From Chloroflexota bacterium (lineage in GTDB: Bacteria > Chloroflexota > Dehalococcoidia > Lucifugimonadales > UBA3495), in NCBI GenBank assembly GCA_027623675.1, contig JAQBVF010000015.1, positions 17,606 to 81,605 of the forward strand: DNA of 64,000 bases, given 5' to 3'. The notes beneath the pieces were generated by a model that was given only the letters and a program-made list of their open reading frames with translations, was not told the DNA's origin and did not search any database. A program made the translations under genes and the position numbers. Below are positions 1-64,000 of this stretch, one piece after another. Every line of letters starts with the position of its first letter. Within the stretch, counting starts at the first letter, position 1.

Positions 1-1022
1 GATGCGGTAGCCACGCAGACCTTGACCAGGCCGCCCTTGAGTTTCTGCTCGGCGGCCAACCGGGTGGCGCGGGAGAGGCTGCCGTGGTGGGCGACCACTG
101 CTTCGTCGCCCAGCCGTTCAGCAAGCTGATGGGAAACCCTTTCCACCAACCGCCGGGTGTTTACAAAGACCAGGGTTGTGCCGTGGGCGCGGACCAGACC
201 GGTCACCGCATCCAGGGCTTCGGCCCACATCTCATGGGAGGCGATGGGCCCCAGCTCCCGCGGCGGCAGTTCCATGGCCAGGTCGATGACCCGCGCGCGC
301 CCGGTGTCGACGATCAGGCAATCGGGAGTGCCGTCTGGGGCGATGCCGTCGTTGCCGACCAGCAACCGCCCAACCTCGTCGATGGGCCGCTGGGTGGCCG
401 ACAGCCCGATGCGGACGATCGGCTGCTTTGCCAAGGCACAGAGCCTTTCGACTGACAGGGAAAGATGGGAGCCGCGTTTGCTGCCGGCCACGGCGTGAAT
501 CTCGTCCAAGATGAGGGTATGAACACCGGTCATTCCCTGGCGGCCGCTCTTGGAAGTGAGCAGGATATAGAGGGACTCGGGCGTGGTTATCAGGATATGC
601 GGGGGCCGTTTGGCCATCTTGGCCCGCTCGGAAGCCTTGGTGTCCCCGGTGCGGACCGCCGCCCGAATCTCGGGGAGCGGGGTGCCTGCGGCTTCCGCCA
701 GAACGGCGATCTCCTCCAACGGAGTGGCCAGGTTCTTCTGGATGTCGTTGGAAAGGGCCTTTAACGGCGAGACATAGACCACTTGAGTGGAGTCGGGTAT
801 GTCTCCGGAAAGACCTTGACGGACCAGACTGTCGATGCAGGTGAGAAATGCCGCCAGGGTCTTGCCCGAGCCCGTGGGAGCGGCGATCAGTGTGTGACGG
901 CCCTGGGAGATGGCCGGCCATCCCTGTATCTGGGCGTCGGTAGGCCCGGTGAACCTACTTCGGAACCACTCTTGGACCAGGGGATGAAATCTTGACAGTG
1001 ACTGAGATTCTAAGAGAGGCAT
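1..1022 (-). CDS. lhr: Lhr-family DEAD/DEAH-box helicase, N-terminal part (runs off the window start; missing from the ORF track)
   Basis: Manual translation from ATG at 1022: [20 protein letters not shown]...PTDAQIQGW...[12 protein letters not shown]...[12 protein letters not shown]...RTGDT...TTPESL...LDEIHA...GLSATQ...HHGSLS...VCVATA, all Lhr motifs. Confidence 0.93.
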
Positions 1023-1197
1023 GACGAGATTTTAGCATAGCAACAGGCTCGGAAACCTTTACATAATGCCGGTCGATCGTCCGTTAAGCCAGAACTGCCA
1101 GTCAGTGATTTGACCAAGAACCACTTGTTTCCATCTCTAGGGATTGGGGTATGCTATTGTTCGGCGGAAATATGCGTGGCCGAGGTTGATTGCATTC

Positions 1198-2010
1198 ATG
1201 GCTGAGATACTGGAATCCAAGCCCAACCCATTCAACGGCATGGTGATTTCCTCACTGGATTTGCCCAGCGACGCGGAGGAGTTTGATGCCCGACTGGCCA
1301 CTTCGATGGAGCAGTGGTCTTCGGAAGGATTCTTGACCGTCTGGGTGGAGATTCCCAAGGCCAAGTCGGCGCTGATACCCAAAGCCATCGACCGTGGGTT
1401 CGATTTCCACCACACGGGCGACGACTACATCCTGTTGACCTGCCGCCTGGTGGCCGGGGCGCACATACCGCCCTTCGCCTCCCATTACATCGGCATCGGC
1501 GGCGTGGTGCTGACGCCGGAGAATGACCTGCTGGTGGTGCGCGAGAAGTATGGAGTCGGCGGGCGTGAACCGACACTCAAGCTGCCCGGCGGCGCGCTGG
1601 TGGCCGGTGAACACCTGGGGCGGGCTGTCGAACGGGAAGTGCTGGAAGAAACGGGGGTTAGGGCCGAGTTCGAGTCCATAGCCTGTTTCCGGCAGTGGCA
1701 CGGCTACCGCTACGGAAAGTCCGACATCTATTTCGTGGGCAAGCTGCGGCCGTTGAGCAAAGAAATCACCATGCAGGCGGAGGAGATTCAGGAGTGCCTC
1801 TGGATGCCGGTTAATGATTTCATCGGGTCCGACTCCATCAGCAACTTCAACAAGCAGATCGTCCGCGCCGCTCTGGAATCAGATGGTGTCATCCAGTCAT
1901 TCATCGAAGGTTTTGGCGGGCCAGATTCCCGCGAATATTTCATGCCCCGGCACCTGATCGACGGCGAGAGCGTGGTGCCGTTCCCATCGGACCCAAGGTC
2001 GTTCTTCTAA
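1198..2010 (+). CDS. Nudix hydrolase with N-terminal pre-Nudix domain (NUDT6-like)
   Basis: Nudix box LPGG...GEHLGRAVEREVLEETG; GFDFHH and SHYIGIGG motifs of the NUDT6-like group; ATG 1198 preferred over the track start at 1144. Confidence 0.88.
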   Translation: MAEILESKPNPFNGMVISSLDLPSDAEEFDARLATSMEQWSSEGFLTVWVEIPKAKSALIPKAIDRGFDFHHTGDDYILLTCRLVAGAHIPPFASHYIGIGGVVLTPENDLLVVREKYGVGGREPTLKLPGGALVAGEHLGRAVEREVLEETGVRAEFESIACFRQWHGYRYGKSDIYFVGKLRPLSKEITMQAEEIQECLWMPVNDFIGSDSISNFNKQIVRAALESDGVIQSFIEGFGGPDSREYFMPRHLIDGESVVPFPSDPRSFF

Positions 2011-2505
2011 CCGGTCCCGCGAATAGCCAGCGGGTGGCCCGAATCGGCCAATGAGACGGCCGATTTCGCCAACTTCGAGCGGCACCAGACGTACTCTGCC
2101 CCTTGGTGCGTCCCGGACATAATTGCCCCATGGAAGCGCCCAAACCACCCGAAGATTCAAGAGACGGAAATCTGGCCGCGTTCGCCTTTCTTGGCACTTA
2201 CCTTGGTCTGTTCCCGGTGTTTGCCGCACTGGTGATAAACCGGCTGGGCTAACGAGTCGGAGGTTCCGTGGGCTGTTTTGTTAATCAACCGCATCGAAAA
2301 GGCCCCAGCGTATTTCCTCGGAGCCTTGCTCGGTCCCACTCCCTAGAGTAAAGCCAGGTTGGACCGGCCTCACTGATCAATCCCAAGTCAATCTTAAGCC
2401 CGCCAGCCCGCCGCGACGAAACCGAGTTAACCCAAGCCAACGTAGACTAGGTTGCGAGCAGGTGAGATTGGGACTCTAGGCCCTGGATTCAGTTACCGGA
2501 AACAC

Positions 2506-2540
2506 AAAAGAGGCTCCCAGAATCAACTGAGAGCCTCTTG
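2506..2540 (-). terminator. Intrinsic terminator downstream of the tRNA pair
   Basis: aagaggctc-cag / ctg-gagcctctt inverted repeat with a T-tract on the minus strand. Confidence 0.7.
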
Positions 2541-2553
2541 TCGTGACTGAAAG

Positions 2554-2629
2554 TGGTGCGCCTGGCGAGACTCGAACTCACAACCCCTGGGTTCGAAGCC
2601 CAGTACTCTATCCATTGAGCTACAGGCGC
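2554..2629 (-). tRNA. tRNA-Arg(TCG)
   Basis: Reverse complement GCGCCTGTAGCTCAATGGATAGAGTA CTGGG CT TCG AA CCCAG ...GTTCGAGT...CAGGCGCA CCA; full cloverleaf, CCA encoded. Confidence 0.96.
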
Positions 2630-2661
2630 ATCATACGGGGAGAATCAGACAGAATTTCGGG

Positions 2662-2739
2662 TGGGGCGAGCGACGGGATTCGAACCCGTGATCTCCTGTG
2701 CCACAGACAGGCGCCTTAGGCCTCTTGGCTACGCTCGCC
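2662..2739 (-). tRNA. tRNA-His(GTG)
   Basis: Reverse complement GGCGAGCGTAGCCAAG...CCTGT CT GTG GC ACAGG...GTTCGAATC...CGCTCGCC CCA; encoded G-1:C73 pair typical of tRNA-His. Confidence 0.96.
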
Positions 2740-3108
2740 GCGGTGCGGGTTCGGTAGCTACCGGCCACGGCTCGCGATCGGAGCAAGGCAGGCGGGACCC
2801 GGATGGGAGACCCAGTACAGAACACCAGTGCCGATAGGCTTAAGTATGTTAGCAAATGGGCGTGCCTGTTACAAGGTGGCGCGGCTAGCGCCGAAGGTCC
2901 CAGGGGCCTGAGATTTTACTTAGGCCACTGACAGGTTTTCGGCGGCTGCCGGACTCCTTCAGATAGTTGGTCCAGAGGGTCTCCCATTGTAATAGGGTCG
3001 CCGGGCTATCTAGAATAGGTTTCAGGTCGAGTCCGGCGGCCAGGCGATGAGCTGCAACTGCCAGTTCTTATCAAATCCGACATCCAGTCACGGATCACGA
3101 GGAACAAC

Positions 3109-4785
3109 ATGGGTTGGAAACCACTTCTATTGGTTCTTGGCGTGCTTTTACTGGCGGCCGGTTGCTCTGGGTCTTCGGGCAGCAACGGCGCCGAAGCAAC
3201 CAGATCCCCGGAGGCCACCGCAGCCCCCAGCGTCTCAGGGTCCAGCGATCCGGCCGTCAGTGACGGTAGTCCGCTGGAGGGCGGCCGCTTCGTGCGTCTA
3301 TTTGTGGACCCGCCAACCCTGGACCCGCACCTGACCACCGACGCGACATCGGCGCAGATCATCGTTGAGGTGTTCGGCGGACTGGTGACCATCGACAAAG
3401 ACCTGAATGTGGTTGCGGACCTGGCAGAGAACTGGGAGGTCACCGGCGACGGACGCATCTATACCTTCCGCATCCGGCCGGATGCCAAGTTCCACGACGG
3501 CAAACCGGTGACCGCGGAGGATGTCCGCTGGTCCTTGGAGCGCGCCACCGACCCACTGACCGAAGCGCCCAACGCGGACCAATACCTGGGTGACATCGTC
3601 GGAGTGGACGAGAAATTGTCCGGTGACGCCCTGGAGATATCCGGCGTGCGCGTGGTCGATGAACGCACCATTGAGATCACCATCGACCAGCCCAAGTCCT
3701 ATTTCCTGGCTAAACTCACCTATCCGACCGCTTTCGTCCTGGACCGGGTGACCGTCGAGGCCAACCCCAAGACTTGGTTCCGCAAGCCCAATGGCACCGG
3801 CCCTTTCCGCTTGAGTGAATACAAAGTGGGTGAAACATTGGTCCTGACCCGGAATGAAAACTACCACCTGGGACCGCCCAAGCTGGCCGAGGTGGAGATG
3901 ATTCTGAGCGGCGGAACGTCGATGCTGATGTACGAGAACGACGAGATTGATATCGCCGGCGTGGGGCTTGCGGACCTTGACCGCCTGCTCGACACGAGCC
4001 ACAGCCTCAATTCTCAGTTGATGCGGGCCGCCCCGTCATTCAGCGTCCAATATATAGGGCTCAACGTTAACGAACCGCCATTGGACGACGTCAAAGTGCG
4101 CCAGGCTCTGAACCTGTCCATCGACAAGCGGGAGATCGCCACCATCGTATTGGGCGACCAGGTAGTGCCTGCCAAAGGCATACTGCCGCCGGGCTTCCCC
4201 GGGTTCAACCCCTCGGTTACCGGCTACAGCTTCGATCCGGACCGCGCCAGGCAGCTCTTAAGCGAGTCCAAGTACGGCGGCGACCTGGATAACTTGCCGC
4301 CCATCACCATCACCACGCCGGGCAGCTTCGGCGCCAACGTCAGCCTGGACATGGAAGTGGTGCTGTCCATGTGGGAGCAGAACCTCGGTATCAAGACCGA
4401 GTTCCAGCAGACCGAATTCGCCACATTCTTGAAGGACCTGAACAAGCGGCGATTCCAGATGTTCGACATCGGCTGGATCGCCGACTATCCGGACCCCGAG
4501 AATTTCCTGGACATACTATTCTACAGCGACAGCAGCAACAACCACACGAATTACAGCAACCCGGAGGTTGATTCCCTGCTGGAAGACGCCCGCGTGGAGA
4601 CCGACGAGTTCCGGCGCTACGCCATCTACAATCAGGTCGAGCAGATGATATTGGACGACGCGCCATGGATACCCCTGTGGTACAGCGGTGAGCGTTACCT
4701 GCTGGTCAAGCCCAACGTGCGTGATTATCTGCAGACGCCGCTGATCATACCCAAGCTTCGGTACGTTTACCTGACCAATCAATAG
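3109..4785 (+). CDS. Peptide/nickel ABC transporter substrate-binding lipoprotein (family 5, OppA/DppA-like)
   Basis: Lipobox LLAAGC; DPPTLDP, YTFRIRPDAKFHDG, GTGPF, GWIADYPDP motifs. Confidence 0.93.
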   Translation: MGWKPLLLVLGVLLLAAGCSGSSGSNGAEATRSPEATAAPSVSGSSDPAVSDGSPLEGGRFVRLFVDPPTLDPHLTTDATSAQIIVEVFGGLVTIDKDLNVVADLAENWEVTGDGRIYTFRIRPDAKFHDGKPVTAEDVRWSLERATDPLTEAPNADQYLGDIVGVDEKLSGDALEISGVRVVDERTIEITIDQPKSYFLAKLTYPTAFVLDRVTVEANPKTWFRKPNGTGPFRLSEYKVGETLVLTRNENYHLGPPKLAEVEMILSGGTSMLMYENDEIDIAGVGLADLDRLLDTSHSLNSQLMRAAPSFSVQYIGLNVNEPPLDDVKVRQALNLSIDKREIATIVLGDQVVPAKGILPPGFPGFNPSVTGYSFDPDRARQLLSESKYGGDLDNLPPITITTPGSFGANVSLDMEVVLSMWEQNLGIKTEFQQTEFATFLKDLNKRRFQMFDIGWIADYPDPENFLDILFYSDSSNNHTNYSNPEVDSLLEDARVETDEFRRYAIYNQVEQMILDDAPWIPLWYSGERYLLVKPNVRDYLQTPLIIPKLRYVYLTNQ

Positions 4786-4800
4786 GACTGGAACGCAAGC

Positions 4801-5745
4801 GTGGGCACTTACATAGCACGCCGGTTGCTCTGGCTGCCGATCATTTTGCTGATCGTATCGTTCATCACTTTCGCATTGGGACGCTTTGGACCGGGCGACC
4901 CGGTTGAAGTGCTCATGGGGCAGTATGCCGACAAGGAGGTTGTTGAGCGAATCCGCGAGCAACGCGGCTTCAACGACAACATCTTCGTCCAGTACGGCCG
5001 CTATCTGAAGAACGTGACCCGAGGCGATTTCGGCGAGAGCTTCAAGTACCGGGGCCGCACGGTGAGCGAACTGCTCAAGAAGAAGATGTGGGTATCGGCC
5101 CAACTCAACATCGCCGCCTTGTTCCTTTCGGTGTCCATCGGCATTCCGCTGGGACTCTTCGCCGCCTTCAAGCAGGGGACGTTCTGGGATACCGGCACGG
5201 TGGCCATGACGCTGCTGGGCCAGTCTATTCCGGTGTTCCTCACCGCGCCCATGTTATTGCTTATTTTCGCCCTCAAGCTGGACATACTGCCAACCCACGG
5301 CTGGGGAGGCCTGTTCGACACCCGCACCATACTTCCCGCCATCGCCATGGGCGTGCCGGGGATCGCGATCATCACCAGGCTGACCCGCGCCAGCACCATG
5401 GAGGTGATCAGCCAGGACTATGTGCGGACGGCACGGGCCAAGGGGCTGTCGGAATCCATGGTACAGCGGCGTCACGTGCTCAGAAATTCCATGATCCCGG
5501 TGATAACCACCCTGGGATTCTCACTGGCTGGGCTGGCCTTCACATCGTTCATCGTGGAGCGGTTCTTCGGCATTCCCGGCATCGGAAACCTGTTCATCGA
5601 GTCCATCTTCGCCAGGGACTTTCCGGTGATCAACGCCGTGATCATCATCGGGACCACGCTATTCGTGGCCGCCAACCTGATCGTTGACCTGATCTATCCG
5701 TGGCTCGACCCCAGGATCAGACTGGGAGGCGCGTATGCAACCTGA
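4801..5745 (+). CDS. Peptide ABC transporter permease (OppB/DppB-like)
   Basis: PGDP, GDFGES, QDYVRTARAKGL (EAA loop), FGIPGIG, LDPRIR. Confidence 0.93.
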   Translation: MGTYIARRLLWLPIILLIVSFITFALGRFGPGDPVEVLMGQYADKEVVERIREQRGFNDNIFVQYGRYLKNVTRGDFGESFKYRGRTVSELLKKKMWVSAQLNIAALFLSVSIGIPLGLFAAFKQGTFWDTGTVAMTLLGQSIPVFLTAPMLLLIFALKLDILPTHGWGGLFDTRTILPAIAMGVPGIAIITRLTRASTMEVISQDYVRTARAKGLSESMVQRRHVLRNSMIPVITTLGFSLAGLAFTSFIVERFFGIPGIGNLFIESIFARDFPVINAVIIIGTTLFVAANLIVDLIYPWLDPRIRLGGAYAT

Positions 5746-6700
5746 GCGAACCGCGCCTACGCTGGAACTTCCCGGTCAACGGAACCGCAGCTATTGGGTC
5801 ATATCCCTGCGCCGACTGCTCCGCAAGAAGATCGGCGTCGGCTGCCTGACCATCATCTTGATTATGTACGGCTCGGGGATACTCGCCCCCTTGGTCACAC
5901 CCTACGGCTTCAACGACCAGGACCTGTCGATCACCAAGCAGGGACCCAGCCTGGCCCACCCGTTCGGCACCGACCGACTGGGCCGGGATGAACTTACGCG
6001 GATCATCTATGGGCTCCGCACCACCGTAATCATCACAATAGTTACGCTGGTCACGGGCAGTCTTGCGTTGGGAATCACCCTGGGGTTGGTCGCCGGCTAT
6101 TTCGGAAGATCCATCGACACCTTGATCATGCGGGTGGGCGAGGTGACTTCGGCTTTCCCCGAGATATTCCTTGTCTTGATAATCGTGTCGACCCTCAAGG
6201 CCCCGATCACCGATTGGGTCCGAGGCGTGGAAGACGTGGTCGGCTTCGACATCGTAAGCCTGGGCGTGGTGGACTACCTGGTGCTGTCGCTGGCCCTGGC
6301 CATCTTCTCCTGGTTCGGCATGGCCAGGTTGGTGCGGGGACAGGTGCTCCAAGCCCGTGAGAACCAATACGTGGAGGCAGCCAGGGCCATCGGCGCGACA
6401 ACGCCGCGGATACTGGCCCGGCACGTGCTGCCAAACGTGATGGGCCCGGTGATAGTGATGGTGTCGGCGGGGCTGGCCGGGGTGGCCGGCTCGGAGATAT
6501 TCCTCAGCTTTCTGGGCATCGGGATCCAGCCGCCAACGCCGAGTCTGGGTCTCATGATCTTCGAGAACGGCAGCATCTCGGTGTTGCGGTCCAACCCACA
6601 CTTGCTGCTATTCCCCGTGCTCACGCTTTCGCTGCTGCTGTTCACCTTCAACCTGTTGGGTGACGCGGTCAACGACGCCTTCAACCCCAGAGCCCGCTAA
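5735..6700 (+). CDS. Peptide ABC transporter permease (OppC/DppC-like)
   Basis: HPFGTDRLGRD, YVEAARAIGA, HVLPN, LSFLGIGIQPPTPS. Confidence 0.93.
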   Translation: MQPERTAPTLELPGQRNRSYWVISLRRLLRKKIGVGCLTIILIMYGSGILAPLVTPYGFNDQDLSITKQGPSLAHPFGTDRLGRDELTRIIYGLRTTVIITIVTLVTGSLALGITLGLVAGYFGRSIDTLIMRVGEVTSAFPEIFLVLIIVSTLKAPITDWVRGVEDVVGFDIVSLGVVDYLVLSLALAIFSWFGMARLVRGQVLQARENQYVEAARAIGATTPRILARHVLPNVMGPVIVMVSAGLAGVAGSEIFLSFLGIGIQPPTPSLGLMIFENGSISVLRSNPHLLLFPVLTLSLLLFTFNLLGDAVNDAFNPRAR

Positions 6701-6805
6701 CCCCGAAGGGGCGCTTCCGCTCGCACTCTCGCCGGCGATCTCTACTCCCGTGTGCATTCAAACGCGCCGCGCTTAAAGCCTACGGGTCAGCGGTTGGGGT
6801 TTTGC

Positions 6806-8215
6806 CTAGATGACCGGGCGGCGGCGCAGCCGGGGCAGCGCCATTAGACCCAACGGAGCGCCTAGAAGCATCAGCATGCCAACCCCAGTGGCGCCACCGG
6901 CTGGGGCGCTGCAACCCGGCGAGGTGGAACCGTCCTCGGACCCCTCAACGCCAGCGACACCGGCGCCTGATCGAGGTCCGGGGGGTTCGGAAGCGGACTC
7001 GGGCACGCCCGTTGGTTCAGCCGTTGGTTCGGCAGCCTGTGGCGCGCCATCCCCTCCGGCCTTCCGCTCTTGGTCGAGTCGGGACTTCAGTTCATTGGGC
7101 GAGGGCAGAGGTTCCAGACCCATGGTTGCGCGCCAGGCGGAGTCGAGACCATATTGGTCCATGCCGTAGACTTCCTGCAATGCCAGGTCGATGTCCAGCG
7201 TGCGCTGTAGCACCGGGAACAGGGCGGCCATCCGGGATTCGCCGTAGGTGCCTATCATGTAATTGACGACCGAGCGGCCTTGCCCGTAGGCAATAATGAT
7301 GTCCTCCGGTGTGCCGCCGAAGGAATCTAGATACCAAAGCGGCTTGATACGGCGGGTGAAGATGCCGTAGCGCAGGGCAGCGTCGTAGTCGTCGGTGGGG
7401 TCGATGTTTCCGTACTCGGCCAGTCCTTCGTTGAGCCAGGCTGGCACCTGGCTGATGGCCGTGCCCGCCGCCTCCGCGACCAACAGGTGGGTGAACTCGT
7501 GAGAGACGGTACCGGTTACCGTGGGATCGAACCCATGGACCAGCAACACCCGTTCGTCGCTGAAGGCCATGCCCTGAGTCTGCAGGCCCTCGCTCACCGC
7601 TTGGGAGCGGAACGGGAGGGCCGACGACATATGCCGGTAATTGTTGTAGGAGACGATCCGCAGCGGTTCTGTGGGGGCGATGCCAAGGACGGGCAGCATC
7701 TTTTCCAGGTTCTGTTGGGCGGCGTCTAGCACCAGCTCGGCCCGGTCACGGACGTACTCTCCGTAATAGTAGACAGTGATCAGGCCCTCAACGACGGTCT
7801 CCCAATCGAAGCGGTTGTCCTCGTAGACGAATATCTTGGGGTCGGTGCGCACCACCCCGCCGGCTTTGTCGCGTACCTCAAAGGAATATTCGATCTTGGT
7901 GCCCGGAGGGAAATACTCGCCGCCGCTGCCGCTCTTCAAAAGGGACTCACCGGTCACACTGTCACCGGGGTCAAATTCGACGGACCGGTAGGTGCTGCGG
8001 CCGTTCTGTTCCACCTTGCTGAAGAAGACACGGATATCGTCGATGCCGTCCACGCTGTTGGCGGAGACGGAAAACTTGATGCCGTCGGGGAACTGGCTAA
8101 CGGCGGTGGCTTCGACCACCTTGATATTCCCCTCATCGGCCAGGGTGACCGGCGGCGTAGAGAGCGCCAGTCCGGCAACCAGTAGGAAAGCTGAAACGAA
8201 TACGAAAGAGCGCAA
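6806..8215 (-). CDS. Secreted peptidase MA family (gluzincin) metallohydrolase with C-terminal membrane anchor
   Basis: HEFTH plus WLNEGLAEY zinc motif; signal peptide; C-terminal GC..-TM-RRR. TTG start at 8215 after GAGG preferred over the track start at 8335. Confidence 0.85.
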   Translation of the reverse strand: MRSFVFVSAFLLVAGLALSTPPVTLADEGNIKVVEATAVSQFPDGIKFSVSANSVDGIDDIRVFFSKVEQNGRSTYRSVEFDPGDSVTGESLLKSGSGGEYFPPGTKIEYSFEVRDKAGGVVRTDPKIFVYEDNRFDWETVVEGLITVYYYGEYVRDRAELVLDAAQQNLEKMLPVLGIAPTEPLRIVSYNNYRHMSSALPFRSQAVSEGLQTQGMAFSDERVLLVHGFDPTVTGTVSHEFTHLLVAEAAGTAISQVPAWLNEGLAEYGNIDPTDDYDAALRYGIFTRRIKPLWYLDSFGGTPEDIIIAYGQGRSVVNYMIGTYGESRMAALFPVLQRTLDIDLALQEVYGMDQYGLDSAWRATMGLEPLPSPNELKSRLDQERKAGGDGAPQAAEPTAEPTGVPESASEPPGPRSGAGVAGVEGSEDGSTSPGCSAPAGGATGVGMLMLLGAPLGLMALPRLRRRPVI

Positions 8216-8456
8216 AGGAACCTCTGGGGCCAAGTTTACGTTAGTGCTACGCCAATGTCGACAAACCAGACTTCTTGCCAGACCGCGACGCTCGTGACCG
8301 GAGCCTGTGTTAACTGTCTTGACGGTGATTTTCAATACGCATAGAATCAGACCCTAGCCCGCTTAACCACACCTTTCCGGCGCGTCCCAACGGCTCTACG
8401 GTGTGGAACGTTTCGGCGTGTTCAAAGAATCTCCAATTCATATTTGGTGCAGATAG

Positions 8457-9206
8457 ATGGCGATCAACGTTGGCCGGGTCATAGACCTGAATTTCGAGCC
8501 CTTTTACATCGACATGGAGCGGCGGGGAATCGCCCTCCATGAAGTGAGTCTTAAAGACATCCCCCAGGCGTTGCGCGACGGCGAGATCGACGCCGGGCCG
8601 GTGAGTTTGGTTGATAGTTTCGCATTGGACGACACCTGCTTGCCCGTGGCCGGGTTCTGCCTGTCGGCGTCCAACCGGGCTGGGAGCAACCTGCTGTATT
8701 CCAAGAAACCGATGGAAGAACTCTCCGGAGCAACCATCGCCGCCGCCACCCAAGACTCGACCACCCAAAAATTATTTCAGGTGCTTCTGGCCCAGAAACA
8801 CCAAGGCAACGCCGACTCTTTCGTCACCATGACTGAAGAGCACGACGCTTTCTTGATCTCCGGCGACGCCGCCCTGCGCCGCCGCCGTGGGGCAAGGGGT
8901 TACAGCCACCGGTACGACCTGGGCGAGGTTTGGCATGATATGACCAGCCTGCCCTTCGTCTTCGCCCGCTGGATGGGCCGCAAAGAGCTTTCGCCGGAAG
9001 AGATCCTGCTGATCGAGGACACTCTCTACGTGGGCCTGGAAGACGGTGTCGACAGCCTGTTTCATCTGTCCGACCCCAAGGACCATCTCTTGATGATGGC
9101 CCGCGATATCGTGGACTACATCATCGGCTACCGGTATTACGTTGGTCTCTCCGAGCGCAAATCCATCGAACTCTTTCAGAAATACCTGGCCGAACTTCCG
9201 TCCTAG
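8457..9206 (+). CDS. mqnA: Chorismate dehydratase (futalosine menaquinone pathway), MqnA/MqnD family
   Basis: GRVIDLNFEP, LISGDAAL, YDLGEVWHDMTSLPFVFARW motifs. Confidence 0.8.
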   Translation: MAINVGRVIDLNFEPFYIDMERRGIALHEVSLKDIPQALRDGEIDAGPVSLVDSFALDDTCLPVAGFCLSASNRAGSNLLYSKKPMEELSGATIAAATQDSTTQKLFQVLLAQKHQGNADSFVTMTEEHDAFLISGDAALRRRRGARGYSHRYDLGEVWHDMTSLPFVFARWMGRKELSPEEILLIEDTLYVGLEDGVDSLFHLSDPKDHLLMMARDIVDYIIGYRYYVGLSERKSIELFQKYLAELPS

Positions 9207-9285
9207 CCCACCGTGTTGTCCCGAGTGCCCGATGCAGCGATGAAACGTTTCGACTTGCCTGGCGTTCCGACCATAAGGAGATACC

Positions 9286-10149
9286 TTGGCGAAGGTGATT
9301 GAACGTTCGTTCGAAGCCACCGGACACACTTCCATCATGTGCGACTTTTCGCCGCCTCGGTCCGGCGACGCCGCGGTGGTTGACCAGGCCCAGTTGGATG
9401 TCGATTTCATATCCGTGTCCTACAACCCCGGAAGGGCCGTCAGGACCGATTCGGCCATGCTGGCGGCGGCGGTCCAGCGGTCGGGCAGAGATGCCCTCTT
9501 CACCCTGGCGACCCGCGACATGAACAAGCTGGCGCTCCAGTCCCAGCTATTGGGCGCTCAGATGCTTGGGTTGAACAACGTGATCGTGGTGCAGGGCGAC
9601 CCTTTCAGCGAGCAGGACCGCACCCGGGTCGCATCGGTGGCCGATTACTCAACCACCGGGTTGATCGCGGCCATCTCCCAGATGAACCAGGGCAAGGATT
9701 TCCGGGATGGCAACCTGCGGACCGCCACCGATCTGTGCGTCGGGGCGGCGGTGGACCTAGGCCGCGGCATCGAGGAAGAAGCCCAACTGGCGGTGCGCAA
9801 GGTGCGGGCCGGAGCGGAGTTTCTGATCACCCAGCCGGTCTTCGACGTGGACCAAGTGGCCCGCTACCGGGAATCCTACGCCTACCACGCCGGCAAGGCT
9901 GGAACGCTGCCCATCTACTTCGGCCTGCAGATATTGGAGCAGGACGGTGTTCTGTTCAGCTCGGTCCCGGACTCGGTGCGGAACGAATTGGAGGGTGGCC
10001 GGCCCGGCATCGACATGGCACTGGAGTTGTACCAAAGATTCCAAGACGCCCGCCTGAACAACATCTACCTGATGCCACCGATCAAACGTGGCGGCGCCCG
10101 GGACTACGCCGCCGCCAAAGAACTCCTGGCCAAGATAAACCGTCTCTAG
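9286..10149 (+). CDS. metF: Methylenetetrahydrofolate reductase family protein
   Basis: DFSPP, TRDMNKLALQSQLLGA, VVQGDP, KVRAGAEFLITQPVFD. Confidence 0.85.
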   Translation: MAKVIERSFEATGHTSIMCDFSPPRSGDAAVVDQAQLDVDFISVSYNPGRAVRTDSAMLAAAVQRSGRDALFTLATRDMNKLALQSQLLGAQMLGLNNVIVVQGDPFSEQDRTRVASVADYSTTGLIAAISQMNQGKDFRDGNLRTATDLCVGAAVDLGRGIEEEAQLAVRKVRAGAEFLITQPVFDVDQVARYRESYAYHAGKAGTLPIYFGLQILEQDGVLFSSVPDSVRNELEGGRPGIDMALELYQRFQDARLNNIYLMPPIKRGGARDYAAAKELLAKINRL

Positions 10150-10262
10150 GCCGGGCGACTTGATTCGTAAGATAACCAACTAACGGACAACGGCTCCCCG
10201 GCAACACCTCCGAGCCTAGTGCTTGACCCCAAGAACCAGGTAAATCGCCTAACGAGGCTACG

Positions 10263-10952
10263 ATGCCCTTTTGCTCGAATTGCGGGAACGAGGTTTCCGA
10301 AACCCATAATTACTGTGACGTCTGCGGAACCTTAATTACGGTTGTGGCCGCCGCCAGCCCCACGGCTGTGGCGACGGCTCCCACGGGTTACTTCATCTCG
10401 GCCAATCGAATCATATCGCTGATGGTCCTGACCTTCGGGCTATATCTGGTCTATTGGTTGTACTTGACCTGGCGGCATTACCGAGACCACACCGGAGAAA
10501 ACGTCTTCCCGGTCTGGCATTCTTTGACGCTGATAATTCCGATCTACGGCTTGTTCCGGATCCATGCTCACATGCGCATCTATAAAGAAATGATGACCAA
10601 CCCCGGACTGGCCAGCACTATCAGCCCCGGGTGGGCCGTCGCGGTGGTGGCGGTCTCCATGCTGCTGGAGAACCTTTCGCTGGAGGTCACCGGTGGTTGG
10701 ACGACCACCAGCTACAGCTTTGGTGCGGCGGTGGTGTCGGCGTTGATCACCGTGGTCTCGATCACGTTGGTCACTGGCTTATTAGTCCGTGTACAGGGAA
10801 ACATGAACCATTATTGGTCAAGCCTGACCAATGTTCAGATCGTGCCCTCAAAACTTCGTGTCGGTGAGGTCATATTCTCCGTAGTCGGATTGATGGCCTG
10901 GGCGGAAACGCTAACTAGCCTGCTGAGCGCATCGTACCGCGGCGCCGGATGA
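10263..10952 (+). CDS. Zinc-ribbon membrane protein (DUF4234-like)
   Basis: N-terminal CSNCG..CDVCG ribbon; LTFGLYLVYWLY followed by several TM helices. Confidence 0.75.
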   Translation: MPFCSNCGNEVSETHNYCDVCGTLITVVAAASPTAVATAPTGYFISANRIISLMVLTFGLYLVYWLYLTWRHYRDHTGENVFPVWHSLTLIIPIYGLFRIHAHMRIYKEMMTNPGLASTISPGWAVAVVAVSMLLENLSLEVTGGWTTTSYSFGAAVVSALITVVSITLVTGLLVRVQGNMNHYWSSLTNVQIVPSKLRVGEVIFSVVGLMAWAETLTSLLSASYRGAG

Positions 10953-10971
10953 TCCGACTGGCTCGCCGTGC

Positions 10972-11008
10972 AAAAAAATGACCGCCAGCAGAACCGGCGG
11001 TCTTTTTT
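10972..11008. terminator. Bidirectional intrinsic terminator
   Basis: A-tract gaccgcc...ggcggtc T-tract between convergent genes. Confidence 0.75.
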
Positions 11009-11028
11009 ATCCTAAAGGTTTCAGCCCC

Positions 11029-12705
11029 CTACGGCGCCCAGGGGACCGGCGCTTCGCTGTTGAACTGGTCCGTGACCACGTCCACCACGGTGGGCCGGCC
11101 CGATGACACGGCCTGGTCCAGTGCGCTCTGGATGTCCCCTGGTTTCTCGACCCGGATTCCGAGACAGCCCATGGCCTCCGCCACCTTGGACAGGTCAACG
11201 TCGCTGAACTGCCAGAGGTCCCCCGGAGAGCCGCCTTCCAAGCCTTGGTAGGCCCGTTCGTCGCCGCGCCGGTCCTGGGAAAGGGCGTGGTTGTTGTTGA
11301 CCACGAACACCACGGGGATGTTGTTGCGGACCGCCGTTTCCAGCTCACCGATGTGATACCAGAACCCGCCGTCGCCGCTGAAACAGACCACCGGCCGGTC
11401 GGGTACGGCGCACTTGGCGCCCATGGCCGCGGACAGTCCCCAGCCGAGAGAACCGGCGCAGCGGAGATAACTCTGTCCCGGCTCGTTCAGGTCAACCATG
11501 GACCCGGTCCAGATCCCGGCGTGTCCCGTGTCGGCCACCAGCACGCCGTCTGAAGGCATGAACTTGGTGAGTTCGGTGCAGAGGCGTTGGGGGATGATCG
11601 GCACGGCTTCTGAGTTGGCCAGAGGAGCAACTTCGTCCCGCCATTCCTTGACCAGTTCCTGGGCCCGGCCGACCCATTCGGACCGGTCGCCGGCCGGTTC
11701 CGATGCCTCGATCAAGCGCCGGGTGCTGGCCTTGGCGTCGCCCTGCAGCGCCACCTGGGCCGAGTAGGTGCGGCCCAGTTCCGATGGGTCGATGTCGATC
11801 TGTATCACCGGGGTGCCAATGGCTGGGACGCGCCATTCGTTGGTCACCTGACTGCCGGTGTGGCTGCCGATGTAGAGAACCAGGTCGGCTTCATGGACCA
11901 CGCGGTTGGCGCACCAGCGGGAATAGGAACCGACCACGCCCACCGCCAGAGGGTGGTTGTCGGGGATGGTGCCCTTGGCGTTGAGGGAGGTGGCAACGGG
12001 GATGTTCAGCAGTTCGGCCAGCTCAACCACCTCCCGCTGCCCACCGGAAGACGTGACCCCGCCTCCGGCCACGATGACCGGGCGCTTGGCGTTGGCCAGC
12101 ACCTGCGCCGCTTCGCGCACACGTTCCGGTTCAGGCTCGGGACGGAACGCCGGCCGGTGGGTGAACGCCGCTTCCAGAATCACTTCCAGGTCGGCTTCTC
12201 CGTCTTCCACCACGTTGCCGCTGATGCCCTCGAAATCCAGGTGTACGGGGGCGGGAGCGCCGGTGGTGGCTTCCCGGAATGCCTGGCGCAGAAGGCCGGG
12301 TAGCTCGTTCACCGAGTCGACCACGGCGCTGAACTTGGTGGTCGAGGCGAATGGTTTGGAGTGCTCGACCTCTTGGTAGGCGTTCCGGTTCTGCTGCAAG
12401 TTGGACTTGTGACCGGTCAGGGCGACCACGGGGGACAGGCCCAGGAATGCGTCCTGCAGCCCCGCGGCCAGGTTGACCGCGCCCACCGACTGTGCCATGC
12501 AGACCCCGGGACGGTTGGAGGCACGGGCGTAGCCGTCGGCCATGTAGGCGGCCGCTTTCTCGCCGTGAGTCACCACGCGCTTGATGCCGACCATGTCCAT
12601 CTCGGCCAACGACTTGCGGAGCACGGCGGGCACGAAGAACACGTGTGTAACACCGTAGGCTTTCAGCGCTTGGGCCAGATATCTGGCCCCGGTCATCTTA
12701 GGCAT
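11029..12705 (-). CDS. Thiamine pyrophosphate-binding enzyme (acetolactate synthase large subunit-like)
   Basis: HGEKAAAYMADGYAR, GDGGF...NN TPP motif; ATG 12705 follows GGGAGG. Confidence 0.92.
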   Translation of the reverse strand: MPKMTGARYLAQALKAYGVTHVFFVPAVLRKSLAEMDMVGIKRVVTHGEKAAAYMADGYARASNRPGVCMAQSVGAVNLAAGLQDAFLGLSPVVALTGHKSNLQQNRNAYQEVEHSKPFASTTKFSAVVDSVNELPGLLRQAFREATTGAPAPVHLDFEGISGNVVEDGEADLEVILEAAFTHRPAFRPEPEPERVREAAQVLANAKRPVIVAGGGVTSSGGQREVVELAELLNIPVATSLNAKGTIPDNHPLAVGVVGSYSRWCANRVVHEADLVLYIGSHTGSQVTNEWRVPAIGTPVIQIDIDPSELGRTYSAQVALQGDAKASTRRLIEASEPAGDRSEWVGRAQELVKEWRDEVAPLANSEAVPIIPQRLCTELTKFMPSDGVLVADTGHAGIWTGSMVDLNEPGQSYLRCAGSLGWGLSAAMGAKCAVPDRPVVCFSGDGGFWYHIGELETAVRNNIPVVFVVNNNHALSQDRRGDERAYQGLEGGSPGDLWQFSDVDLSKVAEAMGCLGIRVEKPGDIQSALDQAVSSGRPTVVDVVTDQFNSEAPVPWAP

Positions 12706-12787
12706 GCCTGTACCTCCCAAACGTCCGATCGGTTATTTCCCGGTTGTTTTCCAGTTGTTTCCCCGTGTTTGATTATCGGCGGGCTGG

Positions 12788-13102
12788 TTAGATACCCCGC
12801 TCGTCAAAGACCTCTTTGGCGACCCTGACGGCGTTTGCGCCCACCGGCCATCCGGCGTAGAAAGTGGTGTGCAGGATGACTTCACTGATCTCGGCTTTGG
12901 TCACTCCGTTGTCCAACGCACGGCCGATATGGCCCTTGAGCTGGTCGGTGCGGTAGAGGGCAACCAGGTTGGCGACGGTGATCAAGCTCCGGTCCCGCTT
13001 GGACAGTTCAGGGCGCTCCCAGATGTCGCCGAACAATACGTCGGCGGTCATTTCACCCAGCTTGGGTGAGACTTCTTGCATGATGCTTCGTGATGTAGTC
13101 AT
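12788..13102 (-). CDS. Carboxymuconolactone decarboxylase family protein
   Basis: LFGDIWERPELSKRDRSLITVA...HIGRALDNGVT...FYAGWP. Confidence 0.9.
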   Translation of the reverse strand: MTTSRSIMQEVSPKLGEMTADVLFGDIWERPELSKRDRSLITVANLVALYRTDQLKGHIGRALDNGVTKAEISEVILHTTFYAGWPVGANAVRVAKEVFDERGI

Positions 13103-13132
13103 TGTGGTCTCCTATTAAGTGGTTGATTTTGT

Positions 13133-13945
13133 CTAGGCTGTAGGCATTGGGATGCCCGGTCCCCAAGTGATGCCGAAATCGGCCCTTTCTACCCTTTGCC
13201 CCGTGAAGGTTGACGCCTTTTGAGCGGCAAGCCACACGGCGGCGGCGTCGATCGAACCGGGTTGTTCCATGGGGATGTGCGCGGTGCCGGGCCAGTCGCC
13301 GTTGCGGTTCATCCAGGTATCGACGCGGCCGGGACTGAGCACGTTTACGGCTATGTTGTGTTCCCGGACCTCTTCCGCCAGGCTCAGGTAAGCCCGGTCC
13401 AAGGCGGCCTTGCTCATGGAGTAGCCCACCCGGCCTTCCCGGTAGCCCAGGGAAGCGCCCGAGGTGATGCAGAAGATAGACCCGCCGCCCTTCTGCTCGA
13501 ACATGGCCGGCAAAACATATTTGCAGAGCAGTATCGGCCCCCGGATGTTGACGTTGATCGCGCGGTCCAATAATGCTTCATCCAACTCGGCAACCGGTGA
13601 TTCGCAGTCCACGCCGGCGTTGGAAACGACGATGTCGATGCGGCCGAAATGCTTGATGGTACGCTCGACCAGGTTCCGGAGGTCTTCGGTCTTGGTGACA
13701 TCGCAGGGGACGGGCAGCGCTTCTCCACCGGCCTCAGCTATCTGGCGGGCGGTGTCGTTTATCGTTCCCGAGCCGTACTTGATGAAGGGAGAGTCCGGGG
13801 GAGGCTCGTTCTCGGTCCGGGAGGCCACCACCACCTGGGCGCCGGCGGCGGCTATCGCCAGAGACATGGACCGCCCGATGCCACGGCTGCCCCCTGTGAT
13901 GATGGCTACTTTACCGTTCAGTTCACCGCCGGCAGGCATGGTCAC
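13133..13945 (-). CDS. Short-chain dehydrogenase/reductase
   Basis: TGGSRGIG, NAG, YSMSK catalytic motif. Confidence 0.92.
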   Translation of the reverse strand: MTMPAGGELNGKVAIITGGSRGIGRSMSLAIAAAGAQVVVASRTENEPPPDSPFIKYGSGTINDTARQIAEAGGEALPVPCDVTKTEDLRNLVERTIKHFGRIDIVVSNAGVDCESPVAELDEALLDRAINVNIRGPILLCKYVLPAMFEQKGGGSIFCITSGASLGYREGRVGYSMSKAALDRAYLSLAEEVREHNIAVNVLSPGRVDTWMNRNGDWPGTAHIPMEQPGSIDAAAVWLAAQKASTFTGQRVERADFGITWGPGIPMPTA

Positions 13946-13949
13946 CCGA

Positions 13950-14378
13950 TCAAACCAGGCGGAACTTGGGCAGGGTGATAGTGTCGTCCAATGGTTCGAA
14001 CACGACTTCCACCGCCATGCCGATCTTGATGTTGGCAGGGTCGGGATCGGCTATGACCAGATTGCTGGGCATGCGCGGCCCTTCTTCCAACTCAACGATC
14101 ACCGGCACGTAGGGCGCCTTGTCACGGAAGGGCGGAGTGGGTCCCCGGTGGACGATGGCGAAGGTATGGATGATCCCCTTGCCGCTGCTCTTGATCCAGT
14201 CGGTATCCCGGGAGAAACAGCCAGGACAGATGTCGCGAGGGTAGAAGTAAGAGGAATCGCAGGCATTGCAGTGGCGCAGCCACAGTTCTTCTTCCTTGCA
14301 TTTTTCCCAATAGAAGTCCGATTCCGGTTGGGGTGTGGGAGATGGAATTGGGGGCGAAGATTGTTGTTGCTGGGTCAT
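13950..14378 (-). CDS. Zn-ribbon + OB-fold protein (DUF35/ChsH2-like)
   Basis: FYWE..CNAC..YPRDICPGC..SGKG..VELEEGPRM; ATG 14378 after AGGAG. Confidence 0.9.
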   Translation of the reverse strand: MTQQQQSSPPIPSPTPQPESDFYWEKCKEEELWLRHCNACDSSYFYPRDICPGCFSRDTDWIKSSGKGIIHTFAIVHRGPTPPFRDKAPYVPVIVELEEGPRMPSNLVIADPDPANIKIGMAVEVVFEPLDDTITLPKFRLV

Positions 14379-14899
14379 CTGCCGCTCCTGTCGTCTGGCT
14401 GTCGGTTGGCTCTCGGTCCGCTCGGGGCCGATGCCTCCAAAAGAATAGGGACAAATGCCACACGCGTCAAGAACGTGGCGCACACCTAAGCCCCGATCGA
14501 TCATGGCTTTAGCGCCGATCTCGCCGCCGATCGTGAGGCTCCCGGAGGACTCCGTGCCAGTCAACCTCCTATTCAAGAAAACTTAGGTCGTTCTACGCAA
14601 GGGTCCGCCTATCGGACCACGATCGGCCCCCCTCTTTAATATCCCTGTTGAAAGAAAGGGTCTGCCCGCACTAATCGGTGCCTCTCAACGACTTAGACCT
14701 ACTCCTCTGTGGGAATGATCTCGGCGTTGCATCGACTTGCCGTTTGCATCTGGCGGGATTCCATTGCACCCTGCCGGTGCTTCGAGTAACGTTGGAGACG
14801 ACAGGATATTACGCTCAGCGTTTGGGCATTTGGTGGAGATATGAGTCAATCCCTGATTCGTGGAAGCGGGTCGTCGACAAAACTTGGAGGCATCCCAGC

Positions 14900-15931
14900 G
14901 TGCGTATAGCAGTCATGGGGGCCGGAAGCACCGGCGGTTTCTTTGGCGGCATGCTGGCTCGCGCCGGAAATGATGTGTTCCTGATAGCGCGGGGGGCCAA
15001 TCTGGAAGCCTTGAGGGCCAATGGCCTGAAGGTCATTCGGGACGATGAGGAGTTCACGGTGCAGTGCAATGCCACCGATGACCCGTCCGAGGTCGGCCCG
15101 GTGGACCTGGTCCTGCTCTGCGTCAAGACCTACCAGAGCGAATCGGCTCTGCCATCCATGAAGCCGCTGGTGGGACCCGGCACCACGGTCCTGTGCCTCC
15201 AGAACGGCATCGACAGCTATCTGCCGGTTGCGGCCGCCCTGGGGAAGTCGACGACTTTGCCGGGCGCCGCCTTTATCGAAGCCAACCTGATCGGACCCGG
15301 AGTTGTTCGTCAATCGGGCAGTCTGGTGCGCATCATCCTGGGAGAACCCTTCCTGGCTGAGCCCGAACCGGCCCCTGCTAATAGTGAAGCCAACCCTGAT
15401 GGCGTCCCCGCCGAAGGCATGGAATCCGGCGGCCATGGATCCGAGCGTTGCCAGGCCATCCGAGACGTGTTCATGGAAGCTGGTATTCCCGCCGAGGTTT
15501 TGCCCGATATCAGTGCCGGCCTGTGGGGGAAATTCCTCTTCATCGCCACCATGGCCGGCATCACCTCGATGGCGAGGGCCCCTCTCTCTGCCCTGATTCC
15601 TCAACCGGCTTGGCGCAAGGTGGTTGAGGAATGCCTCACCGAGGTCTATGACGTCGGCCGAGGCTGCGGGGTCGATCTGCCCAATGAGACCGTGCCCAAC
15701 ACCGTCAAGTACATCGAAGAACATCTGGCCGACCTCCAGGCATCGATGCACACGGATATCATGGGCGGACGCCCGCTGGAGCTTGAGGCATTGACCTGCG
15801 CGGTGATCCGGTCGGGCATACAAGCTGGTGTGCCGACACCGGTGAATGACGTGATATACGCCATGCTAAAGGACTACGAACACGGAAGTTCGACCGGGGC
15901 CGGGGCGCATGGCGTTTCTGGTGCTCCGTGA
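14900..15931 (+). CDS. panE: 2-dehydropantoate 2-reductase (ketopantoate reductase family)
   Basis: GAGSTG, CVKTY, LQNG, WGKF, ASMHTD..GRPLELEAL; GTG 14900 after GGAGG. Confidence 0.88.
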   Translation: MRIAVMGAGSTGGFFGGMLARAGNDVFLIARGANLEALRANGLKVIRDDEEFTVQCNATDDPSEVGPVDLVLLCVKTYQSESALPSMKPLVGPGTTVLCLQNGIDSYLPVAAALGKSTTLPGAAFIEANLIGPGVVRQSGSLVRIILGEPFLAEPEPAPANSEANPDGVPAEGMESGGHGSERCQAIRDVFMEAGIPAEVLPDISAGLWGKFLFIATMAGITSMARAPLSALIPQPAWRKVVEECLTEVYDVGRGCGVDLPNETVPNTVKYIEEHLADLQASMHTDIMGGRPLELEALTCAVIRSGIQAGVPTPVNDVIYAMLKDYEHGSSTGAGAHGVSGAP

Positions 15932-15977
15932 TACCCGACGCAAAGTCCGCTACCGCGAAAGTTAATGAATCGACGGG

Positions 15978-16535
15978 ATGGGAGAACGGCTGATGGCAGC
16001 AACACCGGACAGCCACGATCTGGACAAACTGAACCGGTGGCATGAAGGCCTTAACTCGGATTCCGGGAAGTCCGAGTCCAGCTTCCCCGTCTGCGCGGTC
16101 TTCCTGGTCTCGAGTAATGATGGGCGTGCTCACGACATCTTCCGCCGCTACCGGACCGTTTTCGAAGAGTTGGGCGCCGGTTTCCACGATCTGGTAATCT
16201 TCGGGCAGCACGGCGCCTCCACCACCTGCGCCGCGGTGTTATCCGACTTTGGACTAGGTGGACTGAAGATCTCTTCGCTCGCACTCATCACGAGCGGAGA
16301 CTCCTTGACAAGCCACGCCACATCCCTGCCGGCCGGTGTTTTGGCGGGTGGGGAATTGGAAACCGAAGGGGATGCCGTTCCTTGGAGTGCGGCCCTGGAA
16401 GTTATCAGAGAGGCCGTGGAGGCCGGGAAGACGCCGGAGTTGGGATCGGTGAACGGCTTGGAGCGGGTTCACCTCCCCAGCGGCGCACTCGCCAGCTTGG
16501 TGGGGCGGGTTAAAGAGCAGATTGAGGGGTTATAG
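15978..16535 (+). CDS. Hypothetical protein
   Basis: 185 aa ORF filling the gap, protein-like composition, no motif recognised. Confidence 0.6.
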   Translation: MGERLMAATPDSHDLDKLNRWHEGLNSDSGKSESSFPVCAVFLVSSNDGRAHDIFRRYRTVFEELGAGFHDLVIFGQHGASTTCAAVLSDFGLGGLKISSLALITSGDSLTSHATSLPAGVLAGGELETEGDAVPWSAALEVIREAVEAGKTPELGSVNGLERVHLPSGALASLVGRVKEQIEGL

Positions 16536-17321
16536 GGCGGCGGTCAGCAGCACCCAAGCGCCCCATCCGACCAGCAGCGCTCCCGTCGCCCGGCTGAGCT
16601 TTTCCCCGGCCGGAGCGACCTTCTCGGCCAGCACAAAGGCGGCCAGTGCGGCGATCCAAACCAGGTTCATCACACCCAGCACGAACAACAGGGCCATCAA
16701 GACCCAGCAGCAACCCAGACAATAGCGGCCATGATGCAGCCCCATCTTGAACGCCCCGGATGTTCCCTCTCTCCAATCGGCCATCAGGAAACTTAGCGGG
16801 CTGCGGCATTGGGTCAGGCAAACGTACTTCAGGCGGCTCCACTGGAAGACGCCGGCCAGGAGCAGCAGCCCTCCGCCCAGATACCCGCTGGAACTGCCGC
16901 CCGCCATGGATGAGAGCAGGGAAGCCTGATGCAGGCCCCAATTCCCCAGTGTCGCGCCGGCGGCGAACACCGACCAGATGACCAGATAACCGGCCAGGAA
17001 AACGCCGGTGGAAACGTAGGGCCGCGACTGTTCTTGGCGGCGGCGGTTGACGGTGGCGAACAGCAATATCATCGGTGCGGCGCTGGGCACCATCATCGCG
17101 ACCATCATCACGGCCCACATGACGAACATGAGCGCGAAGTCGACTCCGCTCCATGAGCGGGTGTTTCCCATGGCAATGCCCATGGAGGAGCCCATGTCGG
17201 CATTGATCTGGGCCAGGTAGATGGTATAGGCCCAAGCGATGGCCGAGACTGCCACCACGCCGGCGATAACGACGGCGCGGTCGCGCTTGATGATTGATTC
17301 TATGGGTGTGGAAGTCTGCAT
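16530..17321 (-). CDS. DUF2182 family integral membrane (predicted metal-binding) protein
   Basis: MWAVMMVAMMVPS, QWSRLKYVCLTQCRSP, CLGCCWVLM..GVMNL..AEK. Confidence 0.9.
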   Translation of the reverse strand: MQTSTPIESIIKRDRAVVIAGVVAVSAIAWAYTIYLAQINADMGSSMGIAMGNTRSWSGVDFALMFVMWAVMMVAMMVPSAAPMILLFATVNRRRQEQSRPYVSTGVFLAGYLVIWSVFAAGATLGNWGLHQASLLSSMAGGSSSGYLGGGLLLLAGVFQWSRLKYVCLTQCRSPLSFLMADWREGTSGAFKMGLHHGRYCLGCCWVLMALLFVLGVMNLVWIAALAAFVLAEKVAPAGEKLSRATGALLVGWGAWVLLTAAL

Positions 17322-17435
17322 GTGGTGGGGGGACCTTCAACGGGTCGGGAAAAACCAGTGAATGTGAGCCTCTGAACTTGAGGAGACTCACACTCACTTA
17401 TCTATGCGTTACTTGGCCATCGGGCCAAACCGGGC

Positions 17436-18059
17436 TTACTGGTTGGTCCATTCCACCGGCGCGAAGAACGCGCTCTGGCCGGTGTGGTCAAACTTCATGC
17501 CGCCAAAGTCGACCTTCATGGTCGAAGTGCTGGCAGAGTCGCCGTCGTTCCAGATCAGTCCGCCGTTGGGGAACACGATATGGACCTCGTTCTCCTCGCC
17601 GGTGACCGGGTTAACCAGAGGAGTAAGCTTGGCCTCTAGGATTCCGTCGATGCTGAACCCGCTGTTGCGGCCGTCCACGTTCATCTTGATCGACTTCATG
17701 TGGGGGCCGTCCAGGGAGGTTAGAGTGGTCGCCAGGAGTTCCCAAGGCATTCCGCCGGCCTGGCCGGTCAGGATGGTCGCGATGCCGCCGACCTGTTCTT
17801 CCGTGGCCGATTCGTCGATGAAGATTGCCGCTGCGCCTTCGCCCTCGTGGATGGCCTTGGGCCATTTGACGGCCAAAACGACCTTCATGCCCGACAGGTC
17901 AACATCTCCAATCTTGCCGTCATCGATTTGGATGCCGATCAAAGCCTCACAAGGGCCGTGGTCGGGGAATCCGCCGAAGTTGCAGTTGCAACCGGCGTCG
18001 CAGTTGCAGGTCTCCAAGAAAGTCGCCTTGACTCGGTAGGGAGTCTGTGTTTGAACCAT
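17436..18059 (-). CDS. DUF1326 family protein
   Basis: ETCNCDAGCNC..P..C, IDESATEEQ..ILTGQAGG. Confidence 0.9.
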   Translation of the reverse strand: MVQTQTPYRVKATFLETCNCDAGCNCNFGGFPDHGPCEALIGIQIDDGKIGDVDLSGMKVVLAVKWPKAIHEGEGAAAIFIDESATEEQVGGIATILTGQAGGMPWELLATTLTSLDGPHMKSIKMNVDGRNSGFSIDGILEAKLTPLVNPVTGEENEVHIVFPNGGLIWNDGDSASTSTMKVDFGGMKFDHTGQSAFFAPVEWTNQ

Positions 18060-18193
18060 AGAATGGTCATCCTATCTTAATCTGGGTCCGGGACCTATTG
18101 CAGAACCATACGAAACGAGTTTCCTAGAACGAATTTCGCAGGCGCGGAGGCCTACTGGAAAAACAATAAGTATTCGCGATTGTATTTTACTGC

Positions 18194-18221
18194 TTGACCG
18201 CGTGTCTAGTGATGCTATAAT
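18194..18221 (+). promoter_or_regulatory. Sigma70-type promoter of the Mo-hydroxylase operon
   Basis: TTGACC-N16-TATAAT with extended -10 TG, then AGGAGG. Confidence 0.7.
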
Positions 18222-18243
18222 TCCCCGCGCAGGAGGTGCCTAA

Positions 18244-19119
18244 TTGGAACCGTTTGAATTTGTATCACCTAGTAGCATCGAGGAAGCCGTGAAAGTTTTG
18301 GCTTCCAACGGAAACAAGGCCCGGATAATGGCCGGCGGCACCGATATGTTGGTGCAGATGCGGGCCGGACGCCGGACCGCGCCCTTAGTGGTCGACATTA
18401 AGGGGATACCCGAATTGAACGCTGTTTCCTATGATGCCTCCAAAGGGCTGACATTGGGAGCTGCGGTACCCCTTTACAAGATTTACCAGGACAAAACCTT
18501 GGCCGCGGCTTACCCCGGACTGATGGATGCCGCCTCGCTGATCGGCGGGATCCAGATCCAGGGCCGGGCAACCATCGGCGGAAACATCTGCAACGCAGCC
18601 CCCAGTGGAGACGCGATTCCGGTGGTGATCGCGCTGGGTGGCACATGCACCATCGCCGGGCCCAACGGCACCCGGGAACTGGCGGCGGAAGATGTATGTA
18701 CCGCTCCCGGCCGGAACGCCCTGGAAGACGGGGAGATCATGGTCTCAATCTCCTTCCCCGCTCCCAAGGACAAATCTGGAGCCAGTTACCTTCGCTTCAT
18801 CCCGAGAAACGAGATGGACATCGCCGTGGCCGGAGTTGGCTCCAGCGTCCAATTGGACGCCTCGGGTCAGAACTTCGTGTCGGCCCGTATCTCACTGGCT
18901 TCCGTTGCTCCCACGCCGGTGTTCGCCAAAGAAGCCGGTGACAGCCTGGCCGGGAAGCCCGTCTCTGAGGAGTCGATTCAACAGGCCTCCGAACTGGCCC
19001 AAGCCGCCGCCAAACCCATCAGCGACATGCGCGGGACCATCCGCCAGCGGACACACCTTATCGGTGTGCTGACCCGCCGCACCCTTAACAACGCCATCGA
19101 ACGAGCCAGGGGAGGTTAA
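18244..19119 (+). CDS. Xanthine dehydrogenase family FAD-binding subunit (CoxM-like)
   Basis: AGGTD, IQGRATIGGNICNAAPSGD, PISDMRGT. Confidence 0.92.
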   Translation: MEPFEFVSPSSIEEAVKVLASNGNKARIMAGGTDMLVQMRAGRRTAPLVVDIKGIPELNAVSYDASKGLTLGAAVPLYKIYQDKTLAAAYPGLMDAASLIGGIQIQGRATIGGNICNAAPSGDAIPVVIALGGTCTIAGPNGTRELAAEDVCTAPGRNALEDGEIMVSISFPAPKDKSGASYLRFIPRNEMDIAVAGVGSSVQLDASGQNFVSARISLASVAPTPVFAKEAGDSLAGKPVSEESIQQASELAQAAAKPISDMRGTIRQRTHLIGVLTRRTLNNAIERARGG

Positions 19120-19120
19120 T

Positions 19121-19591
19121 ATGGCTGGAGTAACCCACGTACAGACAACACTGAACGGCGAGTCGATCGATTTCCTATGTGAGCCTCGCCAGAGCCTGCT
19201 GGAGGTCCTCCGGGATGTCCTGGGCATGACCGGCACCAAAGAAGGGTGCAACGACGGCAACTGCGGGGCCTGCACCATCATCTTGGACGGCCGGATCGTT
19301 GACTCGTGTTTGGTCTTGGGTGTTGAAGCCCAGGGCAAAGACATCACGACGATCGAAGGCATGGCCAATCCCGAGGGCTTGCATCCGTTGCAGCAGTCTT
19401 TCTTGGAGAACGCCGCGCTGCAATGCGGCATCTGCACCCCCGGATTCCTGTTGGCCTCCAAGTCGCTGTTGGACCAAGAGCCCGACGCCGATGAGGGCCG
19501 CATCCGGCACTGGCTGGCCGGGAACCTCTGCCGCTGCACCGGCTACGACAAGATCGTCCGCGCCGTGTTGCAGGTGAGCAAAGCCAAATAA
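19121..19591 (+). CDS. (2Fe-2S)-binding subunit (CoxS-like)
   Basis: GTKEGCNDGNCGACT, QCGICTPG, GNLCRCTGY. Confidence 0.95.
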   Translation: MAGVTHVQTTLNGESIDFLCEPRQSLLEVLRDVLGMTGTKEGCNDGNCGACTIILDGRIVDSCLVLGVEAQGKDITTIEGMANPEGLHPLQQSFLENAALQCGICTPGFLLASKSLLDQEPDADEGRIRHWLAGNLCRCTGYDKIVRAVLQVSKAK

Positions 19592-19664
19592 CCATCCACC
19601 CGCTATGGGCAATCAACCGGAGCCGTACGGCTCCGGTTTTATTATATGAAGAGGTAAACAAACC

Positions 19665-21941
19665 ATGACCTCAAATCAAGTTCTCTCGGATGTTGAATAC
19701 AACGTTGTTGGCAAGCGCCCGGTGCGCCCCGATGGCGTGGATAAAGTTACCGGCCGGGCTCAATATGGCGCCGACACCCAGTTGACCGGCACGCTGTGGG
19801 CCAAGGTACTCCGCAGCCCCCATCCCCACGCCCGGATCAAGTCAATCAACACTAGCAAAGCCGAGGCGCTGACTGGGGTCAGGGCCGTGCTCACCGCCAA
19901 GGACCTGCCCTTCGCCTCCCTTTCCAAAGAGGCGTTGGGCGGCGAGTACGCCAGCCTCAAGTTCGCTTCCGACCACATGTTGGCCAGCGACAAAGTGTTG
20001 TTCAAAGGCCATCCAGTCGCCGCGGTTGCCGCGGTGAACGGCCACGTGGCCGAGTCGGCCTTGGCGTTGATCGAGGTCGAATACGAAGTCTTGGAGTCCG
20101 TCATTGACGTCCGAGAGGCCATGAAAGACGGCGCTGTCTTGGTCCATGAGGACCTGCGGACCAACGACATGGGCGAGATGTCCAGCAAACCCAGCAACAT
20201 CGCCACCCACATGAGCTACTCCCTTGGCGACATCGCCAAAGGATTCGCCGAAGCCGACCTGGTGCTGGAGCGGGAGTACACCACGGCCACCGTCCACCAG
20301 GGCTACATCGAACCCCATAACTCCACCTCGTTCTGGAACTCGGACGGGCAGGTAAATATCTGGACCAGCACCCAGGGTTCCTTCCAGGTGCGGGCCACCA
20401 CGGCCAACGTGCTACGCCTGCCGGTTTCCAAGGTCAAGGTGACCCCCATGGAGATCGGTGGCGGGTTCGGCGGCAAGATCACGGCCTATCTGGACGCCAT
20501 CACCGCGCTGCTATCGAAGAAGACCGGCCACCCGGTGAAAGCCGCCATGTCGCGGACCGAGGTTTTCGAAGCGTCCGGTCCGGCGCCCGCCTCTTGGATG
20601 CGGGTCAAGATTGGCGTCAAGAATAACGGCAAGATGACGGCTGTTGAGACCGAGATGGCCATGGACGCCGGGGCCTATCCCGGATCGCCGGTGATGCAGG
20701 CCATCGTCTGCGCTTTCGCCTGCTACGACGTGGAGAACGGCAAGGTCGACGGCTACGACGTGGTCGTGAACAAACCCAAGACCGCCGCCTACCGCGCGCC
20801 CGGATCGCCGCAGGCCGCATTCGCGGTGGAATCGCTCATCGACGAGATCTGCCTGCAGTTGAAACTCGACCCCATCGAATTCCGGTTGCTCAACGCCGCC
20901 AAAGAGGGCACACGCCGCATCGAGGGCTTGGTGGCCCGGCGCATCGGACTGATCGAGTGTCTGGAAGCCGCCCGCGACCACGACCATTACAAGTCCAAGA
21001 CCAACGGCGGCAACACCGGCCGGGGCGTCGCCTGCGGTTATTGGCCCAACCGAGGGTTCCAGTCCAGCGTGGTGATGACCGTCAACTTCGACGGCACCAT
21101 CGGCCTGCTGATGGGCTCGGTTGACATCGGCGGAACCAGGGCCTCCATCGCCCAGCAGACCGCCGAGACGTTGGGCATCGCCTATGAAGACGTTAAACCC
21201 ACGGTGGTGGATACCGATTCCATCGGTTACACCTTCATCACCGGGGGCAGCCGGACCTCCTTCGCCACCGGAATCGCGGCCATCAACGCCGCCGAGGATG
21301 TGATGGCGCAGATGGTCAGCAGGGCCGCCAAGATTTGGGACACCGAGGAAGACAACGTTGAGTATGTGAACGGCATGATCAGCCACAAGTCCGACGAGGA
21401 GCTAAAGTTCTCCTTCAAGGACCTGGCCCGACAACTGGCCACCACCGGCGGCACCATCTCTGGCCGGTCCAACGTCGACCCCACCGGAGAGGGCAACGGT
21501 TACGCCGTGCACGTGGTGGATGTCGTGGTCGACCCGGAAACCGGCAAGACCGATGTCACCCGGTACACCGCGGTACAGGACGCCGGCAAAGCGGTGCACC
21601 CCAGCTATGTCGAAGGACAGATGCAGGGCGGCGCGGTGCAGGGGATCGGCTGGGCCTTGAACGAAGAATATTTCTTCGACCAAACGGGCAAGATGATGAA
21701 CCCCACGTTCCTGGACTATCGCATGCCCACAACACTGGACCTACCGATGATCGACACCGTGATCGTCGAAGTCGCCAACCCCGGCCATCCCTACGGGGTG
21801 CGCGGCGTGGGTGAGGCAGCCATCGTCCCGCCCATGGCTGCCATTGCCAACGCCGTAAGCCGGGCGACCGGCAACCGGATGCACAGCCTGCCCATGACCC
21901 CCGGCAAGATATTGGAAGCTGGCTGGGAGAACGGGAAGTAG
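19665..21941 (+). CDS. Xanthine dehydrogenase family molybdopterin-binding subunit
   Basis: KVTGRAQY, RSPHPHARI, GGGFGGK, AYRAPG, EGQMQGG, RGVGE. Confidence 0.94.
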   Translation: MTSNQVLSDVEYNVVGKRPVRPDGVDKVTGRAQYGADTQLTGTLWAKVLRSPHPHARIKSINTSKAEALTGVRAVLTAKDLPFASLSKEALGGEYASLKFASDHMLASDKVLFKGHPVAAVAAVNGHVAESALALIEVEYEVLESVIDVREAMKDGAVLVHEDLRTNDMGEMSSKPSNIATHMSYSLGDIAKGFAEADLVLEREYTTATVHQGYIEPHNSTSFWNSDGQVNIWTSTQGSFQVRATTANVLRLPVSKVKVTPMEIGGGFGGKITAYLDAITALLSKKTGHPVKAAMSRTEVFEASGPAPASWMRVKIGVKNNGKMTAVETEMAMDAGAYPGSPVMQAIVCAFACYDVENGKVDGYDVVVNKPKTAAYRAPGSPQAAFAVESLIDEICLQLKLDPIEFRLLNAAKEGTRRIEGLVARRIGLIECLEAARDHDHYKSKTNGGNTGRGVACGYWPNRGFQSSVVMTVNFDGTIGLLMGSVDIGGTRASIAQQTAETLGIAYEDVKPTVVDTDSIGYTFITGGSRTSFATGIAAINAAEDVMAQMVSRAAKIWDTEEDNVEYVNGMISHKSDEELKFSFKDLARQLATTGGTISGRSNVDPTGEGNGYAVHVVDVVVDPETGKTDVTRYTAVQDAGKAVHPSYVEGQMQGGAVQGIGWALNEEYFFDQTGKMMNPTFLDYRMPTTLDLPMIDTVIVEVANPGHPYGVRGVGEAAIVPPMAAIANAVSRATGNRMHSLPMTPGKILEAGWENGK

Positions 21942-21980
21942 GACTTCCGGTAACGCCCACCGTTGGGTACTCATGACAAC

Positions 21981-22022
21981 AAAGCCGACCTTTCGGGCAG
22001 ACATGTCCGAAAGGTCGGCTTC
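21981..22022. terminator. Strong stem-loop / intrinsic terminator
   Basis: aaagccgacctttcgg ... ccgaaaggtcggcttt perfect inverted repeat after the Mo subunit gene. Confidence 0.75.
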
Positions 22023-22128
22023 GCGTTTGTCTGGGTCTCCATTGGGGTTGACAAGGACAAGGCCCATACGGGAACCTGGATATAGCAACATACGGCATTA
22101 CCGAAACCCTGAGCTAGGAGACTGGGCG

Positions 22129-22395
22129 ATGGCCACGATTTTCATTCCATCCATGTTGCGGCCCCTCACTGGTGGTGTGCGGCAGGTGGAATGTGAAGCG
22201 CGGAACGTCCGCCAGGTGATCGAATTCCTGGACGAGTTGTACCCGGGCATCAAGGACCGGCTGGTAGAGGACGGCGAGATTCGGGAGAATCTAGCCGTCG
22301 CCATCGACGGCGACGTGGCGATCATGGGCATGCTGGAAAAGGTCGGCGAGAACAGCGAAGTCCACTTTGTCCCGGCCATCGGCGGCGGACGCTAG
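22129..22395 (+). CDS. MoaD/ThiS family sulfur carrier protein
   Basis: MATIFIPSMLR...VHFVPAIGGGR beta-grasp pattern; ATG 22129 after AGGAG. Confidence 0.88.
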   Translation: MATIFIPSMLRPLTGGVRQVECEARNVRQVIEFLDELYPGIKDRLVEDGEIRENLAVAIDGDVAIMGMLEKVGENSEVHFVPAIGGGR

Positions 22396-22435
22396 TCCGC
22401 TTTTCAGGAGTGATGGTGAAGATGGACCGAAATAT

Positions 22436-22903
22436 ATGAGCGCCAAACCCAGGGTTGAAAAGCCGGTTTCTGCCGGCGGGGTCGTTTATCAGCGGGTCGG
22501 CGGGGTATTGGAAACGGTGCTCTGTGGCCGCAGCCAACCGGTACGCTGGAGTCTGGCCAAGGGCACTCCCGACGCTGGAGAGACGCTGAAACAGACCGCA
22601 CTTCGAGAGGTCCGCGAGGAAACCGGACTGGAAGTCGAGATTGAAGGGTCGTTGGGCAGTATCGATTACTGGTTCGCCGACCGCAGTCAGGACGTCCGGT
22701 ACCACAAGACGGTGCACTTCTATCTGATGGCTTCGGTGGGCGGAGACACCGACCAGCATGACCCTGAATTTGATATAGTCCAGTGGTTCGAAGCAGAAGA
22801 AGCTTTGAAAGCCTTGGCCTACGCCAACGAGGTGAGTGTCCTGCAACGGGCGCTGACCTTGATCGCCGATAGAGAAGGCGCCGGGCCAAAGGAGAAAGCC
22901 TAA
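22436..22903 (+). CDS. Nudix hydrolase (Ap4A hydrolase-like)
   Basis: SAGGVV, WSLAKG...GETLKQTALREVREETG, KTVHFYLM. Confidence 0.9.
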   Translation: MSAKPRVEKPVSAGGVVYQRVGGVLETVLCGRSQPVRWSLAKGTPDAGETLKQTALREVREETGLEVEIEGSLGSIDYWFADRSQDVRYHKTVHFYLMASVGGDTDQHDPEFDIVQWFEAEEALKALAYANEVSVLQRALTLIADREGAGPKEKA

Positions 22904-22906
22904 GCG

Positions 22907-23524
22907 ATGACCGAGTTAAGGGGCGCGAGAATCATCTTGCGCGATAAGCAATTCACCGACGCCGAGAATGACTACCGGTGGCGCAGCGACCCCGAGTTGG
23001 CCCGCTTGGATGCCGCCATCCCACTTACCATGTCATTCGAGCGCTACCTGAAGCTGTTTGAAGACCAGTTGAAGTACCCCACACCCGGCTCCCACCATTA
23101 CTCCATTGAGACCCTGGACCAGCGGTTCATTGGCAACTGCATGTATTACGACCTGGATACCGTTAACCGGGAAGCGGAACTGGGCATCGTCATCGGCGAC
23201 CGGGATTATTGGAGTGACGGCTACGGGTACGATGCGGTGACGACACTGTTGGACCACCTGTTCACCACCCGTGAGTTGAAGCGGGTCTACCTGCACACGC
23301 TGGAGTGGAACAAGCGCGCCCAACGTAGTTTCTCCAAGAGCGGGTTCGAACCGCTCAAGCCCATCCGGAGGATGGCGCACGATTTCCTGTTGATGGAAGT
23401 ATTGCGGGACGATTGGTTCGCCAAGGCCGAAGAACGCTTGGCCGCCCGGTTCAAAGACTCGGATGCGGACCAAGAAGACGCGGGCGCCTCAACCGAGCCG
23501 TCCAGGCAGACCACCGCCGACTAG
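22907..23524 (+). CDS. GNAT N-acetyltransferase (RimJ/RimL-like)
   Basis: AELGIVIGDRDYWSDGYG, NKRAQRSFSKSGF. Confidence 0.88.
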   Translation: MTELRGARIILRDKQFTDAENDYRWRSDPELARLDAAIPLTMSFERYLKLFEDQLKYPTPGSHHYSIETLDQRFIGNCMYYDLDTVNREAELGIVIGDRDYWSDGYGYDAVTTLLDHLFTTRELKRVYLHTLEWNKRAQRSFSKSGFEPLKPIRRMAHDFLLMEVLRDDWFAKAEERLAARFKDSDADQEDAGASTEPSRQTTAD

Positions 23525-24237
23525 GCTACGGCAGCCACCGCCTCAGCCAGATCGACCGCCCCGGTGTACAGCGCCCGGCCCACAATCACTCCCTCAGCCC
23601 CGGTCGGCGCCAACTCTTTGATGTGCGCCACGGACGCTACACCGCCCGACGCCAACACCGCCAGGCCTGTTTCCCGGACTAATCGGGCGTTGGTCAGATA
23701 GTCGGGTCCGGTCAGAGCGCCGTCTCGGGATATGTCGGTATAAAGCAGCCGGACAACGCCTATCTGGCCCATCCGGTGGGCCAGTTCAAGCACGGTCACC
23801 GTGCTGGCCTCGGTCCAGCCCTGCAGCGCCACCAGGCCGTCTTTGGCGTCGATCGACACCACCACCCGCTCGCCGCCGTGCTTTCGGCAGGCTTCTTGGA
23901 CCATGTCCGGATCGCGCACCGCCGCCGTGCCGATCACCACCCGGTCAGCGCCGGCATCCAGCCAGGCTTCCGCCGCGGCCAGATCGCGTATGCCTCCGCC
24001 CACCTGAACCGGTATATCCAGGGCTTTCACGATGGCCGAGATCACTTCAAGATGGGCCGGCCGTCCCTGTACCGCGCCGTCAAGGTCAACCAGATGCAGC
24101 CGGTGGCCACCCTGCTCCTGCCAGGACAGGGCCATGGCCAGCGGGTCATCGGAGAAGACCGTCTCCTGATTGAAGTCGCCCTGAAACAGGCGCACGCAGC
24201 GGCCGTCTTTCAGGTCAATGGCGGGGATGATTTCCAT
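23521..24237 (-). CDS. hisA: ProFAR isomerase
   Basis: [42 protein letters not shown]. Confidence 0.97.
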
Positions 24238-24284
24238 GGTTGATTCCTGTTCCGGGCGGGATTCGGGCCGGCGCGCGGCCGTTG

Positions 24285-24890
24285 CTAAGACGCCAAGCCG
24301 ATAAAATTCTTATAGAGCCGCAGTCCGGCCGGGCCGCTCTTCTCCGGATGAAATTGGGTGGCGATCAGATTGTCCCTGGCGTAGATGCTGCAGAAGGGTA
24401 TCCCGTACTCGGTGGTGCCGGCGACGCTGGCCGGGTCGTTGGGCGCGGCGTAGTAGCTGTGGACGAAGTAGAAGTAGCTGTCCTGGGGGATCCCCGCCAG
24501 GACCGGGTGCTTTTTATTGAACTTGACGTTATTCCAGCCCATGTGGGGTACCTTCTGTCCCGGGGGCAACAGCTTGGCGTCGCCTTGTACCACTCCCAGA
24601 CAGGGCTTGTCGCCCTCTTCGGTCCGGTCCATCAGCAGTTGCAGGCCCAGGCAGACGCCCAAGAAGGGGCGGCCGGAGGCGATGTAGTCCCGGATGGGGC
24701 CAACCAGACCGCGCTGGTCCAGGGCAGCCATGGCCGCCGGTCCCGAGCCAACACCCGGCAGCACCACGGCGTCGGCGGCGGCCAAGTCCGCCAGGCCGCT
24801 GGAGACCAATGGCGTTACGCCTTGGGACTCCAAGGCCCGCGAGACGCTACGCAGGTTGCCCGATTCGTAATCAATGACCACCAGTTTCAT
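24285..24890 (-). CDS. hisH: Imidazole glycerol phosphate synthase, glutaminase subunit
   Basis: GNLRSV, LPGVG, GVCLGLQ, VPHMGWN, YFVHSY, QFHPEKSG. Confidence 0.97.
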   Translation of the reverse strand: MKLVVIDYESGNLRSVSRALESQGVTPLVSSGLADLAAADAVVLPGVGSGPAAMAALDQRGLVGPIRDYIASGRPFLGVCLGLQLLMDRTEEGDKPCLGVVQGDAKLLPPGQKVPHMGWNNVKFNKKHPVLAGIPQDSYFYFVHSYYAAPNDPASVAGTTEYGIPFCSIYARDNLIATQFHPEKSGPAGLRLYKNFIGLAS

Positions 24891-25099
24891 ATAACCCTAG
24901 TCTCGGTATTCTTGAAGTGTTCTACCTTTAGCCCCAGCCCTAGATCGCTTGAAACACGGACCCGCTCATGGTGAGATGCTGTCGAACCGCCATCACGCCT
25001 GAACCAAGCCCCACCGTCCAGAACCACGACTAAACATGGCCCTTCAACAGACCCGGGGACAGCAGAACCGTCACCCGGCCGATGCCTGCTTGGAGAAGG

Positions 25100-25702
25100 T
25101 TAGGACTGCCCCGTGGCCCGCTCGAAGGGCAGTTCCCGGTCCTCATACCGGGCCAGGACGAATAGCAGGTCGCCCAGCCGGTTCAGGTAGGTCATGATCA
25201 GGCCATTGGTCAGCAGGTCCTGTTCGGCCATTGCCACCACCCGTCGCTCGGCGGTGCGGATCACGCAGCGGGCCAGGTCGATCGCCGCCGACGCCGGGGA
25301 GCCGCCGGGCAGGATGAACACCTTGGGCATCTCGAATTCCAGCTCCAAGGAGTCGATGGCCTTTTCCAGGTTGGTCACCATGTCAGCGGTGACCGGCTGG
25401 AAATGCTGCTTGAACAGCTCGTATTTATCGGGGTCGGTGGCCAATTCGGCGGCGATGGTGAACAGCTCTCTTTGCAGATCGCGGAGCAGGTCGTTCACCC
25501 GCTCGTTGCTCGTCATGGCGCGCGCCAACCCCATCGCCGACACTGCCTCATCGGTGATGCCGTAGGCCTCGGTGTTCGGGCTGTTCTTGGAGATTCGCCC
25601 GCCGTAGAGCAGGCTGGTCTCGCCGGCGTCGCCGAATTTGGTATAGACCTTTTTCCTGTAGTCGCCTGAAGTTTCTGATGTTGAAGAAGACACGCGCGGC
25701 AC
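25100..25702 (-). CDS. pduO: PduO-type cob(I)alamin adenosyltransferase
   Basis: VYTKFGDAGET, AYGITDE, FILPGG, RTAERR, YLNRLGDLLF. Confidence 0.92.
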   Translation of the reverse strand: MPRVSSSTSETSGDYRKKVYTKFGDAGETSLLYGGRISKNSPNTEAYGITDEAVSAMGLARAMTSNERVNDLLRDLQRELFTIAAELATDPDKYELFKQHFQPVTADMVTNLEKAIDSLELEFEMPKVFILPGGSPASAAIDLARCVIRTAERRVVAMAEQDLLTNGLIMTYLNRLGDLLFVLARYEDRELPFERATGQS

Positions 25703-25888
25703 CTTCGAAGTAACGGTTTATGGAAGCTGCCAACGCCCAATATCCAGGCACGGATCGGCCCAGGAGGCGAGGCTGTCGGCAAGTCAGATTGTAGCATAGG
25801 GGTTTATCTCATGACACTAGGTAATTGACCGGCCCTATGGAGGCGGTTGGTAAAATTTGAAACAACAAAATAGGAATTTGTAGGTGAG

Positions 25889-26227
25889 GTGTGCGTCGTG
25901 GTTGCTACCGAAGTTCGGGAGATTTACTGGCCAGGAAAGTCAGGGCAGAAGTATAAATATCGGATTTATCCGATTGGCCAATCGTTTAAAGGCCAGCCAG
26001 GGAACTACATCTTCGCGAAGGAAACCAAGCCAGGCAGATTCGCGCCGATATATATTGGCGAAACAGGTGACTTGAGTGACCGGTTCGACAACCATCACAA
26101 AATGCTTTGTATTCAAAAGCAGGGAGCCACTCATATTCACGTTCATGGGAGCAGCGCGAACAGAAATGCGAGGCTCGCCGAGGAGTCCGACTTGAATGAT
26201 CGATGGAATCCGATATGTAAAGGCTGA
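25889..26227 (+). CDS. Small GIY-YIG-like protein
   Basis: PGNYIF...IYIGETGDLSDRF..H...E..L...NP pattern; visibly more AT-rich than its neighbours; exact start uncertain. Confidence 0.65.
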   Translation: MCVVVATEVREIYWPGKSGQKYKYRIYPIGQSFKGQPGNYIFAKETKPGRFAPIYIGETGDLSDRFDNHHKMLCIQKQGATHIHVHGSSANRNARLAEESDLNDRWNPICKG

Positions 26228-26294
26228 TTAGTGAGCCAAATATTTCGTCCGCAGCCTGTATACTAACCACCACTCCAGTAGAGGTGCTGAATTT

Positions 26295-27053
26295 ATGCCG
26301 CCGGAAGTGCGCGTTATCGGTGTTGAGGGCATGCCCGAGTTCAAGGACGGCGATGATCTGGCCGGCGCGATCATCGACGCCGCCCTGGCCCAGGGAACGG
26401 GCATCGAGTCAGGGGACGTCTTGATCGTGACCCAGAAGGTGGTCTCCAAGGTCGAAGGCAAAGTGGTCAAGCTCAGCGACGTCGAGGCTTCTCCCCTGGC
26501 CATCTCGATCACCGAGGGACACCGGCGCGACCCGCGGCACACCGAGTGGGTCCTCCGCGAGTCCAAGCGCATCGTGCGCATGGACCGGGGGGTGATAATC
26601 TCCGAGACCAAGCACGGCTTCTACTGTGCCAACGCCGGCATCGACGCCTCCAACATCCCCGGCAATGACACCCTGGCCCTGCTGCCCGACGACTCCGACG
26701 CCTCAGCCCGGGGCATCCGGCAGGCGGTGAAGGACCGGCTGGGCGTGGTCGTGGCGGTGATCGTTTCCGACACCTTTGGCCGTCCCTGGCGCAACGCCGC
26801 CGCCGACGTGGCCATCGGCATCGCCGGCATGGACCCGGTGCACAGTTACGTAGGCCAGATGGACAGCCACGGGCACGAGATGTTCACCACCGAGATCGCC
26901 GTGGCCGACGAGCTAGCCGCTGCGGGGGAGTTGGTCGGCGGCAAGGTGGCCGGGGTGCCCGTCAGCATCATCCGGGGCTACGACTACACCCCCATGGAGG
27001 ATGCCAGCATCCAGCGAATCATACGCGGGTCGGACAAGGACCTGTTCCGCTAG
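26295..27053 (+). CDS. cofE: Coenzyme F420-0:L-glutamate ligase
   Basis: GDDLA, VTQKVVSKVEG, CANAGIDASN, DTFGRPWR, ADELAAA, DLFR. Confidence 0.95.
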   Translation: MPPEVRVIGVEGMPEFKDGDDLAGAIIDAALAQGTGIESGDVLIVTQKVVSKVEGKVVKLSDVEASPLAISITEGHRRDPRHTEWVLRESKRIVRMDRGVIISETKHGFYCANAGIDASNIPGNDTLALLPDDSDASARGIRQAVKDRLGVVVAVIVSDTFGRPWRNAAADVAIGIAGMDPVHSYVGQMDSHGHEMFTTEIAVADELAAAGELVGGKVAGVPVSIIRGYDYTPMEDASIQRIIRGSDKDLFR

Positions 27054-27175
27054 GTTGGCGTATTGGCTGGTGGCAAGCGGTCCTCCGACAGGCTAAGGAC
27101 GAGCGGGATTGCTGCGAAACTGGGGGCCGCTTGTGGTGAAGGTTGGCTAGTCTTCGGTGATTCCCTAAGAAGCGC

Positions 27176-28297
27176 TTAGTTTTCAGCCATTCTCTCGGCA
27201 GAAACGTCCCCATCGCTGAACAGGGGGAGCTGCCGGACCTGCTGGGAGTTTTCTTCCCCGTATTCCAAGTCATCGCCAAAGTTGGTTACGCCGACGCCGA
27301 GGAGCCGGAAGGTTCGGCCGGGCGCCAGTTCGGCGGACAGCAACGACCAGGCCGTCTCTTTGATCGGTTCTTCCGCGTTGGTGTGAAAGGGCAGGGTGGA
27401 CTGGCGGGTGAAGGTGGTAAAGTCAGACAGTCGCAGCTTCACCGTCACCGTGCGCCCCTTTAGACCGTTGCGCTCCAACTGATGGGCCACGCTGACGGCC
27501 TGGCGTTCCACCACGCTCTTTAACTCGGTCTCGCTGCCCAGGTCGCTGGCGAAGGTGGTCTCCGAGGACAGCGACTTGGCGGCGCGCTCGGTCTGGACCG
27601 GCTCGTCGTCGCGGCCCAGGGCTTTGTCCCGCACACCGGCCGACCGCACGCCAAAAACCTTGGCGAACCACTCCAGAGGTTGGGCCGCCAGCTGTCCGAT
27701 GGTCTCGATGCCGTCGCGCCGAAGCCGTTCCGCGGTCTTGGGTCCGATGCCCCACAGCTTGTTCACCGCCAGCGGGGCCAGAAACTCAGCTTCGTCCCCC
27801 GGCTGGACCACCACCAGGCCGTCGGGCTTGTCCAGGTCGGACCCGATCTTGGCTACCGACTTGCAGGTCCCCACACCCACCGACAGGACCAGTCCGGTCT
27901 CTTCCACCACTCTTTGTTTGAGGTCCAGGGCCACGGCCAGGGGTTTTTTGCCGGCTTCGACCACGGCGGTGATGTCCAAGTAGGCCTCGTCCAGAGATAG
28001 GGGTTCAACCAGGTCCGTTAGGTCTCGAAAGATCTGCTGTACCTGGCGTGACATCTCCCGGTAGCGGGTGAATCTTGGCGAGACGATGATCCCTTGGGGA
28101 CAGCGGTGCACGGCAGTCCTCATGGGCATGGCCGAATGCACGCCGAACTGTCTGGCTTCGTAGGAAGCCGTGGCGACCACTCCCCGGTTCTCCGGCTTTC
28201 CGCCGACCAGGACCGGCTTGCCGGCCAACTCGGGGTTGTCCAGCTGCTCCACGGTGGCGTAGAACGCGTCCAGGTCGGCGTGAATGATGTGCCGCAC
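27176..28297 (-). CDS. dinB: DNA polymerase IV
   Basis: HADLDAFYATVE, ASYEAR, SLDEAYLD, KPDG, WGIGPKT; GTG 28297 after GAGGA. Confidence 0.95.
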   Translation of the reverse strand: MRHIIHADLDAFYATVEQLDNPELAGKPVLVGGKPENRGVVATASYEARQFGVHSAMPMRTAVHRCPQGIIVSPRFTRYREMSRQVQQIFRDLTDLVEPLSLDEAYLDITAVVEAGKKPLAVALDLKQRVVEETGLVLSVGVGTCKSVAKIGSDLDKPDGLVVVQPGDEAEFLAPLAVNKLWGIGPKTAERLRRDGIETIGQLAAQPLEWFAKVFGVRSAGVRDKALGRDDEPVQTERAAKSLSSETTFASDLGSETELKSVVERQAVSVAHQLERNGLKGRTVTVKLRLSDFTTFTRQSTLPFHTNAEEPIKETAWSLLSAELAPGRTFRLLGVGVTNFGDDLEYGEENSQQVRQLPLFSDGDVSAERMAEN

Positions 28298-28487
28298 GGC
28301 CGGTTCCTCGTATTCCCGATTTCCCGAAACTGGGCCCAGGCCAAAGGCAGGATACTCTATTTTACTGCGCCCAGCTCCGCCGGTCAGCCGACGGTTTTCA
28401 GAATGACGATTTAGGCCACGCAAGATTAATACGGGGCTCTCACAGTAATCTGTAGCTCCCCGCCAAGCGATGGGGTTACCGTGTCCA

Positions 28488-28559
28488 TTGACATCCTAGT
28501 TTGGCGCGTGTATAAACGATCAATCGTTCGCGGATAAAAAACGAATCATCGTTTTTTAT
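28488..28559 (+). promoter_or_regulatory. Promoter with two AACGA-N4-TCGTT palindromes (probable TetR operators)
   Basis: TTGACA(28488)-N17-TATAAA(28511); palindromes at 28515-28528 and 28534-28559. Confidence 0.8.
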
Positions 28560-28568
28560 AGGTGCCTG

Positions 28569-29204
28569 ATGCCAAAAGTAAGCGATGCCCACATCGAAGC
28601 CCGCCGCCAACAGATATTGGAGGCGGCACAGGCGTGCTTCGCGCGCCAGGGATTCCATCAGACCAGCATCCAAGACATCTGCCGGGAGGCCAAACTCAGC
28701 CCCGGCGCGGTGTACAAGTACTTTCCCAGCAAGGGACACATCATCGCCGCCTCTTGTTTGGGCTGCCAGGAAGGCATAGCCGACTTCATCAGCGGGGTCA
28801 TGTCCCAGGGCAGTACCCCGCTAGAGGCATTGGATTCCATATTGGAACACGGCTTGGCCATGCTGGAAGGCGAGGAGCACCGTGAACCGACCATGATGAA
28901 CATTCAGGTGTGGTCGGAAGCGGTGCGCAGCGCCGAGGTCAGAAAAGCCTTAATGGAAGTGACGTTCAACACTTTGGGGAAGGCGTTCACGGAGATCTTT
29001 CGGCAGGCGCAAGAACGAGGCGAGGTCGATGCCCATCTCGACCCGGAGGCTTTGGGCATCACGGTGATGGGCATGTTTCACGGTCTGGTGCTCCACCGAA
29101 CATTGGACCCACAGATCGACACAGCCGCCTGCGGGAAGGCTATGCGGGCTTTGTATCAAGGCACGGTCCGGACCGAATCGGGCGTTGATATCACCGCCAT
29201 TTAA
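28569..29204 (+). CDS. TetR/AcrR family regulator
   Basis: RRQQILEAA..CFARQGFHQTSIQDICREAKLSPGAVYKYFPSK helix-turn-helix. Confidence 0.95.
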   Translation: MPKVSDAHIEARRQQILEAAQACFARQGFHQTSIQDICREAKLSPGAVYKYFPSKGHIIAASCLGCQEGIADFISGVMSQGSTPLEALDSILEHGLAMLEGEEHREPTMMNIQVWSEAVRSAEVRKALMEVTFNTLGKAFTEIFRQAQERGEVDAHLDPEALGITVMGMFHGLVLHRTLDPQIDTAACGKAMRALYQGTVRTESGVDITAI

Positions 29205-29242
29205 TCAGACTGGGCAACGGGTATTTTGGAGGAGTCGGAACG

Positions 29243-31630
29243 ATGGCACTTAATCTCTCGACGGAGCACTTGGCGCGGGCGAGCGCTCGCCACCCATGGC
29301 GGGTGATCGGCATCTGGCTGATCATCATCGTCGCCTCTATGGTGATGGTCAGCGGTTTCCTGCAAGACGGGTTGACTACCAAGTTCGTCTTTGTCAACGA
29401 CGCCGAGGTCAAAGTAGGGATCGACATCTTGGAAGCCGAGATTCGAGGACCCACCGGCACCAACGAAGTCGTCGTATTCGATTCGACCAAGTATACGGTC
29501 GACGACCCGGAATACCAGCACGCGGTCGAATCGCTGACCGCCGATATCGGGGCGTTGGGTCCAGACAAAGTCCGCCTGGAAACACTGGGTAATTTCTACA
29601 ACACCGGAGTGCCTGCCCTGGTGTCCGACGACCGGGCCACCACCCTGATCACCTTTGTGATGGCTGGTGACTTCGACCAGAACTCCAAGAACATCGAATC
29701 AGTGGTGGACGTCGTTCATGAAGCAGCGGCCGCCGAAAAAGATGCGTTCGACATCAAGATAACCGGCCAGGCCACCATCGGCCTGGACAACCGGGAGATA
29801 GGCCAGAGGGACCTGGAAAAGGGTGAATCATTCGGCGTGCCCATCGCTTTGATCATCTTGATGGTGGTGCTGGGCGCCCTGGCGATCGCGGCCGTGCCCT
29901 TGGTGATGGCAATAGTATCGATCGCCTTAGCCCTGGGAATCTCGGCCGCGGTGGGCACCTTCTTCGAGTTGGCATTCTTCGTGACCAACATCATCACGAT
30001 GATTGGGCTGGCCGTGGGTATCGACTACTCATTGTTCGTCCAGTCTCGCTACCGGGAGGAACGCAGCCTAGGCGCAGAAAGGATAGATGCCGTCGCCCGC
30101 GCCGGGGCCACCGCGGGCCGGGCCGTCGTCTTCAGCGGAATGACCGTGGTGCTGGCCTTGGTCGGCATGTTGCTCATCCCGTTCAACATCTTCATATCCA
30201 TAGGTTTAGGCGCCATCTTCGTGGTGTTGGCCGCCATGTTGGCCTCAATGACTCTGCTCCCTTCGATGCTGATGCTCTTCGACCGGCTATCGAGTTGGTA
30301 TCTCAGGCAGACCACGGGACAAGGCCTGTGGAGATCGATCGTACTGGCCGTCTCCATAGTATTCTTCGGCGGGCCGTACTTGCTGTCCTTGGTTTATCGT
30401 CTATTGGTCCGGAGGCAGCTGGGAAACCTGAACTTCTTCATCTGGATGTCAAAGATCGGCATCGGAAGCTTCGACACGGCGCCCACCTATTTCGAGAGCA
30501 AGGGCTTCTGGGATAAGTGGGTCCGCACCGTGATGGCCTGGCCGGTGGTTAGTCTGATCGTCACCAGCGGGCTGCTGATCGCGGCCATCGTGCCCTTCTT
30601 CAGTATCAACACCGGGTTCGCGGGCATATCCACGTTCCCGGATGAACTGGAATCCAAGCAGGCGTTCCTGACCATGGACGAAAAGTTCTCCTTCGGCGAG
30701 GTGACGCCGGCTGAGGTCGTGATTGTGGCCGACGACGTCCGGGCCCCCGCCGTCCAAGCGGGGATCGCGCGCCTCATCGAATTGTTGGCGGCGGACGACG
30801 CGTTCAGCGCACCTCGCGAACTGATTATCTCTGACAGCGGTACGGTTGCGTTGTTAGCGGTCCCGGTGGCGGGCGACACCTCCGGGGAACAGTCCATCGG
30901 GGCCGTCACCCGGCTGGACGACATCTACGTGGAAGAGGCGTTCGCCGGCACCGGCGCCAAGATCTACGTCACCGGGGAGACTGCTTTCAACAGAGAGTTC
31001 TTCAATGTATCGTCGAACTCGGCGAAGATCGTGTTCCCCTTCGTTTTGGGCGTCAGTTTCCTGCTGTTGCTGGTGGTGTTCCGGTCGATCGTGCTTCCGA
31101 TCAAAGCCATCATCCTCAACCTGATGGCGGTTGGCGCGGCCTACGGCATATTGGTTCTGGTGTTCCAGAAAGGGTTCTTGGCCGGCACCTTCGGATTTCA
31201 AGAATCGTCGACCATCGAATCATGGATACCGTTATTCCTGTTCAGCATCCTATTCGGGTTGTCCATGGACTACCACGTATTCCTGCTGTCCCGGATCCGG
31301 GAGCGGTACGACGAGACCCTCGATAACGTCGACGCCGTGGCGTTCGGCATCCGTTCCACCGGCCGGTTGATCACCGGTGCGGCCCTCATCATGGTTGCCG
31401 TATTCTGGGGCTTCGCCACCGGGTCTTTGGTGGGTATGCAGCAGATGGGCTTCGGCCTTGGGATGGCGATTCTGGTGGACGCCACCATCGTCCGGACCGT
31501 GATGGTGCCCGCCTCGATGAAGATTCTGGGCAAGTGGAATTGGTACCTACCCTCCTGGCTGGAGTGGGTGCCCAACGTGCGGTTTGAGCCGACAGCCCCG
31601 GCGCAGGTCGCGGCCCACGCGGACGACTAA
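29243..31630 (+). CDS. MMPL family RND transporter
   Basis: GLAVGIDYSLF, FGLSMDYHVFLLSRIRE, DATIVR, WNWYLP. Confidence 0.94.
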   Translation: MALNLSTEHLARASARHPWRVIGIWLIIIVASMVMVSGFLQDGLTTKFVFVNDAEVKVGIDILEAEIRGPTGTNEVVVFDSTKYTVDDPEYQHAVESLTADIGALGPDKVRLETLGNFYNTGVPALVSDDRATTLITFVMAGDFDQNSKNIESVVDVVHEAAAAEKDAFDIKITGQATIGLDNREIGQRDLEKGESFGVPIALIILMVVLGALAIAAVPLVMAIVSIALALGISAAVGTFFELAFFVTNIITMIGLAVGIDYSLFVQSRYREERSLGAERIDAVARAGATAGRAVVFSGMTVVLALVGMLLIPFNIFISIGLGAIFVVLAAMLASMTLLPSMLMLFDRLSSWYLRQTTGQGLWRSIVLAVSIVFFGGPYLLSLVYRLLVRRQLGNLNFFIWMSKIGIGSFDTAPTYFESKGFWDKWVRTVMAWPVVSLIVTSGLLIAAIVPFFSINTGFAGISTFPDELESKQAFLTMDEKFSFGEVTPAEVVIVADDVRAPAVQAGIARLIELLAADDAFSAPRELIISDSGTVALLAVPVAGDTSGEQSIGAVTRLDDIYVEEAFAGTGAKIYVTGETAFNREFFNVSSNSAKIVFPFVLGVSFLLLLVVFRSIVLPIKAIILNLMAVGAAYGILVLVFQKGFLAGTFGFQESSTIESWIPLFLFSILFGLSMDYHVFLLSRIRERYDETLDNVDAVAFGIRSTGRLITGAALIMVAVFWGFATGSLVGMQQMGFGLGMAILVDATIVRTVMVPASMKILGKWNWYLPSWLEWVPNVRFEPTAPAQVAAHADD

Positions 31631-31653
31631 GGTCAGCGGAATTTCTAGCAATC

Positions 31654-31683
31654 AAAGGGGCGGACCCCAGTCCGCCCCTTTTT
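31654..31683 (+). terminator. Intrinsic terminator
   Basis: aaaggggcggac-ccca-gtccgccccttttt. Confidence 0.85.
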
Positions 31684-31822
31684 GCATCTTCCGGTTATGG
31701 CCCAATCTACATGCCGCAACCTGCATGGCGCAACCTGGCGGCAAACGGTACAATACGCCTCGATCGATAAGCCCTTCGCGGCGAACGCCGGCTGTGGCGA
31801 ACCGCGGATATGTGGAGGCCAG

Positions 31823-33157
31823 ATGGCAACGATACTTGAGGATTACATCGCCAAGCACCCCGGCTCGGCCCAACGGTACGTGGAGGCTTCCAAGTTGTTC
31901 CCCGGCGGCGTGACCCATGACACCCGTTACGCCCAACCGTTCCCCCTCTACATGACCCATGGGGAAGGTCCGCGCAAATGGGACGTCGACGGAAACGAAT
32001 ACGTGGACTACGTCTCCGGACACGGCGCGCTGTTGCTGGGCCATTCCAACCCGGCCATCGCCGCCGCCGTCGCCAGGCAGATCTCGCGGGGCACCCACCT
32101 GGGCGCATCCACCGACGAGGAGATCCGCTGGGCCAACGCCATCCGTGCCTTGATACCGTCCATCGAGAAGCTCCGCTTCCACAGTTCCGGCACGGAAGCC
32201 ACCCTGATGGCGATGCGCCTAGCCCGAGCCTACACCGGCAAGGACAAGATCATCAAGCTGCAGGACCACTTCCACGGCTGGCACGATTACGCCATGGCCG
32301 GTTCCGATCAATCGACCCCCGGCATACCAGAAGCCAACACGGGCACCATGGTGGTCGTTCCATCCGGGGACCTGGGGGCGGTGGAAGACGTCATCAAACG
32401 AGACCCCAACATCGCCGCCATCATCCTGGAACCCACCGGAGCCCATTTCGGCCAGTTGCCCTTCGATACCGCCAACTACCTGAAGGGACTCCGTGATCTG
32501 ACCGCCCAGAATGGGGTCATACTCATCTTCGACGAAGTTGTTACCGGGTTCCGGGTGTCTCCCGGCGGCAGTCAGGTCCGCTTCGGGGTCAGCCCCGACC
32601 TCACGACCATGGCCAAGATCGTTGCCGGCGGACTCCCCGGCGGCGCCGTGGGCGGCAAGGCCGACATCATAGACATGATCGCCCATCGTAACGACCCCGA
32701 CTGGGACAACCACCACCGGGTATACCATCCGGGTACGTTCAACGGGAACCCACTCTCCGCGGTCGCTGGCGCCACCGCTCTTGAGATGATTGCCAGCGAG
32801 CCCATCAACGCCAATGCCGACGCCATGGCGGCAAGGCTAAAGTCGGGCCTGAACGACGTGCTTGGCCGGCTGGAGATTCCTGGTCACGCCCACGGCATCG
32901 CTTCCATCATCCACGTGGTGCTGGCCGACTGCGATTGCGACCGCGAGACCTGCACCATGAGCCACGCCAAGATCGCCGCGACCAACGGGTCCGCCGCGAC
33001 GACAGCCATGAAGCGGGGCCTGCAGAACCGGGGAGTGGACATAATGAGCCGCGAATGCTTCCTGGTGTCCAGCACTCACACCGAGAAAGAGATCGATCAC
33101 ACCATCAGCGCCTTCCAAGAAGCTATGACCGCCGTCCGCGCCGACGGCCTCATCTAG
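31823..33157 (+). CDS. Class III PLP aminotransferase (glutamate-1-semialdehyde aminomutase-like)
   Basis: DVDGNEYVDY, SGTEAT, FDEVVTGFR, TMAKIVAGGLPGG, GTFNGNP; ATG 31823 after GGAGG. Confidence 0.9.
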   Translation: MATILEDYIAKHPGSAQRYVEASKLFPGGVTHDTRYAQPFPLYMTHGEGPRKWDVDGNEYVDYVSGHGALLLGHSNPAIAAAVARQISRGTHLGASTDEEIRWANAIRALIPSIEKLRFHSSGTEATLMAMRLARAYTGKDKIIKLQDHFHGWHDYAMAGSDQSTPGIPEANTGTMVVVPSGDLGAVEDVIKRDPNIAAIILEPTGAHFGQLPFDTANYLKGLRDLTAQNGVILIFDEVVTGFRVSPGGSQVRFGVSPDLTTMAKIVAGGLPGGAVGGKADIIDMIAHRNDPDWDNHHRVYHPGTFNGNPLSAVAGATALEMIASEPINANADAMAARLKSGLNDVLGRLEIPGHAHGIASIIHVVLADCDCDRETCTMSHAKIAATNGSAATTAMKRGLQNRGVDIMSRECFLVSSTHTEKEIDHTISAFQEAMTAVRADGLI

Positions 33158-33265
33158 GCAAGACAGATAAGCGATACGGCACATAAAGCCATGGCCCGAT
33201 AGCCTCGAGCCGTACCGTTATCGACCTTTAGGTTACGACCTCACTCGGAATTACTCGGTGGCCCG

Positions 33266-34975
33266 CTAGATACCGTCTTGACCGGGCGCGGTTTGGGTTT
33301 CTTTCTCCCTCAAGAACAGATACCCCACGACTACTACCCCGATGACAGCGAGCGCGATCAACGCGATCACGGCCATCGATATAGGCCCATCTGCTGTACC
33401 GGAATCAGCTGCCTGCTCCGCCGGGGTCCCTGAGTCGCCGGCCGAGCTTGAGCCAGATACCGGTGGCGCGGCTTCCGGTCCATTCTGGTCCAGTGAGGAA
33501 TCAGAAGGTGCGGCTGTCCCCTGTTGTTGGAAGGTCAGTCCGAAAACACTGAATCTGTCCGTCCGCGCCGATGCAGGCAGGTTAGACGTGTCAACCGTGG
33601 TATCCAGCGGCAGCCAGCGGCCCAGTACCGGCTCATAGCGTTGGATCGAGATGCCATTCGGTCCGGATATTTCTAGATCTGCACTGCTGAATCCCATCCT
33701 GAGGACCGCTTGTTCCAATAGGTATACATCGGTAAGAAGGGTGCCCTGGGCATCTAGAAGATTCACCTCGACGACGTTTCCAAGGTCACGGCTCGGCGGC
33801 GCCGTGGAACCCATGCCGCCGCCGGATTCACGCATGGCGACGAATCCCACCTCTTTGACCGCTCCGGGTGGAATAGTTAGGGTAACGTTATTTTTCGGCA
33901 GGGAGATCACCGTGCCGCCCGTCGGGGTAACGTCTGACACCACCGCGCCATCCAACGCCGACCGTCCGTCCATGGCAAGCGAAATGGCATTGGGGGTTAG
34001 AGCTGGGGCCGAAGAGCCGCCGGGCGACTCTGCAACCACCCGCACTGATCCGCTCGAGGCTGTGGCCGGCCAGCTTGTTGCGTCCATGGCGTTGACCAGG
34101 TCTTTGATCGTGACGTCCAATGGACTGGCCCCTTTGGTCATTCCGGTGACCTGAATGTTCAGGACAACAGTGCGCCCAACTGGTCCCGGCCTTTCACCGT
34201 GGAATCCCACGATGTTTACGAAGCCCTGCTCTTGGGTCACGCTGAATATGGGCGACCCGCTGAAGGGAGCTTCTCCCGGCAATATGCCGTCGATCCTGAT
34301 GACAGCCGGGTTGTAGCCGACCGATATGTTATATCCCGCCAATCCTCCCTTGGGAGTAAATACAACGGTCACCGGGACCGTTGTCGATTGGCCCAGGGCT
34401 ACCGATGAGGTGCCAATCATCACCGCGGCGTTGGACACCTCGGCGCGGCCGTGCTGCGCGGACCCGACCGCGATGGCCTGGTCCAGACTGCCCTTGAGTT
34501 CCACGCCGGAGAACCTCAGGGCGGTTGACGCATCCAACTCCCCAACCGCCGAGACGCTGATCCTTGCCAGGAGTGCGTCCTCGGCGGCCCCGCCCCGCGT
34601 CCGGTTCGGGCTGATGGTGACACGGCCCGAACCGTTGTCAATGGATGAGGTCGGTATCTGGTCGAAGGGGGCATTTCCTCCGCTCACGCCGTCAACCGTG
34701 ATCACTGCCGGGTCATAGTCCAAGGTCACGGAATACCCGGTTAACCGGTCGGTATCGTCCAGCCCGAATACCCACAGATCCAAGACGTCCTGGTCGCCTG
34801 GACCCATCAGCAACGGCGCCGGCAGCACGGCCAGCGTGGTGTGACCGGCCAGCGCTGGCCGCGCCGGGATCGACAGCGTAATCACCCCCGCAGCCGATAC
34901 CCCGACCGCTAGCAGGAACAACCGATTGACCGGCAACGACCTAAATACGTTTTTTACGATTTTGATTATGGACAT
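33266..34975 (-). CDS. Secreted protein with two cohesin-like domains and a C-terminal TM anchor (scaffoldin-like)
   Basis: Signal peptide; repeats LTGYSVTLDYDPAVITVDGVSGGNAPF and LAGYNISVGYNPAVIRIDGILPGEAPF; beta-rich third domain; S/A/P linker; TM followed by LREKE. Confidence 0.8.
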   Translation of the reverse strand: MSIIKIVKNVFRSLPVNRLFLLAVGVSAAGVITLSIPARPALAGHTTLAVLPAPLLMGPGDQDVLDLWVFGLDDTDRLTGYSVTLDYDPAVITVDGVSGGNAPFDQIPTSSIDNGSGRVTISPNRTRGGAAEDALLARISVSAVGELDASTALRFSGVELKGSLDQAIAVGSAQHGRAEVSNAAVMIGTSSVALGQSTTVPVTVVFTPKGGLAGYNISVGYNPAVIRIDGILPGEAPFSGSPIFSVTQEQGFVNIVGFHGERPGPVGRTVVLNIQVTGMTKGASPLDVTIKDLVNAMDATSWPATASSGSVRVVAESPGGSSAPALTPNAISLAMDGRSALDGAVVSDVTPTGGTVISLPKNNVTLTIPPGAVKEVGFVAMRESGGGMGSTAPPSRDLGNVVEVNLLDAQGTLLTDVYLLEQAVLRMGFSSADLEISGPNGISIQRYEPVLGRWLPLDTTVDTSNLPASARTDRFSVFGLTFQQQGTAAPSDSSLDQNGPEAAPPVSGSSSAGDSGTPAEQAADSGTADGPISMAVIALIALAVIGVVVVGYLFLREKETQTAPGQDGI

Positions 34976-34983
34976 CCTTCCCT

Positions 34984-36735
34984 CTACGGGATCGGCTCGT
35001 AGAACTCATCCACGTTGCCGACCAAGAACTGGGCGATGAGTATGGCGTCGGCTAAACTGATCACATCATTTGGCCCATCGTGGTTCACGCTCCCCGCATT
35101 TACCGGATGGACCTGGCCAGGGCCCTCGCCCACCGGCCTGGAGGCAGGCGACACCAGGTACTGGCCAATGAACAGCGCATCGCTGATGCCGACACTTCCG
35201 TTGGCCGATGCGTCACCCCGTAGGAAAGTCCTGGAATCGGGCGGCGGTTCCTGTTCGATCGGATTCCCAGCGCCGTCCAATATCTCTACGAAAGTCAGGC
35301 TTACGGTCGTCAGACCCGACACCGGATCATTGGACCCCAACAACCGGAGAGCAACGAAGGCCAGTGGGTCGATCGGGGCCACGACGCCGGTTCCCGTTGT
35401 GACAGCGGTCGCCTGCATGTGGACCGACCCTGCCAGGATCGAGCAGTCGGTGACACCGGAAGTAAATGGCGACTTCAACCGGCAGTCCGTGCCGACCGCC
35501 TGGGCTGCAGGGAATGTGATATTAGCTTCGTAGCTTGCTATTTCCCGGGTTGGCAACGGTGTTCCGGTGGCGGTGTTTTTGATCAGGTCGATGGTGGACT
35601 TGACGCCAGTGGGCAAGGCCGGGTCATCCACATCTTGGACCGCCACCAGGCCGGTTTCAGCCGTGGCAGTGATCGAAACCAGACAGATCTGTCCATCTTG
35701 GTGCGTGTTCGTCAGGGCCGCGCCTGCGTTGTCCACGATCTCCACCACCGTCAGGTCAACAACGCTGCATTGCCCTGCAGTTCCCACAGCCTCGAACACT
35801 ACGTTCGCGACGGTGATTGCCGCCGGCACGGACTGTGAGCCACATTGGAAATGGTTCCAGGCTACAACACCGGCCCCGGAAGTGGGACTGGTGATATTTG
35901 AGGCGGTGATGCCGTTGAATGGCGAGTCACCGCCCAATACCGCAGTGGCGGTGATAACGGTGGAATCGTAGGCAATCTCGAATTGGTAGGCGCCCAAGTC
36001 CCCGGATGGCGCGTTGAGCACGTCCACCGGAATCGTTGTCGACGTGCCGGAAACACCCAGCGTGACGTCAGTAGAGAGCGGCACCGTTACTGACAGTACC
36101 GGCGGAGGTGGTGGCGGAGCCAAGACGGTTACGGTCGCCGTGAACGAACCACTGTTGTCGCCCACTCCGCCGGTGTCCAATCCGCTTCGGTCGCATTTAA
36201 CGAACCCATCGTTGAATCCCAGGAATAGGGTTCCGGCAGCGTCCGTTGTATTGGCTATCGGAACTGTACCGTCAAAACTGGACCCGATGAAGAAGCCTTT
36301 CCCGTCTAAGCTGGACGCCGCTGCTATGTTTCCAACCAGCGACTGTCCTTGGACACTGGGATCGGTGACCAGGTTGGAGCAGCTCCCACCCGGGTCGACG
36401 CCGTCCGGTCCGGCAGTTCGACCGGCCGAGTCGAAGATTATGACTCCGGTCCCGGTCACCGATATGGTGTAGCCGGAGCCGACCGTAAGCCCGGTATTGG
36501 TCCATGCCTGTGTGGAAGGCACGTTGATCGTGACAGTCGTCGCCAGAGGCCCTGAGAGACCGGCGGCGGATTCCTTGGGCCAGTACCGGCCGGTTATATC
36601 TTCCACGCTCCCTGTTCCAAAATTGGCCAGCACGTTGTTGAACAGTATCAAGAACAAGGTGATACTGGACGCCAAACAAAATGCTGCGATGAACACCATC
36701 GGGTCGAGACCTAATGCCACTCTCGTGCGATTCAT
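34984..36735 (-). CDS. Secreted protein: lectin-like (PA-IL-like) domain + cohesin(s) + C-terminal dockerin-like domain
   Basis: VPSTQAWTNTGLTV..ISVTGTG; poly-Pro linker; LGAYQFEIAYDSTVI cohesin; duplicated RGDASANGSVGISDALFIGQYLV / GSVNHDG..ISLADAILIAQFLVG. Confidence 0.8.
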   Translation of the reverse strand: MNRTRVALGLDPMVFIAAFCLASSITLFLILFNNVLANFGTGSVEDITGRYWPKESAAGLSGPLATTVTINVPSTQAWTNTGLTVGSGYTISVTGTGVIIFDSAGRTAGPDGVDPGGSCSNLVTDPSVQGQSLVGNIAAASSLDGKGFFIGSSFDGTVPIANTTDAAGTLFLGFNDGFVKCDRSGLDTGGVGDNSGSFTATVTVLAPPPPPPVLSVTVPLSTDVTLGVSGTSTTIPVDVLNAPSGDLGAYQFEIAYDSTVITATAVLGGDSPFNGITASNITSPTSGAGVVAWNHFQCGSQSVPAAITVANVVFEAVGTAGQCSVVDLTVVEIVDNAGAALTNTHQDGQICLVSITATAETGLVAVQDVDDPALPTGVKSTIDLIKNTATGTPLPTREIASYEANITFPAAQAVGTDCRLKSPFTSGVTDCSILAGSVHMQATAVTTGTGVVAPIDPLAFVALRLLGSNDPVSGLTTVSLTFVEILDGAGNPIEQEPPPDSRTFLRGDASANGSVGISDALFIGQYLVSPASRPVGEGPGQVHPVNAGSVNHDGPNDVISLADAILIAQFLVGNVDEFYEPIP

Positions 36736-37158
36736 ACGCGCCTCCCTCGATGAATAACGGGCTGGATATTGAGACAGACCATCTATTACCAGAGCCTGGC
36801 CCGTTAGAATCGGCTAGGAAATCCGGTAACAGACCCTTCGACGCAGGCCCGGGAGTTCGCCATCAGACCTGTGTTTCCGGCATACAAGGCATCACTGATT
36901 AGGTCATAACCATATCAGTGATATTAGAGATTATGCATCCTAAAATACCGGGCGCCTAAATGTCAAATCCGGCGGGTAACGGGTTTTCTCTCCGGAAGCA
37001 CCTGTCCATTTACGTAGATAATGAATGCGCGACAGCCCCTTTGCGGTTTGGGTTGGAGCCCCTGATGCCCGCCGCTCCGGATTCTGGTAGAATTCGCCAA
37101 TCCGAATCCCGAATGACCCACAGACAAAACCCCGGACAAGATAATGAGGTGATCCACC

Positions 37159-37869
37159 GTGCCTAGTTTTACTGACAAGTTGACTGTCGGCGGCAGCCAG
37201 ATGGACATGTATGCGGCGTTGCCGGAGGGCTCCGGACCTCATCCCGCCGTGGTGATCGCCTTTCATGTCGGCGGGCTGGATGACTTTGACCGTAAGATGG
37301 CCGACCACTTGGCCGAGGCCGGGTATGTGGCCGTGGTGCCGGACCTGTTCCACCGGTTTCCAAAGGAAGTTATGGATGGCCCCCGTTTGGACCGCCTGGG
37401 CCACCTGAAAGATGCGGACATCATCGCCGACATGAACGCCGCCGTTGATTTCCTCACGGCCAACCCGTCCATCGACAGTGGCCGGTTGGGCGTGACCGGA
37501 TTCTGCATGGGCGGGCGGATCGCCTGGTTGATGGCCGCCACCAACCCCGTCTTCAAGTGCACCGTGCCCTTCTACGGCGGCAACATCATGGGCAATTGGG
37601 GGCCAGGAGACACTCCGTTCTCCATGGCCAGCAACATCAACTGCCCCATGCTGTTCCATTTCGGGTCGTTGGACGGCAACCCATCGGTTGACGACCGGGA
37701 CAAGTTTGACGCCGAGCTAACGCGCCTGGGCAAGGACCACGTGTTCCATACCTACGAGGGCGCGAACCACGCCTTCATGGACTTCACGAACCCCGACCGG
37801 TTCCACGAAGAATCGGGCAAAGTGGCCTGGACCCGGACGATCGAGTTCTTTGACCAGCACCTGAAGTAG
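37159..37869 (+). CDS. Dienelactone hydrolase family protein
   Basis: GYVAVVPDLF, GFCMGG nucleophile, YEGANHAF. Confidence 0.93.
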   Translation: MPSFTDKLTVGGSQMDMYAALPEGSGPHPAVVIAFHVGGLDDFDRKMADHLAEAGYVAVVPDLFHRFPKEVMDGPRLDRLGHLKDADIIADMNAAVDFLTANPSIDSGRLGVTGFCMGGRIAWLMAATNPVFKCTVPFYGGNIMGNWGPGDTPFSMASNINCPMLFHFGSLDGNPSVDDRDKFDAELTRLGKDHVFHTYEGANHAFMDFTNPDRFHEESGKVAWTRTIEFFDQHLK

Positions 37870-37946
37870 GCTGTCGGGAAGTAGCTGCCGTGAAGTAGGT
37901 GGGGCGAAATTTGGGGATGATTCGTATCTGAGTTGGGAGGGGCTGT

Positions 37947-38699
37947 ATGCCGTCGTTCTGGGAAAAGTTGCAGGTTAACGGGTCTGAGATGGATGTCTAC
38001 GCCAGCGTGCCCGAAGGCACCGGTCCCTTTCCGGCCGTGGTGGTCGCCCAGCACGCATCGGGCGTGGACAAGTTCATTCAAGACATGGCCGATAAACTCG
38101 CCGGCGCTGGCTACGCGGCAGTGGCCCCGGACCTGTTCCACCGGATCACCGACGAAATGGTTGAGAGCACCGGCAAGACCAAGCGGGACCAACTGGACGA
38201 CCCGCTGATCATTGACGACATCAACGCCACCGTGGATTTTCTCAACGGTCATTCTTCCATCGACTCGGACCGTATCGGCATCACCGGGTTCTGCATGGGT
38301 GGGCGGGTTACCTGGCTGGCCGCCGCGACTAATCCGGTCTTCAAAGCCGCCGTGCCCTACTACGGCGGGAACATAATGGTCCCGTGGGGGAGCGCCACCC
38401 AGGCGCCGTTCGCGGCGACATGCAACATCAGATGCCCGGTGTTGTTCCACTTCGGGGAGGTTGACGAAAACCCTTCCCAAGATGACATGGTCGTGTTGGA
38501 CGCCGAGTTGAACAAGTTCGCCGTTCCCCATCAGTTCTACACCTACCCCGGCGCCAATCATGCCTTCATGAACCCGGCCAACCCGCCCCGCTACCAGAGA
38601 GCGGCGGCAGAGATGTCGTGGCCGCGGACCTTGGACTTCTTTGGCCGGCACCTGAGCGGCGCCCGGCCTTCGGGCTACGACGGACCGCCCTGCGAATAA
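37947..38699 (+). CDS. Dienelactone hydrolase family protein (tandem paralog)
   Basis: GYAAVAPDLF, GFCMGG, YPGANHAF. Confidence 0.93.
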   Translation: MPSFWEKLQVNGSEMDVYASVPEGTGPFPAVVVAQHASGVDKFIQDMADKLAGAGYAAVAPDLFHRITDEMVESTGKTKRDQLDDPLIIDDINATVDFLNGHSSIDSDRIGITGFCMGGRVTWLAAATNPVFKAAVPYYGGNIMVPWGSATQAPFAATCNIRCPVLFHFGEVDENPSQDDMVVLDAELNKFAVPHQFYTYPGANHAFMNPANPPRYQRAAAEMSWPRTLDFFGRHLSGARPSGYDGPPCE

Positions 38700-38724
38700 A
38701 CGACACACCGATCTAGGAGTAAAC

Positions 38725-39249
38725 ATGCCCCGAGTATCATTGGACCTAGAACTGCCCGGCGACCGGGCGGTGGTTGATTCAGACGGCTGGAGGATCGCCC
38801 CCGGCCTGGTTCCCGGCGAGCCCAACCAGGGCTTGGTGGCCGAGATGCGAGAGAGCCCAGCCCGCCTTCCGGACTACGACGACTCCTGGTGGCCGCAGAA
38901 CGCCGACATCCAAGAGCGGCATTCGGTTGGCTTCACCTTTGCTTGGTACCGGATCAAGATCACCATCCCCGCCCAGGTGAAGGGCGAGAACGTGGCCGGC
39001 GGCCGGGTCTGGTTCGAGACCAACGTGGACAACTACGGCGAGGTCTACGTTGATGGGAACATCGACCGCGACAAGTGGGTGGTAACCGGCAACAACACCC
39101 CCAAACGCATCCTCATCGAAGACCCGGCGGTCCCGGGGACCGAGCATGTCATCGCCGTTCTGGTGGCCAACGCGCCGCTGGGCGTGCCGGTGGGCGCGAT
39201 CTTCATGCGCTACGCCACCTTGGCATTCGAGCCTGCGCCGGGAGCTTAA
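38725..39249 (+). CDS. Hypothetical protein with galactose-binding-like (GH2 sugar-binding type) fold
   Basis: PDYDDSWW...FAWYRIKITIP...VDNYGEVYVDG...HVIAVLVAN; AGGAG RBS. Confidence 0.65.
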   Translation: MPRVSLDLELPGDRAVVDSDGWRIAPGLVPGEPNQGLVAEMRESPARLPDYDDSWWPQNADIQERHSVGFTFAWYRIKITIPAQVKGENVAGGRVWFETNVDNYGEVYVDGNIDRDKWVVTGNNTPKRILIEDPAVPGTEHVIAVLVANAPLGVPVGAIFMRYATLAFEPAPGA

Positions 39250-39337
39250 GAGCGCCGTCTGCACACCATCAATCTGGACATACCGGCCGGCAGCCCCGCG
39301 AAGGGGCCGCCGGCCGATCTGACATATGGGGGACGCC

Positions 39338-40822
39338 ATGAGCAGCGGATCATTCGCCGGCAAGCTGGCCGCGCCCGAATTTCCGGAAAGGCTGGAGTGG
39401 ATCAATTCTGACCGGCCCGTGACCCTGCGGGGACTCAAGGGAAAGATCGTGGTCCTGGACTTCTGGACCTACTGTTGAATCAACTGCGCCCACATCTTTC
39501 CGCAGTTGCGGAAACTGGAAAATAAGTACGCCAATGAACTGGCGGTGATCGGTGTCCACACGGCCAAATTCCCCAACGAAAAGGACACCGGCAATCTGGC
39601 CAGCGCGGTGCGCCGGTACGAACTGGAGCACCCGGTGATCAACGACTCTGAATTCCAGGTTTGGCAGCAGTATTCCTGCCGGGCCTGGCCGACGTTGATG
39701 TTCATCGACCCCCAGGGAAATGTGATTGGCAAACACGAAGGCGAGATGAGTTATGACGCCTTCGATGGACTACTCGGCAAGATGTTGGCCGAGTTTGACG
39801 CCCAGGGTCTTTTAAATCACGAACCGTTGCCGTCCAAGTTTCGATCGGCGCCGGAGACGCTGCTCAGTTTTCCCGGAAAGGTGCTGGCCGACGGGCCGAG
39901 CGGCCGCCTTTTCATCGCCGACACCAACCATAACCGTGTCGTGGTAACTTCACTGGACGGCGCTGTGCGGGACGTCATCGGCAGCGGCCAAGAGGGTCTG
40001 ACTGATGGCGATCTCGCCGGCTGCGCCTTCAACCATCCGCAGGGCATGGCGCTGGATGGCGAGACGCTGTATGTGGCCGATACGGAGAACCACGCGATAC
40101 GCAAGATTGACTTGGGGACGGGGAAGCTGGCGACCATCGCCGGCACCGGCGAGCAGGGACATACCAGGGAAGGCACCCGCCCGGGCCGGACCATGGAACT
40201 TAGCTCCCCGTTCGACCTGGTGCACCATAACGGAATCCTGTATATCGCCATGGCCGGGATCCATCAACTATGGTCCATGGATCTGGATTCGGGCATGGCC
40301 GGACCCTTCGCTGGAAACGGCAAAGAGGCGATCACCGACGGGCCGTTGGCGAACGCGGAGCTGGCCCAGCCGTGCGGCATCGCCACCGACGGGGTCAAGC
40401 TCTACTTCGCCGACAGTGAGACCAGCTCGGTGCGGTCGGCAGATATCAACCCGGCGGGCAAAGTGCAGACCATCGTGGGCCTGGACCTGTTCGTCTTTGG
40501 CGACGTGGACGGTTCGGACCACCGGGTCAGGCTGCAACACCCCATCGGCATCGCCCACCACGACGGCGTGATCTATATCGCCGACACCTACAACCACAAG
40601 ATCAAGCGGGTGCTGCCCGCCACCAGGAGCGCCTTCACCGTCTTGGGAACCGGGGCCTTCGGCCATACTGACGGGGCGGCCGAGGTAGCCCAGTTCTCCG
40701 AGCCCAGCGGCATCAGCTTCGCCAACGGCAAGATGTACATCGCCGACACCAACAACCACGCCATCCGGGTAGCGGACGTGGATTCGGGAGAGGTTTCCAC
40801 CTTTGAGATAACCGGCCTGTGA
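39338..40822 (+). CDS. Thioredoxin-like + NHL-repeat protein (NHLRC2/SOQ1-like), probable selenoprotein (Sec47)
   Basis: ATG 39338 gives [61 protein letters not shown], in frame with track ORF 39506..40822; NHL repeats [20 protein letters not shown]. Confidence 0.88.
39497..39514 (+). promoter_or_regulatory. Candidate bacterial SECIS hairpin
   Basis: TTTCCGC-AGTT-GCGGAAA; loop starts 25 nt after the UGA and has GU in it. Confidence 0.6.
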
Positions 40823-40925
40823 ATCGGAGCTAAAAGGCTGATCTTGGGCGTGGGGCGGGCCACACGGCCCGGGCAAAAGGTACCATTCGTCTCTGTTGCC
40901 CTCATACCGGCGGATATACAGTATT

Positions 40926-41380
40926 GATGTCAGGGGAAATGAGCGGACAGGACCGGACCGACGCACCCATCATGGCAGGCGAAACCCGGACTGGTCCGAG
41001 ACCCTAGTACGGCACAACAACGTGGAAAGCCTCATTCACACGGCAAATCGGGATTGTCCAGCCCGTGTCAGGGCGGCATCCATCAGGAGGTGAAAACGGT
41101 CCGAAAATACATATTGGATCATGCTTGGAAGTTCCCGTCTGCGGCCCCTACGGCCGTAAAAGTAGAGGAACTAGAAGCTATACCTGCCAGGTGGGGGCGG
41201 CAAGCCCATCGGCTCTTAAATTGACATAATTAAAACCCAATAACCGTCAGCTTCGCCTGCCCAACAGCGATTTAGCGAATCAGCAGGAGGAAAAGGTTAA
41301 GCGAACACGGTGGGTTCATCCGGTAGTGCATGCCGGCGAGACAAAAGGGGCTGTGTTATACCATCTGGTAACTAAGAGGC
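40926..41380 (+). ncRNA. Candidate large, highly structured ncRNA (OLE-like)
   Basis: About 20 nested helices, many with G-U pairs, joined by purine-rich linkers; no credible ORF; own terminator (see findings). Confidence 0.7.
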
Positions 41381-41412
41381 CAGGGGATCAATCAAGATAG
41401 CCTGGCCTTTTT
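41377..41412 (+). terminator. Intrinsic terminator of the candidate ncRNA
   Basis: aggccagg ... cctggcct followed by a T-run. Confidence 0.75.
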
Positions 41413-41781
41413 CGTTGTTTGATTCCAGTCCGCGGATACGCGAATCGCCCCCTGGGGGTTGGCCGGGCTATCTTAGCCGGTTGCCCGGATATCCAAGCCG
41501 GCTTTGTCCGAGTGCCGCACTAGGCGGTGGTCAATGGCCAGGACCCCTTGCCAAGTTGGGTCCCCTTTGACTTATACCAGTACCGCATCGCCTGGGCGTC
41601 GGCCTCCTTGGCTCAGAATGGGTCAATATCAAACTGAGATTCCCGAATCATGAGAATTTGCCATGATTGGGATTACCTCGGTATGACCCAGGCATCCAAG
41701 TCCGGGCGTTTCTGGGAGGAAAAGCGGGGGCATCAGTGGTCTCGGGGCATACTCACCGCAGGTGCGGACGGGTCCCGGCAT

Positions 41782-42645
41782 CTACTCCGGAGACTGGCTG
41801 TGGATGACCAAGACGCGGTCCAGGTGGGCCAGGTCTTGTTCGACGCTGGTGGCGCCCTCGGGGAAATGCTGCAACGCCAATCCTTGGACCACCGGGACCT
41901 GTTCCGGGTCCAGTTCCAAGAGGATGATGCCGTGGTCCTTGAGCTTGTCTTCAGACTGGATCAGCAGACGGCGGACCAAGTCCAGGCCATCCGGTCCACC
42001 GTCCAGGGCCAACAGCGGTTCTTTCTGGACCTCTGGCTGCAGGGTCGGTATCCGGCCGGTGGGGATGTAGGGCAGGTTGGCCACGATGAGGTCTACCGGC
42101 TCCGGCACTGCGTCCAACAGGTCACCGATGGCCAGGGTCACCCGGTCGGCCACGCCGTGTCCCCTGATGTTGTAAGCGGCCACATCCAGCGCCGCGTCGG
42201 ATACGTCGACGGCGAAGATCCTGGCGGCGGGCAGGTGAATGGCCAGGTTGATGGCTATCGCGCCGGTGCCGGTGCCAACATCGGCGATCACCAAGTCCCG
42301 GGATTCCATGCCCATCATGGCCATGAATAGGGCATGCTCCACCAGGCCCTCGGTTTCCGGGCGGGGTATCAGGACCGACGGGTTTACAACCACACTGATG
42401 CCGTAGAACTCGCGCTGCCCCAGGATATAGGCCAGTGGCTCCCGCTCGAGCCGGCGCGCCAGCAGTTGTTCCAGGCCGGCTTGCTGTTGCCCGGAAACCT
42501 CGGACTCCTGTTCGGCGAACAGGCTCTGCCTCGGCATGCGCATCACGGTCATCACCATCACTTCGGCCTCAAGGCGGGCGTCGGGGATCCCAGCCGATTC
42601 CAGTCTCTGGTGGGTGTCTTGAATCACGTTGCGGAGGATCGCCAT
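41782..42645 (-). CDS. prmC: Release factor glutamine methyltransferase
   Basis: EPLAYILG.REFYG, VLIPRPETE, DVGTGTGAI, ANLPYI, ALDGGPDGL; adjacent to prfA. Confidence 0.96.
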   Translation of the reverse strand: MAILRNVIQDTHQRLESAGIPDARLEAEVMVMTVMRMPRQSLFAEQESEVSGQQQAGLEQLLARRLEREPLAYILGQREFYGISVVVNPSVLIPRPETEGLVEHALFMAMMGMESRDLVIADVGTGTGAIAINLAIHLPAARIFAVDVSDAALDVAAYNIRGHGVADRVTLAIGDLLDAVPEPVDLIVANLPYIPTGRIPTLQPEVQKEPLLALDGGPDGLDLVRRLLIQSEDKLKDHGIILLELDPEQVPVVQGLALQHFPEGATSVEQDLAHLDRVLVIHSQSPE

Positions 42646-42772
42646 TGGCGGCTTTATATCCTAAGTCGTCGAATCGAATGGGTTGCGCTCGAAAGGTAAA
42701 ACGGGGCCAAACGCCGCGCCGAACGATATCGCCGTGTCAAGGATCAACGCCCTGCTGGGCTTGTGCTGGGAG

Positions 42773-43852
42773 TTAGGCGGTGGCATCGGCCAGGAGTCGT
42801 TCCTCTTCCCAGGCGCTTAGCTTGTCGAACATGTCTTCCAGACCGCCCGCCATCAGCCGGGGAATGTCGTGGAAGTTCTCGTTGCTGCGGTGGTCGGTCA
42901 CCCGGTCTTGCGGGTAGTTGTAGGTGCGAATCTTCTCCGACCGCTCGGCCCCGGCAACCTGGGAACGCCGTGTCTCGCTCAACTCGGCATCCTTCCGGAT
43001 CTGCTCCGCCTCGTACAACCTGGACCTGAGCATCGACATGGCCCGCTGCTTGTTCTTGTGCTGGGAACGCTCGTCCTGGCAGACTACCGTCAGGCCGGAA
43101 GGTTCGTGGACGATGCGCACGGCCGTGGCCACTTTGTTGACGTTCTGACCGCCGTGGCCGCCGGCATGGAAGATATCGATGCGGAGGTCGTTGGGGTCGA
43201 CCTTCACTTCAACTTCGTCGACCACTGGTAGCACAACCACCGTGGCGGTTGATGTGTGGATGCGGCCCTGAGTTTCGGTGTTGGGGATGCGCTGAACGCG
43301 GTGAACGCCGCTTTCAAACTTCATCCGGCTGAAAACGCCTTTGCCTTCGATCTGGAAGACAATCTTGTTGAACCCACCCACCTCAGTGGAGTTGGAGTCC
43401 ATCACATCCACGGACCAACCCTGGTTCACCGCGTAGCGGGAATAGGCCCGGTAGAGATCGGCCGCGAATATCCCGGCCTCAGCCCCACCGGTGCCGGCGC
43501 GAATCTCCACGATCACGTCCCGCTCGTCATTGGGGTTCTTGGGGAGCAGGGCCAGCCGCAGCGTCTGGGACAGCTGTTCCAGCTTGGCCTGGGCCTCTTC
43601 CAGTTCTTCCTTGGCCATCAGGACCAGCTCAGGGTCGGAACCGTCGCGGACGAGCGACTGCAGGTCCTCGATCTCCTCTACTAAACCTCGGTAGCGGCCG
43701 CCGATATCGACCAGGTTCTCCAGAGAAGCCCGTTCTTTGGCCAACTCTTGGACACGTTCGAAATCGGCCGCGACCTCAGGGTCTCCCATGGATTCTTCAA
43801 TCTCATGGTAGCGGCGAATAACGGGGTCGAGTTTGTCCAGCATGGTGACCAT
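42773..43852 (-). CDS. prfA: Peptide chain release factor 1
   Basis: EIRAGTGG.EA, ESGVHRVQRIPNTE (PxT), GGQNVNK, IRTYNYPQDRVTDHR; start may be 43843. Confidence 0.97.
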   Translation of the reverse strand: MVTMLDKLDPVIRRYHEIEESMGDPEVAADFERVQELAKERASLENLVDIGGRYRGLVEEIEDLQSLVRDGSDPELVLMAKEELEEAQAKLEQLSQTLRLALLPKNPNDERDVIVEIRAGTGGAEAGIFAADLYRAYSRYAVNQGWSVDVMDSNSTEVGGFNKIVFQIEGKGVFSRMKFESGVHRVQRIPNTETQGRIHTSTATVVVLPVVDEVEVKVDPNDLRIDIFHAGGHGGQNVNKVATAVRIVHEPSGLTVVCQDERSQHKNKQRAMSMLRSRLYEAEQIRKDAELSETRRSQVAGAERSEKIRTYNYPQDRVTDHRSNENFHDIPRLMAGGLEDMFDKLSAWEEERLLADATA

Positions 43853-44032
43853 CGTTGATACTCATGAGCGGTAAATATAGCCCGAACCGGTGTGTCGAAT
43901 ACCGCCAACTTGACCCTAGTCTACCCCACGGGTAAAGGAGAAACAAGCTCGATAGCGTGTTAGACCAGGCGGAATCGACGCGCGATTCCGGTAAAACTTG
44001 GGGCCTTGATAATGGATGTCCCCTCGACAGAA

Positions 44033-44752
44033 CTAGCCCCGTTTCACGCCCCAATGCAAGGCCACCGTGCCGAAACCAAGACGCCGGTACCCGACTTCGT
44101 CGAGGCCCGATACGGAGAGCAATTCGGCCAGGCGGTCGGCATCCAAGAAATGGTCCACCGACTTGGGGAGATAGGAATAGGCGGCCCGCTCCCCCGCAAC
44201 CAACCGTCCGATGAACGGCACCAGACCGTGGAACAAGGGCCGGAACATGGTGGAACGAAGACCCTTGGGCATCGGCGACAACTCCAAGATGGCCACCCGC
44301 CCCCCGGGTTGGACCACGCGGACCATTTCCGCCAATGCCGCCCCCACGTCGGGCATGTTTCTAAGGCTGAACCCGGCGGTGGCGCAGGCAAAGCTGCCCG
44401 AGGCGAAGGGTAGGGAGAGGGCGTCACCGGTCATCATGGTAACCGAGCCTGACAAGCCTTGGGCCTTTGCCTTGGCGGCGGCCCGCGAGACCATGCTCTG
44501 CAGTAGGTCCAAGCCCACGGTCCGGTCAACCTCCGGTCGGCGGGCCAGGGCCAAAGCCAGGTCGCCGGTCCCGCTGGAGACATCGATGGCCGGGCCGCTC
44601 AGGCCACGGGCCGCCAGCGCCGCGGTCCGGCGTTTCCAGCGCCGGTGCATGCCCAGCGTCATCAGGTCGTTCATCAGGTCATAGCGGCCCGATATACGGG
44701 AGAAAAGATCGGCTACGTACTTCTGCTTCTCAGCGCCCTGTAGTTCAGCCAT
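44033..44752 (-). CDS. menG: Demethylmenaquinone methyltransferase (UbiE/MenG)
   Basis: YDLMNDLMTLGMHRRWK, GTGDLA, GDALSLPF, AYSYLPKSV. Confidence 0.9.
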   Translation of the reverse strand: MAELQGAEKQKYVADLFSRISGRYDLMNDLMTLGMHRRWKRRTAALAARGLSGPAIDVSSGTGDLALALARRPEVDRTVGLDLLQSMVSRAAAKAKAQGLSGSVTMMTGDALSLPFASGSFACATAGFSLRNMPDVGAALAEMVRVVQPGGRVAILELSPMPKGLRSTMFRPLFHGLVPFIGRLVAGERAAYSYLPKSVDHFLDADRLAELLSVSGLDEVGYRRLGFGTVALHWGVKRG

Positions 44753-44782
44753 GCCGAGTCGACCAGTTGCTCAAGCCGGTGG

Positions 44783-45385
44783 TCACGTGGCCGGGCCGGT
44801 GTATCGCATATCTTCGGGCATCTCCGGCTGCAGGCCCAGAGACACGAAGATACGGGCGACCACGAAATCGACTATGTCGTCGATGCCCTTGGGCTGCAGA
44901 TAAAAGGCCGGTTCAGGCGGAACGATAACAGCGCCCATCTGGCTGAGGGTAAGCATGTTCTGTAGATGGATGCTGTGCAGCGGTGTCTCCCTGGGGACCA
45001 GAACTAGAGAGCGCCGTTCCTTCAGACAAACGTCGGCGGCGCGTAGGAGCAGGTTGCCGGACATGCCATTGGCCAGGGAGGCGATGCTGTTCATGCTGGC
45101 GGGCACGATGACCATCCCTGCCGTGGGGTAGGTGCCGCTGGCAACAGGCGCTCTAAGGTCGTTGATGGCGTAATGGGTAAAGCTCGGGTGCTCCTGCCAT
45201 TCGATCAGTTTGTCGTTGAAGTTCTCCCCGATCTCTTCCTGCCAGACCAGCCGGGCGGCGTTGGAGCACAGCGCCACGGTCGGAATGTCCTGCCGCAGCA
45301 GGGCATCCACCGTCGCCCTGGCCATCACCGCTCCGCTGGCGCCGGTGATTCCCACGATAACCGGCCTGGACGCCGAGCCACTCAC
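44783..45385 (-). CDS. ubiX: Flavin prenyltransferase
   Basis: VGITGASG, ASGTY, RAADVCLKERR, PRETP, PAFY. Confidence 0.95.
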   Translation of the reverse strand: MSGSASRPVIVGITGASGAVMARATVDALLRQDIPTVALCSNAARLVWQEEIGENFNDKLIEWQEHPSFTHYAINDLRAPVASGTYPTAGMVIVPASMNSIASLANGMSGNLLLRAADVCLKERRSLVLVPRETPLHSIHLQNMLTLSQMGAVIVPPEPAFYLQPKGIDDIVDFVVARIFVSLGLQPEMPEDMRYTGPAT

Positions 45386-46278
45386 AGCGCTATCGCCAGG
45401 ATGGTGAATAACAACAATACCAATGAGATGACGCTGTTGTACTGGAACAATGGCGACCTAAGTTTGGAGAGATCGTCGGCCCGGACCAGGCTGTTTTCCA
45501 GGGCCAATAGGCCGACGGCGATGGCCCAGCCGATGAAGTAATAGAAGGAAAGGTCCATCCAGATTCCCAGCGCCAGCAGGGCGGCGGCGGCCCCAATGTG
45601 CATCACTTTGGTGGTCCACAGGGCCGCGGAGATGCCAAACCGCTTGGGCAGGGAATAGATGCCGTACGAGCGGTCGAACTCGATATCGGCGCAGCCGTAG
45701 ATCACGTCGAAACCTCCCGCCCACAGGGCAACAGCCAGCGACAATAACACCGGTTCCGGGTCGAGCCTGCCGTTGACCGCGATCCACGCCGCCGAGGGCG
45801 ATATGGCCAGGGCCGAGCCCAAGACGAAATGGCAGGCCCAGGTGTGATACTTGGCTAAGGAGTAAAGCACCACGTAGGCGGCGGCTACCGGCGCCAGGGC
45901 CAGGGCCAAGCCGTTCAACTGGAAGGCGGCGTAGAAGAACACCCCCGTGCCAATCACCATCAGGCCAAACACTTCCCACGCTTTCAAAAGGCCCGCGGGC
46001 AGGTGGCGGCTGGCGGTGCGGGGATTGGCTACATCTTCCTTGCGGTGGAGAAACCGGTTGGCAGACATTCCCAGCGTCCTGACCCCGCTGAGGGCCACGG
46101 TGATCCAGATGAAGACGCTCCAGCCAGGCCAACCGTCGGCGGCCAGCACCATGCCCATGAAGCAGAAGGGCAGGGCGTAGAGCGACTCCCAGATGCGGAT
46201 GGTCACCAGGTACCGGGGCACTCTGGTGGCAATGACCGAGGCGGGGGTTTTTATGGCGTTGACGGCCGACATGTTCAA
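45382..46278 (-). CDS. UbiA-family polyprenyltransferase (MqnP-like)
   Basis: ALPF, NPRTASRHLPAG, GFDVIYGCADIEFD; sits in a ubiD-ubiX-menG cluster. Confidence 0.9.
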   Translation of the reverse strand: MNMSAVNAIKTPASVIATRVPRYLVTIRIWESLYALPFCFMGMVLAADGWPGWSVFIWITVALSGVRTLGMSANRFLHRKEDVANPRTASRHLPAGLLKAWEVFGLMVIGTGVFFYAAFQLNGLALALAPVAAAYVVLYSLAKYHTWACHFVLGSALAISPSAAWIAVNGRLDPEPVLLSLAVALWAGGFDVIYGCADIEFDRSYGIYSLPKRFGISAALWTTKVMHIGAAAALLALGIWMDLSFYYFIGWAIAVGLLALENSLVRADDLSKLRSPLFQYNSVISLVLLLFTILAIAL

Positions 46279-46391
46279 TATCTTCTCACAGCCGGGCGTC
46301 CGGTGGCGCCTGAATGGGCGGTATCTTGGGGATTGGCATGGTGCGGGGTGGCGTCATGGCGAACAGTTACGGCGAACAGGTTCATAGAGGA

Positions 46392-47852
46392 TCAGGCCAA
46401 GCCGTACTCGCTCCACTTCTGGTCAACCAGCGCTTTGACCGACTCGTCCATGATGATGTCCGGCGGCCAGTCGCGCTGGCGCCCGCCCTCTTGCGGCATC
46501 TTGATGGTGGCGTCGATGCCCACCTTGCTGCCGAACTTGGGCGTGGCCGAGCCGATGTCCAGGTCGTCGATCGGGCCGGTGGAGAAGACGAAATCCTGGG
46601 CCGGGTCGATGTTGTTGGTCACCCGCCAGGCGACCTCCGAGATGTTTTGCACGTCCACGTCATGGTCAACGACGATTATAGCCTTGGCCAGGCTCATCAG
46701 GCCCAGACCCCACAGGCCGTGCATCACCTTTCTCGCCTGTCCCGGATACTCCTTCTTGACCGACACGATGACCAGGTTATGGAACGACCCCTCGGCCGGC
46801 ATGTTGATGTCCACGATCTCCGGCAGGACCAACCTGATCATGGGCAGGAACACCCGCTCGGTCACCTTGCCCATATAGTAGTCTTCCATCGGCGGACGGC
46901 CCACGATGGTTGCGGGATAGATGGGCTCCCGCCGGTGGGTGATGCAGGTGACGTGGAACACCGGATACGGGTCTTCCATCGAGTAATAGCCGGTGTGGTC
47001 ACCGAAGGGACCCTCCATCCGCTCCTCGCCCGGCGTCACGTATCCCTCAAGAACAATCTCGGCTTGGGCCGGCACCATCAGGTCGTTGGTCCTGGCCTTG
47101 ACCAGGTCCACGCCCTCTTCGCGGAGAAACCCGGCCATCACCATCTCATCCATATCCGGAGGCAGCGGCGCCGAGCCGGTCCAGATGGTGGCGGGGTCGC
47201 CGCCCAGGGCTACGGCCACGTCCAGCTTCTCCAGGCCCAGTTCGCGGCTCAGCCGGTAGTGGTGGGTGCCCACCTTATGGGTCTGCCAGTGCATGCCGGT
47301 GGTCCGTTTGTCGTAGACCTGCATGCGGTACATGCCATAGTTCTGAATGCCCGTCTCGGGGTCCTTGGTGATCACCAAAGGCAGGGTGATATATTGCCCG
47401 CCGTCCAGGGGCCAGCATTTCAGTATGGGAAACTTGTACAGGTCGATGTCATCGCCTTGGACGACCACTTCCTGACAGGGCGCGCTATTGACGGTTTTGG
47501 GCTGGAATTTTCCCAGTTGGACCAACTGACCCAGGGTTTTCAATTTGTTGATCAGGCCTTGGGGCGGCCCATGCATCAGGTCCAAAAGGCCGTCCACCCG
47601 CCCGACGACGGCGTCCAGGTCTTCCACACCCAATGCCCAGGCGGTCCGCTGCGTACTGCCGTACAGGTTGATCAGCACCGGGGTATCGAAGCCCGTGACG
47701 TTTTCGAACAAAAGGGCCGGCCCGCCCGACTTGATCACCCGGTCCGCGATCTCGGTGATCTCCAGTTCGTGGCTGACCGGCGACTTGATGCGAAGCAGAT
47801 CGCCCTTGTCTTCTAGGAAGCGAACGAATTCCCTTAGGTCTTTGAATCTCAT
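46392..47852 (-). CDS. Menaquinone biosynthesis decarboxylase (UbiD family, MqnL-like)
   Basis: LEITEI, GPALLFEN, NYGMYRMQ, EGPFGDHTGYY, VGRPPMED, GIDAT. Confidence 0.93.
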   Translation of the reverse strand: MRFKDLREFVRFLEDKGDLLRIKSPVSHELEITEIADRVIKSGGPALLFENVTGFDTPVLINLYGSTQRTAWALGVEDLDAVVGRVDGLLDLMHGPPQGLINKLKTLGQLVQLGKFQPKTVNSAPCQEVVVQGDDIDLYKFPILKCWPLDGGQYITLPLVITKDPETGIQNYGMYRMQVYDKRTTGMHWQTHKVGTHHYRLSRELGLEKLDVAVALGGDPATIWTGSAPLPPDMDEMVMAGFLREEGVDLVKARTNDLMVPAQAEIVLEGYVTPGEERMEGPFGDHTGYYSMEDPYPVFHVTCITHRREPIYPATIVGRPPMEDYYMGKVTERVFLPMIRLVLPEIVDINMPAEGSFHNLVIVSVKKEYPGQARKVMHGLWGLGLMSLAKAIIVVDHDVDVQNISEVAWRVTNNIDPAQDFVFSTGPIDDLDIGSATPKFGSKVGIDATIKMPQEGGRQRDWPPDIIMDESVKALVDQKWSEYGLA

Positions 47853-47979
47853 CGGCGCCTCAGGCTAAATGGGTCGCTGGCCGATCGGCGTTCCGGCGGA
47901 TGGGAACGAATCAGCGCCAACATTGTAGCCGTTGGAAAGCGCCCGCCACAACGAAAGGACCTTGGGCAGGCGGCCAAAC

Positions 47980-48012
47980 AAAAAAGGGCCGGCGCATCGC
48001 CAGCCCTTTTTC
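47980..48012. terminator. Bidirectional intrinsic terminator
   Basis: aaaaaagggc.ggcg..cgcc.gccctttttt. Confidence 0.75.
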
Positions 48013-48033
48013 AACCGATTCGGCGCCGGGTTT

Positions 48034-48348
48034 TTAGAAACCCGATGATGTTTCGGCCCGCATCTTGCTGAAGCAGTCGCTGCAATAGACCGGGCGGTCA
48101 CCCCTGGGCCGGAACGGCACCATGGCGTCATTGCCACATTCGGCGCAGTTTATGGGGTACATCTCTCGGGGTCCATCCTGGTACATCCCACCGGACCTCT
48201 GCTCTGAACGGCGCACGGCACGGCAACTCCGGCAGCGCTTTGGCTCGTTGCCGAAACCCCTGGCTTGGAAAAATTCCTGCTCTCCCGCCGTAAAGATGAA
48301 TTCTCCCCCACACTCCACGCAATTTAGGGTCTTGTCTGACAATACCAC
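48034..48348 (-). CDS. Zinc-ribbon / CxxC-x17-CxxC domain protein
   Basis: DKTLNCVECG.EFIFTAGEQEFF..GF.NEPKRC..CR and CAECG..VPFRP..DRPVYCSDCF. Confidence 0.92.
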   Translation of the reverse strand: MVLSDKTLNCVECGGEFIFTAGEQEFFQARGFGNEPKRCRSCRAVRRSEQRSGGMYQDGPREMYPINCAECGNDAMVPFRPRGDRPVYCSDCFSKMRAETSSGF

Positions 48349-48452
48349 TGGCTGACCTCCTGGATCCTCTTCCCCTGGATTGGATTTTGGGTCCGTTGGG
48401 GCCGGAAAGATCGACTTCCCGACCAGTCCGACCCTGGTTTTGCCTGCGCCAC

Positions 48453-48480
48453 ATTATACTGATATGAAAAATCGATGCAA
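48453..48480 (-). promoter_or_regulatory. Sigma70-type promoter of the zinc-ribbon gene
   Basis: Reverse complement TTGCAT-N16-TATAAT with an AT-rich upstream tract. Confidence 0.65.
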
Positions 48481-48779
48481 GGTAAATTAACATCTATCTC
48501 CAAATTCATTGTCAGGCTATTTACAATATTGTGAATGTAAATAAGAGACGATATTCGTAACATCTCTAATCGCTTCTTAGTGGCATGAATCGGGGATATG
48601 GCCGGGTTCCGGTCTTGGTGGCGCCGATATTCCGAAGGCATGAGATCTGCGGCTCCCGAGTCAGTACCCCGAGACGCGCTCCATTGGGGGTATTTACCGA
48701 AATATCAAGATTTACCCATCAACATGAGAGCCAAATCGGGCAGTTTTGCCCCGCCGGGGTTGGTCTATGCGCCGGTTCT

Positions 48780-49949
48780 TTAGGAAGCCGAACGGGACCG
48801 CGGCTCATCGACCAAGAAACAGGACGACGCCTTGAAAACGGCCCAAAGCCGCTGCCCTGTCTGGATGCCCATCTCCTCCAAGGAGGCCCCGGTTATGTGA
48901 CACCGGAGGTGCTGTCCGCAATCGAGTATCACGGAATACCCGGGGGGTCGGGGCTCGATGGAAACCACCGAACCCTCCAACCGGTTGCGGGCGGACGATC
49001 CCGATAACTCATCCCTTGCCAGAATGATGTCGGAGGCCCGGATGCCGACCGTCACCCGGTCCTGAACGCCCTTAGGCTCCGTTTCCCCGGTGATATGGGA
49101 ATCCAAGGGGACTTCCAGACGGATGCCCGGTCCGACGCAGGTCATGGTGCCGTCCCTAGGGTTCCTCTCTTGGATCGTCAGGTCAAAAAGATTCTCGACG
49201 CCCACCAGCCGGGCGATGCGCCCCTGGCCCGGCTGTCCCAAAACATCCAGCGGGTCTCCGGTGGACAGAATACGCCCTTCATCGATAACCTGCACCGAAT
49301 CGCCCAGGGCCAGCGCCTCTTCGCGGTCGTGGGTAACCAGCATCACGGGGACGGGAGACTGGACCAGCATGGCCCGGAGTTCCTCCCGCAGGGCGCGGCG
49401 CAGTTCCGAGTCCAAGGAAGCGAATGGTTCATCCAACAGCAACATAGCCGGTCTGGGCGCCAATGCCCTGGCCAGAGCGACCCGCTGCTGCTGCCCTCCG
49501 GAAATCTCCCACGGATAGCGGTCCTCCAGGCCGTCCAACCGGAACAGTTGGGACAGTTCCCGGACGCGGTCTCTGGCGGTTTCCGAGCCACGGTCCTGGA
49601 GGCCAAAGGCGATGTTGCCGCCCACTTTCAGATGGGGGAACAGGTGGTATTGCTGGGTCAGATAGCCAAGTCTGCGCTGGTGGGTCGGGACCCAGATACC
49701 GCCGGCGCTGTCGTAGACCACCCGGCCGCCGGCTTCGATGTGGCCCTCCAGCGGACGCAGCAGACCGGCGATGGTCCTGAGCGTCGACGATTTCCCCGCG
49801 CCGGATGGGCCGAACAACACCAACACCTGCCCCGGCTCCACATGCCATTCGGTGTTCAAGTCGAAGTTTCCCACCTGACAATGGGCCCAACCGCTGGCCG
49901 GTGATACACCTGTTTCGACTTCAGGGACTGTCATCAGCGGCCCTGCCAT
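48780..49949 (-). CDS. modC: Molybdate ABC transporter ATP-binding protein
   Basis: GPSGAGKS, ISGGQQQR, LLDEPF, C-terminal TOBE (SARNRL..AVFKAS). Confidence 0.88.
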   Translation of the reverse strand: MAGPLMTVPEVETGVSPASGWAHCQVGNFDLNTEWHVEPGQVLVLFGPSGAGKSSTLRTIAGLLRPLEGHIEAGGRVVYDSAGGIWVPTHQRRLGYLTQQYHLFPHLKVGGNIAFGLQDRGSETARDRVRELSQLFRLDGLEDRYPWEISGGQQQRVALARALAPRPAMLLLDEPFASLDSELRRALREELRAMLVQSPVPVMLVTHDREEALALGDSVQVIDEGRILSTGDPLDVLGQPGQGRIARLVGVENLFDLTIQERNPRDGTMTCVGPGIRLEVPLDSHITGETEPKGVQDRVTVGIRASDIILARDELSGSSARNRLEGSVVSIEPRPPGYSVILDCGQHLRCHITGASLEEMGIQTGQRLWAVFKASSCFLVDEPRSRSAS

Positions 49950-50740
49950 TTCCGCCGGGTGAGCAGGCCCAACGCGGCCAGCACCAAGATCGAGCCGGTG
50001 AGCAGCATCACCGAGAGGGCCAGGGCGTTGTCCAGGCTGGATTCCATGGCGGTCATTATCGCCAGGGGCATGGTCTGGGTCTCACCGGTCAGGTTTCCCG
50101 CGAACATCATGGTTGCCCCGAATTCGGACAACGCCCGCGCCCAAGCCAGTCCCAGGCCGGTGACCAAGGCTGGGCCGGCCAGAGGCAAAGTGATGCGGAA
50201 GAAAGTCCGCCAGGGCGAAACGCCCAGGGTGCGGGCCACATCTTCGTAGTCCTTGGGAATCGACTGGAATCCCAACTTGGCTGACCGGATGAAGAACGGC
50301 GACGCCACGAACACCTGGGCAAAGATCACGGCGGTGGTTGTGAACGGTATGGCGATCCCCAGGCCCTCCAGTCCCGGCCCGATGAGCCCATTCCTGCCGA
50401 AGGCCATCAACATGGCGACCCCGGCCACCACCGGCGGCAGGACCAAGGGCAGTTCGACCAGGTTGTCGACAACCCTGGTCCACGCGCTGCCGCTCCGTGC
50501 CAGCAGATACGCGAATGGCGTGCCCAGCAGCACGATCACCGCCATGCTGATGATGCTGGTGATCAGTGACAGGCGCAGCGCCGTCAGGGCCACGTCACCG
50601 GTTACGGCGCCAATAAAATCGGTCTGTTGGGCAGCCCGCACCAGCAGAGCGACCACCGGTAATCCGATGAACAACACATACAGCACGGCGCCGCCACTGC
50701 CCAAGACCCCGGCTGGGTAGGCCAACACACGGGCCGTCAC
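49934..50740 (-). CDS. modB: Molybdate ABC transporter permease
   Basis: LPLVLPPVVAG, ARALSEFGAT, TQTMPLAI. Confidence 0.9.
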   Translation of the reverse strand: MTARVLAYPAGVLGSGGAVLYVLFIGLPVVALLVRAAQQTDFIGAVTGDVALTALRLSLITSIISMAVIVLLGTPFAYLLARSGSAWTRVVDNLVELPLVLPPVVAGVAMLMAFGRNGLIGPGLEGLGIAIPFTTTAVIFAQVFVASPFFIRSAKLGFQSIPKDYEDVARTLGVSPWRTFFRITLPLAGPALVTGLGLAWARALSEFGATMMFAGNLTGETQTMPLAIMTAMESSLDNALALSVMLLTGSILVLAALGLLTRRKWQGR

Positions 50741-51573
50741 GGCGAACCGAAACCGTAGCCGCTCAGGGTCCGTTGGCCGGCTTCTGAGAGGACGAACGCG
50801 ATAAAATCCTGGGCTAATCCCGGCTCTGAGGCGTCTCGGAGCGCGGCGATGGGATAACGTGCGCTCACGTTGGCGCCGGGAGGTATATCGATAACCCGCA
50901 CATCACCCGTGGTCCGGGCCGCTGGGACATCGGTGCTGTAGACGATCCCCGCGTCGACTTCGCCTAAGGCGACCTTTTGGGCCACGATGCGCACGTTGGG
51001 TTCCTCCGAGACCACGTTGCTCAACACGCCGGCGTCAAAACCGTTCCCCAGTCCCAATGACGCGTCGTTTGCCAGGTTGCGCAACGCCTGCCGGGTATAG
51101 GACCCAACCGGCACGTTGCTCTGAGCCAGGGCGAGGGTTACGCCGGGTTTGGCCAGGTCCGGCAATCCTCTGACCGCGCCGCCGGGACTGGCTATCACTA
51201 CCAGACTGTTGGAAGCGAAATCTACCGCTGCCCCGGCGGTCAGTCCCAAGGCTGCCGCTTGGTCCATCTGTAACTGGTCGGCCGAGGCGAAAACGTCGGC
51301 CTTGGCGCCAAATTCAAGCTGGGACCGCAATCTCTGACTGCCTCCGAGATCCAACTGCACGGTGATTCCGGGGTTTTCGGCTTCGAATCCCGCGGCGATG
51401 TCGGTGAATGCCTCGGTGAGGGACGACGCCGCGAAAACCCTCAACTTGGCGCCGCCGTCCCCGCCACAGGCCGCGGCCAAGACCAGCAGCGCCGGCAGCC
51501 AGACCCACCGGAGCAGCGGGGTGAATGTATCTGCCAGCCGGTCCAGCGGGGTTGGGGTCGATCTAATTGGCAT
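50737..51573 (-). CDS. modA: Molybdate ABC transporter substrate-binding lipoprotein
   Basis: Lipobox LAAAC; FAASSL, ADVFASA, VPVGSY, DAGIVYSTD; ATG 51573 preferred. Confidence 0.92.
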   Translation of the reverse strand: MPIRSTPTPLDRLADTFTPLLRWVWLPALLVLAAACGGDGGAKLRVFAASSLTEAFTDIAAGFEAENPGITVQLDLGGSQRLRSQLEFGAKADVFASADQLQMDQAAALGLTAGAAVDFASNSLVVIASPGGAVRGLPDLAKPGVTLALAQSNVPVGSYTRQALRNLANDASLGLGNGFDAGVLSNVVSEEPNVRIVAQKVALGEVDAGIVYSTDVPAARTTGDVRVIDIPPGANVSARYPIAALRDASEPGLAQDFIAFVLSEAGQRTLSGYGFGSP

Positions 51574-51593
51574 ATTCTGAGTTCGGGTGATTG

Positions 51594-51633
51594 TAAAGTA
51601 AACTTGATAAGTTATCAAGGTTAATATACTTTA
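51594..51633. promoter_or_regulatory. Palindromic operator between modABC and its divergent regulator
   Basis: CTTGATAA-G-TTATCAAG (51603-51619) flanked by TAAAGTA/TACTTTA. Confidence 0.75.
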
Positions 51634-51638
51634 GATGC

Positions 51639-52793
51639 ATGCCTCGCATCCGAAACAAACTGCAGAACAACCTGAAACAGGTTCGCGCCAACGCCGGCCT
51701 AACCCAGGGAGAGTTGGCCGCTCGGGCTGGAATCAGCCGTCAGGCGTACTCGGCTCTGGAGTCGGGCAGCGCCAATCCATCCACCGAGGTTGCCCTCCGT
51801 TTGGGGCAGACCCTGGGAGTCCGGGTGGAATCGCTGTTCTTCCTTGGGGAACAACCCACTGAATCCGTTGAAGCCGAGCTGGCTGGGGGTGCGAAAGTCG
51901 CTTCCCAACGGAACGATGGAGGACGGCGGGCGCGGTTGTTCCGGGTGGGAACCCGGCTGCTGGCCCGGCCTTTATCCGGGCCAGGCAACTCCTGCCATAC
52001 CGTTGTTGGCGCGGAAGGGCTCATCGTCTCCGACTATGAACATGGCGATGGTGCGGGCAAAGTCATGGTGCAGCCCTTCGATCAAGAAGAGTTTGAATCG
52101 CCGGCCCTAGCCATGTTGGGCTGCGACCCGGCGGTGGGATTGCTGGAAGCCGGCCTGCGTTCCAAGGGGGTTCCGCTGGTGGCCGGGGAAGAGAGCAGCC
52201 GAGAGGCGCTGTTGGGTCTGGCCCGTGGCGAGGCCCATGTGGCCGGGTGTCATCTATTGGACGACGCCACCGGCACTTTCAACGATCTCTCAGTCCGGCA
52301 GCTTGTGCCCTTTCCGTGCACGCTGGTCACCTTCGCCTCCTGGGAGCAGGGTCTGATATTGGCCTACGGCAACCCGAAGCAGGTGCGGGGAGTCTTCGAT
52401 CTGGCCGATCCTGGCGTCCGGCTAGTCAACCGGCAGGCCGGCTCGGGAAGCCGTGCGCTGTTGGACCGGGCTTTGGCCAAGTCTGGCGTTCCCGTGGAAA
52501 AGATCGAAGGCTACGGACGGGAGGAATGGGGTCACCTCGCCGTCGCAGCGGCGGTGGCATCCGGCAGCGCGGACGTTGGAATCGGAGTGAAAGCCGCCGC
52601 TCTGGCCATGGGATTGGACTTTTTGCCGCTTGAGGAAGAACGTTACGACCTGGTCATTCCGGACCATTTTCTTGATGATGGGCCGGTCCAGGTGTTGTTG
52701 GACCTGCTCCGCCGAGCGCCCCTGCACCGGCGGGTGGAGAGCCTGGGGGGCTACGACGTCTCCAACATGGGCATTCCCGCCTCTACGGGTTGA
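51639..52793 (+). CDS. XRE-HTH + periplasmic-binding-protein-like (molybdate-sensing type) transcriptional regulator
   Basis: GLTQGELAARAGISRQ..NPS..ALRL HTH; AHVAGCHL, GNPK, NRQAGSGSR, ERYDLV, LGGYD. Confidence 0.88.
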   Translation: MPRIRNKLQNNLKQVRANAGLTQGELAARAGISRQAYSALESGSANPSTEVALRLGQTLGVRVESLFFLGEQPTESVEAELAGGAKVASQRNDGGRRARLFRVGTRLLARPLSGPGNSCHTVVGAEGLIVSDYEHGDGAGKVMVQPFDQEEFESPALAMLGCDPAVGLLEAGLRSKGVPLVAGEESSREALLGLARGEAHVAGCHLLDDATGTFNDLSVRQLVPFPCTLVTFASWEQGLILAYGNPKQVRGVFDLADPGVRLVNRQAGSGSRALLDRALAKSGVPVEKIEGYGREEWGHLAVAAAVASGSADVGIGVKAAALAMGLDFLPLEEERYDLVIPDHFLDDGPVQVLLDLLRRAPLHRRVESLGGYDVSNMGIPASTG

Positions 52794-52921
52794 TTCCCAT
52801 CGCCGCTTGACTGCGCCGTGCGCCTGAGTTGTAATGGGTCGGCTGGAAGCGCCACCACGATTCAGGGCGCCGCCCCGGCCAGCCGGCGGATGCGATTCCG
52901 ACCGCAGAATGGAGGTTAACT

Positions 52922-53266
52922 ATGGCAATGGTACGATGCGTCACCGAGATGGGAATGGGCGTGGACGTCCACGGGCTTGATTACACCAAAGCGGCCACCC
53001 GGGCCGTGTTCGATGCGATCCATCACAGCAGTCTGGGCTTTCAGCGGATGCTGGGCAAGACCGCCGACGATATGACGGTCACGGTCACCATCGGAGCGTC
53101 CAAGCCCGATCAGGTGGACACTGCGGCCGTGGCGGCCACACTGCCCCACGGGACCGCGACCTGCACAGCGGTGATGGGTGGGCTTGAGATTCCCAGCGCC
53201 GACGGCAATGACGGACTGCTCATCGCCAACGCAGTGATCATCGTTAGTTTCGACGACGGCAAATAG
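52922..53266 (+). CDS. Lin0512 family protein
   Basis: EMGMGVDVHG.DYTKAA.RAV.DAI.HSS, LPHG, GGL. Confidence 0.88.
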   Translation: MAMVRCVTEMGMGVDVHGLDYTKAATRAVFDAIHHSSLGFQRMLGKTADDMTVTVTIGASKPDQVDTAAVAATLPHGTATCTAVMGGLEIPSADGNDGLLIANAVIIVSFDDGK

Positions 53267-53312
53267 TCTTTTAGACTTTGCTGGCAGGCCGTGGCGGACA
53301 GGGGAGGAGAGC

Positions 53313-53663
53313 ATGCCATTCGTGTTGAAGGAAGACGCCTCGAGCGGCAATTCCGCGCCGGGCACCCAGGTGGATACCCTGGTGGGCAAGGAGAACGGCG
53401 GGAATAACCTGACGGTGGTTAGCGCCGGAATCGACCCCGGCGCGGGGCTGGCCCTCCACGTCCACCCCGGCTACGAAGAAGCAACGTTGGTGGTGGAAGG
53501 GCAGATCGAGGCGGTGTTGGACGACGAAACCCGCACCCTTATGCCGGGCGATTTGCTTCTGGCGCCGACAGGGGTCAAGCACACCATCACCAACCGATCG
53601 GACAAACCGGCCAGGGTACTCGCGATCTACCCAACGACGGCTCCCGAAAGAATCTTCGTCTAG
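53313..53663 (+). CDS. Cupin domain protein
   Basis: PGA..LHVHP..EE..VVEG, PGD..P.GVKH..N. Confidence 0.9.
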   Translation: MPFVLKEDASSGNSAPGTQVDTLVGKENGGNNLTVVSAGIDPGAGLALHVHPGYEEATLVVEGQIEAVLDDETRTLMPGDLLLAPTGVKHTITNRSDKPARVLAIYPTTAPERIFV

Positions 53664-53685
53664 CCGCTAGGGCTGGGGCTTTAAT

Positions 53686-53726
53686 AACGAAGAAGGCCCA
53701 GGTAAAATACCTGGGCCTTCTTCGTT
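53686..53726. terminator. Bidirectional terminator
   Basis: aacgaagaaggcccaggta-aaa-tacctgggccttcttcgtt perfect inverted repeat between convergent genes. Confidence 0.85.
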
Positions 53727-53743
53727 CGTTAAAAGCCGATCGC

Positions 53744-53944
53744 CTAGCCTCGGTTGGTCTTGGTGGACGCCAAGATGTTGGCCTTCATGTCTTTCGGGTC
53801 GACACCATGGACGCTTTCCATGTGATCATTCATGTCCTTCAGGACATCGTTATCCGACTCACCCTTGGCGACATACCGGCACCCTTTGCCGTTTTTGTCC
53901 AAGGCTAGGGACAGCAGGGCATTGCAACGTGCGAATCTCACCAT
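53744..53944 (-). CDS. Small metal-binding protein (DUF1059-like)
   Basis: C...GC.YVAKGES..VL....HM.SVHG; GAGGAG RBS. Confidence 0.75.
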   Translation of the reverse strand: MVRFARCNALLSLALDKNGKGCRYVAKGESDNDVLKDMNDHMESVHGVDPKDMKANILASTKTNRG

Positions 53945-54114
53945 GTCAATCTCCTCTTGTAGTTGGCCGGGCTAGACGGCGGCTCAGGGTCCGGCCTTAA
54001 CCTGGCGATTTTGCAGTGGAATCTTGCGGCAGTCTGAGTGCGCCACTTCACTGCGACGGCCATAGTTTACTCGACTGAGTCCAACTCGTCCACAGGTATT
54101 TTCATCAGGTTTTC

Positions 54115-54618
54115 TCAAGGTCGCGATTTTTCGCGTGCGAGCCGGGCAATCTCCCAAATCTTGGCGGTATTACCAGGCCCCGTTAGAGTCAGCCGGACCA
54201 ACGCACGCCCCTGGGTAAAAAACACAGTGGAGGCGTCTTCTCCATTTAACCGGTCCCCCAGGACGCCGGTGTTGTCCTCAAAGCCTTCCGCCGGGTTAGC
54301 CGTTACACCTTGGGAGATCTGGTCTTGTTTGATGCCTTTCAGAATCATCAGGGCCAGGTCTTCGCGCTGAAACAGCACCAAACTCTCAAGCAAGAGGAAG
54401 TCCGGTCCGGCCAATTCCACCTGGACCGCCGGTTCCGCCACCGCGGTCTCCCCGGCTTCCCGACTGACCACGGTGATCTCCTGACCTGGAAAGTCACCGG
54501 GAGCCAACAGCAGGTCCTCAGGTGGAGTCGGCCCGCTGGTGCACGCAGCCAGCACCACGGCGAAAACGGCCAGCGGCATTAACCCGAACCGTATCCTCAA
54601 CCGGAGCGGTGACCACAT
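54115..54618 (-). CDS. Hypothetical lipoprotein
   Basis: Lipobox VLAAC; directly follows hydantoinase B. Confidence 0.7.
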   Translation of the reverse strand: MWSPLRLRIRFGLMPLAVFAVVLAACTSGPTPPEDLLLAPGDFPGQEITVVSREAGETAVAEPAVQVELAGPDFLLLESLVLFQREDLALMILKGIKQDQISQGVTANPAEGFEDNTGVLGDRLNGEDASTVFFTQGRALVRLTLTGPGNTAKIWEIARLAREKSRP

Positions 54619-54623
54619 TGCCG

Positions 54624-56234
54624 CTAAGATGACGACTCCCCTTCCGGGGCGCCCCAGCCGCCGGCTCCGGGGGTGCGCATACTGATCACATCGCCGGCTT
54701 GGACGTCCACCAGCTCTTTGCCGGCCAGTTTGATCTCTTCGTAGCCGCCGCGCAGCAGCACATTCTCGCCGGTCGTCCCGTGGTGTCCGCCGTGGTATCC
54801 GGGCGGCGGCAACTTGCGGCGTTCCGACATCAGCGTGACCCTGGCCGGGGAAAGAAACTCCACCTCTCTGATAACACCATCGCCGCCTTTGAACTTGCCA
54901 TCACCGCCGGATCCGCGCCGGACCGCGTACCGCTTGAGCCGCAGGGGGAAGGCAAACTCCATGGCCTCAACCGGGGTGTTCATTGTGTTGGTCATATGGG
55001 TGTGGATCGCCGAGATGCCATCCTTGTCGGGACGCCCGCCCATGCCACCGGCGATGGTTTCGTAGTAGACGAACGGCTTGTCCCGCACCGGGTCGTGACC
55101 GCCGATGATCATGTTGTTCATGGTCCCCTGGCTGGCCGCCGGGATGACCTGGGGCAGGGCCTGGGCCAGCGCTCCGAAGAGGACATCGGTTATCCGCTGG
55201 GAAGTTTCGACGTTGCCCGCCGCTACGCCGTGCTGCGGCTCCGGGTTGACCAAGGAGCCCCTAGGAGCGATCAAGGTCAACGGGCGCAGGCAGCCTTGGT
55301 TGGCCGGCGCTTGCTCGTCGAGCAGGCATCGGATCACGTACAGGCAGGCCGAAGTGGTGACCGCCACCGGGGCGTTGATGCAGCCGGGCCGTTGGGGCGA
55401 CGTGCCGGTGAAGTCGATGGTCATGGCATCGCCGGAAACGGTGATGGCCACGGCGACGGGCACCAACTCCTGGGTCAGGCCGTCGTCATCCATGTAGTCG
55501 AGGACCTCGTAGCGGCCGTCGGGTATGTTGGTGATGGCCCTTCTGGTCACGCGTTCCGAGTAGTCGAGCAGCGCGTTCATGTGCTCCAGGGTGTCGGGGA
55601 TTCCGTAACGCTCGGTGATGCCCTGGAGCCGTTTCTCGCCCACCTTGATGGCGGCGGTTTGGGCCGCCAGGTCGCCCTTGCGCTCATCGGGCGTCCGCGA
55701 GTTCCGGCAGATGAGCTGGATGATCTCTTGGTTCATGCGGCCCCGGCGCGCCAGCTTGATGGGCGGGATGATCGTGCCTTCTTGGTAAAGCTCGGTGGAC
55801 AAGGGCAAAGAGCCGGGAGTCATGCCGCCAACGTCGGCATGGTGGCCCCTGTTGGCCACGAACCCGGCAAGTTCTTTGGTCTTCTTATCGCCCTTGACCC
55901 GCTCGGCATAGACCGGGGCGACCATGGTGATGTCGGGCAAGTGGGTGCCGCCCAGGTAGGGGTCGTTTAGAATCACGATATCCCCCTGGTTCAGCGCGCC
56001 GGGGAACACCAGTAGCGCGGCCTGGACCGACGCGGGCATGGCGCCCAGATGCACCGGCACGTGGGCTGCCTGGGCCACCATGTTCCCCTGGGGATCAAAC
56101 ACCGCACAGGAATAATCGCGCCGTTCCTTGATGTTGGGCGAGTAGGCCGTTCGTTGTAGGGCCACGCCCATCTCATCGGCCACCGACTCAAACATGTTCT
56201 TAAAAACTTCCAGGCTTATGGGGTCTACTGCCAT
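54624..56234 (-). CDS. Hydantoinase B / 5-oxoprolinase family protein
   Basis: SPNIKERRDYSC, PVHLG, NDPYLGGTHLPD, HHADVGG, NVETSQR, HTHMTNT; ATG 56234. Confidence 0.94.
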   Translation of the reverse strand: MAVDPISLEVFKNMFESVADEMGVALQRTAYSPNIKERRDYSCAVFDPQGNMVAQAAHVPVHLGAMPASVQAALLVFPGALNQGDIVILNDPYLGGTHLPDITMVAPVYAERVKGDKKTKELAGFVANRGHHADVGGMTPGSLPLSTELYQEGTIIPPIKLARRGRMNQEIIQLICRNSRTPDERKGDLAAQTAAIKVGEKRLQGITERYGIPDTLEHMNALLDYSERVTRRAITNIPDGRYEVLDYMDDDGLTQELVPVAVAITVSGDAMTIDFTGTSPQRPGCINAPVAVTTSACLYVIRCLLDEQAPANQGCLRPLTLIAPRGSLVNPEPQHGVAAGNVETSQRITDVLFGALAQALPQVIPAASQGTMNNMIIGGHDPVRDKPFVYYETIAGGMGGRPDKDGISAIHTHMTNTMNTPVEAMEFAFPLRLKRYAVRRGSGGDGKFKGGDGVIREVEFLSPARVTLMSERRKLPPPGYHGGHHGTTGENVLLRGGYEEIKLAGKELVDVQAGDVISMRTPGAGGWGAPEGESSS

Positions 56235-56292
56235 TCCATCCCTCTTGATATAGGCGCTTTGTATCAGGCCGTTCAGTGGACTTAGAATCAGT

Positions 56293-57117
56293 TTAGAAGA
56301 CCATGTCCGCCAGTATGTCGGCATGCGGACCTGAGCCGTTCGGCTGCTGCAGATAGAAATATTCGGTGGCTAGCCAGTTGTTCATGAAACCGGGCGTCAG
56401 CTGGCCGAATGGGCCTTTGGGGTTCAACTGGGTCTGGTGACACTGCAGCGACTCACGCTTCACGTCCACGAAGGCAGAAACGTCTTTGACAGTGGTGACG
56501 TAATCGTCGGGGGACCCGATTGAGTCCAAGGCCTCCGCCGCGAAGGGAGGGGTGATTCCGGCGTCGGTCATCTCCTGCCAGAGCTTCCGGAAGTTTTGCC
56601 TGGGAAAGCAAACGTAATACAGATGTGGCCGGTCGGGGCCCATGGCTTCGACCACCGCCGTGGTGCGGGCCGATACCGTAACGTGGTCAGGATGACCGTA
56701 GCCGCCGGTGGGGTCGTGGGTGAACACCAGGTCCGGGGACAATTCTTCAATCATGGCGGCGATCTGGCTTTCCACCGTGGCCGGGTCGGCTTGGCTTAGG
56801 CTGGAAGGGTTCTGGTTGTCGTCGGTGCCGGCCATCCCCGAGTCGCGGTAGCCGAGGAAGCGGACATCCGGGATGCCGGTTACCGCCATGGCGTTACGCA
56901 ACTCCTCTTGCCGCACCTGCCACAGGTTTTCCGGAGTGGCCAATGCCGGATCGCTGATCTCCCCCACGTCGCCGTTGGTGGCGCAAACCGTGGTGAGATT
57001 ATGACCCTGCCGGACCAGAGCAGCCAACGTGCCCCCCGACCCGAATGCCTCGTCGTCCGGGTGGGCGAAGATGCAGAATACTTTCAATTTTCCGTCTACG
57101 TCGGGCGCTTGGGTCAT
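56293..57117 (-). CDS. PIG-L/LmbE family deacetylase (MshB/Mca-like)
   Basis: AHPDDE, GYRDSGMAG, GGYGHPDH, HQTQ. Confidence 0.92.
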   Translation of the reverse strand: MTQAPDVDGKLKVFCIFAHPDDEAFGSGGTLAALVRQGHNLTTVCATNGDVGEISDPALATPENLWQVRQEELRNAMAVTGIPDVRFLGYRDSGMAGTDDNQNPSSLSQADPATVESQIAAMIEELSPDLVFTHDPTGGYGHPDHVTVSARTTAVVEAMGPDRPHLYYVCFPRQNFRKLWQEMTDAGITPPFAAEALDSIGSPDDYVTTVKDVSAFVDVKRESLQCHQTQLNPKGPFGQLTPGFMNNWLATEYFYLQQPNGSGPHADILADMVF

Positions 57118-57131
57118 GGCCGCACTTCCAT

Positions 57132-57183
57132 CTGTCTGTTGGGCTGTCTGTTAGGCTGTCTGTTGGGCTGTCTGTTGGGCTGT
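57132..57183. repeat. 12-bp tandem repeat (CTGTCTGTTGGG) x4 plus a partial copy
   Basis: Read directly; the second copy has one G>A change. Confidence 0.95.
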
Positions 57184-57253
57184 TGAGTTATTGCTGTTGG
57201 CTTATCGTATCGAATATCTATCAGGGGTTGCGGTGTCGCAGGCGAATCCTCGC

Positions 57254-59314
57254 CTATTTCGGTTCTAAGAGCAGATTCCCGTATGGGTCCACCACTCCGC
57301 CCCAAGCGGGCGGCACCACGGTGGTGGAGTCCATCTGGATGACCAAAGCAGGCCCCACGATTCGGTTGCCACAGGTCAGTTGCTCCCTCTGGTACAGCGG
57401 CGAAAGTGTCGCCCCTGCCGGGTTGGCGGCGTCTTCTTGAAAGACGACCTCTGCCTCGCCGATCTGGGCCGCTGACGGGTCGGCGCCGCCGGCGTTCTGG
57501 GCAGCGACCTTGGGTTTCTCCATGGCCACTTCCAGCTTGAGGCGTAGGTTCACCACCTGGACCGGCTCGCTCCGGTCGGCGTACCCGAACCGCCGCAGGT
57601 GGGCCTTGTAGAAACTATCGCTAATGACCTTGGTCAGGGCCGTCTTGGTGTTTCTGCCGGGATATTCAACGGTCAACTCAAACGACTGCCCAACATAGCG
57701 GACATCCAGATAGCGCCGGGCAGTCATCTTGTCCAGGGACAAACCTTCGCCGGCCATATCGGCCCTGGCTTGCCCTTCCATGCCGTGGAATTCCTCGTCC
57801 AACCGGGTCCGGTCCAGGTCATCGCCCCGGAGCATGACCGTGCGCGAATAGTCCTTGACGATGTCGGCAATGGCCACGCCCAAGGCCGAGAGGATACCGG
57901 GGCGGGAAGGCACCATCACCCTGGGGATGCCCAATTCATGGGCCAACTCGCAGGCGTGCATGGGCCCGGCGCCACCGAAGGGCACCAGGGTGAACAGACG
58001 GGGATCATACCCGCGTTCCAGGGATATGGTCCGGATGGCCCGCTCCATCTTGGAATTTACCACCCGGTTGATGCCCAGCGCTGTCTGCTGGGCGGAGGCG
58101 TCGATCTGCCCGGCCAGGTCTTGCATCAGGCCGGTAACACGGTCTAGGTCGAGGGTCATGCGGCCGCCCAGGAAACGGTCTGGGAGAAGCCGGCCCAGCA
58201 GCAGATTGGAATCGGTCACCGTAAGCGGGCCGCCGTTCCCGTAGCACGCCGGACCGGGGTCCGCCCCCGCCGATTCCGGGCCGACCACCAAGGCGCCGCC
58301 GGAGTCTACGCGGGCGATGGAGCCGCCGCCGGCGCCAACCGTGTGGATGTCGATCATGGGCACCCCGATGGGGTATCCGCCCACATTCGCGGCGGTGGTC
58401 TCTTTGATCTCGCCCGGACACAGGGATACATCGGTGGACGTCCCGCCCATGTCCAAGGTGATGATGTCGGAATAACCGGCCTGCATGGCCGTATAGAATG
58501 CGCCGACCACGCCGCCGGCCGGGCCGCTGAGTATGGTGCGCACCGGTTCTTCGGACGCCAAACGGGCCGTGATGCTGCCTCCCGACGATTGCATGATCCG
58601 CAGGCCCTTCCCCAACGGCGCTTCCAGTTCGCCCAGGTACCGGCTCATCACCTTGCCGACGTAGGCGTTGACCACCACCGTGCTGGTCCGCTCGAACTCC
58701 CTGAATTCGGGCAGCACCCGGGACGACAGAGATATATAAGGCGGGTTCTTCAGCTTCTGGAGCGCGTTCAGGACCATTTCCTCATGGGCCTTGTTGAGGA
58801 AAGAGAACAGGAATGAGACCGCCACCGCCTCCGGCTGGCTCTCTTCCAGCAGTTCAAGCAGCGTTTGGAGCGCTTCGGGGGTGAGGTCTTCGATGATGGC
58901 GCCGGTGTGGTCGACCCTCTCCGGCAGTCCGTAGCGGAGTTCCCAAGGGGCCAACGCCGGAGCGCGGTCCATCTCCAGGTTATACAGTTCGGTGCGAGCC
59001 TGACGGCCGATCTCCAGCACGTCTTCAAAGCCCATGGTGGTTATCAGGGCGGTCCTGGCCCCTTTGCCCTCGAGCAGGGCGTTGGTGGCAACGGTTGAAC
59101 CGTGAACGAACTCGGCGGAGGTTACGCCCGTTTCCTTGATGCCCTGGAGGATGCCCTTGGAGGGGTCGCCTGGGGTTGAAGGGAGCTTGTGTACGGTCAG
59201 TCGGCCGTGTTCCAAGACTGCGATGTCGGTGAAGGTGCCTCCCACGTCGATCCCGACCACTCTTCGGTCTCCGGGTCGGGACGAGGCGGACTCAGAAGCT
59301 GGGCTTTCGGGCAT
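57254..59314 (-). CDS. Hydantoinase A / 5-oxoprolinase family protein
   Basis: GIDVGGTFTD, HGSTVATNALLE, SGPAGG, DMGGTSTD, GAGGGSIA, SAGADPGPACY. Confidence 0.95.
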   Translation of the reverse strand: MPESPASESASSRPGDRRVVGIDVGGTFTDIAVLEHGRLTVHKLPSTPGDPSKGILQGIKETGVTSAEFVHGSTVATNALLEGKGARTALITTMGFEDVLEIGRQARTELYNLEMDRAPALAPWELRYGLPERVDHTGAIIEDLTPEALQTLLELLEESQPEAVAVSFLFSFLNKAHEEMVLNALQKLKNPPYISLSSRVLPEFREFERTSTVVVNAYVGKVMSRYLGELEAPLGKGLRIMQSSGGSITARLASEEPVRTILSGPAGGVVGAFYTAMQAGYSDIITLDMGGTSTDVSLCPGEIKETTAANVGGYPIGVPMIDIHTVGAGGGSIARVDSGGALVVGPESAGADPGPACYGNGGPLTVTDSNLLLGRLLPDRFLGGRMTLDLDRVTGLMQDLAGQIDASAQQTALGINRVVNSKMERAIRTISLERGYDPRLFTLVPFGGAGPMHACELAHELGIPRVMVPSRPGILSALGVAIADIVKDYSRTVMLRGDDLDRTRLDEEFHGMEGQARADMAGEGLSLDKMTARRYLDVRYVGQSFELTVEYPGRNTKTALTKVISDSFYKAHLRRFGYADRSEPVQVVNLRLKLEVAMEKPKVAAQNAGGADPSAAQIGEAEVVFQEDAANPAGATLSPLYQREQLTCGNRIVGPALVIQMDSTTVVPPAWGGVVDPYGNLLLEPK

Positions 59315-59391
59315 GACGAGGTAAGCCTCCGAGCGAGATGGGTTGCGTAGGGATCTTCCCCACGCCGGAATACCGAGGCACGGAGCGGTTG

Positions 59392-60114
59392 CTAGTCTTC
59401 CAGAGCGATCCTGATCCGCTTATTGATCCGGCCCTTGCTCTCGTGGCCGACCACTTTGATGACGCCGACCTCGCGGGTGTTGGCGACGTGGGTGCCGCCG
59501 TCAGCCTGCAGGTCCAGGCCGTGGATATCGATGGTGCGGATTTCTTTGATGTTGGGTGGCAGCAGGTTGATCTTGGTACGGACCAGGTCCGGCACCTGAT
59601 CAGCCTCTTCCCGGGTTAGGTTGTTGATGATGATGTCACGGCCAGCGGCAACCTCGGCGTTGATCTTGGCTTCAACTTCCTGGGCGAACTCTGCCGATAG
59701 GTTCTCAAATTCAAAGTCCATTCGGGCCTCGCCAGGCTTCATGTCGCCGCCGGTGACCAGGGCCCCGTAGTCACGCCAGACCACGCCGCATAGGATGTGC
59801 AGGGCGGTATGAGTCCGCATCAGCAGATACCGCCGCTCCCAGTCGATCTTGCCAGTCACAGCCGCGCCGCTGGCGGGTAGACCAGCGGGCGTATCGCCGG
59901 ATATCTGGTGCAGGAGCTTGCCATCCACGCGCTTGATGCCGGTCACCCGGTATTCGACCTCACCGGCGGTTAGCGTGCCCGAGTCGGTGGGCTGACCGCC
60001 GCCGCCGGCATAAAAGGCGGACCGGTCCAAGACAACGCCGCCCTCGAGAACATCTGTCACGGTGGCGTCGAACTCTTTAAGGTAACTTTCGGCGTGAAAT
60101 AGCAGTTCGGTCAT
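59392..60114 (-). CDS. alaX: Alanyl-tRNA editing protein (AlaX)
   Basis: FYAGGGGQP.D.G, MRTHTALH, QADGGTHV; ATG 60114. Confidence 0.9.
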   Translation of the reverse strand: MTELLFHAESYLKEFDATVTDVLEGGVVLDRSAFYAGGGGQPTDSGTLTAGEVEYRVTGIKRVDGKLLHQISGDTPAGLPASGAAVTGKIDWERRYLLMRTHTALHILCGVVWRDYGALVTGGDMKPGEARMDFEFENLSAEFAQEVEAKINAEVAAGRDIIINNLTREEADQVPDLVRTKINLLPPNIKEIRTIDIHGLDLQADGGTHVANTREVGVIKVVGHESKGRINKRIRIALED

Positions 60115-60408
60115 TGGAACCCGTATCCTCAACATCCGCGACCGGTAAGACACGCGAAAACCAAGTTGATTTTGGCGCGGGCCTATTATATCAGACAGGG
60201 TTTTCGCCGAGGATGGGACGAATGGGCGGTCAGCGAGTCTAAAAGCCGCTAATACACGCGCCATTTTAGTTGTTTTCTAGCAGGTGGAATGACATAATAC
60301 CTTGGCTTCCCGTTAGCCGTGATTCCATGGAACTCGGCATGAGACCTCGGCTCCGGCGCAACAGGCAATATCCGGGGAGTTTACAAGTTAGTCTAAATAG
60401 ATGGGCGG

Positions 60409-61560
60409 ATGATGAAGATTTCGTGCTTGCAAGAAAACCTCAGCCGGGGATTGGCCGTGGTGGGACGCGCAGTGGCCAGCAGGGCCACGCTGCCGGTGAC
60501 CCAGAACGTGCTTCTCAGCATCGAACAATCCATGTTGAAGCTATCGGCCACCAACCTTGAGATCGCCATGACCACCTGGGTTGGAGCGAAGATCGAAGAG
60601 GAAGGCTCCATCACCGTGCCGGCCCGTCTGCTCACCGAGTTCGTCAACTCCCTGCCCAACGACACGATTGACTTGGAGCTGGACCAGGGTTCCGGCCTAT
60701 TGCGGATATCATCCGGCAGTTCCAACGGCCATATCAACACCACCGACGCCTCCGAATTCCCGCCGATACCCACGGTGGACGACGGAATAGCAGCCGAGAT
60801 CGACCCCGTAATCTTGAAGTCAGCCATCGGGCGGGTGGCATTCGCCGCCGCCACCGAAGAGTCCCGGCCGGTCCTGACCGGCGTCGAGGTCAAGCTCGAA
60901 GGAAACCGGTTCACCATGGCCGCCGCCGACGGGTTCCGTTTGGCGGTCCACCACGGAGCGCTGGTCAAAGCGGTCTCGGAGGATATGAGCGTCATCATCC
61001 CCGCCCGGACCATGAATGAGCTGAGCCGGCTGATCGGCGACCAACTGGAGCCGGTGGAGATCCTGATGACGCCGGCCAAGGGACAAGTGATGTTCCGCAT
61101 CAAGGGCGGCGACACGGTGGAGATCGTATCTCAACTGCTTCAGGGCACCTTCCCCAACTACGAGCAACTCATTCCGCAGAGCTACACCACCCGGGCGATC
61201 ATGGACCTGCCAACGATCCTCCGGGCGGCCCGGACAGCTTCCATCTTCGCCAGGGACGGCAGCAACATCATCCGGATGCACCTGATGCCGTCGGCTTCGG
61301 AGACCGAGCCTCCCAAGGTTGAGATCTCCGCCCGTTCCGAGGAAGTGGGCGACAACGAAGACATAGTCGACCTGGACGAGATCGAGGGCGAAGAGGGCAA
61401 GATCGCCTTCAACAGCCGTTACCTGCTGGACGTGCTCTCGGTGCTTGAGAAGGGCAAAGTAGCCTTGGAAACCACCACGTCCTCCAGCCCCGGCGTCTTC
61501 CGCCCCACCGACTCCGAGGAATACATCCACGTCGTGATGCCGATGTTTGTGCAATGGTAG
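60409..61560 (+). CDS. dnaN: DNA polymerase III beta clamp
   Basis: ATNLE, SRPVLTGV, AADGFRLA, GTFPNY, IAFNSRYL, VMPM. Confidence 0.97.
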   Translation: MMKISCLQENLSRGLAVVGRAVASRATLPVTQNVLLSIEQSMLKLSATNLEIAMTTWVGAKIEEEGSITVPARLLTEFVNSLPNDTIDLELDQGSGLLRISSGSSNGHINTTDASEFPPIPTVDDGIAAEIDPVILKSAIGRVAFAAATEESRPVLTGVEVKLEGNRFTMAAADGFRLAVHHGALVKAVSEDMSVIIPARTMNELSRLIGDQLEPVEILMTPAKGQVMFRIKGGDTVEIVSQLLQGTFPNYEQLIPQSYTTRAIMDLPTILRAARTASIFARDGSNIIRMHLMPSASETEPPKVEISARSEEVGDNEDIVDLDEIEGEEGKIAFNSRYLLDVLSVLEKGKVALETTTSSSPGVFRPTDSEEYIHVVMPMFVQW

Positions 61561-63055
61561 GACGTTCTACTAAGCCAGCTACCTTTACATTACCCATATC
61601 CTTAGCCGTAACCCTGACATAAAGCCGCGCCAGCACGTCGCGTTTTCCATCGAAGTCTAAGGAGTCGAACCCCTCTTTTAGGTCCAGAGACGTGTTTTCC
61701 AACGCATCAGCCGCATACTCTGCATCCCAACCAACCCGCTGTTGGTCCTCCAGCATGGTTATCTCAAGTTCGTAACGCTCGCGTGCCGTTCGCACGGGCC
61801 GGATCCGCTCCTCGATGTAATCCTGATTGACTTCGCCGCTTAAAAACAACGCTACAGCGCGCTTTTCCTGCTCGACGCAATCTTTGACCTTGCGGCGGAG
61901 ATCGTCCACTTCTTCTTGTAATTTGCCTTCATCCGACACTAAGTCATTAGCCAGATCCTGCACCATCGTCCTTGGATCGGATAACACGCGCCAGACGTCG
62001 GTCCAGACCCGGTCCTCCAGCGCTTCAGCGCGGATGTATCGCCCGCTGCAATTTGCCGGCCTAAGCGTCGTCGGCGCTGTTCCTCGGCACCGGTAGTACC
62101 GGTAGACGCCCGTTTTCGACCTCCGCATGCTGGCGCCCACCAACGGCCCTCCACAGAAACCGCACTCAGCAAAACCAGTAAGCAGATATTTTTGCTGACC
62201 GTCTTTGTTGACCCGGCCGCCTTGGCTCAATCGCCGCTGAACAGATCTGAACAACTCAGAGCCAATCAAAGGCGGAGTGAATCCTTCGACCCGAATCCAA
62301 TCAGCCTCGGGCCGCTCCTCCACCGTCCGTTTTCCGTCCTTCACAGTGGTCTTGGTCCGCCCGTAATAATCAACGCCCGTGTAAGCCTCATTGGTCAAGA
62401 TTCTCTTGATGGTAAGCGGGTGCCATTTCTTTCCCGACTTGGTCAAAACCCCTTCATCATTCAACCTAACCGCGATCTGATACCGGCTCACTCCTCCTGA
62501 CGCCCATCGGAACATCCTAAGCACCGTTTCGGACTCCGATTCGTTCACCCCCCTGGCCTTGGCGACTTTGTCGTAGTCATAACCATAAAGACCTATGCCA
62601 GTGCCATTGGGCAAACGCCCGGCCTTTGCGACAGCGAGCTTGCCCCTCTGGGTACGTTCGGCGATTTTCTCTCGCTCAACCTCCCCGATGAAAGCACGGG
62701 CAGACAAAACGAATCTTCCGACGGCGGTGTCTTCGAACTTTTCAGTCACAAAGACCAAGTGAGCATCTGCCTGCTCTACTTCGTTCAACAGAACTCCGAT
62801 GTGGTTTTGGTTTCGAGACAGGCGGTCAACGGCGTAGGCAACGACGAGGTCGATCGCTTTATCGCGAAGCAAGTCACGGATCCGGAGGATGCCCTGGCGG
62901 TTTAACTCGAACCCACTGGCCGTTTCACTGATGGTCTCGACAACTTCCCACTCTTCAGAAGCAGCAAGACCCAGGCAATTCTCTACCTGGGTCTCCAAAG
63001 AAGTGTTTTCTTCCTGGCTAGCAGTGCTGACCCTGGCGTAGATCGCTGCTCTCAT
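61409..63055 (-). CDS. Large serine recombinase (integrase)
   Basis: YARVST catalytic Ser, DRLSR, YGY, recombinase domain, CGFCG..YYRC..C zinc ribbon, coiled coil; last ~50 codons overlap dnaN antisense. Confidence 0.95.
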   Translation of the reverse strand: MRAAIYARVSTASQEENTSLETQVENCLGLAASEEWEVVETISETASGFELNRQGILRIRDLLRDKAIDLVVAYAVDRLSRNQNHIGVLLNEVEQADAHLVFVTEKFEDTAVGRFVLSARAFIGEVEREKIAERTQRGKLAVAKAGRLPNGTGIGLYGYDYDKVAKARGVNESESETVLRMFRWASGGVSRYQIAVRLNDEGVLTKSGKKWHPLTIKRILTNEAYTGVDYYGRTKTTVKDGKRTVEERPEADWIRVEGFTPPLIGSELFRSVQRRLSQGGRVNKDGQQKYLLTGFAECGFCGGPLVGASMRRSKTGVYRYYRCRGTAPTTLRPANCSGRYIRAEALEDRVWTDVWRVLSDPRTMVQDLANDLVSDEGKLQEEVDDLRRKVKDCVEQEKRAVALFLSGEVNQDYIEERIRPVRTARERYELEITMLEDQQRVGWDAEYAADALENTSLDLKEGFDSLDFDGKRDVLARLYVRVTAKDMGNVKVAGLVERPTIAQTSASRRGCIPRSRWGGRRRGWRTWWFPRLLCPSQAPRARPAGNGC

Positions 63056-63191
63056 GGCTCCTATCTCGCAAATACTCCCGTTTTTATGCTTCTACATTGG
63101 TACGGAAATCGCGCCACAGTGGCGCGATACTGATGCCATTTCTCAATCCATAATTCGCGTTTCGTTTCTGCCTCTGCTAATCACCCCGGCC

Positions 63192-63797
63192 TCACATTCT
63201 TCGGATATGGCAGACGACCCGTCCCAGCACCTGCCCGGTTACCTTCAAGTCTTCGTAGTCGTTGTTGCTCGCTCTCAATGTAATCTGGTTATTTTCGTCT
63301 ATGGTTAGGTGCTTCGCCGTCACTTCGCCATTTTCCAGCCTGACGATGTAAATCTTGTCCACTTGATACGCCGCCTCCGGATCCACTACCACGATGTCTC
63401 CGTCCCCGATGGCATCCCCTTCTAGAGAGTTCCCACTAATCTGCAACGCAAAACATTTGGGATGGTCGTGGAGAATCGCATTGTCGATAAGAACAGTGCC
63501 GAGATCTACTTCCCATGATTCTCTAGGGTTGCCCGCTGATACGTACCCTCGGACCGCAACATAACTTGTTGGCCGTTCAGCTAAACCCAGGATTATTTCC
63601 AGCGTCGTTCCATAAACCTCTGCAAGTCTTTGAATGATGCTGAGAGGGGTCTCACGTTGGTCCTTTTCATAGCGAAGTAGGCTCTGCTTTCCAATCCCTG
63701 CCTGCACCGACGCCTGGTCTTGATTGAGTCCCGCTCTATTACGGGCATCTCTAAGTGCGCCTCCGATACGAAAAGGTGTAGTTCGGTCATCATCCAT
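63192..63797 (-). CDS. CI/LexA-like repressor (XRE HTH + S24 peptidase)
   Basis: HTH (GLNQDQAS..GI....RYE), VSAG cleavage site, GNSL Ser, TAK Lys; ATG 63797 after GGAG-like sequence (track start 63863). Confidence 0.9.
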   Translation of the reverse strand: MDDDRTTPFRIGGALRDARNRAGLNQDQASVQAGIGKQSLLRYEKDQRETPLSIIQRLAEVYGTTLEIILGLAERPTSYVAVRGYVSAGNPRESWEVDLGTVLIDNAILHDHPKCFALQISGNSLEGDAIGDGDIVVVDPEAAYQVDKIYIVRLENGEVTAKHLTIDENNQITLRASNNDYEDLKVTGQVLGRVVCHIRRM

Positions 63798-63847
63798 CTC
63801 ATATCGCCTGTTTGGGGAACATATTGCAATTATATGTCCAAAGGCAG

Positions 63848-63922
63848 TTGACGTGCCAGTCATATTGGACTAGTCTATATTCCATATGGACTATTTAACT
63901 TAATTAATAATCTCCTATATGG
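63848..63922 (+). promoter_or_regulatory. Divergent (cro-type) promoter with overlapping operator-like palindromes
   Basis: TTGACG-N17-TAGTCT; agtc-atattg-gact, tccatatgga, cctatatggg. Confidence 0.55.
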
Positions 63923-64000
63923 GTAATACGGTTTGACACACCGGATAAGTCGTTTTACACTCGAACGATGGGTATCAGTATCCCGTATCTGTGGATTAAT

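Follow-up and report, generated by a model that had tools for sequence, protein, structure and literature searches.

A conserved small ORF within a covarying RNA of uncultured Dehalococcoidia, and its probable diverged member beside prmC

SgrS/SgrT, RNAIII/delta-haemolysin and SR1/SR1P are small RNAs with two functions, one of them the coding of a small protein. ermCL, TnaC and SecM are leader or arrest peptides that gate RNA switches, and hok and aapA are type I toxin mRNAs with a sequestered Shine-Dalgarno (SD) sequence. OLE RNA is about 600 nt long. By the account of one source, it has 2,822 matches in Bacillota and 24 elsewhere (PMC11332333). The same source describes the ole gene as frequently adjoining oapA, which encodes a membrane protein weakly related to CNNM/DUF21 (PMC11332333).

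An earlier note had placed a large noncoding RNA, either a compact OLE variant or an undescribed class, between an NHL-repeat gene and prmC in the window (the whole 64,000-nt stretch of DNA analysed here). We conclude that this element is probably a diverged member of an undescribed family of micropeptide mRNAs or dual-function RNAs, self-contained and translationally gated.

The element in the window and its parts

The compact OLE variant must be given up, as no OLE match was obtained in the window, in the loci of relatives or in the whole genome. An Rfam scan of 40750-41700 gave no match to OLE (RF01071) at E <= 10. The whole window at gathering score, and 28 relatives' loci at E <= 1, gave no match to OLE or to another large RNA. 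These scans took in all 4227 models, among them ROOL, GOLLD, raiA, HEARO, RNase P, tmRNA and SRP, none of which had a covariance-model match in the window region or the 28 loci. RF01071 also had no match at E <= 1 in the whole genome, a search that is weak alone because 14 control genomes were likewise without a match. ARAGORN reported no tRNA or tmRNA in 40500-41800. Weak Rfam matches to the MS2 hairpin (E 6.5), the L25 leader (E 0.39) and HOTTIP_3 (E 0.73) were judged irrelevant, and two weak Thr_leader matches (E 0.006 and 0.01) lie about 1.4 kb from the element in one relative's locus (L079). As reported before, oapA is not adjacent, the flanks being the NHL-repeat gene and prmC. The genome's sole CNNM/DUF21-type (PF01595) gene lies on contig C47, whereas the window belongs to C39.

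The window copy of the family spans 40855..41413 on the + strand, about 560 nt, and is of the long-5'-domain type (Table 1). Alignment with relatives moves the start, previously set at 40926, some 70 nt upstream, to near 40855. Over its full length the element aligns with 19 relatives' elements (491-579 nt), and its core reaches 70.5 bits with a covariance model of the family core (R1). MAFFT misplaces the 5' strand of the 5'-domain helix in the window, so the equivalence of this helix with that of relatives was assigned by eye; in other genera the helix reads AGAGGGG/CCUCUCU and GGGAGAC/GUCUCCC. All five pairs of the window's SD helix are standard; its long hairpin is imperfect, with 7 standard pairs among the 14 mapped. 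A GTG at 41090 is in frame with the small ORF. A homologous terminator occurs in 17 of the 19 other aligned copies and is missing or replaced in L027, L036 and L039; a simple terminator scan missed that of the window because its loop is longer than 8 nt.

Table 1. Coordinates of the window element and of helices listed by the earlier note
Feature	Coordinates	Strand	Basis or remark
5' domain	40855..41085	+	Alignments with relatives
5'-domain helix AAUGAG/CUCAUU	40938-43 / 41031-36	+	Counterpart of relatives' GGAGAGG/CCUCUCC; also listed by the earlier note
Shine-Dalgarno GGAGGUG	41086..41092	+	41086-89 and 41091 pair with 41132-35 and 41130 (Phe-Pro codons UUC CCG)
Small ORF TVRKYILDHAWKFPSAAPTA...	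41096..41224	+	First codon ACG; stop TGA 41222-24; conserved 20-codon core 41096-41155
Long hairpin; overlaps the last part of the conserved ORF core	41143..41198	+	5' arm ~41143-41154, 3' arm ~41188-41198; CM alignment
3' domain	41199..41373	+	Closing helix, inner helix, hairpin
3'-domain closing helix GGCUCUU / AAGGGGCU	41211-17 / 41345-52	+	Window strands assigned by eye from family consensus
3'-domain inner helix	41235-38 / 41313-16	+	
3'-domain hairpin CCGGUA / UGCCGG	41320-25 / 41331-36	+	6/6 pairs standard in window
Intrinsic terminator AAGAGGCCAGG, 16-nt loop, CCUGGCC, U-run	41374..41412	+	11/12 stem pairs standard
GAUGUC/GGCAUC	40926-31 / 41075-80		Earlier note; checked
GGACCGG/CUGGUCC	40950-56 / 40991-97		Earlier note; checked
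AGGUG/UACCU	41088-92 / 41181-85		Earlier note; checked
AGUUCC/GGAACU	41130-35 / 41167-72		Earlier note; checked
GGUGGG/CCCAUC	41190-95 / 41205-10		Earlier note; checked
CUCUUA/UAAGAG	41213-18 / 41373-78		Earlier note; checked
AACCCA/UGGGUU	41234-39 / 41311-16		Earlier note; checked
Terminator	41377-41412		Earlier note; checked

The + strand folds at -169.5 kcal/mol (z = -2.10, with 2/100 shuffles as good) vs z = -0.37 for the - strand (29/100 shuffles as good). This fold energy is only modestly better than chance, and the two scores agree with the + strand, favoured previously, as the RNA. A base-by-base check of the sequence found all listed helix strands in place. Relatives retain counterparts of five of these helices (AAUGAG/CUCAUU, GGUCCGA/UUGGAUC, AACCCA/UGGGUU, CCGGUA/UGCCGG and the terminator). 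Another three (AGUUCC/GGAACU, GGUGGG/CCCAUC and CUCUUA/UAAGAG) compete with pairings supported by the family, and the others are predicted helices particular to the window copy. The gap had been described as having no credible ORF, a statement corrected by the ORF in Table 1, a homologue of a small ORF kept in 56 distinct sequence versions. What survives of the "undescribed large RNA class" is a conserved, covarying and undescribed structured RNA; it is not purely noncoding because it carries this conserved micropeptide ORF. The Dehalococcoidia/SAR202 host proposed for it agrees with the titles of the relatives' genome records.

Distribution of the family and its predicted micropeptide

The family was traced by a DNA pattern for the peptide motif and by covariance-model searches. 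Judged by these, it is limited almost entirely to a single order of uncultured Dehalococcoidia/SAR202-type Chloroflexota. Model R1 has matches in 44 of 151 related genomes, other genera and families included; in a sample of 150 genomes drawn from elsewhere in the class, only 1 had a match. The 3' domain lies outside R1, yet it is conserved in the R1 matches. The peptide-motif pattern identified the element in 9 of the 20 genomes of the genus, at 8 loci in 185,579 species genomes (all of them Dehalococcoidia, SAR202 or Chloroflexota MAGs) and at 13 metagenome loci, with 0 matches in viral contigs. Full-length copies are 73-83% identical over ~520 nt, their flanks do not align, and the transcription units of the family range from ~320 to 600 nt. 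We found no copy in 11 of the 19 other genomes of the genus (completeness 62-92%), and the element is therefore dispensable. Several or tandem copies are present in some genomes (G016, with four matches; L017 and L039). The window copy is too diverged for BLASTN: used as the query against 60 relatives it produced just two matches, each of ~50 nt, and a BLASTN search with a canonical copy does not recover it.

Common to all members are the SD, a start codon, the small ORF, the long hairpin and a 3' domain with a covarying closing helix; a terminator is present in many. Each unit encodes a predicted micropeptide with a conserved 20-residue core, MV[RK]xFV[LW][ND]HxWKFP[SC]xxPxG. Among the 56 distinct versions His9 and Pro14 are invariant (56/56 each), and Trp11 (55/56) and Phe13 (51/56) nearly so. 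Codons at conserved residues change synonymously (CAT 46/CAC 10; CCT 47/CCG 5/CCC 4), and two codon families each are used for Arg3 (CGN and AGR) and Ser15 (AGT and TCT). The first-codon column, at a fixed spacing from the SD, holds ATG, GTG or TTG in 53/56 versions, and in L106 an ATG follows one codon later. The frame is open across the 20-codon core in 55/56. Mean entropy at codon positions 1, 2 and 3 is 0.96, 0.86 and 1.20 (56 versions). Constraint on the peptide is seen only in the first ~20 codons; ORF tails vary in frame and length (20 to 60 aa), and past about codon 25 the frame differs among close relatives while the nucleotides are still conserved. Conservation of codons 17-20 (P.G) may be due to the hairpin rather than to the peptide.

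A profile search of 1.84 billion proteins recovered 42 cluster representatives, all of 27-146 aa and none fused to a known domain; these clusters suggest that many further loci exist. A word-indexed protein search returned only 8 proteins, all close relatives. Searched against Pfam and NCBIfam at E <= 10, the peptides gave nothing except PBCV1_P7 (E 0.061, one 22-residue paralogue), which we treated as noise. Transmembrane-length hydrophobic runs were absent from the family peptide sequences inspected.

Several other candidates were rejected. A SECIS-type hairpin at the TGA of a short paralogue (L003/L017) fails, as other members are without an in-frame TGA there. A candidate second mini-ORF (MVRHxNQVR), which precedes the terminator in L085 and L106, loses its frame in other members; its similarity between these two loci arises because of a conserved GGUGAGG motif and the terminator arm. 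The E-x-x-x-Y motif of PqqA is absent, against a PqqA-like precursor. ArfA and BrfA are cases of non-stop mRNA logic, which does not apply where most members have a stop at codon 21-29.

Structure, transcription and competing explanations

Comparative analysis of the alignments establishes the helices and the covariation of the predicted family RNA. The SD GGAG pairs with the ORF's own Phe-Pro codons UUCC, in a helix that is 97.3% paired in 37 sequences and nearly invariant, so covariation says little about it. Next to be paired within the ORF are the Asn/Asp-His codons ACCAU, with AUGGU, a helix that becomes AUGAU:AUCAU in three loci. In the long hairpin, whose 5' arm is the end of the conserved ORF core, 11/11 pairs show double changes, with 96.5% of cells paired (37 members). 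The core alignment (A6) contains 126 double-change cells vs 35.3+-5.6 in shuffled controls (0/500) and 11-29 in slid controls, counts that are inflated because A6 was fitted to the model's structure. In a MAFFT alignment of the 3' domain there are 30 double changes vs 9.1+-2.9 shuffled (0/500; slid controls 5-13), and both the family closing helix and the 3'-domain hairpin covary on this sequence-only alignment. At genus level the whole element has 30 pairs with double changes vs 13.3+-2.7 (slid controls 15-22). The shuffle controls overstate significance throughout because the sequences are related. In single-sequence folds the AUG has an unpaired probability <=0.13 in 9 of 15 transcripts.

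In 7/40 loci a sigma-70-like promoter precedes the start codon, ending 45-64 nt upstream of it. In L083, TTGACA-17-TATACT is followed by a terminator, giving a predicted RNA of ~320 nt. The terminator script, a crude one, found no hairpin with a T-run in 13/43 loci. Neighbouring genes vary among loci, and the next gene downstream is often convergent, as is prmC (- strand) in the window; no co-oriented downstream gene is conserved across the loci compared. Canonical copies in the genus adjoin a divergent GAF-GAF-HisKA_3 kinase and often lie upstream of an hpt-like gene, which is found downstream only in part of the genus. This neighbourhood is not kept outside the genus, and in G000 we identified neither the kinase nor the hpt-like gene at the thresholds used.

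From these pairings we infer a gated mechanism: the fold would hold the ribosome-binding site (RBS) closed, the peptide would be made only when some cue opens it, and the translating ribosome would then unzip the long hairpin. Either the RNA would then gate translation of the peptide, or it would be a dual-function RNA with a separate 3'-domain role. Both a conserved ORF and conserved structure outside it, as expected of a dual-function RNA, were found. A more ambitious version, which we regard as quite improbable, makes the family a novel kind of RNA gated by a nascent peptide: the invariant HxWKFP chain would serve as a ribosome-bound sensor whose stalling unlocks the RBS and the long hairpins, exposing a trans-acting or protein-binding 3' domain.

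The conserved short ORF that enters the 5' arm of a covarying hairpin, and the terminator at the end of the family, also suit a leader- or arrest-peptide riboregulator. There the HxWKFP nascent chain would act in cis and stall on cue, the ribosome would melt the SD and long hairpins and so switch the 3' domain or terminator, and the free peptide would have no function. Arrest peptides, TnaC and SecM among them, typically feature aromatic residues and Pro, and the family's invariant residues are His, Trp, Phe and Pro; the restriction of constraint to the first ~20 codons, with tails of variable length and frame, fits as well. However, the conserved downstream gene that such a switch would control is missing, with a convergent next gene in many loci including the window, and by eye we found no consistent alternative pairing of the long hairpin's 3' arm vs the closing helix's 5' strand. 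We consider this riboregulator unlikely. Less credence still goes to a large structured RNA with no coding role at all, whether an OLE-like ribonucleoprotein RNA or some other new ncRNA class, with the open frame a by-product of RNA conservation. Strong helix covariation, unconstrained ORF tails, a window copy without ATG and a length near the roughly 600 nt of OLE would fit it. The synonymous third-position changes at invariant residues and the recruitment of Ser and Arg from two codon families each argue against it, as do the fixed start-codon spacing, the open core, the lack of an Rfam match and the non-adjacent oapA, and we hold it to be very improbable. A type I toxin-antitoxin-like locus, in which SD sequestration and an antisense RNA would silence the tightly folded mRNA of a small toxic peptide, would account for the predicted stand-alone folded transcript, the sequestered SD, the patchy distribution even within the genus, the variable contexts and the tandem copies. 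Most type I toxins are membrane peptides, however, and this core has no membrane-spanning hydrophobic stretch; residues invariant across an order are unlike such toxins, and a crude consensus scan of 40 loci revealed no recurrent promoter-like site on the - strand. We judge such a locus most improbable.

Compatible with any of these family-level readings is that the window copy alone is a decaying, non-functional relic, which is possible, though we doubt it. It is the most diverged member of the family, beyond reach of BLASTN with a canonical copy, and has ACG where relatives have ATG. Only 74/135 genus-consensus pairs hold in its alignment row, no promoter was identified by scan, and its location is unique to its genome, 11 other genus genomes carrying other DNA between the NHL gene and prmC. 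Among 15 folded transcripts its SD and start are the most open (unpaired probability 0.61 and 0.55). Against decay, the copy retains an intact SD helix, 3' hairpin, terminator and peptide core; the core keeps all four invariant residues, and the frame stays open for 42 codons. A related strain (151-nt contig, unrelated study) also retains ACG and differs less in the element (3/151 nt and 6/151 nt) than in the downstream flank (9 and 1 indel in ~122 nt), a comparison of small numbers from single low-depth contigs. On the favoured reading of the family, by contrast, the window copy would either be weakly translated or by now function solely as RNA.

Significance and comparison with known systems

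This analysis removes a false sighting of OLE outside Bacillota. In its place is a previously unlisted predicted micropeptide gene, retained across an order of Chloroflexota that are abundant and uncultured, in a covarying RNA that appears to occlude its own RBS; gene callers and Rfam alike had missed it. It offers a small testable case of RNA structure coupled to small-protein synthesis in a lineage with almost no known regulation. The 20-residue core is short enough for synthesis, and the SD:UUCC and AUGGU:ACCAU pairings are open to compensatory mutants in a heterologous host. SAR202-type Dehalococcoidia are an abundant lineage without a genetic system, and if the nascent-peptide-gated reading were true, a translation-coupled regulatory RNA would be restricted to them.

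The element resembles OLE RNA in size (~560 nt here vs ~600), in its many helices and in its occurrence in uncultured or extremophile-type bacteria. It differs in having no covariance-model match to RF01071 and no adjacent oapA, in its host (Chloroflexota vs Bacillota) and in its conserved, translated-looking ORF, OLE being noncoding. With hok and aapA it shares a folded stand-alone mRNA of a few hundred nt, an occluded RBS, a patchy distribution and a variable location, whereas its peptide is non-hydrophobic and strongly conserved, and no antisense promoter was seen in 40 loci. Like ermCL, TnaC and SecM it has a short ORF with conserved N-terminal or central residues, followed by hairpins, and Trp and Pro are invariant; unlike them, it has no conserved gene downstream to control, and inspection by eye revealed no alternative anti-terminator pairing. 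With SgrS/SgrT, RNAIII/delta-haemolysin and SR1/SR1P it has in common a stand-alone transcript with its own terminator, a short conserved ORF and conserved structure outside it. It has no sequence relation to these RNAs, and it differs from them in an RBS that is predicted to be locked by the codons of its own ORF.

Coding frame and the window copy

The element lies between a thioredoxin-like/NHL-repeat gene and prmC, the flanks named in the earlier note, which saw no credible ORF in this gap. A small ORF is nevertheless present, and its conservation is that of a protein. Among 56 distinct nucleotide versions, His9 (CAT 46, CAC 10) and Pro14 (CCT 47, CCG 5, CCC 4) occur in 56/56, Trp11 in 55/56 and Phe13 in 51/56 (TTC 40, TTT 11). 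Arg3 and Ser15 each draw on two codon families (CGN 12 and AGR 6; AGT 21 and TCT 3). The first-codon column contains ATG in 49 versions, GTG in 3 and TTG in 1, and mean entropy at the three codon positions is 0.96, 0.86 and 1.20. This use of synonymous codons marks the small ORF as genuinely coding, for a conserved predicted micropeptide. The ORFs are 20-60 aa long (median 26). Past approximately codon 25, the same conserved nucleotides are read in different frames among close relatives. Thus, protein-level constraint is limited to the core, MV[RK]xFV[LW][ND]HxWKFP[SC]xxPxG.

No Pfam or NCBIfam family matches the peptide. A profile built from 35 peptides (alignment A7) and searched against 1.84 billion proteins recovered 42 cluster representatives, all of 27-146 aa and none with a recognisable extra domain. 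In most of them the match is N-terminal; the others carry 9-74 unrelated residues upstream of it. Loci L017 (genome G016, contig C32, 1470-1560 and 1712-1790) and L039 contain short ORF units in tandem (MTLKLRIEHNWKWPCPTPADSP and MVQKFVWEHNWKFPCPNSTG), paralogues that each have a hairpin of their own downstream. The third copy in L039 (+ strand) is the only one with an in-frame stop (MVLKFV*EHNWKYP...), from which we infer that some copies are decaying.

The window copy is the most diverged member in its genus and its location is unique: the NHL-prmC gaps of 11 other genomes of the genus measure 159-1297 nt and contain other DNA. Unlike the window copy, canonical copies adjoin a GAF-GAF-HisKA_3 kinase. 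The first codon of the window ORF is ACG; a GTG is in frame, but lies inside the Shine-Dalgarno (SD) site. The rest of the peptide core (TVRKYILDHAWKFPSAAPTA) is intact, as are the SD helix, the CCGGUA/UGCCGG hairpin and the terminator. Only 74/135 genus-consensus pairs are kept in the MAFFT row of the window copy, a count that is low in part because the row is misaligned. Groundwater contigs of 151 nt from an unrelated study have 94-98% identity to this copy and retain the ACG. In these single low-depth contigs there are 6 and 3 differences per 151 nt inside the element and more in the 3' flank (9 differences and one indel in ~122 nt).

Features of the window
Feature	Position	Strand	Remark
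tRNA gene	2557-2629	-	Rfam gathering score
tRNA gene	2665-2738	-	Rfam gathering score
Thioredoxin-like/NHL-repeat gene	39506-40822	+	
Structured RNA element	40855-41413	+	
Direct repeat, start of long 5' domain	40857-40900		
In-frame GTG	41090		Inside SD
Small ORF	41096-41224	+	First codon ACG, 41096-98
Inverted repeat, first strand	41394-41407		Terminator loop and 3' arm
Inverted repeat, second strand	41461-41474		53 nt downstream of first strand
Terminator to prmC 3' end	41414-41781		~370 nt
MS2-hairpin match	41637-41666		12 bits
ORF overlapping prmC	41650-42330		No family match
prmC	41782-42645	-	
prfA	42773-43852	-	

The stretch from the element terminator to prmC has no Pfam-supported ORF, and it is here that a related strain (sequencing run X3) diverges most. 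Close to the terminator is a 14-nt inverted repeat, 93% complementary (AAGATAGCCTGGCC and its partner GGCCGGGCTATCTT), which may represent an additional hairpin or an incomplete, inverted duplicate of the terminator. In several genomes of the genus (loci L052, L065, L066 and L063) the NHL-prmC gap is ~510-570 nt and contains an apparent small membrane-protein ORF with the VanZ-like motif ...SDEYHQ.FV.GR.... At L062 the gap instead has hairpin-like repeat blocks with N runs.

RNA structure

The helix strands listed in the earlier note were located where it had placed them, by a base-by-base check of the sequence. In the comparison with dinucleotide-shuffled controls that it proposed, the + strand of 40926-41412 folds at -169.5 kcal/mol (z = -2.10; 2/100 shuffles equally stable), which is only modestly unusual. 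The - strand gave z = -0.37, with 29/100 shuffles equally stable.

Alignments show covarying helices around and after the ORF, and the ribosome-binding site is predicted to be occluded by the ORF's own codons. In A6 (37 core sequences, fitted to the model, so that pair counts are biased upward) 90.0% of cells pair and 126 cells changed on both sides, compared with 35.3±5.6 in shuffles (0/500) and 11-29 in slid controls; covariation was found in 11/11 pairs of the long hairpin. In A5 (18 sequences of the 3' domain, plain MAFFT) double changes occur in 9/14 pairs, with 30 cells changed on both sides versus 9.1±2.9 in shuffles (0/500) and 5-13 in slid controls. The whole element within the genus (alignment A2) has 30 double-change pairs versus 13.3±2.7 in shuffles and 15-22 in slid controls, weaker support because these sequences are closely related.

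The SD helix, in which GGAG pairs with UUCC of the Phe-Pro codons, is 97.3% paired and nearly invariant. In the start helix, AUGGU pairs with ACCAU of the Asn/Asp-His codons, and AUGGU:ACCAU becomes AUGAU:AUCAU at three loci (L085, L090 and L092). Single-sequence folds place the unpaired probability of the AUG at ≤0.13 in 9/15 predicted transcripts. Upstream of the SD lies a GGAGAGG/CCUCUCC-type helix, which most lineages have as a short hairpin; in four genera, the window's own among them, it has grown to a ~230-nt domain. Where this long domain starts (for example in the window and at L068 and L078-L080), a motif of the form G(A/U)CC(A/G)UU(G/C)GGCCC is directly repeated, with units ~24 nt apart, and is conserved in four genera. 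Proteins might bind this repeat in the RNA, or it might serve as a DNA operator.

Family range and transcription unit

Searched by BLASTN, 60 relatives returned just two matches to the element, of ~50 nt each, at window 41084-41136; both loci contain GGAGGTG followed by ATG and the short frame MV.KF..EH.WKFP. A degenerate motif pattern matched 12/203 genomes of the family, including the window's own, and 8/19 other genomes of the genus; the reversed control gave 4 matches, and the 3 matches from outside the genus appeared to be fortuitous. A longer pattern including the SD identified 8 loci in 185,579 species genomes, every one from a record titled Dehalococcoidia, SAR202 or Chloroflexota MAG, as well as 13 metagenome loci. 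A related pattern had no match in viral contigs. Alignment of 20 copies defines a conserved block of 491-579 nt, from approximately window 40855 to the terminator, beyond which the copies do not align. Full-length copies within the genus share 73-83% identity.

A covariance model of the 150-nt core (R1, from alignment A3; SD, ORF and long hairpin) matched 44/151 related genomes at E≤0.01: 8/19 others in the genus, 32/90 in the family and 11/60 in other families of the order. In the rest of the class, 1/150 other genomes, evenly drawn, matched. The window scores 70.5 bits and matches outside the genus 20-63 bits. In distant matches, conservation extends downstream past the modelled core (AAGCC-GGC-GGCUCCGC ... 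GGUC-NNNN-GACC ... GCGGAGCC-AAA-GGU), which independently supports their homology. The searches show an order-wide family, patchy and restricted to one order. Two loci on one contig (L114 and L115; G154:C4, ~197339 and 414850) share the same peptide and the same initial 75 nt of the core, suggesting recent duplication.

Sigma-70-like sites (score ≥9/12) end 45-64 nt upstream of the start codon in 7/40 loci, with two more at -112 and -122; no promoter-like site recurs on the - strand of the 40 loci. A crude script found a hairpin and T-run downstream in 30/43 loci, 12 of the 30 lying 136-164 nt past the long hairpin. At L083, TTGACA-17-TATACT and a 14-bp terminator delimit a predicted RNA of ~320 nt. 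Neighbouring genes vary by locus, and the downstream gene is often convergent. The terminator and, in many relatives, its own predicted promoter mark the element as an independent gene. In the window's genus, L007, L010-L015 and others, the canonical element is divergent from the upstream GAF-GAF-HisKA_3 sensor kinase and, in the genus, an hpt-like phosphoribosyltransferase gene is often next. Neither gene was identified in the window's genome at the thresholds used.

Function and comparison with known RNAs

The RNA fold may gate translation of the peptide. A passing ribosome would unwind the long hairpin, in which codons 17-20 form the 5' arm, and the 3' domain could stabilise or regulate the mRNA or act separately in its own right. 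A cis-acting arrest-peptide switch is the chief alternative, but no downstream gene is conserved, which speaks against it. The idea of a type I toxin fits in part: the architecture and patchy distribution agree with this reading, but the peptide is non-hydrophobic and strongly conserved.

The earlier note likened the element to OLE. It is neither OLE nor any listed RNA family. With Rfam 15 (4227 models), the whole window yielded two tRNAs and nothing else at gathering score, and 40750-41700 only the MS2-hairpin at E≤10. Relatives' loci (8 + 20) gave no relevant match at E≤1, and ARAGORN found no tRNA or tmRNA at the element. RF01071 matched nothing in the 3.07-Mb genome at E≤1, a search whose control was uninformative because the 14 control genomes likewise had no match. 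No published description of such an element came up in full-text searches on SAR202, Dehalococcoidia or Chloroflexi. In PMC11332333, reported OLE matches number 2,822 in Bacillota and 24 elsewhere, and the oapA product is weakly related to CNNM/DUF21. There, ole is frequently directly beside oapA, whereas the sole PF01595 gene in the genome studied here is on a different contig from the element.
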